Positions 1-43,352 of a DNA stretch of 43,352 nt are shown here, piece by piece. The DNA is from Candidatus Eisenbergiella intestinigallinarum (lineage in GTDB: Bacteria; Bacillota; Clostridia; Lachnospirales; Lachnospiraceae). Position numbers and translations under genes: made by a program. Positions within the stretch are counted from its first letter, which is position 1. Every line of letters starts with the position of its first letter. The DNA lies in NCBI GenBank assembly GCA_019120115.1, contig DWVS01000020.1:1-43352 (forward strand), given 5' to 3'. The notes below the pieces were generated by a model. That model worked only from the letters and a program-made list of their open reading frames with translations, searched no databases and had not been told where the DNA came from.

Positions 1-776
1 TCCTGTATGAAGGACGACAGCACAGAAGAGCCGGCCGTGAATCTCTGGACTGTGCCTATATGCTCACAGAACTGGCTGATATGGGCGTGGATAATTTCAT
101 CACCTTCGATGCCCACGATCCCAGAGTGCAGAATGCGACGCCTCTGCATGGCTTTGATAACTTCACCCCTCCCTATCAGTTCATCCGTGCCCTTCTGGAT
201 GTGGAGGATGATCTGATCATCGATAAGGATCATGTCACGGTCATCAGCCCTGATGAAGGAGCGCTGGACCGCGCTGTCTATTTCGGCAATGTGCTCGGCG
301 TGAACACGGGTATGTTCTATAAGAGACGCGACTATTCCGTCATCGTTAATGGAAAAAATCCCATCGTTGCCCATGAGTTCCTGGGTGACAATATTGAGGG
401 CAGAGACGTCATCATCATCGACGATATGATTTCCTCCGGAGAAAGCATGCTGGATACCTCGAGACAGCTTAAGGAGATGAAGGCAAAACGTGTATTCATC
501 TGCTGTACCTTCGGCCTGTTCACCAACGGCCTGGATGCCTTTGACAAGGCCTACGAAAAAGGCTGGTTTGACCGGGTAATCACGACCAATCTCACCTGGC
601 AGCCGCCGGAGCTGTATCAGCGCCCTTACTATACAGAAGCGGACATGAGCAAGTTTATGGCTTCCATCATCGATTTCATGAATCATGATGTATCCATGGC
701 CCATGTAATGACCCCGACGGAAAAGATCAATGCGATTCTTGCGAAATACAACCGTCGTGAGGAATATCACATCTGA
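1..776 (+). CDS. prs: Ribose-phosphate pyrophosphokinase, 5'-truncated by window edge
   Basis: Frame is open from position 3 (LYEGRQHRRAGRESLDCAYMLTELAD...). Contains FDAH, ISPDEGA, YKRRDY and the PRPP-binding IIIDDMISSGES motif. Confidence 0.93.
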   Translation, partial: LYEGRQHRRAGRESLDCAYMLTELADMGVDNFITFDAHDPRVQNATPLHGFDNFTPPYQFIRALLDVEDDLIIDKDHVTVISPDEGALDRAVYFGNVLGVNTGMFYKRRDYSVIVNGKNPIVAHEFLGDNIEGRDVIIIDDMISSGESMLDTSRQLKEMKAKRVFICCTFGLFTNGLDAFDKAYEKGWFDRVITTNLTWQPPELYQRPYYTEADMSKFMASIIDFMNHDVSMAHVMTPTEKINAILAKYNRREEYHI

Positions 777-830
777 AAAACAGACGATTCGTTAATAAGG
801 CTGTGTGCCTGCACTTCCAGGCACTGCCTG

Positions 831-872
831 AAAAAGCGCCTCCCATGATTTCTCATGAGGAAGCGCTTTTTT
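831..872. terminator. Bidirectional intrinsic terminator between convergent prs and the histidine kinase
   Basis: AAAAAGCGC-CTCCCATGA-tttc-TCATGAGGAA-GCGCTTTTTT imperfect inverted repeat with A and T tails. Confidence 0.7.
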
Positions 873-922
873 GTCCGGCGACACACCATTCCACTGTAAC
901 GTGTTCCAAACCGCCTGAACCG

Positions 923-3535
923 TTATGCTTTCTCTTCTTCCATGCGGGGGAAAGTCAGGATCACCTTAAAAAGATCGCCGTCCAGGTAGATATCGAATTT
1001 TCCGTTCTGAAGCTCCGTCAGATTTTTGGCAATGGAGAGGCCAAGGCCGCTGCCTTCCGTGCTTCGCGACACATCTCCCCGGATAAAGCGTTCCGTCAGT
1101 TCATCCGCATTGATGTTCAAGGGCTGTGCGGAGATGTTCTTCATGGAGAAAACCGCCATTTTCTGCCCGTTTTCTGTCCGTTCCACCAGATCCAGATAAA
1201 CTCTGGTTCCTTCCAGCGCATATTTATATACGTTTCCAAACAGATTTTCCACCACACGCCAGATTCTTCTGCTGTCCGCCTCAATATAAACCGGCCGCTC
1301 CGGCATAACCGGAATCACCTGCAGACATTTCTCTTCCATTTTTTCAGTAAACTCACCGATTGTCTGATTGATCAGCTCCACAAAATTGATGCGCTCCAGC
1401 TGAAGGGAAATATTTCCGGAAGAGATCTTGGATGCCTCCACCAGATCGTCTGTAAGCTGCTTGAGTCTCTGAGACTTTGCGTCCAGTACCTCAATATAAC
1501 TGCGGATCCTTTCATCCGTAATGTCCTCCCGCTTCAGAAGCTTGACGAAATTGATGATACTGGTCAGCGGTGTCTTGATATCATGGGAAACATTGGTGAT
1601 CAGATCGGCCTTCAGCCGCTCATCCTTCATGCTGGTTGCCACCGCATCCTGAATACCGTCCCCAATACTGTTCACTGCCTCCGCCAGTGCGCGGTTCTCC
1701 CCATGCATACGGGCAGTATCGATTTTGGCATCAAATCTGCCCCCGCCGATGGTCTGTGTCCCTTCTACGATGCTCTGCAGATCCTTTCTTTCCAGATAGA
1801 GCAGGCAGCCTGCCGCCACATCCACGATTCCCGCCGCCAGAATTCCCAGCGGTCCTCCAAGGAATCCCATGCAGAGATTGAACAGGACTATCACAAAAAA
1901 CGGAATCAGCTCCCGGCTCACAATACTGCTGTGCTCATACAGGCTGACAGCCGTTTTCCGCAGCAGTCTTCCCAGTTTCCACACCAATGCACCTCTCCAG
2001 AACATGTGCGCCTTCAGCCTGCGCACCAGACTCAGATAAAGAGCAACACCTGCCCAGTCCAGAATGAATACCATCACTGCCGCAGCTACGGCCAGCAGAA
2101 ACGGGTCCACCTCCTCTCCAAGAAAACTGTACTCTTCATAACGAACGATTCTTCCGAAGGCAATGGCGAGCGCCGCCATACATCCCGCTGTCAGAGCCAT
2201 CGCCGCCGCAAGGAACTCCGTAGGAATCCGGTCGCCTCTCCGAAGGATGATTACATAACCGTCCCCATCCTCCTTCATTCTTCTTCCCTCATATATGGTC
2301 AGAACCACCAGAATCCAGGCCGCAAGGATAACCGCAAGCGCTCCCGCTCCTACGGTCTGCCAGTAATAGGGCATGAACCGCATGAAGGCATTTCTCGCGC
2401 GGGCAAGGCTGTCATCCGCCGGGTAGGAAGTATCCACACCGATCCATACCCGGGAACCTTCCTCGAAGGCATATTCATAGAAACCCAGAAACGAACGGAT
2501 TTCTTCCGTCGTCATATTCGTGTTGGTCTGCAGCTCCACCTGGTCCGGATTATAGTAAAGATTCCTTCCGTATGCGGAGAAATATTCCGTAATCTCCTCC
2601 TCTTTCATACCGGTAAAGTCCGCTGACACATTGGTGAAAAGAATGCTTTCTCCGTCCACCTGCATCTGATAGCAGTAACGGATGTTCGACCGTTCCTCAC
2701 TGTAATAGTTCTTGAAACTGCTGTATTCCGTAAAGTTGTAACAGAGCTGGTTTCCCGCGTCCACCAGCGTATTGCGCAGGGTTATGTATTCATCCAGGCT
2801 GGAGGCATAGTCTGCGAGATCGCATCCGTCGGCCGAATAATATCTGGGAACCAGAATGTCTACGGCGAGCACCGAGGTGGTATCGAGCTCTTCTCCATTC
2901 TCTCCCGCGCGCTCCAGCCAGGCTTCCATGGAATCCGGCATCTCTGCAATGATACGCAGACTCAGAAGATCCGTTCCGGCAGCCTGCACCGAATTCTTAA
3001 TGGCCTGTCTGGTCAGCTCCGACTGCAGGCTGTAATCTCCGATGCTCAGATCACTGTCCTCCGCATTCTTTCCCATGCCAGTGGCAAAATACTGATCAAA
3101 TTCTTCCTGTGTCCCGTAAACCGTCTCATAGCTGAAGCCATAGTTGCTCCACTTCACCAGGTCGTCCAGATAATACTCCGCCGTAATCACTTCTTCATCC
3201 AGCGTATTGGTCCGGTTCACGTATTCCGCAATGTCAATCCGTTTCTTTCCATCATAGGCACCGTTCGTTTCCAGCTGGCTGCGGATGACCGCCATTCTGG
3301 TCACATCCCTGACATCTCTGGAAAAGATGTCGTCAAAAATCTCCGACTCCTCAAAAAGAGTTTTCTGCGCGAGAGGTGAGACAAAGTAGCTGGCCGTTCC
3401 GTCCGCTCCCTCCACCGTGATGAATGAGTTGGCGAAAACGGCAGCCGCACAGCCGGCCGCAACGGCACTCATCAATACAGCCAGAAACAGCAGTACCGCT
3501 CTCTTTCCCTTTCCCATTACGCGCTTTGTGCTCAT
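923..3535 (-). CDS. Membrane sensor histidine kinase with large extracytoplasmic domain
   Basis: H-box ITNVSHDIKTPLTSI, N-box ENLFGNVYKY, F/G2 boxes ERFIRGD..GSGLGLSIA. N-terminal TM plus several internal TMs. ATG at 3535 follows AAGGAGA (the ORF track starts at GTG 3568). Confidence 0.93.
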   Translation of the reverse strand: MSTKRVMGKGKRAVLLFLAVLMSAVAAGCAAAVFANSFITVEGADGTASYFVSPLAQKTLFEESEIFDDIFSRDVRDVTRMAVIRSQLETNGAYDGKKRIDIAEYVNRTNTLDEEVITAEYYLDDLVKWSNYGFSYETVYGTQEEFDQYFATGMGKNAEDSDLSIGDYSLQSELTRQAIKNSVQAAGTDLLSLRIIAEMPDSMEAWLERAGENGEELDTTSVLAVDILVPRYYSADGCDLADYASSLDEYITLRNTLVDAGNQLCYNFTEYSSFKNYYSEERSNIRYCYQMQVDGESILFTNVSADFTGMKEEEITEYFSAYGRNLYYNPDQVELQTNTNMTTEEIRSFLGFYEYAFEEGSRVWIGVDTSYPADDSLARARNAFMRFMPYYWQTVGAGALAVILAAWILVVLTIYEGRRMKEDGDGYVIILRRGDRIPTEFLAAAMALTAGCMAALAIAFGRIVRYEEYSFLGEEVDPFLLAVAAAVMVFILDWAGVALYLSLVRRLKAHMFWRGALVWKLGRLLRKTAVSLYEHSSIVSRELIPFFVIVLFNLCMGFLGGPLGILAAGIVDVAAGCLLYLERKDLQSIVEGTQTIGGGRFDAKIDTARMHGENRALAEAVNSIGDGIQDAVATSMKDERLKADLITNVSHDIKTPLTSIINFVKLLKREDITDERIRSYIEVLDAKSQRLKQLTDDLVEASKISSGNISLQLERINFVELINQTIGEFTEKMEEKCLQVIPVMPERPVYIEADSRRIWRVVENLFGNVYKYALEGTRVYLDLVERTENGQKMAVFSMKNISAQPLNINADELTERFIRGDVSRSTEGSGLGLSIAKNLTELQNGKFDIYLDGDLFKVILTFPRMEEEKA

Positions 3536-3580
3536 TTGTCTCTCCTTCCCGGCCCCTCTTCTCCTCACCGGCCGCTCTGA

Positions 3581-4273
3581 TTACTGTTTTTCAATCTTAT
3601 AGCCCACGCCCCAGACCACCTTCAGATAACGGGGCTCCTTCGGATTGATCTCGATCTTTTCCCGGATATGCCGGATGTGTACCGCCACCGTATTGTCAGC
3701 GCCGATCGCCTCCTCTTCCCAGATGCTCTCGTAGATCTGATTGATGGAAAACACCCGGCCCTGATTCTTTACCAGGAGAAGAAGGATGTTATATTCAATC
3801 GGCGTCAGCTTCACCGGCTCATCGTCCACCGTCACCTCCTTGGTGTCGTCGTTGATGACAAGACCGCCCGCACGGAAAATCGCGTTGTTTTCCGTATTAA
3901 GATTTCCAAGCTGGGTATACCTGCGCAGATGCGACTTCACCCGCGCCACCAGCTCCAGCGGATTAAAGGGCTTGGTCACATAATCATCCGCTCCGATGTT
4001 CAGTCCCAGAATCTTGTCTGCGTCCTCCGACTTGGCTGACAGAATAATGATCGGGATACTGCTGTATTCCCGAATCTTCAGCGTGGCATGGATGCCGTCC
4101 AGCTTCGGCATCATCACGTCTATGATCATCAGATGCACATCATTCGTCTTCAGCGCGGCAATCGCCTGCTCCCCGTCATACGCCTTGATCACATGATAGC
4201 CTTCCTGAGCCAGATAAATCTCAATCGCCTCCACGATCTCCCTGTCGTCGTCACACACCAGAATATTCGTCAT
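3581..4273 (-). CDS. OmpR/PhoB-family response regulator
   Basis: Receiver ILVCDDD...IIDVMMP..DG...ADDYVTKPF. Winged helix LTPIEY...NTVAVHIRHIREKIE...VWGVGYK. Confidence 0.95.
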   Translation of the reverse strand: MTNILVCDDDREIVEAIEIYLAQEGYHVIKAYDGEQAIAALKTNDVHLMIIDVMMPKLDGIHATLKIREYSSIPIIILSAKSEDADKILGLNIGADDYVTKPFNPLELVARVKSHLRRYTQLGNLNTENNAIFRAGGLVINDDTKEVTVDDEPVKLTPIEYNILLLLVKNQGRVFSINQIYESIWEEEAIGADNTVAVHIRHIREKIEINPKEPRYLKVVWGVGYKIEKQ

Positions 4274-4537
4274 CTTCCGTATCTCCTCTATATCTATAAG
4301 TAAAACACAGTTCTTTTAATAATCCGAAAAGGAACTCTGTATTTTTTCTTAATTTTTCGCAACAGTTCAGGCCGGCGGGAAAAAGTGGGGGCAGGCAGGC
4401 GTTAAGCTTGCTTAAAAGCCCGCCTGTACCCACTTTTTCACATCGGATGAACATCCGATGCTTCCTGCCAGGCCTTGGCCTGGCAGGAAGATGCGCCACC
4501 GCCTCTGCGCCGCCGTCCTGAACAGATAGAACTGAAA

Positions 4538-6475
4538 CTAACCTTCGTCCGCCAGCAGCCTACCGCTGCACATTGGCCGGATCGTTCTCTCCACCAAGAT
4601 CTGGAACACCTCCGCACCTCCCCGTTCTCTCAGCGCGTTCATCAGAAATCCCTTTCCTCCCGTGTCAAGGAAAGTATCCAGTCCTTCCAGAATCACGTCC
4701 CTGCCCGGCGTCTCATCCCAGACCGCTTCCAGCCGCTCTGCGTTTCTGCCGTCAAAGTACAGATTCAGCTTTCTTCTGCAGGCCTCCTCCAGAAAAGCGA
4801 TGTCCAGCTTCAGGACCGGCCTGCCGTTTTCATCCCGCCTGCATTCGGCAGACACACCCAGCCGGTAAAGCTCGCCGCCGAAGGAAACCTCTGTCTCAGC
4901 AGCCTGTCCAAAGCCCACGGGAAGCACCTTCTCCTCTTCTCCCTCGAGGAACTTCAGATGCAGAACCCCACCGCGCATTTCAAATCCCACCGACCGGATT
5001 CCATCCGTATAATTGTTGTGAAGGACCTGCATCAAAAGCGGCATCAGTCCTACATGCTTCTGCTCCATTTCATAGACTCTGCCGTCAAGAAGAGGCAGAA
5101 AGCCCTCCCGCATCCAGCTTTCCTGATGCAGGATTGCGGCGGGCGGACCTCCCTCCCCGCAGCCTGGCTCCGCTTCCCTTTTCATTCTTCGGCCGCAGGC
5201 CCTTCTCGTTCTTCCGTTTTTTCGGCCTACCCGGCCGGCACGCAGGCCAGAGTTCCAGCCGCCTTCCCGGATCCTGCCCATTCCGTTCTGCCTTCCCTCC
5301 AGCTCCTCCACCGTCCGGCACAGGAGGCTGAAGCCTGCCGGATCTTCCGGAAGCGCTTCCGGCGGGTTGAAGTCCGTTTCAAAATACTTTTTCACAACGC
5401 CCATCAGCTCGCAGTTCTGAAACAGGTCATGGCTTCCCGCATTGGTCACCACCACCAGGTTCATATCCGGATAGGCAACCACATTCTGCCCCAGCATGCC
5501 GTTGTAGTTAAACGAGCCCTCCCTGCTTCCCATCCAGAGCTGATAGCCGTAGCCGTGGGTACTCATCACCTCCGGTGCCTGCGCGCTGGGCTGACAGGAT
5601 GCTTTCACCCATTCAGCCGGAACGAGCTGCCGCCCGTTCCAGCTACCCTTCTGCAGATAAAGCATACCGAGCTTTGCGGCGTCCTCCGGGCGGAGGAACA
5701 GCCCCCAGCCGCCCTTGGTGATTCCCATGGGACAGGTCTCCCAGAAAATCCGCGCAATTCCCAGCGGCTCCCACAGCCTCGGCCGCAGATACTCCATCAG
5801 CGTCTCCCCGGTCAGTTCCGTCACAATGGCGGACAACATGTAGGTATTCATGCTGTTATATTCGAAATCCTTTCCCGGCGTACCGGAAAGCCCTGCCTCC
5901 AGGAAACCGTGCACCCAGTCGTTCCCGGCGATGATCCCCGTTTCCCGGAACCCCACGCCGCTGGTCATGGTGAGCAGATGCTCCACCGTAACCTCTCTCA
6001 TGCGAAGAAGGTTCAGCGGGTTTTTTTTTCGGAAAAAGTCGATCACCCGGTCCGTTAACGCAAGCCGGCCTTCTGCCATAAGCATCCCTACCGCCATACC
6101 GACGATGCTTTTGCACATGGAATAGCTGGCATGCCACATTCCTCTTTGGTATGGCGCAAAACCGCACTCGCAGATCACATGGCCATTCCTTACGATCAGC
6201 ACCTGATGGATGTCCGTATTTTTCTTTCCCGCAAGCTCCTTTAAGAAATGAGTCAGATATACCGAAGAAATTCCCTGTCTCTCCGGAACAGCCCGCGGGA
6301 GAGAGAGTTCTCTGTACGCCTGCTCCTCTTTCGCCTCCTGCACCGGTACAGAATCGTCGAAAGCAGGTTTCTGAGGAAAGAAGTCCGTCCGGCTCACATT
6401 TCCCGTTTTCCCCGCAATCAGATTCCAGATCAGTTCCGCCACCGCAATATCCGTTTTCGCCATGTCACTCTCCAT
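4538..6475 (-). CDS. Serine hydrolase, beta-lactamase class C/AmpC-like family, with C-terminal extension
   Basis: SxxK (YSMCKS), LLTMTSG, PG..FEYNS (YxS), LWEPLGI, YGYQLW, GMLGQ. Confidence 0.85.
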   Translation of the reverse strand: MESDMAKTDIAVAELIWNLIAGKTGNVSRTDFFPQKPAFDDSVPVQEAKEEQAYRELSLPRAVPERQGISSVYLTHFLKELAGKKNTDIHQVLIVRNGHVICECGFAPYQRGMWHASYSMCKSIVGMAVGMLMAEGRLALTDRVIDFFRKKNPLNLLRMREVTVEHLLTMTSGVGFRETGIIAGNDWVHGFLEAGLSGTPGKDFEYNSMNTYMLSAIVTELTGETLMEYLRPRLWEPLGIARIFWETCPMGITKGGWGLFLRPEDAAKLGMLYLQKGSWNGRQLVPAEWVKASCQPSAQAPEVMSTHGYGYQLWMGSREGSFNYNGMLGQNVVAYPDMNLVVVTNAGSHDLFQNCELMGVVKKYFETDFNPPEALPEDPAGFSLLCRTVEELEGRQNGMGRIREGGWNSGLRAGRVGRKNGRTRRACGRRMKREAEPGCGEGGPPAAILHQESWMREGFLPLLDGRVYEMEQKHVGLMPLLMQVLHNNYTDGIRSVGFEMRGGVLHLKFLEGEEEKVLPVGFGQAAETEVSFGGELYRLGVSAECRRDENGRPVLKLDIAFLEEACRRKLNLYFDGRNAERLEAVWDETPGRDVILEGLDTFLDTGGKGFLMNALRERGGAEVFQILVERTIRPMCSGRLLADEG

Positions 6476-6503
6476 TCCGCAGCGTCAGAAACAGGACCAG
6501 TCT

Positions 6504-7394
6504 CTAACACTCCTTTTTCAGCATGACAAACATGCCCAGATTGCCCCTCTTCCCTCCGCTCGCCCGATGGGAAAACAAACGGTCCGGATTGCAGCAGGTG
6601 CACACATCCGTCACGCTGATGTGCTGCGGCTGAATGCCTGCCGAAAGACAGACCGCCTCGTTGGCCTTCCAGAGATCCAGCTGATATTTCCCGTTCCCCT
6701 TTGCAGACAGCACATCGTGAAGCCGGATGGAAAGATTCTGAAAGCCCTCCTCCGAAAAAAGCATCCGGAAGGCATCCGCCACATCTTCACTCACCTCATA
6801 GCAGTCCCGGCAGATGGAAGGTCCGATTCCCACGAGAAGATCTTCCGGCCGGCTTCCAAAGGCCTTGCGCATGGCCTCCGCCGTTCTCGCTCCCATCCCC
6901 TGTGCCGTTCCCCTCCAGCCGGAATGGGACAGTCCCACCGCACGCCGCACGGGATCCACAAACAGAAGCGGCACACAGTCCGCGTAAAAAGTAGCGAGCG
7001 CGATCCCCGGCTCATTGGTGATCAGCCCGTCCACATCGGAAAAATCCTTCGGGCGCACAACGCCCTTCCCCTTATCCGCTGATGTCACCAGGCGGATGTT
7101 GGTGGTATGGGTCTGATCGGAGCTGACAATGTCCTCGGGCCTGCAGCCAAGCAGCGCGGCTGCCCGCCGGAAATTTTCCTCCACATTTTCCTTTCTGTCC
7201 CCCCGGGAAAAACTCAGATTCATGCTCCACAGATCGCCTTCACTGACGCCGCCCGCGCGCATGGTCATCAGATGGCTTACCATGCCGGTTTCGCTGATGG
7301 CCGGAAAGGTCAGATATTCCGCTCCATTTTTCCGGGAAAGCGCCATTCCCGGCCGGATTCCCGCCTTTCTTTTCAGTCCGTCCTTCTTCTCCAT
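6504..7394 (-). CDS. pgeF: PgeF/YfiH-family purine nucleoside phosphorylase (peptidoglycan editing factor)
   Basis: R.GGVS....SMNL, QTH, DGLIT, YADCVP, HSGWRG, GPSI..CYEV, CTCC...FSHR. Confidence 0.92.
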   Translation of the reverse strand: MEKKDGLKRKAGIRPGMALSRKNGAEYLTFPAISETGMVSHLMTMRAGGVSEGDLWSMNLSFSRGDRKENVEENFRRAAALLGCRPEDIVSSDQTHTTNIRLVTSADKGKGVVRPKDFSDVDGLITNEPGIALATFYADCVPLLFVDPVRRAVGLSHSGWRGTAQGMGARTAEAMRKAFGSRPEDLLVGIGPSICRDCYEVSEDVADAFRMLFSEEGFQNLSIRLHDVLSAKGNGKYQLDLWKANEAVCLSAGIQPQHISVTDVCTCCNPDRLFSHRASGGKRGNLGMFVMLKKEC

Positions 7395-7397
7395 ATT

Positions 7398-7751
7398 CTA
7401 CCTCATATAGTCAAAAGCATTCTGATACCAGTTCACACGCTCCGCACAGACCGCGATTACGTCAAACCGTACCGGAACGCTTTCTCCATAGTGTTTCCGA
7501 TATAAATAATACTTCGCCGTCCGGCAGATCCTTCGCTGCTTGGGCGTTCCAACGGCCTCCGCCGGAAGGCCCGCATCCGCATTTTTCCGGTACTTCACCT
7601 CAAAAAAGACCAGATATTCCCCGTCCCGGCCGATCAGATCGATCTCGCCCTGACGGCACCGGAAATTTCTTTCCAGGATCCGGACGCCCTTTTTCTTCAG
7701 AAAAACGGCCGCCGCTTCCTCATATGCCGCTCCGATTTCCCTTTTGTTCAC
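7398..7751 (-). CDS. yraN: YraN/UPF0102 family endonuclease-like protein
   Basis: G..YE..A..FL..KG..IL.RNFRC..GEIDLI...LVFFEVKYR...RFDVIAV. Confidence 0.9.
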   Translation of the reverse strand: MNKREIGAAYEEAAAVFLKKKGVRILERNFRCRQGEIDLIGRDGEYLVFFEVKYRKNADAGLPAEAVGTPKQRRICRTAKYYLYRKHYGESVPVRFDVIAVCAERVNWYQNAFDYMR

Positions 7752-7762
7752 TGCCGCCTCCC

Positions 7763-8551
7763 TTAAGCTGTGAAATGTCCGATAAAGCTCCTCCTGTGAA
7801 TGGGACAGGGGCCATATTTCTTCAACGCCTCAATGTGAGCTGCCGCGCCGTAGCCCTTATGGGCGGCAAAGCCGTACTGGGGAAAAACGGCGTCATACTT
7901 TTCCATCAGCCTGTCCCTGGTGACCTTTGCAACGATACTGGCCGCCGCGATGGAGGCGCTCTTCGCATCCCCCTTGATAATCGGAACCTGTTGTATGGCA
8001 ACGCCCGGTATGGTAACCGCATCGTTTAGCAGAACAGACGGCCTGACGGAAAGCTGCGAAATGGCGTCGCGCATGGCCTCGTAGGTAGCCTGCAGAATGT
8101 TGATCTCATCGATCCGCTCCGGGGAAGCGTACCCCACCCCGACAGCGACGGCCTCCTGCATGATCACCTCATACAGCTCCTCCCGCTTCTTTGCGGACAG
8201 CTTCTTGGAATCGTTCAGGTACAGGATTTCCTTTTCCGGCAGAATCACCGCCCCCGCCACCACCGGGCCTGCCAGCGGGCCTCTGCCTGCCTCGTCGATT
8301 CCGCAGACAGGACCTTTCCCGCCATATTCCCGCTCGAAGCGCTTCATTTCCCACATCCGCTCCCGCTCCTTCCAAAGAGCGTTCAGCTGCTTTTCGGCCC
8401 GTTTCAAAAGTGCCTGTACGCCTGCACGCTCATCCTCCCGGTAACGGGCCATCAGCTCCTGCAGCGCTTCTGTCTCCTGCCGTCCGGTCAGTTCTTCCTG
8501 CGCCTTTTCAAACTCTTTTCTGATCTCCTGTATGCCCATTTTCATCCCCAT
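7763..8551 (-). CDS. rnhB: Ribonuclease HII
   Basis: GIDEAGRGPLAGPV, LNDSKKLS, IKGDAKS.SIAAASIVAKVTRD, HKGYG, HRRSF. Confidence 0.96.
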   Translation of the reverse strand: MGMKMGIQEIRKEFEKAQEELTGRQETEALQELMARYREDERAGVQALLKRAEKQLNALWKERERMWEMKRFEREYGGKGPVCGIDEAGRGPLAGPVVAGAVILPEKEILYLNDSKKLSAKKREELYEVIMQEAVAVGVGYASPERIDEINILQATYEAMRDAISQLSVRPSVLLNDAVTIPGVAIQQVPIIKGDAKSASIAAASIVAKVTRDRLMEKYDAVFPQYGFAAHKGYGAAAHIEALKKYGPCPIHRRSFIGHFTA

Positions 8552-8552
8552 T

Positions 8553-9092
8553 TTACTGATGCTTCAGGACTCCGATTTTATTCAGAGGCCAGATGCGCAC
8601 CCACGCCTTACCGACAATATCGTCTCTGTGGATGTTTCCCACGCTGGCATCCCGGCTGTCCGAGCTATTGTTACGGTTATCTCCAAGCACGAAATATTCA
8701 TCCTCTCCCAGCGTGATCGGCTCCGCCGCAAGCCCCGGGAACAGAATGGGTTCCAGCCCGTAGTCCTCTTCCAGAATCTCTCCGTTGATATAAATATTTC
8801 CTTCCAGATCGATCTGTACGGTCTCTCCCGGCAGCCCGATGATCCGCTTCACATAGTAAGTATTTTCCTCATACTGAAAGGGAAATACAATAATATCGAA
8901 CCGCTCGGGTTCTGAAAAATGATAGGTCAGCTTATCCATGATCAGCTGGTCTCCATGATGAAGCGTCGGTTCCATGGAGCTTCCGCTCACAGACGTCCGC
9001 TGCCCCACAAAGGTGATGATCAGCCAGGTGCCGAGAAGCACCACCAGAATATAAAGGATCGTGCTGAAAACTTCCTTCAATGCTCTTTTCAT
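8553..9092 (-). CDS. lepB: Signal peptidase I (copy 1)
   Basis: N-terminal TM, catalytic Ser in VSGSSMEPTL, Lys in YVKRIIGLPG, GDNRNNSSDSR. Confidence 0.94.
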   Translation of the reverse strand: MKRALKEVFSTILYILVVLLGTWLIITFVGQRTSVSGSSMEPTLHHGDQLIMDKLTYHFSEPERFDIIVFPFQYEENTYYVKRIIGLPGETVQIDLEGNIYINGEILEEDYGLEPILFPGLAAEPITLGEDEYFVLGDNRNNSSDSRDASVGNIHRDDIVGKAWVRIWPLNKIGVLKHQ

Positions 9093-9970
9093 TTTGTTTC
9101 GCCTTCTTCCGTCAGTTTCTTTTCTACCGTCTCCGGCCTTTCCAGGGAAATCCGGCCCAGCCGTCCGGCGCGGAAATCCTCCATGATCAGGGCGGAGGCA
9201 CGGGAAAGATCCGCCTCGCCGCCCTTTTTGATACAGCCCCGTCTCTTCGCTGCCGCCTCCAGCACCTGTACCGGGGTCAGACCGCCCTCACAGGCATAGC
9301 GCTCTGTCAGACTGTCCGGATAAAATCTTTGCAGAAATTCGATCAGACTGAGCGCCAGCTCTTCCATCACAATGATTTCATCGTTCATGGAACCGATAAA
9401 GGCAAGGTGCATACCCACCTGCTGATCCTCAAACTTCGGCCAGAGAATGCCTGGCGTATCCAGAAGCTCCAGCTCCTTATTCAGCCGGATCCACTGCTTT
9501 CCCTTCGTCACACCGGGACGGTTTCCTGTCTTCGTACAGGCCTTCCCTGCAAAAGAATTGATGAAGGTGGATTTTCCCACATTGGGGATTCCCGCCACCA
9601 TTGCCCGCACAGGCCGGTTCTGAATCCCCCTCTTTCTGTCTCTCTCAATCTTCTGGCTGCAGACCTCACGCACCGCATTCTGAATCTGCTTCATGCCCTG
9701 TCCGGTCTGCGCGTTGATTTCCAGCGCCTTCACGCCCTGTCCTTCAAACCAGCTGATCCACTCCCGGTTCACTGCCGGATCCGCCAGATCGGCCTTGTTT
9801 AAAAGCACCAGCCGCGCCTTCTGTCTTCCCAGGCTGTCAATATCCGGATTCCTGCTTCCAAGCGGCATCCTGGCGTCCACCAGCTCGATGATCAGATCGA
9901 TCAGCCGGATATCCTCCTGCATCGCCCGTTTCGCCTTTGTCATATGGCCCGGGTACCATTGATAATTCAT
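9089..9970 (-). CDS. rbgA: Ribosome biogenesis GTPase RbgA/YlqF
   Basis: QWYPGHM, DARMP, NKADL, GIPNVGKS, PGVTKG.QW, LLDTPGILWPKF. ATG 9970 follows AAGGGG. Confidence 0.96.
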   Translation of the reverse strand: MNYQWYPGHMTKAKRAMQEDIRLIDLIIELVDARMPLGSRNPDIDSLGRQKARLVLLNKADLADPAVNREWISWFEGQGVKALEINAQTGQGMKQIQNAVREVCSQKIERDRKRGIQNRPVRAMVAGIPNVGKSTFINSFAGKACTKTGNRPGVTKGKQWIRLNKELELLDTPGILWPKFEDQQVGMHLAFIGSMNDEIIVMEELALSLIEFLQRFYPDSLTERYACEGGLTPVQVLEAAAKRRGCIKKGGEADLSRASALIMEDFRAGRLGRISLERPETVEKKLTEEGETK

Positions 9971-10021
9971 TTCTACCCCTTTTCCCGCTGCCGCAGGCAG
10001 CATTTTAATCGTGCTCCTCTG

Positions 10022-10594
10022 TCAATGAACAAAGCCCGTGCTGCCGCTTCCCAGCTTGAACCAGGCCTCTCCCACAATATGATCCCGCAGCACCGGTCCG
10101 ATATTTCCGGACCTGCTGTCCTCACTGCTGTTGCAGTTGTCTCCCATCACAAAGTACTCATTGTCCCCCAGCCGGATCTCGTTTTCCGCGATTCCGGCGT
10201 CCGCAATCAGGTCGTACGCATCCTCTGTCGCCTCTCCGTTGATGTACAGCACGCCGTCCCTGATCTGCACCGTATCTCCCGGGCAGGCCACCACACGCTT
10301 CACATAATAATGGGTGTTCTGGTTTCCGTTCGGCAGAAACACGATCACATCTCCGGCTTTGGGATTCGCCAGCATATAGGCAAACCGGTTCACCAGAACC
10401 TCCTGCCCGTTCTCCAGCTCCGGCTCCATGGAGGTTCCAACCACCCCTGTCCGAAGGCCGAACAGATAGACGATCACCACGGCCAGAAATATGGAAATGA
10501 CAATTCCAAGGATATATTTCAGCACTTCGGCCAGGATGGCCGCGTTTACCTTCTTTCGCTTTCTGTAAAAGCTCAGCCCCTTATTTCTTCTCAT
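10022..10594 (-). CDS. lepB: Signal peptidase I (copy 2)
   Basis: VVGTSMEPEL, YVKRVVACPGD, GDNCNSSEDSR. Start placed at MRRNKGLSFY after GGAGGGAAGG. Confidence 0.9.
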   Translation of the reverse strand: MRRNKGLSFYRKRKKVNAAILAEVLKYILGIVISIFLAVVIVYLFGLRTGVVGTSMEPELENGQEVLVNRFAYMLANPKAGDVIVFLPNGNQNTHYYVKRVVACPGDTVQIRDGVLYINGEATEDAYDLIADAGIAENEIRLGDNEYFVMGDNCNSSEDSRSGNIGPVLRDHIVGEAWFKLGSGSTGFVH

Positions 10595-10637
10595 CCTTCC
10601 CTCCATTCGGGAATCTGTCCTTTTCCGGCTGTTTTCC

Positions 10638-10666
10638 ATTCTACCATGCCGGCAGGAAGGTTTCAA
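10638..10666 (-). promoter_or_regulatory. Sigma-A-type promoter for the lepB-rbgA-lepB-rnhB operon
   Basis: TTGAAA-17 nt-TAGAAT with TG extension on the minus strand. Confidence 0.6.
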
Positions 10667-10742
10667 TCAAAGATTCCTCATTCCGTTCATCCATCCGTCC
10701 CGACCAGACGGATTCGGTGTGAACTGCCGCCTGTGTTAGACA

Positions 10743-10776
10743 AAGGAAAAGGGCAGTCCAGCTCCGGACTGCCCCT
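10743..10776 (-). terminator. Intrinsic terminator after rplS
   Basis: Minus strand GGGCAGTCC-ggagct-GGACTGCCC-TTTTCCTTT. Confidence 0.75.
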
Positions 10777-10790
10777 CATGCCGTTTCCAA

Positions 10791-11138
10791 TTATTTTACT
10801 AGCTCTTTTACCTTGGCCTTCTTGCCCACTCTGTTTCTCAGGTAGTTCAGCTTTGCGCGTCTTACCTTACCCTTTCTGACAAGTTCAACCTTCTCCACGT
10901 TAGGGGAATGTACAGGCCAGGTCTTCTCAACGCCTACACCGTTGGAGGTCTTTCTCACGGTGAAGGTGGCTCTGCTTCCGCCGCCCTGTACCTTGAGCAC
11001 AACGCCCTCGAATACCTGGATTCTTTCACGGTTTCCTTCCTTGATCTTTCCGTATACCTTAACGGTATCGCCTACGTTGATGACGGGAACCTCTTTCTTG
11101 AGCTGTTCCTCTTCGATCGCCTTAATGATCTCGTTCAT
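10791..11138 (-). CDS. rplS: 50S ribosomal protein L19
   Basis: [24 protein letters not shown]...FTVRK.S.GVGVEK.WP.HSP....[12 protein letters not shown]. True start is MNEIIK at 11138 after GGAGG. Confidence 0.97.
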
Positions 11139-11160
11139 TGCTTTTCCTCCTGTTTTCATA

Positions 11161-11197
11161 GATGTTCTTAATACAATTCCTGTAACAGAGGACCATC
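11161..11197 (-). ncRNA. L19 ribosomal protein leader (cis-regulatory RNA)
   Basis: Minus strand GATGGTC-CTCTG...AA-GAACATC hairpin directly upstream of the rplS RBS. Resembles the Firmicutes L19_leader pattern as recalled. Confidence 0.65.
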
Positions 11198-11216
11198 TCA
11201 TTATCGCAACATTAGT

Positions 11217-11245
11217 ACTATACCACATCCCTGTCCGGGACGCAA
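11217..11245 (-). promoter_or_regulatory. Sigma-A-type promoter of rplS
   Basis: TTGCGT-17 nt-TATAGT with TG extension. Confidence 0.6.
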
Positions 11246-11311
11246 GAACAATTTCTTCGAAATTGTTCTCAAATAATTTCTTCGAAATTTTCTCAGGGAA
11301 TCGGGATTTCC

Positions 11312-12760
11312 TTAGGAAATCCAGTACAGCCTTCCCGGGGCCAGCTTCAGGCCCAGCTTCTTCTGAAGGCGCAGGGAGGGCTCGTTTCCATCGAAAATCT
11401 GGCAGAACGGCACCCAGCCCTTCTCCAGCTGCCGGGTGATCAGGCAGGTCTCCAGCGCTTCCCCCATCCCCCGGCGGCGGCAATCGGGAAGCACCTCCAG
11501 CATGCCCATGCTTCCCTCTGCATGTATGCCCGCAAAGGCGGCAAGCCTGCCATTTTCATCAATGCCGAACATCTCTCCCGCCTCAATGCGCTCCAACAGA
11601 TACGTTCTGGAATGAACCGCATGATAGCTTTCATACACCGCGTCCACATCCTGCGGCACAAGCGGGCGTATCCGGAAATCCGCCGTACAGGCCGGGGGAC
11701 GTTTTCTGGTATACACAGCCTGTATGCACTCATTCACCAGATTCCGGTGAAAACGGCGGGCGATGCTGTCCCGGAGGAAATCCTGATGCACCAGAAAAAG
11801 CAGATCCTTTTCTTCCCGCGGAATTTCAGAAAGAAGCCGCTCTCCCATGTCCTCGTCGGAAGCGGAAAGCATCCAGGCTCCGCTGGGCCTGTCATGGAGC
11901 AGAACTCCGCTTTTCTCTGCGCGGATCACATCCGCCTGGCCTCTTCTTATGACCTCCAGCATGTCCGTATGGCTCAGCCGGTCCTTTGACAGATAGGAAA
12001 CAGCCCTGTCCGTCCGGCTGTATGCCTCGTACAGTTCCGGCCGCCTCTGCCTGGTTCGCTCCTCGGACTGTTCCAGCCGCCATTTTTCCACTTTGCTGTG
12101 ATCTCCGGAAAGAAGGACGGGCGGCACCGGACGGTCATGCCAGATTTCCGGTCTGGTATACTGGGGATATTCCAGAAGACCGTCCTGAAAGGACTCCGTT
12201 TCCGCCGATTCCTCGTTTTTCAGGACACCTGGCACCATGCGGGAGACGGCATCGATCATCACCATGGCCGGAAGCTCTCCTCCGGTCAGTACGTAATCCC
12301 CGATGGAAACATAATCTGTAACGACTTCCTCCAGCACCCTCTCGTCAATCCCTTCATAATGGCCGCAGAGAAAGATCAGATCCTCCTCGCGGGCAAGCTC
12401 CCCGGCCATCTGCTGGGTAAAAACGGTTCCCTGAGGGGTCACGTAAATGACACGCAGCCGGGGCAGCTCCCCTTTTTCACCCGCCGCATCAGGAATTGGT
12501 GAGCCTTCTTTTGCCCTCCGCATGGCGATCCGCTCCTTCACGGCCGCACAGGCATCGTAAACGGGCTGAGCCTGCATCAGCATGCCTGCTCCGCCTCCGT
12601 ATGGATAATCGTCCACCTTCTTGTGTTTATTCTCCGTATAGTCCCGGATGTTCACCGCTTCCAGCTCAATACAACCCTTTTTGGCCGCACGTCCCAGAAT
12701 GCTCTCCGACAGCCCCTGTGATACCATCTCCGGGAACAGGGTCAGAACATGAAAATGCAT
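11312..12760 (-). CDS. trmD: tRNA (guanine37-N1)-methyltransferase TrmD fused to a C-terminal GNAT acetyltransferase
   Basis: TrmD motifs [50 protein letters not shown]. The frame continues without a stop for about 235 aa, including GNAT motif [14 protein letters not shown] and N..S..L.KKLG. ATG 12760 follows GGAGG. Confidence 0.93.
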
Positions 12761-12774
12761 CGCACCAGCGCCTC

Positions 12775-13281
12775 CTACAACAATCCGTCCAGAAGATGCA
12801 CCCGCATCCATCCCTCTTCCACATTCACCTCAAGAATACATTCCCGGATTGCGGGAATCAGAAGCTGCCGTCCATCGGCAAGCCGCACGTCATAAACATC
12901 GTTCGCACCGGTCGAAATCACGTCCTGCAGGATTCCAAGCCCGCTTCCGTCCTCATTCTCCACCTGCATACCGATCAGATCCGCGATGAAATATTCATTC
13001 CGCTTCAGCCTTACGGCGTTTTCCCGGGTCACATAGAGCGTTCCTCTCCGGAGCCGTTCCACATCGTTGATATCGTCAAGCCCCTGAAATTTGAGGATAA
13101 CCATCTGCTTAAAAAATTTCACGCCTTCGATCTTAAGGACGCGTTCCTCTTTTCCGGTATCCAGAATCACTTCCTTCAGCCGCCTAAACCGGTTCGGATC
13201 ATCCGTTGTGGGAAAGACCTTCACTTCCCCTTTCAGCCCGTGCGTTGCCGTGATCACGCCGACCTGCAGTCTCTGTTCCAT
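12775..13281 (-). CDS. rimM: 16S rRNA processing protein RimM
   Basis: VG.I...HGLKGEVKV.P.TDDP.RF, EYFIADLIG, TGANDVY, LIPAI. Start MEQRL at 13281. Confidence 0.95.
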   Translation of the reverse strand: MEQRLQVGVITATHGLKGEVKVFPTTDDPNRFRRLKEVILDTGKEERVLKIEGVKFFKQMVILKFQGLDDINDVERLRRGTLYVTRENAVRLKRNEYFIADLIGMQVENEDGSGLGILQDVISTGANDVYDVRLADGRQLLIPAIRECILEVNVEEGWMRVHLLDGLL

Positions 13282-13351
13282 CCTCTGTCCTGCCTTTCTT
13301 TTTCTGATAAAAACAGCGGGCAGCCCCCTTACGGGTGCGCCCGCCGGAAAG

Positions 13352-13579
13352 TCAGATGATTTCCACATCCACCTGTTTCTTTTCTCCCAATGCAGCCGCC
13401 TTTACGACCGCACGGATTGCCTTGGCGATCCGGCCCTGCTTGCCGATCACCTTGCCCATATCGGAGGGCGCAACGTGAAGCTCGATCGTCAGATTCCTGC
13501 CGTTCTCCTTTTCCGTAACGACCACTTCCTCAGGGTTGTCAACAAGCGCTTTTGCGATCACTTCAACCAGTTCTTTCAT
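13352..13579 (-). CDS. khpA: KH-domain RNA-binding protein KhpA (YlqC)
   Basis: MKELVE.IAKALVD.P, DMGKVIGKQGRIAKAIR. Position between rpsP and rimM. Confidence 0.94.
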   Translation of the reverse strand: MKELVEVIAKALVDNPEEVVVTEKENGRNLTIELHVAPSDMGKVIGKQGRIAKAIRAVVKAAALGEKKQVDVEII

Positions 13580-13624
13580 GGCTCCTCCTCCGCTTCCATC
13601 ACAGGCGTCAGGTCTGAGAGATCC

Positions 13625-13870
13625 TTATTTCTCGATCCCGGCCGCCTTGAAAATCTTGCTTACTACATCAGTAGGCTGTGCGCCGTTGTTGAGCCACTTC
13701 TTTGCAAGCTCTTCGTTTACCTTGAACTCGCTGGGATTCTTGGTGGGATCATAGGTGCCGATCTCCTCGATGAATCTTCCATCTCTGGGGGATCTGGAAT
13801 CCGCAACAATGATTCTGTAGAAAGGAGCCTTCTTCTGTCCCATTCTTCTTAATCTGATCTTTACTGCCAT
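13625..13870 (-). CDS. rpsP: 30S ribosomal protein S16
   Basis: [42 protein letters not shown]. Confidence 0.98.
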
Positions 13871-13906
13871 TTTTTCATACCTCCAAAATTCTTTTGAAAT
13901 TATCTA

Positions 13907-15265
13907 TTAAAAAGGAAGCCGAAACTTACCCTTTTTACCAATGCCGCCCATGCCTCCCATCATGCCGGGAAGCTGTTTCATCATCTTCTGGCTCTGCTCG
14001 AACTGCTTGATAAAGCGGTTCACAACACTGATGTCCACGCCCGAGCCCTTCGCGATCCTGTGCTTTCTGCTGGGATTTAAGAGCTTCGGGTTACGCCGCT
14101 CCTGCGGCGTCATGGAAAGAACAATCGCTTCCATACGGGCCAGCTGTTTCTCATCCACCATGGATTCCAGCTGTGCGCTCTTTGCGCCAAGTCCGGGCAT
14201 CATGCTCAAAATGGAAGAAAGGCCGCCCATGTTGCGCATCTGCTTCATGCTCTCCAGATAGTCGTCGAAATCGAATTTGCCCTTCTTCATCCGGCCGGCC
14301 ATCTCTTTTCCCTTTTCCTCGTCCAGGTCCAGATTCGCCTGCGCTTTGTCGATCAGGGAAAGCACGTCGCCCATGCCAAGGATTCTTCCCGCCATCCGGT
14401 CCGGGTAGAACTGTTCCAGATCGGAAAGCTTCTCGCCCATACCCACATACAGAATGGGCTTACCGGTGACCGCCTTTACGGAAAGCGCCGCGCCGCCGCG
14501 GGTGTCTCCGTCCATCTTGGAGAGGATCACGCCGTCCACGCCCACCTTTTCATCGAATTCCTTCGCCACGTTCACCGCATCCTGACCGGTCATGGCGTCC
14601 ACCACCAGAAGGGTCTGATGCACGGTGATATTTTCCTTGATCTCGATCAGCTCCTGCATCATCTCTTCATCGATGTGCAGACGGCCCGCCGTATCCAGAA
14701 TCACCACGTTGTTGCCGTTCTTCGCCGCATGCTCCATGGCTGCCTTCGCAATGTCCAGCGGCCTGTGGTTTGTACCCATGGAAAAGAAATCCACATCCTG
14801 CTTCTTCGCGTTGATTTCCAGCTGTTCAATGGCCGCCGGACGGTAAATGTCGCAGGCAACCAGAAGGGATTTCTTTCCCTTCAGCTTGAACTTTCCGGCC
14901 AGCTTCGCCGCCGTGGTGGTCTTACCTGCACCCTGAAGACCGCACATCATGATCACGGTGGTTGCCTTGCCGGGCTGCATCTGAATCTCCGTCGTCTCGG
15001 AGCCCATCAGAGCGGTCATTTCCTCATTGACGATCTTGATCACCATCTGCCCCGGATTCAGGCCGTTCATCACGTCCGCGCCGATGGCGCGTTCCTCCAC
15101 GGATTTGACAAACTGCTTCACCACACGGAAGTTCACGTCCGCTTCCAGAAGCGCCATCTTCACTTCCTTCATGGCAGCCTTCACGTCGCTTTCCGTCAGT
15201 CTTCCCTTGCCGCGCAGGTTCCTGAATACATTCTGAAGTTTGTCGGTCAAGCTTTCAAATGCCAT
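13907..15265 (-). CDS. ffh: Signal recognition particle protein Ffh
   Basis: ALLEADV, GLQGAGKTT, DTAGR, DAMTGQDA, KMDGDTRGGAALS, Met-rich M domain. Confidence 0.98.
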   Translation of the reverse strand: MAFESLTDKLQNVFRNLRGKGRLTESDVKAAMKEVKMALLEADVNFRVVKQFVKSVEERAIGADVMNGLNPGQMVIKIVNEEMTALMGSETTEIQMQPGKATTVIMMCGLQGAGKTTTAAKLAGKFKLKGKKSLLVACDIYRPAAIEQLEINAKKQDVDFFSMGTNHRPLDIAKAAMEHAAKNGNNVVILDTAGRLHIDEEMMQELIEIKENITVHQTLLVVDAMTGQDAVNVAKEFDEKVGVDGVILSKMDGDTRGGAALSVKAVTGKPILYVGMGEKLSDLEQFYPDRMAGRILGMGDVLSLIDKAQANLDLDEEKGKEMAGRMKKGKFDFDDYLESMKQMRNMGGLSSILSMMPGLGAKSAQLESMVDEKQLARMEAIVLSMTPQERRNPKLLNPSRKHRIAKGSGVDISVVNRFIKQFEQSQKMMKQLPGMMGGMGGIGKKGKFRLPF

Positions 15266-15281
15266 ACATTTTCCTTTTCAG

Positions 15282-15596
15282 TTACAGTTCCTCAATGATC
15301 TCTTCGGTCAACCGCCGGACTTCCTCATCATCGCAGAGCTGCCGGATCCGTTCCAGCTTCTGCCGGATCTGGCCGAAGCGCTGCATCAGGTGGAGCTTGC
15401 TCTCATATTCTTCAAGCGTTCTGTCGCACCGTTTGATCAGATCGTGGACACCCTGTCTGCTGATGCCCGCCTCCTGCGCGATCTCGCTTAAGGAAAGGTC
15501 GTTGAATACCGCGTCCTCATAGATTCTCCGCTGATGAGGCGTCAGCAGTTCGCCGTAGAAATCATACAGCAGGCCCTGCTCTACAATTTTTTCCAT
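15282..15596 (-). CDS. ylxM: YlxM family HTH protein
   Basis: LLYDFYGELLT..Q......DLSLSEIA...GISRQGVHD.IKR....LE.YE.KL. Immediately upstream of ffh. Confidence 0.94.
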   Translation of the reverse strand: MEKIVEQGLLYDFYGELLTPHQRRIYEDAVFNDLSLSEIAQEAGISRQGVHDLIKRCDRTLEEYESKLHLMQRFGQIRQKLERIRQLCDDEEVRRLTEEIIEEL

Positions 15597-15683
15597 GTTT
15601 TCCTCCATGCCGAAGCGTTTTGCGCCAGGGCACGCGTCAGACAAACGCGGCGCACCATACGCATTCCGCGCGCCGCCTGATGT

Positions 15684-15712
15684 ATCATACTATAGATGGG
15701 GATGGGTGTCAA
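15684..15712 (-). promoter_or_regulatory. Sigma-A promoter of ylxM-ffh-rpsP
   Basis: TTGACA (15712-15707)-17 nt-TATGAT (15689-15684). Confidence 0.8.
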
Positions 15713-15800
15713 GTATTTTTTCTTTACAGTGTTGGTTTCGTGTTACTACTCAGCCAGGTCTGCGCATTCACTGCGCGGACTGTGCGAAAACGATACGGCT

Positions 15801-15884
15801 GGAAGCATCCCGACTCCTGTATAGCGCAAGCGCTTCCTCCGCAGTCATTTTTGCAGAAGCAGCAATCACAAAGTACCCGCACAG
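15801..15884 (-). pseudogene. Short DDE transposase remnant (IS1634/IS4-like)
   Basis: Manual translation LCGYFVIAASAKMTAEEALALYRSRDAS resembles the 'GYF.I.TS...T..EAL.LY..R...E' segment of IS1634-like transposases. It is not part of any full ORF. Confidence 0.6.
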
Positions 15885-15951
15885 CCGTTTGATATGATAA
15901 TAAAAACAGCTACGGAAGATGTTATGCTGCAAGGTTATTAACCGCTTACAT

Positions 15952-16926
15952 CTATATTATTCTGTCCAATCCTGTCCTGGCCAGAAACGCCTCCACAGTA
16001 TCCGCCTCAATCGCCGTTCTTAACCAGACTTCCAGAAGAGAAACTTCTTTTTCCTCAAAAATACGCTCTTTCAGCTGTTCCGATACAGTCCCCTTCATTT
16101 CCAGTGCCACTATTACAGACTTCGCTCTTCCTTCTGCTCTTCCTTCTGCTCTTCCTTCTTCCCTTCCTTTTTTTACCCCGCTTCTGTATTCCGCCCGGCC
16201 AAACTTCTTCAGTTCCTCTTCCTCGTTATACTCGAAAATTGACACAGCAACCACCTCCGCTCTCTGGCTTCTCAGGAAATCCGCCAGGATCCCTTCCGCG
16301 ATACATTCCGTTACCGCCCTGTCCACTGCTTCTTCAATCGCTGTCTTTCCTGCTGCATACCGCCTGATGCGGCTCACAAACTCACTGTATTCCCGCAGCG
16401 TCCGGCACCTTTTCATCAGTTCCTCATTATGGCCCTGATTGATGTTCAGAAAATGTACCTTCAGTTCCAGCTCAGGCTCTTTCTTTTCCTGTTGGCTCCC
16501 TTTTCTTTCTTCAAACGCATCTGACAGCTTTAAAATAACATCCTCCGACGCGTCAGAACTTCCATTATAAAAGACTACAAAATGGGGAGCCGGTATCCTT
16601 ACCAGTGTGGATGCGTACAGCGATTCCCTGTTCACATATTTTTCCAGAAGCCGCGTAATATAAATCAGATCCCGCAGAGGCATGTTCGGATTCCAGGTGG
16701 ATTGATGCTCGTACAGCATCATCTCCGCATCCAGAAGAAAAGAAACGTCATTCTTCATATTCATATAGATGGCGTTCTCCAGGGTGGTGACCTCAAGCCG
16801 CTCCGGGTCCTGGTAATCCGTTCCGTTCAGCGCATTGTACAGCGAAAGCAGCTCCTCCTTTCTGCTGTACAGCATCCGGAAAACGGAATCCTTATACGTT
16901 CTTTTTGTCTGCAACGTTTCATTCAT
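15952..16926 (-). CDS. Rpn/YhgA-like PD-(D/E)XK nuclease family protein
   Basis: YKDSVFRMLY, NDVSF...LYEHQST.NPNMPLR, FVVFYNG, C-terminal G.EEGRAEGRAEG repeats. ATG 16926 follows GAAAGGAG. Confidence 0.8.
   Translation of the reverse strand: MNETLQTKRTYKDSVFRMLYSRKEELLSLYNALNGTDYQDPERLEVTTLENAIYMNMKNDVSFLLDAEMMLYEHQSTWNPNMPLRDLIYITRLLEKYVNRESLYASTLVRIPAPHFVVFYNGSSDASEDVILKLSDAFEERKGSQQEKKEPELELKVHFLNINQGHNEELMKRCRTLREYSEFVSRIRRYAAGKTAIEEAVDRAVTECIAEGILADFLRSQRAEVVAVSIFEYNEEEELKKFGRAEYRSGVKKGREEGRAEGRAEGRAKSVIVALEMKGTVSEQLKERIFEEKEVSLLEVWLRTAIEADTVEAFLARTGLDRII
16124..16159. repeat. 12-bp tandem repeat x3 (GCTCTTCCTTCT) encoding EGRA repeats
   Basis: Three exact copies at 16124, 16136 and 16148. 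Confidence 0.9.
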
Positions 16927-17154
16927 GATAAGCTCCTTTCCCGCACAAATGGGAACACGGGCCGGTGCGCGGCACAGTCCCTGCGCATTGGCGGCAGGAG
17001 CGGCATCCTCTTTCTTCACTCCTGCCGTTTGTCTATGGGTTACAGCATTGGGAATTGAAAATCAGCATAGAGTTTCCGAAATGAATGTCAGAATGAACAG
17101 ATGGCGGAGACCCGCCAAAGCCGAACGGCTTCACAGAAATTTATGCCTGTTTAT

Positions 17155-17183
17155 ATTGTAGCATCCTGCGGGTCTGGACACAA
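17155..17183 (-). promoter_or_regulatory. Putative promoter of the Rpn-like gene
   Basis: TTGTGT-17 nt-TACAAT with TG extension, about 230 nt upstream of the ATG. Confidence 0.5.
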
Positions 17184-17427
17184 GAAAAAAATTCCGGTTT
17201 TCCGGTTTCGGAGTTGAACGGTCAGGCCGAGTTACTTTTCACGGATCGGGGAAAGCAACCGTTAATCAGGATACCTCACTCTCTCCAGCTTCTCAATCAT
17301 CTTATTCCATTTTAATGTTTCTTTAATCTTTCCCGGTTATGATACAGACATGAAAAGCAACAGGCCCGACATCATGGGCCGTCTGATATTCAACCACACA
17401 TCTTATTTTGAAAGGAAGGAAACAGAT

Positions 17428-18051
17428 ATGATGAAGATGACCAGAAAGAAAATGATAATGACCGCCTCCGCACTCGCGCTTGGCGCCCTGCTTTTTGCCG
17501 GAGGCGTCGCGCTTGCCGCTCCCTCCGGAAATTATATCGGCAGTGAAAAGGCGCAGCAGATCGCGCTGGAAAATGCAGGCCTTTCCGCCGACAGCGTAAC
17601 CTTTATCCGCACACACCTGGATTATGACGATGGCCGTGCGGAATACGAAGTGGAGTTCTACCAGAGAAATATGGAATACGACTACGACATCGACGCAGTG
17701 AGCGGAACCATTCTTTCCTATGATCATGACGCAGAATATTATGATGTTGAGCAGCATGCGTCCGGCACAGGCAACGGCTCCGGAAGCACCGTCGGAAGCG
17801 TTTCCTCCAATACGGGAACGGCATCAGCCGCCGGAACGGAGTATATTACGGCAGAGGCCGCAAAGCAGGCCGCCCTGCAGCATGCAGGGGTTTCGGAGAG
17901 CGATACCCGCCGTATGGAAACCGGGTTTGATTATGAGCATGGAATGGCCGTATACGAAATTGAGTGGAAGATGGGCTGGACGGAGTATTCCTATGAAATC
18001 AACGCTTCCACCGGGGAAGTGGTGAGTTATGAGATGGATTATGATGACTGA
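17428..18051 (+). CDS. Secreted protein with two PepSY domains
   Basis: Signal peptide (MMKMTRKK...ALA). Two repeats of YI..E.A.Q.AL..AG........(L/F)DY..G.A.YE.E......EY.Y.I.A..G.(I/V).SY joined by a G/S/T-rich linker. RBS GAAAGGAAGG. Confidence 0.88.
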   Translation: MMKMTRKKMIMTASALALGALLFAGGVALAAPSGNYIGSEKAQQIALENAGLSADSVTFIRTHLDYDDGRAEYEVEFYQRNMEYDYDIDAVSGTILSYDHDAEYYDVEQHASGTGNGSGSTVGSVSSNTGTASAAGTEYITAEAAKQAALQHAGVSESDTRRMETGFDYEHGMAVYEIEWKMGWTEYSYEINASTGEVVSYEMDYDD

Positions 18052-18363
18052 AAGAAACCCTGACGTTTCCAGGGTACAGTTTTTAATAATTAATAAACAG
18101 GAATTTCCAGCAGGGGGCAGCCGCTGAGGAAGCAGGCGGCTGCCTCTTGTCATATCTATTTCAGACAACTTTACTTCCATTTGTATCTGATAATCCATTT
18201 TTCCTTCAATATTTTCCATGTTTTTACCTCATAGTTTCTTGACATCCGGTGCTATAATAAAATCGTAACAAGGAAATGATACTTAACAAGACCTGCTTAT
18301 TGACCCAAACGAGCCGACAAGCACAAGCCTGCTAAGCATTCAGTTTTATGGAGGAAAAGTCAA

Positions 18364-18966
18364 ATGAATACTTTAAAAGCTGAAAAAAGAAGCATGGACG
18401 TCAAGGCGAAAAGACTGAGAAGGGAAGGTTTTGTAACCGGTAACGTATTCGGTAAAAAGATCGAAGGTTCCATTCCGGTAAAGATTGAAAGAACTGCACT
18501 GGACCGTCTTCTTAAGACCAGCGGCAAGGGCAGCAGAATCCAGCTTGATGTGGACGGCGAAAACATGGACGTTCTGATCAAGGAAATAGATATCAATCAT
18601 CTGAAAAATGAAGTGATGGAAATTGACTTCCAGGCACTGGTAAGCGGTGAGATGATCCATTCCGTAGCGGAAATCATTCTGCTTGGGCATGATAAAGTAG
18701 CAGAAGGCATCGTAGAGCAGCATCTGAACGAGATCTCCTACAGAGCGCTTCCTTCTGCACTGGTAGAAAAGGTGGAAGTGGATGTGGCAGAGATGAAGGT
18801 CGGCGATTCCATTAAGGTGAAGGATCTTCCGATCGCTTCCGACAAGGATGTTCATCTGATGACCGATCCGGAGGCCGTAGTTGTTTCCGTTGGCCTGGCG
18901 CATAACGCTCCGATCGACGAGCCTGAAGAGGACGGCGCGGAGGATGCAGAAGCGGCTAAAGCCTGA
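18364..18966 (+). CDS. rplY: 50S ribosomal protein L25 / general stress protein Ctc (long form)
   Basis: LKAEKR...AKRLRREG.V.G.VFG, VLIKEI, IDFQAL, LP....VDV..M.VGDSI.V.DL, acidic tail. RBS GGAGG. Confidence 0.88.
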   Translation: MNTLKAEKRSMDVKAKRLRREGFVTGNVFGKKIEGSIPVKIERTALDRLLKTSGKGSRIQLDVDGENMDVLIKEIDINHLKNEVMEIDFQALVSGEMIHSVAEIILLGHDKVAEGIVEQHLNEISYRALPSALVEKVEVDVAEMKVGDSIKVKDLPIASDKDVHLMTDPEAVVVSVGLAHNAPIDEPEEDGAEDAEAAKA

Positions 18967-18980
18967 CGGAATTATGAAGA

Positions 18981-19029
18981 GAGGTGTGAAAAGGGAGGTG
19001 GCAACCGCCTGTTTTCACACCTCCTTTTT
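18981..19029 (+). terminator. Intrinsic terminator after rplY
   Basis: GAGGTGTGAAAA...TTTTCACACCTC-CTTTTT. Confidence 0.7.
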
Positions 19030-19045
19030 ATTATGATTATGACAA

Positions 19046-19079
19046 CGCAGCCGGGACTCGTTCAAAAGTCCCGGCTGCG
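19046..19079 (-). terminator. Hairpin ending the C-T-A operon
   Basis: 13-bp perfect inverted repeat CGCAGCCGGGACT/AGTCCCGGCTGCG just past the adenylation gene stop. Confidence 0.65.
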
Positions 19080-19093
19080 CATTTACACATTCA

Positions 19094-20683
19094 TCAATAT
19101 CTCTTAATCTTCTTCGACGGCGTTTTCTCAAACTCTGTCTCTCTCACTTTCAGACCGTAAATCTTCTTATAAGCTGCAGCTTCCTTATTATAGTTGTCGA
19201 TCTCCTTCTGAAGCGCGGCACGGATATCGGTGATTCCCTGCTTTTTCACATATTCATAGTCCGGGAAAATCTCCGCCTCGATCACGCCCTCGTTTTCCCG
19301 CACCAGAATTTCCTGAATCAGGCGGCTTCTTCCCAACCGGTTCTCCAGTTCCTCGGGGGATACGTTCTCTCCGTTTTTGGTGATGATCAGATTTTTCCTG
19401 CGGCCGGTCAGATAGACGAAGCCTTCCTCGTCCACATAGCCCAGATCTCCGGTTTTCAGCCAGCCGTCCACGAGGGTTTCCGCCGTTTCCTGCGGCATCT
19501 TATAATAGCCCTGCATCACGCTGCTTCCGCGCACCTGGAGTTCGCCGTCCACCACCCTCGCCTCACAGTTCGGCAGGAGCTGCCCTACCGATTCCTTCCG
19601 GATGTTCCAGCTTACAGTAGTGCTGATAACCGGAGCGCATTCCGTCATGCCGTAGCCCTGCAGGATGGTGATTCCGTAGCGGGCGAACAGATCAATATAG
19701 GCCGGATCCAGATAGGCGCCGCCGCTGCAGATGGTGTGGAACTGTTCTCCGAACACCTCTCTTTTTACGATTTCCGGTGGAAGACCTGCGGCATCCTCCA
19801 GCTTCTTCGCCATGGTTTCAATCATCAGCGGAACCATCAGAATCATATTCGGTGCAAAGAGCTTAATGTTTCTTGCCACGCGCAAAAGGGAATCGTTGAT
19901 GCAGATCACGCTTCCCAGAGAAAGCCCTTTCAGGATATCCATGCTCAGGCAGTAGGCATGGTGAATGGGCAGGACGGAAAGAATGACTGTCCGGGAAGGA
20001 ATTTTCATATCCAGGCAGGTGGCATTTTCTGCCAGATTCCTGTGAGTCAGCATGACGCCCTTGCTCTTTCCCGTGGTTCCGGAGGTAAACATGATGGTGC
20101 ACAACTCTTCCGGAGACGGCTCATAATCAAAGGAGCCTTCGTATTTTTTCAGAAGGCCGCTGAAGGAAAGAGCCGTTTCGTCATCCTCCGGTTTCTGCAT
20201 GGAAATCAGATATTTCAGCTTCGGACAGCGCTGTCTTGCAATAGCCTCCACATCTTTTCTCACCTCGTCCAGGATCAGCGCCTCTGCGTCGGAGCGGTCA
20301 ACCAGTTCGCACAGCTCCTCTGCCGGAAGGGACACGTCCAGAGGTACCGCAACATCCCCGGCGTTCACCGTTCCCAGGTAGGCCGCCAGCCAGGGGTATG
20401 AGGTCATTCCCGTAACCGCCACATGCGCTCCCTGCGGCAGCATCGCACGGATAGCACAGGAAAAGCTTTCGCTGTCATGGCGAAGCTGCGTATAACTGCG
20501 GACAGCAATGCTGCCTTTTCCCTGTTTGAAGCGGACTGCATCCAGGGGACCGTATTTTCTTTCACTTTCCACAAGGATTTCCCGTATGGTGCTGCACAGA
20601 TGCGTTTCAGGAACAGCAGCCGTCTCTGCCCGTCCGGAAACGCTGTCCTTTTCTCCAGAAATCTCCATTCTATTTTCCATCAT
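19094..20683 (-). CDS. Fatty-acyl adenylating enzyme (AMP-binding, long-chain acyl-CoA/ACP ligase-like)
   Basis: FTSGTTGKSKGV, LPIHH, GYGMTE, GWLKTGDLG, TGRRKNLII..NGENVSPEELE, C-terminal TPSKKIKR. Confidence 0.92.
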   Translation of the reverse strand: MMENRMEISGEKDSVSGRAETAAVPETHLCSTIREILVESERKYGPLDAVRFKQGKGSIAVRSYTQLRHDSESFSCAIRAMLPQGAHVAVTGMTSYPWLAAYLGTVNAGDVAVPLDVSLPAEELCELVDRSDAEALILDEVRKDVEAIARQRCPKLKYLISMQKPEDDETALSFSGLLKKYEGSFDYEPSPEELCTIMFTSGTTGKSKGVMLTHRNLAENATCLDMKIPSRTVILSVLPIHHAYCLSMDILKGLSLGSVICINDSLLRVARNIKLFAPNMILMVPLMIETMAKKLEDAAGLPPEIVKREVFGEQFHTICSGGAYLDPAYIDLFARYGITILQGYGMTECAPVISTTVSWNIRKESVGQLLPNCEARVVDGELQVRGSSVMQGYYKMPQETAETLVDGWLKTGDLGYVDEEGFVYLTGRRKNLIITKNGENVSPEELENRLGRSRLIQEILVRENEGVIEAEIFPDYEYVKKQGITDIRAALQKEIDNYNKEAAAYKKIYGLKVRETEFEKTPSKKIKRY

Positions 20684-20727
20684 AACCTGACCCTCTCTTT
20701 TCCATGGTTTCAACCCTTTTTCCGGCT

Positions 20728-20967
20728 TCAAAGCTCCTGTTTTGCTTTCAGTCCTGCCAGATAGTCCACAGCCTCCTGCACGGTACGAATGTCGGAAGCT
20801 TCCTGCGGATCAATCTCCACGCCGAACTCTTCCTCTGCTTCTCCCAGCATACTCATGAAATCAAAGGAGGAAAATCCCAGATCCTCCACGAAACGGGATT
20901 CCGGATGCACCTCTTCCGGCTCCACCTCCACATAATTACAGATCAGTTCTACCAGCTTTTCAAACAT
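20728..20967 (-). CDS. Stand-alone carrier (thiolation/ACP) protein
   Basis: 79-aa acidic protein with DLGFSS phosphopantetheine site and EEEFGVEI...IRTVQEAVDYL. Confidence 0.9.
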   Translation of the reverse strand: MFEKLVELICNYVEVEPEEVHPESRFVEDLGFSSFDFMSMLGEAEEEFGVEIDPQEASDIRTVQEAVDYLAGLKAKQEL

Positions 20968-21021
20968 ACCATTTCTCCATTCCGGCAGCGGCGCTGCCAT
21001 AGCCATCGCCGCGCCTGTTCC

Positions 21022-22428
21022 TTAAATCAACTTGATGATGTCTCCAATGGGCAGATCCGGATTTTCCGCGCCCTTGAACATGATTTTGCACAGATAGTAA
21101 TACAGATACTCCAGCTGTTCTCTGGACACGGCCTTCACCTGATGCTCGAAGTTGAAGTCCAGTCCGTTATCGTCCGGACGGTGCATCACGGTCAGATACA
21201 TGGCCTGGGTGGTCGCCCCGTTGGGATACCACTTCGTCTTATAGCGGATGCCTCCCAGCTTGTCCAGCCCCTTCTCCTGCAGGGTCAGCGGCTGATAGGT
21301 GAGGGACATGGGCTCGTAGGTCTCTCCCGGAGCCGCCGGAGGATAAACCTTGTTTCTGTGGGCAAAATAGGCCACCGGGTCGTAGTTGGCATGCATGAAA
21401 TACTCGTTCTGCAGGTCACGGATCTCATAGATGCCCTCCAGGAAGGTCTTGTCCGGAGAAATGATGGTACGGAAGGGGAAAGAATGGATTCTTGTTCCGC
21501 CCGACTTTTTCTCCTTCAGGGTGGCACGGCGCGCGATGGCGGTATTGATGGACACGTCGTCGTTTCCGTTCATTTTCTGAAAATAGGTACGAAGTCCCAT
21601 CAGAAGCAGGCAGACCAGAGAGACATGATATTTCTCACAGAAGTCCATCAGACGCTTTGTGGGCTCGGCCTCCAGGTGAAAAATATCCAACGCAGAATCC
21701 ACAGAATCGGAAACGTTGATGGCAGCTCTGAGATCGGGCCTGTTCATCCTGGCCCGTTCCGCTTCCAGCGCCCCCGGTCCGTCGATGCCGTTATAGATGG
21801 GCTCGGAGGTCTCAATGATCTTTTCAAAGTATGCCGCATCCCGCTTCTTCGCCGCAGAATCCGCCTCATATGCCAGATCCCTCTGTACCTGCTCCAGGTA
21901 GGAAGCCATGTCCTTCGGATAGGGCACACCTTCATATTTCGCGTTACAATACAGCTCGATGATATCCTTCAGAAAACAGATCAGAGACTGTGCGTCCATG
22001 GTCATGTGGTCCACCAGAAGATACAGACCGTTGAAGCCGTCCGGCATCCGGATCATGACGATCCGGTTCATGGGAGAATCCTCCCGTTTGAATGGTACAC
22101 GGGTCCAGCTGCGCATCAGGCTTTCCGCCTCCTCCATGGTCTTCCCGGTAAAGTCCATGAACTCGATGTCCCGCTCCTCCTTCTCGACCACATACTGATA
22201 CCAGTTTCCTTCCTTATCCGCCGCGAAGCGCAGACGCATGGAGTCGCAGCGCTCGTAAGCCTTATAGATGGCCCGTTTCAGTTCCTCCCAGTCCAGCTCC
22301 GTCTCTATGGTCAGGCTGGTGCCGATGTTCAGCACTTCCTTTTTCGGGCAGAAATTCTGGTAAAAAAAGTGAAACTTCTGAGCAGCCGTCAGCGGATATA
22401 CGGGATATCCCTTTCTTTTTCGCATCAT
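21022..22428 (-). CDS. Stand-alone NRPS-type condensation domain protein
   Basis: YPLTAAQ (C1), RCDSMRLRF (C2), active-site variant VDHMTMDAQS (HHxxxDG), DLAYE.D.....D..YF. Confidence 0.88.
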   Translation of the reverse strand: MMRKRKGYPVYPLTAAQKFHFFYQNFCPKKEVLNIGTSLTIETELDWEELKRAIYKAYERCDSMRLRFAADKEGNWYQYVVEKEERDIEFMDFTGKTMEEAESLMRSWTRVPFKREDSPMNRIVMIRMPDGFNGLYLLVDHMTMDAQSLICFLKDIIELYCNAKYEGVPYPKDMASYLEQVQRDLAYEADSAAKKRDAAYFEKIIETSEPIYNGIDGPGALEAERARMNRPDLRAAINVSDSVDSALDIFHLEAEPTKRLMDFCEKYHVSLVCLLLMGLRTYFQKMNGNDDVSINTAIARRATLKEKKSGGTRIHSFPFRTIISPDKTFLEGIYEIRDLQNEYFMHANYDPVAYFAHRNKVYPPAAPGETYEPMSLTYQPLTLQEKGLDKLGGIRYKTKWYPNGATTQAMYLTVMHRPDDNGLDFNFEHQVKAVSREQLEYLYYYLCKIMFKGAENPDLPIGDIIKLI

Positions 22429-23378
22429 ACAATGAGACCTCCTAAAAACTCATTCATCGCTTTTTCATAGGCGTCCATATCCTTATAATAGCTTTCCGCA
22501 TGGGCCGCCCCCTCAACAATCAGCTTCGTTTTTGCCGAAGCATAGTTTTCATAAATTTCATCACACATCCGACAGGGTACAAAGGTATCTGCCGATCCGT
22601 GGATCAGAAGCGCCGGAATCTTCGCCTTCTTCACCTCTCTCGCCGCATTGCACTCATCCAGCCCGTAGCCGGCCTTTTTCCGGTTCACATAATCTGCGAT
22701 CTGAATCATGGGAAAAGCGGGCAGATGATACATGGAACGGAGCACATGGCTGAAAACAGCCTTCGGTGAAGTGAAGGCGCAGTCTGAGATCACGCCCTTC
22801 ACCTGAACAGGCAGCGTAAGTCCCGTGGTCATCAGCGCTGTGGCCGCTCCCATGGAAATCCCATGAAGAATGATCTGCGTCTGCCCTCCGCACCTTCCGA
22901 TCACCCAGTTGATCCAGCAGAGCGCATCCTTCCGGTCCAGACAGCCGAAGCCGATATATTCTCCCTGGCTCTTTCCGTGCGCCCGTTCGTCCACGATCAG
23001 CATGGAATAGCCCTTTCTCAGATAGTAATCGGACAGCCCTACATAATCGTTCATTCCACAGCTGGAGTAGCCGTGAAAACAGATGACCGCTTTTGTGATC
23101 TCCGTCTCCTCCTCTGCGGGAAACCAAGTGGCATGAAGCCTCAGGCCGTCAAAGGATTCCAGATAGATCTCCTCGTGATGCTTTGCCAGCAACCGGGCCC
23201 TTCTTTCTTCGATGAGCGGAAAATACTGCCGCCAGTCCGTTCCCGCCATCTTCATGGTGCGCTCCACGCTGACATGATTCCTTTTCATGGTTCTACGGTA
23301 AAAATAGGCGCTGCCGCCCGCCTCCGCCGCCGTCAGCAGTCCCAGAACGGCTGCCGCGCTGAACAGTACTTTTTTCAT
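22425..23378 (-). CDS. Alpha/beta hydrolase (lipase/esterase-like), N-terminally anchored
   Basis: CFHGY, DERAHGKSQG, nucleophile HGISMG, LIHGSADTFVP, GAAHAES. Hydrophobic N-terminus. Overlaps the C-domain start by 4 nt. Confidence 0.9.
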   Translation of the reverse strand: MKKVLFSAAAVLGLLTAAEAGGSAYFYRRTMKRNHVSVERTMKMAGTDWRQYFPLIEERRARLLAKHHEEIYLESFDGLRLHATWFPAEEETEITKAVICFHGYSSCGMNDYVGLSDYYLRKGYSMLIVDERAHGKSQGEYIGFGCLDRKDALCWINWVIGRCGGQTQIILHGISMGAATALMTTGLTLPVQVKGVISDCAFTSPKAVFSHVLRSMYHLPAFPMIQIADYVNRKKAGYGLDECNAAREVKKAKIPALLIHGSADTFVPCRMCDEIYENYASAKTKLIVEGAAHAESYYKDMDAYEKAMNEFLGGLIV

Positions 23379-23402
23379 ATTTTTAAGCCTCTTTTTTCCG
23401 TC

Positions 23403-23738
23403 TTACTTCGCAGAGCGTTTTGCAAGGATATCCTTCAGCTTCAGAGCCTTCTCAATGTTTCCTTCCACCTTCAGCTTCTGAAGGGTAACCGCAAGGATCG
23501 GATCCAGCTTTCCGTCCGCAATTTTCTCAAGCGTTTCCGCTTTGCAGGTGAATATGGCATCCCGGTCATAATATTCGTAAGGTTCCACATAAAGCTGTCC
23601 GTCCTTCACCTCCACGTAGAAGATGCCCTCGCCCTCTCCCACAATGTTAAACTGAAATGCGAGATGCTCTCCAATCCCTGATACATCGACTCCCATGAGC
23701 CTTGCCTTCACCTCTGCAAAAAAGTCCGCGTATGTCAT
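23403..23738 (-). CDS. SCP2 sterol/lipid-binding domain protein
   Basis: FQFNIVGEGEGIFYVEVKDG, DAIFT, GKLDPI.A....KLKVEGNIEKALKL. Confidence 0.9.
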   Translation of the reverse strand: MTYADFFAEVKARLMGVDVSGIGEHLAFQFNIVGEGEGIFYVEVKDGQLYVEPYEYYDRDAIFTCKAETLEKIADGKLDPILAVTLQKLKVEGNIEKALKLKDILAKRSAK

Positions 23739-23777
23739 TTTCTCTTCCTTTCTTCATCCCAGACGATTTTTCATTTT

Positions 23778-23835
23778 TCGACCGTCGGTCGATTCTCTTC
23801 TTTTAAACAATATCATCTTTTCGACCAGCGGTCAA
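23778..23835. promoter_or_regulatory. Two palindromic operators plus the promoter of the SCP2-hydrolase-C-T-A operon
   Basis: TCGACCG-T-CGGTCGA (23778-23792) and TCGACCA-G-CGGTCAA (23821-23835). Minus-strand TTGACC (23835-23830)-17 nt-TATTGT (23812-23807) with TG extension. Confidence 0.78.
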
Positions 23836-23893
23836 TTATAGGAGTTGTTAAAATTCCGGTCTCCCCATTCCCTTTTTCTGTTACTTTTTCCTG

Positions 23894-23923
23894 TTGCCCA
23901 TGAGCGTGTGTCTGTGCTATAGT
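23894..23923 (+). promoter_or_regulatory. Putative tetR promoter
   Basis: TTGCCC-18 nt-TATAGT with TG extension. Confidence 0.55.
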
Positions 23924-23925
23924 TG

Positions 23926-23980
23926 GAATAATTCTTCGAATAATTCCAGAATAATTCTTCGAATAATTCCAGAATAATTC
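23926..23980. repeat. Tandem array of five GAATAATTC palindromic units (23-bp higher-order period)
   Basis: GAATAATTC-ttc-GAATAATTC-ca-GAATAATTC-ttc-GAATAATTC-ca-GAATAATTC. Confidence 0.92.
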
Positions 23981-24016
23981 CTATTCATACAGCAGACGTC
24001 GGAAAAAGGAGTGCAC

Positions 24017-24628
24017 ATGGCTAATCGACATAAATATGACCAAATTCTGGATGCGCTCCAGAATCTTATGGAAAGCAGAAACATTCAGAGCATCTCCGTC
24101 AGTGAGATCGCGCAGACAGCGGGAATGGGAAAAGGGAGCATTTATTACTATTTTCCCTCCAAGGATGCCATCCTTGACGCTCTGATCGAAAGAAATTATG
24201 AGAAGCCGCTGGAAACGGCAAAGACGCTGGCGGGGCAGACGGAAATTTCCCCCTTCACCCGCATGGCGATGATTTTTCAGGCATGCCGGAGCTCCTCCAC
24301 GGAATTTCTACGGCAGGAGGAGCCTGTTTCCCTGACCAGCGCACAGGAGCATGCCTTCATTCATCAGAAATATATGGCGCATCTGATCTCCGAACTGAAG
24401 CCCGTGCTGACGGAAATCATCCGGCAGGGCATCGACAGCGGAGAGATCCATTTTGACCGCCCGGCGGCCCTTGCTGAAATCGTGCTGATCGTCCTCACCG
24501 TGAAGCTGGATAACACGCTGGTTCCTTCCACCAGGGAAGAAATCGAAGAGGTCATGCGCGGCCTGGTCTCCCTTCTGGAAAAGGGAACGGAGAATCCGGC
24601 CGGATCGCTGAATTTTCTGACCGCATGA
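24017..24628 (+). CDS. TetR/AcrR family transcriptional regulator
   Basis: N-terminal HTH ISVSEIAQTAGMGKGSIYYYFPSKDAIL. Divergent from the SCP2 operon. Confidence 0.93.
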   Translation: MANRHKYDQILDALQNLMESRNIQSISVSEIAQTAGMGKGSIYYYFPSKDAILDALIERNYEKPLETAKTLAGQTEISPFTRMAMIFQACRSSSTEFLRQEEPVSLTSAQEHAFIHQKYMAHLISELKPVLTEIIRQGIDSGEIHFDRPAALAEIVLIVLTVKLDNTLVPSTREEIEEVMRGLVSLLEKGTENPAGSLNFLTA

Positions 24629-24633
24629 AAAAC

Positions 24634-24663
24634 GGAGATCCTCGACCGGGATCTCCCTTTTTT
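24634..24663 (+). terminator. Intrinsic terminator after tetR
   Basis: GGAGATCC-tcgaccg-GGATCTCC-CTTTTTT. Confidence 0.7.
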
Positions 24664-26162
24664 CACTTCTCTTCTGTCGGCAGATGCAGATCCACCATAC
24701 GGATGGAAAACAGACTGTCCCGCTGGCAGACAACGATCTCTTCTCCGGCCGCTTCCATGCGGTACAGGCTTTCCGGCACAAGAAGTTCTGCCATCGTTCC
24801 GTCATCCAGGCGTACAGTCAGATAGTATTCCATATCATCCCCGTCCTCTTCCTGCCTTTCATCCCGTTCCACAACTTCCGCCGGATAATGCCGGGCCGAC
24901 GTACAAAGCGCCAGATTTCCTCCATAGGCCAGCACATACCCGCAGAACAGGCACACCAGACACACAAGAAACAGTCCTTCTCCCCGTAACCTTCGGGGCG
25001 TCCGAATGAAAATCAGAGCTGCCAGCAGACCTCCAAGGATCAGCCAGAGGACGATAAAACGTCCCTCGTCCACCGTCTGCAGGATCCATCTGTTCCAAAT
25101 ATAGAAAAACTGTCCTCCCAGAAGGAGTATCAGCAGCAGCACCAGCAGGGAGGGAACCCGCACATGCATGGCCTTCCATTCCTCCGTCGCGCCCTTCGGC
25201 TTTGCGTCCATGGTGAGCACCGGCGCAAACAGAATGCAGCAGCCCAGAAAAGGCAGAAGGGAGGCCACAGACAGAGAAACTGCCGGGCGAAATTTCAGAA
25301 GCCCCGTTACATACAGCAGAAACGGCGCCACGCTTCCCAGGGCAAGCAGCAGTACGGACAATACCAGCAGAATGCGCACAGCCTTCAGATGATCGTGCCA
25401 GCCCGTCCTGTATTCTTCCTTCCACTCCAGGACAGCTCCCTCATCTGCCCGCTGAACCTGCCGTTCCAGAAAGGACGTCAGTTCTCCGGGAATTCCCTGT
25501 TCCTCGATCCAGCCGTCCAGTCCTTCCATTCCCCGCATGTTCCGTTCCACGCGCAGCATTGTTCTGCCGTCAGCGTCCAGAAAGAGAATGGTGTCATTGG
25601 CTCCGAGACGGATCCGCGCGGTCTGCCCGGGCAGAAATTTCTTCCGTCTGCCCCAGCTTGTGACATAGGTGAGCGCTCCGCTTTGAAACAAAAGCAGCAT
25701 CCTGTTTTTCCAGGCCAGCAATGCCCATACGCCGGTAAACAGCAACAGGAAACCGATCAGCGCCATAAACAGCGCGAAGGGGAGGTCCAGAGGCGGATGC
25801 ATGCAGAGCGTCAGCGATACGAAGAAAAAGGCGGTTCCCGGAAGTCCGCAGAAGATCCCAAGAACCGGCACAAACGTCCGCTCCCTGAGAACGGCCTGCG
25901 GACCAAAGGCCTGCGAAGGCCCTCCTGTACCGCTGTCATCCGGCGATACGCCGAAATCCCCTTCCATCCCCGGACGGCAGCAAAGCAGCAGAATTCCCAG
26001 AACAGGAACCGGAAGCTGCAAAAGCAGCCCAAGTGCCACGCCGCCCGGCGGCGCTTCGTCCGCGCAGGCCCATATCACCGCCAGGGCCAACAGCGCATAC
26101 AACAAAAGGAATACGCCCGAAGCTGCTGCGGGCCAGGTACGCCCGCTTTTTCTGTTCTCCAT
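24663..26162 (-). CDS. Uncharacterised polytopic membrane protein
   Basis: 499 aa with roughly 10 hydrophobic segments, a soluble central segment and a beta-rich C-terminus. GGAGG-like RBS directly after the ABC gene. Confidence 0.8.
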   Translation of the reverse strand: MENRKSGRTWPAAASGVFLLLYALLALAVIWACADEAPPGGVALGLLLQLPVPVLGILLLCCRPGMEGDFGVSPDDSGTGGPSQAFGPQAVLRERTFVPVLGIFCGLPGTAFFFVSLTLCMHPPLDLPFALFMALIGFLLLFTGVWALLAWKNRMLLLFQSGALTYVTSWGRRKKFLPGQTARIRLGANDTILFLDADGRTMLRVERNMRGMEGLDGWIEEQGIPGELTSFLERQVQRADEGAVLEWKEEYRTGWHDHLKAVRILLVLSVLLLALGSVAPFLLYVTGLLKFRPAVSLSVASLLPFLGCCILFAPVLTMDAKPKGATEEWKAMHVRVPSLLVLLLILLLGGQFFYIWNRWILQTVDEGRFIVLWLILGGLLAALIFIRTPRRLRGEGLFLVCLVCLFCGYVLAYGGNLALCTSARHYPAEVVERDERQEEDGDDMEYYLTVRLDDGTMAELLVPESLYRMEAAGEEIVVCQRDSLFSIRMVDLHLPTEEK

Positions 26163-26167
26163 TTCCC

Positions 26168-28075
26168 CTACCTCTTATAGTACTGGGCCTGCGCGTTCCA
26201 CAGTTCGCGGTACAGTCCCTCTTCTCCGATCAGCTGTTCATGGCTTCCCCTCTGCACCACCCGGCCGCCGTCAAAGACAAGAATATCCTGACAGAACCGG
26301 CAGGATGCCAGCCGGTGGGAAATATACAGGGCTGATTTCCGGGACGCGGTCTTCTGTGAAGCGCCATTTCCGCCGCCGTTTTTGCCGCCCTCTATCATCC
26401 GGTCAAAGCCCGCGTAAACCTCGTACTCCGATACCGGATCCAGCGCTGCGGTGGGTTCGTCCATGATGACAAACGGAGCATCCTTGTAAATGGCCCTCGC
26501 GATCGCCATTTTCTGCCTCTCCCCGCCGGAAAAATTCACGCCGTTTTCATCGTATTCCTTTCCCACACAGGTATGAAGTCCCTGTTCCATTCTTTCCGCA
26601 CGGTCCGTAAGGCCTGCCCGCTCCAGAGCATCCCATACGCGCGCTTCCACTGCCCCGCTGCTCTCCGCCGCAGCTTCCTCTGCCGCATCGGTTCCCGCGA
26701 TGTTTTCTCCCACCTCAAAGGCAAAAATCCGGAAATCCTGAAAGACCACTGCAAGCAGGTCGGTCCAGGCGTCGGAATCGTATTCCCGGATGTCCACACC
26801 ATTCACCCGGATGCAGCCCTCTGTCACTTCATAAAGGCCGCAGAGCAGTTTGATGAAGGTGGTCTTTCCGGAACCGTTTTTTCCCACAATCGCCAGCTTT
26901 TCTCCCGTATCGAAGCTGAGGCACAGATCATGGAGCACCTCCTCTCCGGAACCGGGATAGGAAAAGGAAACATGGTCAAACTCCACATGGAAACGTCCGT
27001 CCGGCCTTTGTACCGGAAGCTTTTTCCCTTCCTTTTTTCCGCTTCCCAGCTTTCGGAAGCGCACATAATCATGGCAGTATGCCCCATGGGTGCGGATCGC
27101 CGCGACCACGCTCATCAGATCCGCCATCGCTTCCGACATCTGGACAATTCCCGCCGCATAGGTCACCACGCTTCCAATGGTAATCAGTCCGAGCCAGGCG
27201 CGAAGCCCCGCGAACAGATAAACCAGCAGGCCGATCAGCGCCGTGGCCGCCCGCCGCACCATTTCCTCTTTTGCCACAAGGGAGCTTTCCGTATCCACCT
27301 CCGCCTGCACCCGGCTGCCCGCCTCGTCCGTCTGCTTCTTTACCAGTTCCTTCTGGCCGTACAGCCGCAGATCCTTCTGCCTTTCACTGGTTTCAAAGAT
27401 TCCCATATAGTATTCCAGCAGGCTTTCGTCCGCCGCCCTTTTTTCATGGGCCTTCCGGATCCGCTTTCCATACCGGATATCCATCCGGAAGCTGAAATAT
27501 ACCAGTCCCACAATCACCGCAAACAGCAGAAGGCTCGCCAGCCAGGAGTTCAGAAAGCCCTCCCGCAGAGGCTGCACCTGGGTAAAAAGCGGAAAAGCGA
27601 TCACCACGGCAGCAATAATCGCCGTCATCGCCTGGATGAAGCGCTTCCAGTCATCCAGCACCAGCCCGATCAGCCCGTGGTCCGTTCCCGCATTCCGAAT
27701 GGTATGCAGCATCGTGTGCGTCTGCGCCTCTTCCAGATGCGGATAGTCCATGTCGAGCAGCCTCTGATTCAGAAGCCCGTTTTGCTGCTCATAGATGAAG
27801 TCATGCTTCTGATTATGGATTTCCGTCAGAATGGAACTGAGGCAGTAACAGAGCGCTTCCAGCCCAAGCGCCGTCAGCGCCAGCTGCAGAAGCCGTGAAA
27901 ACGGAGCGCCCTCATATACCGCGTCCAGCAGAAATCCAAGGAGCACCGTGGTGATAAACGGCCGGATGCCGTCCAGAAGGGACAGCCCCACCGCGCTGAG
28001 AACCACCTTCCTGTATCCTGCCTTACAATAATCCCGAATCAGCGTAAACTGATCCAGTATCTCCCATTTTCCCAT
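26168..28075 (-). CDS. ABC transporter fused permease/ATP-binding subunit
   Basis: N-terminal TMD, GKNGSGKTT, FSGGERQK, FVIMDEPT, ISHRL. Confidence 0.93.
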   Translation of the reverse strand: MGKWEILDQFTLIRDYCKAGYRKVVLSAVGLSLLDGIRPFITTVLLGFLLDAVYEGAPFSRLLQLALTALGLEALCYCLSSILTEIHNQKHDFIYEQQNGLLNQRLLDMDYPHLEEAQTHTMLHTIRNAGTDHGLIGLVLDDWKRFIQAMTAIIAAVVIAFPLFTQVQPLREGFLNSWLASLLLFAVIVGLVYFSFRMDIRYGKRIRKAHEKRAADESLLEYYMGIFETSERQKDLRLYGQKELVKKQTDEAGSRVQAEVDTESSLVAKEEMVRRAATALIGLLVYLFAGLRAWLGLITIGSVVTYAAGIVQMSEAMADLMSVVAAIRTHGAYCHDYVRFRKLGSGKKEGKKLPVQRPDGRFHVEFDHVSFSYPGSGEEVLHDLCLSFDTGEKLAIVGKNGSGKTTFIKLLCGLYEVTEGCIRVNGVDIREYDSDAWTDLLAVVFQDFRIFAFEVGENIAGTDAAEEAAAESSGAVEARVWDALERAGLTDRAERMEQGLHTCVGKEYDENGVNFSGGERQKMAIARAIYKDAPFVIMDEPTAALDPVSEYEVYAGFDRMIEGGKNGGGNGASQKTASRKSALYISHRLASCRFCQDILVFDGGRVVQRGSHEQLIGEEGLYRELWNAQAQYYKR

Positions 28076-28091
28076 CGATTCACGCCCCCTC

Positions 28092-29912
28092 TCACGCATA
28101 ATACCGGCTCTGCATTTCGTACAGCTTCGCATAGCTTCCGCCTGCACGCATCAGCTCCTCATGGGTGCCCTCTTCCACGATCCGGCCGTTTTCCAAAAGC
28201 ACAATCCGGTCGCAGAACTGGGTAGATGCAAGCCTGTGAGAAATATAAACAGCCGTCGCATTCTCCATCGCTTCGCTGAAATTCTGGTACAGTTCATTCT
28301 CCGCGATCGGATCCAGCGCAGCGGTAGGCTCATCCAGAATGATGAGGGGCGACTCCTGATACAGCGCTCTGGCAAACAGCAGCTTCTGATATTCTCCGCC
28401 GGAAAAGTCCACACCGCCCTCCTGTACACCGGAAAGCATGGGTGTCTTTCCCTTTCGGGGCAGACGGTGGTAGCGTTCCTCGAATCCGGACAGGCGCAGC
28501 GACCGCTCCAGCTTCTCCGGATTTCTTTCTTCCTCCCCGCATCCCGTCAGATTTTCATCCAGAGAAAGCGGAAGCATGGTATAGTCCTGAAACAGAACGG
28601 AAAGCAGGCTGTAATATTCTTCCCGCTGATATTCACGAACCGGAATGTCGTTTAACAGAATCTCCCCTCCGGTGGGCTCATAAAAGCCGCAGATCAGCTT
28701 GACCAGCGTGGTTTTTCCCGCTCCGTTCAGTCCAAGAAGAGCCAGCTTCTCTCCCGGCTCCAGAACCAGATTCACATCCTTCAGAACCTGCGTTTCACTT
28801 CCCGGATAGGAAAAAGAAACGTGGCGCAGTTCCAGCTTTGCGGGACGCTTTTTCATCGCTTCCGTCCGCGCCGGGTTTTCCGGACGAACCCAGGCATTTT
28901 CCCAGGAAAGGAAGTCCCGCACATAGCTCATGGACATGTTGGCGCTGTTATAACTCAGAATCATATAAACCAGCCAGTTGAAAAAGCCGGCGAAGCTGCT
29001 CAGGAGGCTGATGTAGTAAACCAGCCCGGAAGCGGAAATCTCTCCTCCCGTCAGCAGATACAGCAGAGCCCCGTAGATGATTCCGTTCCTTGCGAACATC
29101 AGAAGGCTGCTGAAAATTCCTCTCACCTGATACCAGAAATGGATCTTTCCGAACAGCCGGTCCATCTCCTTCAGGGATTCTTCATATTTTTTCAGAAAAA
29201 GCTTCTGCAGCCGGTAGATCCGGATATCCTTTCCGGCGGCCGCGTCTCCCGCCTGCGTGCTCAGATAGGCTGTTCTGGACGCATACCGGCTGTTCTCTCC
29301 ATAATAGACGCTGTACATTTTCCTGGCAACGGACAGAAGCACATAATTTAGTGCAACTGAAATCATCACCACCAGCAGAAGCCACAGTCCTACCCTGGCG
29401 ATCAGAATTCCGTAGAAAGTCAGCAGAATCAGGCAGGAGCTTCCGCCGATCAGAAGATCCGGCATTCCGTACAGCCCTCTTCCATACCGGAGGGCCGCTG
29501 CCACATTTCCGATCGTCTCTCTGGATGGACCGTCTTCCAGCCTGTCGTAATCCAGATCCATGATTTTTGCCGTGAATTTTTTCCGAAAGAACTGAAGAAA
29601 AGAGGGCATGGAGCGCTCAAACCAGAGATTTGCCGCATAATCGCAGGTATTTCCGATCCATCTCACCAGACAGATTCCCACGATATGTATGACCAGTACA
29701 GCCAGTCCCACTCCCTCTTCCAGATCCTGCACCACTACGCTCGGAAGCAGCGTCTGGGCATAGGAGCCCGCCACGCTGGGAATGAACACCAGCAAAATGA
29801 TGAGCACCGCCGATTTTTTCCACTCCCACAGTGACTTCAATGTGTACCACAGGTTGCCGAAAATGCTGTAATGGCTCTTTCCTTTTCCATAACTGTGTGA
29901 AATGTACTGCAC
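28092..29912 (-). CDS. ABC transporter fused permease/ATP-binding subunit
   Basis: N-terminal TMD, GLNGAGKTT, FSGGEYQK, LIILDEPT, ISHRL. GTG start after GAGGGGGAG. Confidence 0.93.
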   Translation of the reverse strand: MQYISHSYGKGKSHYSIFGNLWYTLKSLWEWKKSAVLIILLVFIPSVAGSYAQTLLPSVVVQDLEEGVGLAVLVIHIVGICLVRWIGNTCDYAANLWFERSMPSFLQFFRKKFTAKIMDLDYDRLEDGPSRETIGNVAAALRYGRGLYGMPDLLIGGSSCLILLTFYGILIARVGLWLLLVVMISVALNYVLLSVARKMYSVYYGENSRYASRTAYLSTQAGDAAAGKDIRIYRLQKLFLKKYEESLKEMDRLFGKIHFWYQVRGIFSSLLMFARNGIIYGALLYLLTGGEISASGLVYYISLLSSFAGFFNWLVYMILSYNSANMSMSYVRDFLSWENAWVRPENPARTEAMKKRPAKLELRHVSFSYPGSETQVLKDVNLVLEPGEKLALLGLNGAGKTTLVKLICGFYEPTGGEILLNDIPVREYQREEYYSLLSVLFQDYTMLPLSLDENLTGCGEEERNPEKLERSLRLSGFEERYHRLPRKGKTPMLSGVQEGGVDFSGGEYQKLLFARALYQESPLIILDEPTAALDPIAENELYQNFSEAMENATAVYISHRLASTQFCDRIVLLENGRIVEEGTHEELMRAGGSYAKLYEMQSRYYA

Positions 29913-29933
29913 GAAAACTCCCCCTCTCCGTAC

Positions 29934-30803
29934 TCAAAGCTTCTCGCTGAATATATTCTTATATCCTTCCCCATAGATTTCCGTGGCGCTGGAAATGATC
30001 ATAAAGGCGAGCGGATCCTCCTGCTTCACGATTTCTTCCGCCTTTGGCGCGATTGTGTTTCGCATGACGCACAGAATCACAGCCTTGGGATTGTTGCTGT
30101 ACGCTCCCTTTCCCTTCAGAAAGGTCACGCCTGCCTCCAGCTCGTCCATGATCCGCTGCGCGATTCTATCGGAGTGGTCGCTGATGATATAGACCAGCTT
30201 CGCCTCGTCAAAGCCGTAAAGCACGGCATCAAATACGATGCTGGTCACCACGACGGCCACGACCGCATAAAGAATGGTGTCAATGTCATCAAACACCAGA
30301 AGGGAGGCGGCTACGATCAGGATGTCCAGGATAAAAAACAGTCTTCCTGTTTTCAGATGGCGGTACTTCTGCCGCAGGAGTTTGACGATGATGTCCGTAC
30401 CGCCCGTGGTTGCGCCTGCACGAAACACAAAAGCAAGGCCGATCGCCATCACCGCGCCGCCAGCCAGAGACGCAAGCACCGGATCGGTTGTAACCGCGCC
30501 GAAACGGGCAAAAAAATTGGTGAACAGAGAGCTTAAAAATGTGGCATACAGGGTGGAAAGCAGGAAACGAAATCCGAATTTCCACAGCCCCACAGCCAGA
30601 ATCGGGATATTGATCAGCAGGATCCCCGTTCCGGTGGAAAGGCCGCTCAGACGGTTTAAAATCATCGCGATACCTGTTACGCCGCCTGGAGCCAGATTGT
30701 TCGGGTCCAGAAACAGGCTGACGCCGATACCGTATATGACGGTTCCCACCGTGATCAACAGGTAATCCATAAGCTCCCTTTTTACTGTTTTCTTCTCCTC
30801 CAT
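29934..30803 (-). CDS. YitT family membrane protein (DUF161 + DUF2179)
   Basis: LAPGGVTGIA, INIPIL, GATTGGTDI, GVT.L.GKGAYS, DPLAFMII....EIYGEG. Confidence 0.9.
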   Translation of the reverse strand: MEEKKTVKRELMDYLLITVGTVIYGIGVSLFLDPNNLAPGGVTGIAMILNRLSGLSTGTGILLINIPILAVGLWKFGFRFLLSTLYATFLSSLFTNFFARFGAVTTDPVLASLAGGAVMAIGLAFVFRAGATTGGTDIIVKLLRQKYRHLKTGRLFFILDILIVAASLLVFDDIDTILYAVVAVVVTSIVFDAVLYGFDEAKLVYIISDHSDRIAQRIMDELEAGVTFLKGKGAYSNNPKAVILCVMRNTIAPKAEEIVKQEDPLAFMIISSATEIYGEGYKNIFSEKL

Positions 30804-31069
30804 TCCATCCTCCTTTCCGGCTCGAACCGGCGGTTCGTGCCGCCCCTTTTTGTTCCTGAAAAGAGACTGCCGGACGAACCCTCTCCGGCCCGTCCGGCGC
30901 CATCTTCTTTTGTTCTCATTCTGCGGCAAAGCCGCGGAAATTATTCCGAAACTGCACAGATACGAAAATGTAAAAGCACGCAAATATCAGATTGCCAAAT
31001 TTCTCAGTCACGCAGCTTCCGGAAAATGCTGTCCGGATACAGCCTGGACTCTCAGCCTTTTCCGCCGCG

Positions 31070-32296
31070 TCACATGATCGTTCGTACCAGCTTCGGCTTA
31101 TAGCCTTCCTTCTCCAGAGCCGCAAGGATCTGTTCCTTGTGCTCCGTTCCAAAGGCCTCCAGCGTGATGCGCAGTTCCACGGCAGCACTTCTGTTAATGG
31201 ATACAAACTGGTTATGCTCCAGCTTGATGACGTTGCCGTTTACCTCCGCAATCACATGGGCCACTCTGGACAGTTCGCCCGGTCTGTCAGGAAGCAGCAC
31301 GGAGACGGTGAAAATACGGTCCCGCAGGATCAGGCCATGCTGTACAACAGAGGACATGGTGATTACATCCATGTTGCCGCCGCTTAAGATGGAAACCACC
31401 TTTTTGCCTTTTACATCCAGATGCTTCAGCGCTGCAACGGTCAGAAGGCCGGAATTTTCAACCACCATTTTATGATTCTCCACCATGTCCAGGAAGGATG
31501 TCACCAGCTCCTCATCCTTCACCGTTATGATTTCGTCAATGTTCTGCTGTATGTAGGGGAAAATCACAGAACCCGGCGTTTTTACCGCCGTGCCGTCCGC
31601 GATGGTATTCACGCCCTTCAGGGTGACCACCTTGCCCGCCTTCAGGGACTCCTGCATGCAGTTTGCTCCCGCAGGCTCCACACCGATCACGTGGATCTTG
31701 GGATTCAGGAGCTTTGCCAGCGTGGAAACGCCCGTGGCCAGGCCGCCGCCGCCGATGGGCACCAGCACGTAGTCCACCAGAGGAAGCTCCTTGAAAATCT
31801 CCATCATAATGGTCCCCTGTCCGGTCGCCACGGTTGGATCATCAAAGGGATGGATGAAGGTGTAGCCGTTTTCCTCCGCCAGCTCATAGGCCTTCGCGCA
31901 GGCCTCGTCGTACACATCTCCCCACAGCACCACCTCGGCGCCATAGCCCTTGGTGCGATTCACCTTCATGAGAGGCGTGGTTGTGGGCATGACGATCACC
32001 GCCTTGCAGCCGTAAGCCTTTGCCGCATAAGCCACGCCCTGGGCGTGATTTCCCGCGGAGGCCGTAATCAGACCGCGGCTTCTCTCTTCCTCTGAAAGAG
32101 TACTGATCTTATAATAGGCGCCCCGAAGCTTGTACGCGCCGGTAAGCTGCATGTTCTCCGGTTTGAAATAAACCCGGTTTCCCGACTGGCTGCTGAAATA
32201 TTCGCTGTAAACCAGCTTGGTTTCCTGAGTAACTCTTTTCACCACTTCGGAAGCCTCTTCGAATTTTTCCAGGGTAAGCATCTTTCCGTCTTCCAT
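31070..32296 (-). CDS. ilvA: Threonine ammonia-lyase (PLP) with C-terminal ACT domain
   Basis: KPENMQLTGAYKLRGA, ASAGNHAQG, HPFDD....GQGT, PIGGGGL, TIADG, LSGGNMD, ACT LPDRPGEL. Exact start is uncertain (32281-32332). Confidence 0.92.
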   Translation of the reverse strand: MEDGKMLTLEKFEEASEVVKRVTQETKLVYSEYFSSQSGNRVYFKPENMQLTGAYKLRGAYYKISTLSEEERSRGLITASAGNHAQGVAYAAKAYGCKAVIVMPTTTPLMKVNRTKGYGAEVVLWGDVYDEACAKAYELAEENGYTFIHPFDDPTVATGQGTIMMEIFKELPLVDYVLVPIGGGGLATGVSTLAKLLNPKIHVIGVEPAGANCMQESLKAGKVVTLKGVNTIADGTAVKTPGSVIFPYIQQNIDEIITVKDEELVTSFLDMVENHKMVVENSGLLTVAALKHLDVKGKKVVSILSGGNMDVITMSSVVQHGLILRDRIFTVSVLLPDRPGELSRVAHVIAEVNGNVIKLEHNQFVSINRSAAVELRITLEAFGTEHKEQILAALEKEGYKPKLVRTIM

Positions 32297-32318
32297 CTTT
32301 TCCTCCATGTCCTGTTTT

Positions 32319-33260
32319 TCAGTCATTCTCACTTTTTACGTCAAACAGCGCGTTGACGAACTGGTCCGGATCGAACTTCTGCAGATCCTCCATGTCCTCT
32401 CCCACGCCGATATATTTTACCGGAACGTTCAGCTCTGACTGAATGGCGACCGCGATACCGCCCTTTGCCGTTCCGTCCATCTTCGTCAGGATAATTCCCG
32501 TCAGGTCGGCCACCTCGCCGAATTCCCGCGCCTGCTGCAGCGCGTTCTGTCCGGTGGTGCCATCCAGAACCACCAGATTCTCCCGGTGGGCATCCGGGAA
32601 TTCCCGGTCGATGATGCGGTTCATCTTCCGAAGCTCTTCCATCAGATTTTTCTTATTATGAAGCCTTCCCGCCGTATCGCAGATCAGCACGTCCACATGC
32701 CTCGCCTTTGCCGCGTTCACCGCGTCGAACAGAACGCTCGCCGGGTCGGAACCCTCCGCCCCGCCGATCATGTCAACGCCCGCCCGGCTGGCCCAGCCCG
32801 CGAGCTGCTCTCCTGCGGCCGCGCGGAAGGTATCTGCCGCGGCGATGAGCACCTTTCTGCCCTGCGCCTTCAGCATGCCGGCAAGCTTCCCTACAGAGGT
32901 GGTTTTTCCCACCCCGTTCACGCCGATCACCAGAATGACGGACTGCTTTTTTTCAAAATCGTAAGCCGTCTCTCCGACCTGCATCTGCTCCCGGATGCTG
33001 TCAATCAGAAGCTGCCTGCAGTCCGAGGGCTCCTTGATGTGCTTCTCCTTCACCTGCTTTTTCAGACGGTCCAGAATATCGGAGGTGGCGTTCACGCCGA
33101 TATCTCCCATGATCAGGGTTTCCTCCAGCTCCTCGTAGAACTCGTCGTCTATGGCGGAAAAGCCGCTGAACACGGAGTCGATCCCGCTCACAATATTATT
33201 TCTCGTTTTGTTCAGGCCTTCTTTCAGCCTGGCAAAAAAGCCTTTCTTTTCTTCAGCCAT
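32319..33260 (-). CDS. ftsY: SRP receptor FtsY
   Basis: [50 protein letters not shown]. Confidence 0.97.
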
Positions 33261-33317
33261 ACATTTCTCCCTTCGCGGGCCCGCGCGGCTTACCGCTGCA
33301 TCCGCCCTGCCAATCCC

Positions 33318-36300
33318 TCAGTTCGTCAGTTCCTTATCAATCAGGCTCACGCTCACCAGCGTGGACACACCCTTTTCCTGCATGGTGATTCCGTACAGCC
33401 GGTCCGCCTTTTCCATCGTTCCCCTTCTGTGGGTGATGACGATGAACTGGGTGTGCTTCGTCAGCTTGTGCAGATAACCGGCGAACCGGCCCACGTTGCT
33501 GTCATCCAGAGCCGCCTCAATCTCGTCCAGCAGGCAGAAGGGCGACGGCTTCAGATTCTGGATGGCGAACAGCAGCGCAATGGCGGTCAGCGCCTTTTCT
33601 CCGCCAGACAGCTGCATCATATTCTGCAGCTTTTTCCCCGGCGGCTGGGCGATGATACGGATCCCCGCCTCCAGGATGTCCTCATCCTCCAGAAGCTCCA
33701 GCGTTCCCTTCCCGCCGCCGAACAGTTCCCGGAATACCTTGTCAAACTCTTCGGCGATCTGCGCGAATTTTTCCTGAAACTGCCTGCGCATGGCCTCGTC
33801 CAGCTGCAGAATAATTCCCCGCAGCGTTTCCTCCGCCTGCACCAGATCGTCGTGCTGGCCCTTCAGGAAGGTGTAGCGGTCCATCAGGTTTTTATAATCC
33901 TCAATGGCGTTCACGTTCACGTCTCCCAGCCTTCGGATCTCATCCTTCAGGGCGGAGATTTCCTTCTTCATGGCACCCAGATCCTGCAGCGCCTCATCCC
34001 GAAGAGCAGAGGCGCCTGTCAGAGTCAGTTCATATTCGTCCCACATATAATTGATCTGGCTCTCGATGGCTTCTTCCGTCTTTTCCCTCTGGGCGTTCAG
34101 GCGGTAAACCTCCTTGTCCAGACCGGAAACCGTTTCGGAAAGGCTTTCCCTTTCCGAAAAGAACCGTTTCTGCTTTGCGGAAAGCGCTTCCTTTCTTTCC
34201 AGGTCTGTCTGCAGCCTCAGCTGCCCCTCGCTTCCTGCCACGCCGGAAGCGGACAGGCTCTCCGTCAGGGAACGGATCTGTCCTTCCTTTTCCTGCATCT
34301 GCCGCTCATTCTCTTCCATTCCGGCGAGGACCTCTCTGCGTTCTTCTTCGAAACGGGACAGTTCGCCGCAGACACGATCCAGATTTTCCTGTGCAAAGCC
34401 CTGGGTCTGGCGGATCTTCTCGGCCTCCATTTCAATGGCGGATACCTGAGCTGCCTGCCCGCTTTGTTCCTCTCTGATTTTTTCCAGCTTCTCCTGAGCC
34501 GCGGCGATCTGCGCTTCCAGATCCTTCTCCGTCTGCTCGGAAGCCGCCAGCTCCCGCTCCGTCTGCTCCCTGCTGTCCTTCAGTTCGGCCAGACGTCCGG
34601 TAATTTCCTCCTGCTCTTTCTTCAGATCGTCATAGCCCGCCTGGGTCTGCTCCTTTTTCTCCCGGGCTGCAGCCACGTTCATACGCGCCGTATTCTGCCG
34701 GATGAATTCCTGCTGCAGCTGCTCCTTCGTTTGATCCAGCTTCACCCGCAGGAGAGCGCGCTGCTTCCGGATTTCCTCCGCTTCCTCCAGCAGGGCATCC
34801 ACCTGCTTCAGCGTCGCTTTGACCTTTTCCTGAAGCTGTTCGATCTCCCTGCGGCGTCCCAGCAGGTTGCTGCTGTTCTTAAACGCGCCGCCGCTGATCG
34901 CTCCGCCGGGCGTAAAAAGCTCGCCCTCCAGCGTGACCATGCGCAGGCTGTAGCCTGTCTTTCTGGCAAGCCGCACCGCGTTGTCCACATGATCGATCAC
35001 CAAAATCCTGCCAAGCAGAGAAGCCGCCACATCCCGGTATTTTTCCTCCGTGGTCACCAGAGAATCCGCAAGGCCGATGACGCCAGGCTCCGAAAGCAGC
35101 TGCCTCTGGCGGAATTCCTGCCGGAACTCCGGTCTGCTCTTCACGCTGGTCAGAGGCAGAAAGGTGGCTCTTCCGCCCTTCACCGCCTTCAGGAAAGCAA
35201 TCATCTCCTTTGCGGTATCCTCATTGTCCGTCACGATGTTCTGGATGCTGCCGCCGAGAGCCGTCTCGATGGCGGTTTCATACTTTTTCTCCACCTTCAG
35301 AAGGTCCGCCACCACGCCGAGAATGCCGGGATGCTTCTCCTTCTGCTCCATGACCCGCTTGACGCTCCCGCCGTAGCCCTCATAGCGCTCCGTCAGGTTG
35401 ACCAGAGCGTCCAGTCTGGATTTTTCCTGATGATAGATGACCTGCGCATCGCGCACCGCCTGATCCTTCTTCGCCAGCCCGTCCCGGATCCCGTTCAGCT
35501 GTTCCTCCAGAGCGCTGATGGAATCATTCAGAGCGGAAATGCCCTCGCTGATCCGGTTGAACTCCTCTTCCAGCTCCTGGATGCCCGCATCCTGCTGTTC
35601 CTCGTCCGATTTGGCCCGAAGCAGCCTGGAGTTCAGCTCCGCTCTTCTGATCTGCACCTGTTCCAGCATGGTATCGAAGCGTCCCATCCGGGTCTTGATG
35701 GCGGCGCGTTCGTTCAGCACTTCAATGATCCGGCTGCGCCCTTCGTCAATAAGGCCGTCGGTCTCATCCGCCCTTGCCTGGATGGAAGCCAGAAGGGCCG
35801 CTGCATGCGCCCGCTTCTCCTCCATCTCCGAAAGATTCCGGTCAGTCTCTTCCTTGCCGGCCTCGATCTTTTTCCGCTCCTTCGTGCGTTCCTCAATCTC
35901 CCGCTCCAGTGTTTCTTTACGTCCCGACAGATGGCGGGCGCTCGCCTGTGCGGAATTGATCTGTTCCTTTAAAACGTTGATCTCGCCTTCCAGCCGGCTT
36001 TTCAGCATGGCAGCGTCCGAAAGCTCCGTCCTGGTCTTTTCGATGCTCTGATCCAGCGCATCGATCTCTTCCTGCACGCTTTCATATTCTTCCCGGATCC
36101 GGCTGTATTTTTCCGTGGTTTCTTCCAGTTCCTTCGAGGCGTTTTCGTATTTTCCGTTCAGATCGGAAAGCTGCTCCGAAAGCCTGCGGTTTTCCAGCAG
36201 GAAAACGTTCACGTCCAGCCTCTTCTGATCTTCCTTTTTCTTCAGGTAGATTCTGGCCTTCTCCGCCTGTTTTTCCAGAGGCCCGGTCTGCTTTTCCAGC

Positions 36301-36890
36301 TCGGAAAGAATGTCCCGGACACGCAGCAGGTTCTGCTTTTCATCCTCCAGCTTCTTCTGCGCGGCGGCTTTCCTGCGCTTGAACTTCACGATGCCGGCCG
36401 CCTCGTCGAACAGCTCCCTTCTCTCCTCCGGCTTGCCGGAAAGAATCCGGTCGATCTGGCCCTGCCCGATGATGGAATAGCCCTCCTTACCGATACCCGT
36501 ATCGTAGAAAAGCTCGTTCACATCCTTGAGCCTGCAGGGGGTGCCGTTCATCAGATACTCGCTCTCGCCGGAACGGTAGATCCGCCTCGCTACCGTGACT
36601 TCGTCGTAGTCCACCGCCAGCTGGTGATCCGAATTGTCCAGGGTAATCGCCACATAGGCATAGCTCATGGGCTTTCTCACCTCGGTGCCGGAGAAAATGA
36701 CGTCCTGCATGGAGGCGCCGCGCAGCTGCTTCACCCGCTGCTCGCCCAGCACCCAGCGCACCGCGTCCGCCACGTTGCTCTTTCCGCTGCCGTTGGGACC
36801 CACGATTCCCGTGATTCCGTTGTGAAATTCAAACGTGATTTTATTTGCAAAGGATTTGAATCCGTGTACCTCAATGCTCTTTAAATACAT
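33318..36890 (-). CDS. smc: Chromosome segregation protein SMC
   Basis: MYLKSIEVHGFKSF, GPNGSGKSN, hinge GRATFLPL, coiled coils, LSGGEK, LLDEIEAALD, ITHR. Confidence 0.98.
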   Translation of the reverse strand: MYLKSIEVHGFKSFANKITFEFHNGITGIVGPNGSGKSNVADAVRWVLGEQRVKQLRGASMQDVIFSGTEVRKPMSYAYVAITLDNSDHQLAVDYDEVTVARRIYRSGESEYLMNGTPCRLKDVNELFYDTGIGKEGYSIIGQGQIDRILSGKPEERRELFDEAAGIVKFKRRKAAAQKKLEDEKQNLLRVRDILSELEKQTGPLEKQAEKARIYLKKKEDQKRLDVNVFLLENRRLSEQLSDLNGKYENASKELEETTEKYSRIREEYESVQEEIDALDQSIEKTRTELSDAAMLKSRLEGEINVLKEQINSAQASARHLSGRKETLEREIEERTKERKKIEAGKEETDRNLSEMEEKRAHAAALLASIQARADETDGLIDEGRSRIIEVLNERAAIKTRMGRFDTMLEQVQIRRAELNSRLLRAKSDEEQQDAGIQELEEEFNRISEGISALNDSISALEEQLNGIRDGLAKKDQAVRDAQVIYHQEKSRLDALVNLTERYEGYGGSVKRVMEQKEKHPGILGVVADLLKVEKKYETAIETALGGSIQNIVTDNEDTAKEMIAFLKAVKGGRATFLPLTSVKSRPEFRQEFRQRQLLSEPGVIGLADSLVTTEEKYRDVAASLLGRILVIDHVDNAVRLARKTGYSLRMVTLEGELFTPGGAISGGAFKNSSNLLGRRREIEQLQEKVKATLKQVDALLEEAEEIRKQRALLRVKLDQTKEQLQQEFIRQNTARMNVAAAREKKEQTQAGYDDLKKEQEEITGRLAELKDSREQTERELAASEQTEKDLEAQIAAAQEKLEKIREEQSGQAAQVSAIEMEAEKIRQTQGFAQENLDRVCGELSRFEEERREVLAGMEENERQMQEKEGQIRSLTESLSASGVAGSEGQLRLQTDLERKEALSAKQKRFFSERESLSETVSGLDKEVYRLNAQREKTEEAIESQINYMWDEYELTLTGASALRDEALQDLGAMKKEISALKDEIRRLGDVNVNAIEDYKNLMDRYTFLKGQHDDLVQAEETLRGIILQLDEAMRRQFQEKFAQIAEEFDKVFRELFGGGKGTLELLEDEDILEAGIRIIAQPPGKKLQNMMQLSGGEKALTAIALLFAIQNLKPSPFCLLDEIEAALDDSNVGRFAGYLHKLTKHTQFIVITHRRGTMEKADRLYGITMQEKGVSTLVSVSLIDKELTN

Positions 36891-37602
36891 GTTTCTTTGT
36901 CCCGTCTTCTCCCGTCTGTTTTCTGAGGAAAAGTATGGCCTGATAGGCCGCCTGCTGCTCCGCCGCCTTCTTGGTTCGCCCCTTTCCATGTCCGGCAGTC
37001 CGCCCGTCCAGTCTGGCTTCCACAATAAACTGCTTATCGTGTTCAGGTCCCTCCTCTCCCACCAGCGCATAGGAAAGCTGCGCGCCGCCGGGCATTCCCT
37101 GGATCATTTCCTGCAGCACCGACTTGCTGTCGTAGAACAGAATCTTGTTTTCCAGATCGGACAGCACAAAGTGGTGAATGAAACGGTGGGCCGCCTGAAA
37201 ACCGCCGTCCAGATACAACGCTCCGATCACGGCCTCCATCACGTCTGAAATGATGGAATCCCGGTTCCGGCCGCCGGTTCCTTCCTCTCCCTTTCCCAGC
37301 AGGATATATTTTTCCAGTTCCAGATCCCTGGCGCAGTAAGCGAGCGCAGGTTCGCAGACCATGGAGGAACGCAGCCGTGTCAGCTGCCCCTCCGGCATTT
37401 GCGGGTTCTCATGAAACAGAAAATCGCTGGAGACGAGCTCCAGCACCGCATCCCCCAGAAATTCCAGCCGCTCATAGCTTCCCAGCCGGTTGATCCGCTG
37501 CTCGTTGGCAAAGGAACTGTGGGTGAGCGCCTGCTTTAAGAGCTTTTTATCCTGAAAAATATAGCCGATCTTTTTTTCCAGTTCTTCCAGATTGTAAACC
37601 AC
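36871..37602 (-). CDS. rnc: Ribonuclease III
   Basis: ALTHSS, ERLEFLGDAVL, DVMEAVIGALYLDGG, dsRBD GPEHDK.F...G.G.TKKAAEQQAA. Confidence 0.97.
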   Translation of the reverse strand: MVYNLEELEKKIGYIFQDKKLLKQALTHSSFANEQRINRLGSYERLEFLGDAVLELVSSDFLFHENPQMPEGQLTRLRSSMVCEPALAYCARDLELEKYILLGKGEEGTGGRNRDSIISDVMEAVIGALYLDGGFQAAHRFIHHFVLSDLENKILFYDSKSVLQEMIQGMPGGAQLSYALVGEEGPEHDKQFIVEARLDGRTAGHGKGRTKKAAEQQAAYQAILFLRKQTGEDGTKKHVFKEH

Positions 37603-37785
37603 GTTTCGATCCTTTCTGTAAACATTGAAAAAATGCGCGCCCTGATACGGTACGCATCAGGAGCATCCACCGCAGGCTTTCATACGGCAGAAAATTTCAT
37701 TTCCTGCCGTATGAAAAGCCCGCCGGGGCCGGCACAATCATGTTTCTGCCGTCTACGCCCCGCCGCGGGCCTTCCTGAAAGCCAG

Positions 37786-38025
37786 TCATTCACTGCTTCC
37801 CGTGCTGCTTTTGATCAGACGGACAGCTTCTCCAACCGTTGTGATCTTCTCCGCGTCCGCCTGTGATATTTCAATGGCAAATTCCTCCTCGATTCCCATC
37901 ACGATCTGATAAAGGTCCAGGGAATCCGCACACAGATCATCCACAAACGCAGTCTCTTCTGTGATCTCTCTCGTGTCCACACACAGGACCTCCGCAATGA
38001 TCTTTCTCAGCTTGTCAAGCTCCAT
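37786..38025 (-). CDS. acpP: Acyl carrier protein
   Basis: FVDDLCADSLD...IVM.IEEEF.IEI....AEKITTVGEAV. Located between plsX and rnc. Confidence 0.93.
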   Translation of the reverse strand: MELDKLRKIIAEVLCVDTREITEETAFVDDLCADSLDLYQIVMGIEEEFAIEISQADAEKITTVGEAVRLIKSSTGSSE

Positions 38026-38040
38026 ATCCTTCGTCCTTCC

Positions 38041-39054
38041 TTAACCGGCGGACCCTGAAATCGCTTTCTGGATCTTGCCGTTAATATCCTGCTCTCGGAA
38101 AGTCAGGCACTGCAGGATCGTGTTCCTGATCTCAATGGCCTTCGAGCTTCCATGGGTCTTGACCACAAGCCCCTTTAAGCCCAGAAGCGGCGCTCCACCG
38201 TACTGCTCCAGGTCAAAGGCCTTCAGCGTTTCCTTCAGGGCAGGCTTAACCAGAAGCGCTCCAACCTTGCTCCTCGGGCTGCTCATCATTCCGGCCTTCA
38301 CCATTTTAATCAGCGTTCCGCCCACGCCTTCATATAGCTTCAGGATCACGTTTCCCACAAAGGCTTCACAGACGATCACGTCCGCCGCACCGGAGGGAAT
38401 ATCCCTCGCTTCCACACTGCCAATGAAGTTGATGTCGGGGCAGGCCTTCAGCAGAGGGAAGGCGGCCTTCACAAGCGCGTTTCCCTTTTCTTCCTCTGCG
38501 CCGTTGTTGACGATGCCGACCCTCGGATTTTTAATGCCGACCACATGCTCCATGTAAATGGAACCCATCCGCGCGAACTGCACCAGATTGGAAGGCTTCG
38601 CGTCCACGTTCGCCCCGCAGTCCACCAGAAGGGAGGCCCCTTTTTCCGTAGGGATCAACGGTGCGAGAGGCGGCCGCTCCACGCCCTTTGCCCGGCCCAC
38701 GATCACCTGTCCGCCGACCAGCACCGCTCCCGTGCTTCCCGCGGAAACGAAGGCGTCGCATTTGCCCTCACGCACCAGATACAGCCCCTTTACAATGGAA
38801 GAATCCTTCTTCCCCTTGATTGCAGCCACCGGCGGCTCTGCCATGGCGATCACCTCCGTGGCGTTCACCACCTCTACCTGGTCTTTGGGATACTCGTACT
38901 TTGCCAGCTCCGCTTCCACCTGATCCTGCTTTCCCACCAGGAAAACCCTGATTTTCTTTTCCGCCTGCACAGCTTCCACAGCGCCCTTTACGATCTCTCC
39001 CGGCGCGTTGTCTCCGCCCATGGCGTCCACCGCCACCTTCACATATTCTGCCAT
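38041..39054 (-). CDS. plsX: Phosphate acyltransferase PlsX
   Basis: VAVDAMGGDNAP, KKDSS, VSAGSTGA, DCGANVD, GAEEEKGN, GGAPLLGL.G.VVKTHGSS. Confidence 0.97.
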   Translation of the reverse strand: MAEYVKVAVDAMGGDNAPGEIVKGAVEAVQAEKKIRVFLVGKQDQVEAELAKYEYPKDQVEVVNATEVIAMAEPPVAAIKGKKDSSIVKGLYLVREGKCDAFVSAGSTGAVLVGGQVIVGRAKGVERPPLAPLIPTEKGASLLVDCGANVDAKPSNLVQFARMGSIYMEHVVGIKNPRVGIVNNGAEEEKGNALVKAAFPLLKACPDINFIGSVEARDIPSGAADVIVCEAFVGNVILKLYEGVGGTLIKMVKAGMMSSPRSKVGALLVKPALKETLKAFDLEQYGGAPLLGLKGLVVKTHGSSKAIEIRNTILQCLTFREQDINGKIQKAISGSAG

Positions 39055-39178
39055 ACTCTTTGTTTTCCTCTTTTTCCGCGGCGTTCCGCCGCTTTTCTCA
39101 AACAACGGACGCTCCCCTTTTTAAGGGCCGTCCGCAGGTGTAATCGTCCGCGCATGACCGCGCAGACGGCATAAATCT

Positions 39179-39207
39179 AATATACTAAACATGGGGCCAA
39201 AAGTCAA
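39179..39207 (-). promoter_or_regulatory. Sigma-A promoter of plsX-acpP
   Basis: TTGACT-17 nt-TATATT. Confidence 0.65.
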
Positions 39208-39221
39208 ATATTGGGGTACAG

Positions 39222-39273
39222 AAAACAGCAGCATCCGATCCATTATTTCGTATCGGACCGGATGCTGCTGTTT
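39222..39273 (-). terminator. Intrinsic terminator after the YibE/F gene
   Basis: AAACAGCAGCATCCG...CGGATGCTGCTGTTT 15-bp inverted repeat immediately after the stop codon. Confidence 0.7.
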
Positions 39274-40472
39274 CAGATCTCCGTCTCTTCTGCACGCTCC
39301 CCAGCCGCAGGAAGCGCCTCACTGTGTCTGCTTTTCATCGTATACAGGAATGCGCCCGCCGCCACGGTAATCGGCACGGAAAGAACCACACCGAAGCTGC
39401 CGGACAGTCCCTGCATGATGGCGATGCCGATGTTGTTGGAGTTGATGATCTGCAGGTAGGGCAGATCATAGGCATAATCCAGGAGCAGCATGCTCAGGCT
39501 TCCTCCTGCAAAAGCCAGGATCAGCGTATTGCTGTCCGTTCCCATCATATCTCTTCCCACACGGATGCCCGCCTTCCAGAGTTCCCTGCGGCTGAGGGAA
39601 TCATTCTGGGCCAGAATCTCGCTCATGGAACTTCCGATGGACATGGCCACATCCATCACCGCGCCAAGGCTGGAAATCAGCAGCCCGGCAAAAAGCAGGC
39701 TTCCCACCTGAATTCCCTGCACGGTCCAAAGCGTCATCAGCGTCTCAATATCGGATACATTATATCCGGTAATTCCCGACGCATAACTGAAAAGCGTCGC
39801 GGAAATTCCCGCCGTGAGCACGCCGCCCACGGTTCCTATGGTGGCGACGACCGTCTTTTTCGTAAAGCCGCCGATTAAAAGCATGGTTACCAGCGTCGTA
39901 ATGATACAGATGAACACCGCCGACCAGAACGGGGAAAATCCCCGGTATACCATGGGAAGATACCACAACAGGATGGAGAAAAAGGTGAACAGAAGGCCTA
40001 TGCCGCCCTTCACGCCCTGCTTTCCTCCCACGAGAACCAGAACCACCAGGTAGAGAATGCCGAACAGGTAGATCACCCATTCCCTGTCCTGGGAATAGAC
40101 GCTGGCGATGGTGGTATCCCCCGCTACGCTCTGCATCACGATGACCCGCATGCCCGGCGTACAGGGCGCGCCGAACAGAAATCCCGCGCTGCTGGTCACC
40201 TCAAGGAGCTCTCCTTTTTTCTCGCCGGTGAGAATTTTCACCTCAACCACCTGTTCCCCCACGCGGGTTCCCGTTTCCGTCATATTATCCTGAATGATCT
40301 GTGTCACCACAGCCTTTTCAAAGGTCTGTCCCTCTCTGGAAATGAGCGGGACCTTGTCCACCCGGTTCAGCCACACGGTAAACAGCAGCAGTCCTATCCC
40401 TGCCGCTGCAAGCAAAATCAGACGGACGGCCGCCCTTACGGACAGCCGCCCGCCCAAATGCAATTTCTCCAC
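39273..40472 (-). CDS. YibE/F family membrane protein
   Basis: Extracytoplasmic beta domain (A.V..I......G.Q...V.IL.G), DR...Y, multiple TMs, LGAVMDVAMSI.S...E, G..VGRDMMGT..NTLILAFAG. Confidence 0.88.
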   Translation of the reverse strand: MEKLHLGGRLSVRAAVRLILLAAAGIGLLLFTVWLNRVDKVPLISREGQTFEKAVVTQIIQDNMTETGTRVGEQVVEVKILTGEKKGELLEVTSSAGFLFGAPCTPGMRVIVMQSVAGDTTIASVYSQDREWVIYLFGILYLVVLVLVGGKQGVKGGIGLLFTFFSILLWYLPMVYRGFSPFWSAVFICIITTLVTMLLIGGFTKKTVVATIGTVGGVLTAGISATLFSYASGITGYNVSDIETLMTLWTVQGIQVGSLLFAGLLISSLGAVMDVAMSIGSSMSEILAQNDSLSRRELWKAGIRVGRDMMGTDSNTLILAFAGGSLSMLLLDYAYDLPYLQIINSNNIGIAIMQGLSGSFGVVLSVPITVAAGAFLYTMKSRHSEALPAAGERAEETEI

Positions 40473-40474
40473 GA

Positions 40475-42037
40475 TTACTTCGTCTTGATGATCGTAAAGG
40501 TATCGTCGATCTTCTCAGTCGTGCCGTCGTTCAGAATCTGATAGGTGTCAATCTGGAACGTGTCATCGGTCATCGTGATGATGGAGTAGCTGGGAAGCCA
40601 GTTCTGGCTGCGGTTTGCAACATAATCCTGCTGCGTGCCGATCAGCTCGTAGTACTTGGAACCGGATGCGGAGTTTGCCGTCATATACAGGATGCCCTGA
40701 GGATCCACAACGGTGTTGCCCGTGGTGTTCTCGATCGTGTAGCAGTTGTTGTCAGCCTGGAACGCCGCCAGAGCCGCAGCTCCTGCCTCATCTCCCTCTT
40801 CGGGAGCCAGCGGGATGCTCTCGCCGCTCGCCACATTGTAGGCGTGATCCCAGTCGTAATCGCTTCCGTCTTCATTTAAGCGGAACTCATAGCCGGAATG
40901 CACCTGACCGTCGCCATAAAGCATCTTCGTTCTGCTGTAGGTATGGTCATGTCCCTGCAGAACCACATCGATATCATAGCTGTCAAACACAGGAGTCAGC
41001 TGGGTTCTTAAGATCATACCGTCCGTGTCGGAGTGATCCAGTCCGGAACCATAGATATCCTGATGGATGGTCACCACTCTCCAGGTGGCAGAAGGATCGG
41101 ATGCGACTGCTTCCTGAATCGTTTCGGCATGCTCGGCAACGTTGTAGTTGTTGGTGTTCAGAACGATGAACAGGCCGTCGCCGTAGGAGTAGTAATAATC
41201 TCCGCCCGCCTCGGTCAGGCCGTTGTCGGTGGGATTGGGATTATAAAAATGATAGGCATAATCCGCATTCAGGGAATCATGGTTTCCGATGGTGGTTGCA
41301 ACCGGAACGGTCTTTAATGCCTTCGGGAACAGATAAGCCGCATACTCCTCTTCCTTCGGCTTTCCGGTGTTGTTCACCTGGTCGCCTGCGGAAATCACGA
41401 AGTTGATGTCAGGAGTCTGTGCAAAAGCCGTCTCCAGCGTGCGGTTCCATGCGAAGCCGTCGTTTCTCGCAGCCGTATTCGCAGCACCCGCTTCTTCCGT
41501 CAGAGCCTCTCCGTTCTGAGGCTGTCCCTTGGAGGCTCCAATCTGCGGATCACCCACGTACAGGATCTTCGTCTCATCGGTTTCTCTCGCATAGAAAACC
41601 TCAGGCTCCGTTTCCACACCGTTCTTTTCCACCGTATAATAATACGTGGTACCAGGGCGCAGGCCAGTCACCTTTACGCGGTTGAACTCATACTGTACGT
41701 TGTTCGTGAGAGACGGATCCACATCTCCGGCAACTCCGGTGAAGGTCTTCATATTGTCCTCGCTGGTTCCGAAATGAACCACCGGAGTGGACTCTCCATT
41801 CTTCAGGCTGTACCATGCCAGATTGATCTCTGTCTCGTCCTCGCCGGGAGCGATGGATACCTGCGTATAATCGTTTGCAAGGGTCTCCCAGTTTGCCGTC
41901 CATGCCTGCCATGCCGCGCTTGTTCCCGTAACGGAGCTGTCATTGTAATGCACCGTTGCCGCAATGGCAGAGATTCCGGCTGTCGCTACAAGAGCAAATG
42001 CCAATAATCCTGCTACCAGTTTCTTTTTCATTTCCAT
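40475..42037 (-). CDS. Secreted purple-acid-phosphatase-like metallophosphoesterase with FN3-like N-terminal domain
   Basis: Signal peptide, V.VTGLRPGTTYYY, metal motifs GDPQ, GDQV, GNHD, VTIH, GHDH. Confidence 0.9.
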   Translation of the reverse strand: MEMKKKLVAGLLAFALVATAGISAIAATVHYNDSSVTGTSAAWQAWTANWETLANDYTQVSIAPGEDETEINLAWYSLKNGESTPVVHFGTSEDNMKTFTGVAGDVDPSLTNNVQYEFNRVKVTGLRPGTTYYYTVEKNGVETEPEVFYARETDETKILYVGDPQIGASKGQPQNGEALTEEAGAANTAARNDGFAWNRTLETAFAQTPDINFVISAGDQVNNTGKPKEEEYAAYLFPKALKTVPVATTIGNHDSLNADYAYHFYNPNPTDNGLTEAGGDYYYSYGDGLFIVLNTNNYNVAEHAETIQEAVASDPSATWRVVTIHQDIYGSGLDHSDTDGMILRTQLTPVFDSYDIDVVLQGHDHTYSRTKMLYGDGQVHSGYEFRLNEDGSDYDWDHAYNVASGESIPLAPEEGDEAGAAALAAFQADNNCYTIENTTGNTVVDPQGILYMTANSASGSKYYELIGTQQDYVANRSQNWLPSYSIITMTDDTFQIDTYQILNDGTTEKIDDTFTIIKTK

Positions 42038-42267
42038 TAACCTCTTTTTTCGTAAAATAACAGGGAAGTTTCCGGGCCCGGAAGCTCTCTCTTCTGCTTA
42101 CGAAAAGGAGTATAGCACCTGAATTTATGTTATTTCAATACATGTATTAATGTTTTTAAATACATTTTACATATCCGTTACATTTCCGGATTTATTTTAC
42201 AACAAAATGCCCATTTGGTTAGAGCTCTCTATCATTCTCTCTTTTCTGGCAAAATAAACGGTATAAA

Positions 42268-42299
42268 TAAAAAAGGAGAAAACCATCCGGTTTTCTCCT
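42268..42299 (-). terminator. Intrinsic terminator after rpmF
   Basis: Minus strand AGGAGAAAACC-ggat-GGTTTTCTCCT-TTTTT. Confidence 0.75.
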
Positions 42300-42323
42300 C
42301 ATTTTCATACATATTCGTAAAAC

Positions 42324-42506
42324 TTAAGCCTCGGTATTGATGATCTCTCTCTTGTTGTAAGAGCCGCAGGCCTTGCAGACTCTGTGAGGCATCATCAGCG
42401 CGCCGCACTTGCTGCACTTTACCAGGGTCGGAGCGCTCATTTTCCAGTTCGCTCTTCTCTTGTCTCTTCTGGATTTGGAAGATTTATTCTTAGGGCAGAT
42501 AGACAT
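42324..42506 (-). CDS. rpmF: 50S ribosomal protein L32 (zinc-binding type)
   Basis: PKNKSSKSRRDKRRA, CSKCG....PHRVCKACGSY. Confidence 0.96.
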   Translation of the reverse strand: MSICPKNKSSKSRRDKRRANWKMSAPTLVKCSKCGALMMPHRVCKACGSYNKREIINTEA

Positions 42507-42509
42507 TAC

Positions 42510-43034
42510 TTACACCTCCTTGTTCTCACGAAATATATCCATGATTGCCGCCATTCTGGGGTCTGGAACGAAGGTATCGCAGCCGCACTCCCCTTCGTTT
42601 AGATCTTTCCCGCAGACCCTGCACAGTCCCTTGCAGTCCTCTCTGCACAGAACCTTTAAAGGCCAGCAGGTAAAGATTTCATTGCTGATCAGGCTGTCCA
42701 CATTCAGCTGATAACCTTCCATAAAGCCGCTCTGCTCTTCCGCTTCGTCTGCATCCGCCTTTTCAGGGGAGAAAACTTCCGTAGAAATATGCAGTTCAAA
42801 CTTCTTCGTCACGTCCTTCAGGCATCTGTCGCATTTCATGGCAACGCTCACATCAGCATCGGCCTCCACCAGAGCCTTTCCGGCACCGGAATGAGAAAGC
42901 GTAAGCTTCACCGGGCTCTTGTCCAGAATTCTGAAATGTTCTCCCTGAAAATCAACTCCCGTCAATTCCAGCGGAACCTCTCTGGCAACAGATTTTCCTT
43001 CTTCTGTAAAGACATCCGTCAGATTAATCAGCAT
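42510..43034 (-). CDS. yceD: YceD/DUF177 family protein
   Basis: CDRCL, P.KVLCREDCKGLCRVCGKDLN...C.C.....DPRMA. Upstream of rpmF. Confidence 0.92.
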   Translation of the reverse strand: MLINLTDVFTEEGKSVAREVPLELTGVDFQGEHFRILDKSPVKLTLSHSGAGKALVEADADVSVAMKCDRCLKDVTKKFELHISTEVFSPEKADADEAEEQSGFMEGYQLNVDSLISNEIFTCWPLKVLCREDCKGLCRVCGKDLNEGECGCDTFVPDPRMAAIMDIFRENKEV

Positions 43035-43061
43035 AGCAAACTCCCAATTCGCACTTTGTTA

Positions 43062-43090
43062 ATTATACATAACCCGATTCTGTTTGTCAA
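43062..43090 (-). promoter_or_regulatory. Consensus sigma-A promoter of yceD-rpmF
   Basis: Perfect TTGACA-17 nt-TATAAT. Confidence 0.85.
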
Positions 43091-43126
43091 CAAAAAACAT
43101 CGCAGTTTTTCCGCTAATCTCTCACA

Positions 43127-43352
43127 GTGAAGTGAAAAGTTTATTTCCACTTTGGACAGGCTGAAGTGGAACTTAGTCCTGCACTCATTTCTACTTCCAT
43201 CTCTGTTGCTTTTTGTCTTACACTTATCTTGTCTCTCAGCCGCCGGAAAGGTTGGTACACCAATGAAAAATCCGAATGCTTTTTCCCATTTGACTTTAGA
43301 GGAACGCCGCATCATCCTTACCGGGATCTCCAATGGCTCTACCAAAACTGCC
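43127..43352 (+). mobile_element. Left end of an IS30-family insertion sequence (transposase starts at 43263, truncated by window)
   Basis: ATG 43263 gives MKNPNAFSHLTLEERRIILTGISNGSTKTA, matching the HLT.EER..I N-terminal HTH of IS30 transposases. RBS GAAAGG. AAGTGAAA-n6-TTTCCACTT inverted sub-repeat near the presumed end; the boundary is approximate. Confidence 0.72.

Follow-up and report, generated by a model that had tools for sequence, protein, structure and literature searches.

TrmD, the bacterial m1G37 methyltransferase, is an essential enzyme and an antibacterial target. The closest described relative of the arrangement reported here is TrmD-Tm1570 (PF01746-PF09936; PDB 8B1N), in which a second domain is carried on the TrmD C-terminus and for which the source (PMC11187310) reports that the TrmD domain alone retains most of the activity, 86%. 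There the partner domain is a SPOUT methyltransferase that also occurs as a separate gene adjacent to trmD, whereas the acyltransferase described below was never found free beside trmD. A further study (PMC9508554) describes contact between the TrmD C-terminal domain and tRNA, so that a tail attached at this end would sit near tRNA.

The window, a 43,352-nucleotide contig from Candidatus Eisenbergiella intestinigallinarum, encodes a different TrmD fusion. Its translation contains a single frame of 482 codons, without internal stop, in which a complete TrmD is followed by a GNAT acyltransferase domain, as a sequence-only reading of this DNA had proposed (Table 1). The ATG at 12760 is preceded by GGAGG, the gene lies in single copy between rimM and rplS, and the fused copy is the sole trmD found in the assembly, which is 92% complete. 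The gene run that holds trmD also includes rnhB. A promoter scan returned one site against 1.9 expected. Between the fusion stop and rplS, a 25-base unit with a near-palindromic core occurs in two tandem copies (11244-11297), a possible operator; one of the copies is missing in sequencing run X14, and a gap at 11048-11395 in run X15 is not counted as a finding.

Table 1. Features of the fused gene and its operon neighbours, in the order of transcription (aa numbering of the fused protein)
Feature	Positions	Strand	Basis
rimM, upstream operon gene	12775..13281	-	family scan
Fused ORF, TrmD + two-lobed GNAT, 482 aa	11312..12760	-	translation, Pfam and NCBIfam matches, junction-bridging contigs
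TrmD, aa 1-245, with [33 protein letters not shown] motifs	12026..12760	-	equivalog matches and motif inspection
Hypervariable loop insertion in TrmD, aa about 76-100, predicted disordered	12461..12535	-	alignment of relatives, model pLDDT
GNAT N-terminal lobe, aa 248-353	11702..12019	-	predicted model
R261: K/R in 59/59 fused, 26% of 73 other homologues	11978..11980	-	alignment
T351 of YTRK: S/T in 95% of fused, 12% of others	11708..11710	-	alignment
GNAT C-terminal acyl-CoA-binding lobe, aa 362-470	11351..11677	-	Pfam and predicted fold
Family motif H413-x-E415-G-S-M-G419, likely catalytic (from conservation)	11504..11524	-	alignments
GNAT motif A RRRGMG, aa 428-433, CoA pyrophosphate loop	11462..11479	-	sequence and established GNAT motif
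N459, invariant in 142 family members	11384..11386	-	alignment
Last segment and strand, aa 471-482, kept in eroded tails	11315..11350	-	model and GLYAT comparison
rplS (L19), downstream gene	10791..11138	-	named by sequence and operon order, without family scan

The TrmD-GNAT fusion is real and old. Contigs from four runs (three RNA-library and one DNA, from three studies) bridge the join with a frame free of indels, the RNA-library contigs being support for the sequence that says nothing on transcription or its level, and the 26 base changes listed within the frame create no stop codon. Of 16 other genomes of the genus, 15 carry the fusion, the one lacking it being an 84% complete assembly, and so do all 19 metagenome loci with trmD upstream among the 40 returned, one of them truncated in the C-lobe. 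The NCBI cluster of the window protein has 394 members, and all 15 listed are 482 aa long. The bridging contigs showed neither the junction stop nor the frameshift that the sequence-only reading had considered. The separate GNAT entries of 178 and 218 aa held at NCBI for Eisenbergiella might point to an assembly artefact or to strain-specific read-through, but the 218-aa entry coincides exactly with the C-terminal part of an uninterrupted 466-aa frame on a contig of equal length, and the recurrence of the fusion in many independent assemblies, metagenome loci and junction-bridging contigs refutes the artefact, to which we give a negligible probability. Natural fission was likewise rejected as the origin of the two entries, because they match internal starts of an unbroken frame. 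One database protein (P0080) joins the GNAT N-lobe, from the 11.7 kb region of the window, to the C-terminal part of YraN/UPF0102 at 7.4-7.7 kb, which likely stems from a nearly identical strain with a deleted or misassembled region.

The TrmD half passes both equivalog cut-offs (TIGR00088, 305 bits against 195; NF000648, 319 bits against 220), each match spanning residues 1-250, and has the SPOUT fold and the motifs GHYEG.DER, S.GD.VL.GGE and SGxH, which are invariant in 70 fused proteins. Likeness to bacterial TrmD (PDB 4YVI, 1UAM) thus comprises a full-length match above cut-off, the catalytic and tRNA-binding motifs and the operon position, with 48% identity to the H. influenzae structures; the window protein differs in having a 235-aa C-terminal tail in place of the usual last helix, and in its variable loop insertion. 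RPELY, at residues 240-244 (about nt 12029), marks the end of TrmD close to the first estimate of about 12020. The loop, also noticed in the first reading, is a real insertion but a hypervariable one, spanning 42 residues here and 26-64 across 18 relatives, with pLDDT below 50 at residues 90-98 of the predicted model. Other family members (L159, L164, L170, L165) have 45-65 extra TrmD residues, apparently in the same variable loop.

The tail had first been divided into an N-terminal subdomain and a GNAT domain; the former is a real region, but it is not separate, being the first lobe of a two-lobed GNAT. Residues 404-474 match FR47 (PF08445, 34.1 bits against a cut-off of 22.1) and residues 388-470 match PF00583 above cut-off, and the two GNAT motifs quoted originally were located at motif A and N459. 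A predicted helix at 241-258 runs the last TrmD helix straight into the first GNAT helix without a linker. In the predicted model of the GNAT half (pLDDT 95.6), the best structural match is bovine GLYAT (7PK0; Z 21.2, rmsd 3.1, 223 of 225 residues aligned), followed by 1SQH (Z 19.8) and 3EC4 (Z 17.7), while single-lobe GNATs reach at most 12.7 and RimI 11.1; the ranking, with which Foldseek agrees, rests on a predicted model, and fold alone does not give function. Together with the PF08445 match it bears out the original description of the tail as FR47/glycine-N-acyltransferase-like. By analogy with GLYAT beta-12, the strand in the last segment may return to the N-lobe sheet. The full-length fusion model has a pTM of 0.68, a value that does not fix the domain arrangement, and a prediction of the complex between two TrmD halves and the GNAT half scored 0.00 and was not used as evidence.

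GLYAT was not among the matches listed in PDB sequence searches; the Gly_acyl_tr_N/C Pfam models gave no match to the window protein at E<=0.1, PF08444 being listed for two homologues only; the RimI model TIGR01575 gave 13.9 bits against a cut-off of 86.4 (E 0.044), and the tail has two lobes where RimI has a single-lobe fold; and the Atlas search returned only FR47/GNAT clusters without a name. The FR47-like match is above cut-off, but that model spans only 70 residues and carries no tested function. TmcA carries helicase and tRNA-binding modules, and AtaT/TacT toxins have a cognate antitoxin as neighbour; the window protein has no such modules and the locus no such antitoxin neighbour.

GLYAT (7PK0; PMC12509317) and Drosophila CG14615 (1SQH) share with the tail a two-lobed GNAT fold and an acyl-CoA site in the C-lobe, but identity is 14-18%, and the tail is bacterial, fused to TrmD and marked by an H-x-E-G-S-M-G motif. 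The GLYAT study assigns catalysis to a Glu226-His263 dyad and binding of the glycine carboxylate to Arg228. Neither feature is present here: by motif register (E226-M227-R228-M229-A230, S262-H263), a mapping by sequence motif rather than by residue-level structural alignment, the putative counterparts of the dyad are S417 and Q454 and that of Arg228 is G419. Residues 406-427 contain no Arg, strand 452-456 contains no His, and neither strand has an Arg or His in any register. Position 454 is Q in 107 and H in 19 of 132 homologues, and G419 is kept in 130 of 132. What the family conserves instead is H413-x-E415-G-S-M-G, N459, S462 and W480; conservation of the motif in the free set is inflated because many free sequences were collected by the H.EGSMG-type motif itself, and its His is still at least 90% conserved in an alignment built from a profile search. 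Among full-length fused tails, H413 is retained in 57 of 59 and N459 in 58 of 59, suggesting that most are probably active. A GLYAT-like fold with the family's own H413-E415 motif in place of the GLYAT catalytic residues suggests that the tail likely works in a GLYAT-like manner on another acceptor, but is no member of the GLYAT family.

A profile search placed the tail in a family of 845 clusters (E<=1e-30), and most of the best 150 members are about 230 aa long. At E<=1e-25, members occur in 20 of 401 genomes of the host's family, one in each, 14 fused to trmD and 6 not; with one member per positive genome, fused and free GNATs may do the same job. The search that the sequence-only reading had suggested therefore recovered the TrmD+GNAT architecture (14 fused members) but not the unfused neighbours, as none of 72 free loci has trmD beside the GNAT within the DNA fetched, some of it short. 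Clustering of 538 ORFs around these loci yielded no conserved partner, the largest neighbour cluster being generic ABC ATPases at seven loci; the family scan of neighbours covered 112 of 136 immediate neighbours, near-duplicates left out. Translation genes adjoin about six independent free contexts (valS, asnS, mnmE, an RlmH-family SPOUT gene, gatC and rnhB), by raw count: valS is directly upstream in four related Oscillospiraceae-type loci (L104, L114, L127, L138), where the GNAT begins at the valS stop, and asnS is divergent in three loci. The free homologue upstream of rnhB (L069, genome G217) directly abuts that gene and has a contig break on its other side. Further fusions join this GNAT to NUDIX, riboflavin kinase, VanZ, LMW phosphatase (LMWPc), GIY-YIG and GDSL domains.

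To place the fusion among other trmD genes, frame lengths were taken from 390 genomes plus G000 and G007; of 400 genomes, 7 lay outside this survey and 2 had no trmD match. TrmD tails of at least 130 aa occur in 33 of 392 genomes and are of six unrelated kinds, frames shorter than about 330 aa being only partly covered: 14 full and 4 eroded GNATs, 2 full and 9 shortened EFR1-type flavodoxin/Fe-S domains, and one each of an ABC ATPase, an HD domain, a ThiF/TcdA-like domain and a HAD domain, these last four in one assembly each. The flavodoxin tails belong to 11 genomes of one clade (L039, L167, L034-L036, L155, L156, L163, L165, L166, L168), and the ABC ATPase, HD and HAD hydrolase fusions are at L032, L041 and L161. 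TcdA is a position-37 tRNA enzyme. The ThiF-family tail (L153:1691-3196(-), genome G158) has TcdA as its best NCBIfam match, at 145 bits against a cut-off of 304, and this frame would join two position-37 tRNA enzymes. The long trmD frames of G022, G046, G204, G199 and G156 were rejected as tails, being upstream open frames or internal insertions. Across 80 genomes a long TrmD tail was found in 7 and a long RimM frame in 2, one of them shown to be extended upstream only; this control is unequal because RimM is operon-internal.

Several tails have lost the likely active site. It is deleted or altered in 6 of 18 GNAT tails, and the motifs are intact and under selection in the other 12. Four tails (G333, G105, G163, G208), at four places on the host tree, have lost 35-60 residues, including H.EGSMG and motif A, and kept the N-lobe and last strand; they match the fused-GNAT profile at E 2e-11 to 3e-4 among the 18 tails, and the threonine at position 351 is retained in all four. 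Two more (G045, G386) carry His-to-Asn and Gly-to-Asp changes in the motif. The eroded GNAT tails with a deleted catalytic core (L037, L154, L158, L162) were missed by Pfam and NCBIfam. The flavodoxin tails present a parallel, since 9 of 11 lack SPTGG and both CxxCxxC motifs and all 11, eroded ones included, carry 4-7 K/R in a 14-residue RRKLRK-like loop that is acidic in the free paralogue of G000. As the likely active site has been lost in some related genera with the tail still attached, a captured passenger is likelier than a second tRNA-modifying activity.

Constraint on the fused tails appears to differ from that on their relatives. Two alignment columns are fusion-specific (K/R261 and T351) and one is specific to free proteins; fused GNATs also have more basic residues at 258, 352-353, 472 and 475 and a junction helix with a net charge of +1 against -1, differences that are confounded with ancestry. 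The GNAT half overall is net acidic (median -2.5 to -5). Of the two lobes, the N-lobe is the slower-evolving one in 13 of 20 fused sister pairs and in 4 of 21 others (p 0.004), and in 9 of 9 against 4 of 12 when only close pairs are counted; leaving out the junction helix and last strand raises p to 0.06-0.10, and the shift comes mostly from one fused clade (10 of 10, against 3 of 10 in the other). The retained non-catalytic lobe, K/R261, T351 and the basic patches suggest that fused tails may by now lie packed against TrmD or make contact with tRNA.

On a tree of 132 GNAT domains, 59 of them TrmD-fused, built by a quick method after removal of the eroded tails and of 23 loci that were duplicates or fragments, the fused label requires 2 changes against 43 when shuffled, which suggests that the fusion arose once or twice. 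On the host tree (TrmD+RimM, 121 genomes) it requires 9 changes, at least 3 of them forced, and one clade holds 21 fused and 21 unfused rows; 9 changes on one tree and 2 on the other point to repeated loss or transfer. Among unfused TrmDs, 18 of 76 terminate with a junction of the fused type, RP.LY.., which in several is followed by a short basic stump, and these ends may be remnants of lost tails; short Lys/Arg runs after such a junction are seen at L045, L180, L202, L204 and L212. Median dN/dS is 0.07 for TrmD and 0.15 for the GNAT, and 0.10 and 0.19 for its N- and C-lobes, from 32 usable, non-independent pairs out of 190, values indicating that the GNAT half is under purifying selection.

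What the tail does can be read in several ways. The original proposal was that m1G37 methylation is accompanied by GNAT acylation of tRNA, aminoacyl-tRNA or a ribosomal component, and an old fusion with intact motifs inside the rimM-trmD-rplS operon, the translation genes beside several free homologues and the TcdA-like tail on another TrmD would suit it, as would the Gly that replaces the glycine-binding Arg of GLYAT, if it widened the acceptor site. The proposal nevertheless gained no support from the comparisons, and several of them weigh against it: the family is found in only 20 of the 401 genomes, none of the 72 free loci lies beside trmD, a third of the surveyed GNAT tails (6/18) are eroded, five unrelated tails occupy the same trmD site, the same GNAT is joined to six non-TrmD domain kinds, and the fold is much nearer GLYAT than RimI, whose model falls far below cut-off. 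We regard such coupling as improbable, though conceivable in this genus, whose active-site motifs are intact. The stronger version, a bifunctional tRNA enzyme in Eisenbergiella and its kin whose fusion-specific basic residues hold tRNA while the GLYAT-fold domain, with a new His/Glu site, acylates the tRNA or its aminoacyl group, appears decidedly improbable. That the GNAT is a lysine or N-terminal acyltransferase of general protein targets, possibly TrmD itself, is quite improbable as well; two-lobed protein acetyltransferases do appear among the sequence and fold matches (VipF, Z 12.6), but such matches mainly cover the shared CoA motif and lie 8 Z units below GLYAT, with an rmsd of 5.2.

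Alternatively, the tail could be a domesticated and mainly non-catalytic appendage that stabilises TrmD or offers a tRNA-binding surface in place of the usual last helix, acyl transfer being secondary or dying out. The four tails that dropped the catalytic core, the universal basic residue at 261 with its neighbouring charges, the basic loop of the independently acquired flavodoxin tails, the slower N-lobe and the reported contact of the TrmD C-terminal domain with tRNA all favour this account. It is set against the net acidity of the GNAT half, the 12 of 18 tails whose catalytic motifs are intact and selected, and the lack of any tail in most relatives; moreover, a single tRNA-facing patch formed by the basic residues is conjectural. 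We consider it unlikely, if plausible. The broader generalisation that enzymes are captured again and again at the trmD 3' end and there become non-catalytic appendages that bind tRNA, with two independent lineages here, is similarly doubtful.

The reading we favour, and hold to be probable on balance, sees the tail as a captured N-acyltransferase of small molecules that probably retains its activity in this genus, works independently of m1G37 chemistry and is partly kept for structural reasons. A free GNAT gene would have been inserted in the variable slot behind trmD; on loss of the stop, the GNAT would have replaced the last TrmD helix and been co-translated with TrmD. The TrmD halves would form their usual dimer and produce m1G37, while the C-lobe would bind acyl-CoA at RRRGMG/N459 and H413/E415 would serve as base in the acylation of a primary amine, the acceptor most likely being some small metabolite and not glycine. 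Once the two were fused, selection would have moved towards the non-catalytic lobe, likely packing on TrmD or lending basic residues near tRNA, and such a shift would account for the lineages that delete the catalytic core and keep the rest. As a counterpoint to the captured-enzyme reading, most fused tails probably retain activity, and a coupled role may be under selection.

A literature search, with subscription journals mostly and bioRxiv supplements outside its scope, found no published account of the TrmD-GNAT fusion or of its GNAT family, so that, as the first reading had supposed, it is apparently undescribed. NCBI names the fused proteins as plain TrmD or enters the tail separately. 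As TrmD is essential and a drug target, it is of note that one lineage has a TrmD with a 235-aa tail. The intact-to-eroded series in two unrelated captured enzymes provides a clean natural test of fused domains kept after losing catalysis, and a warning that fusion alone is a poor guide to function. The tail itself is part of a large and uncharacterised family of GLYAT-fold proteins in Bacillota, which could produce N-acyl metabolites in the gut.
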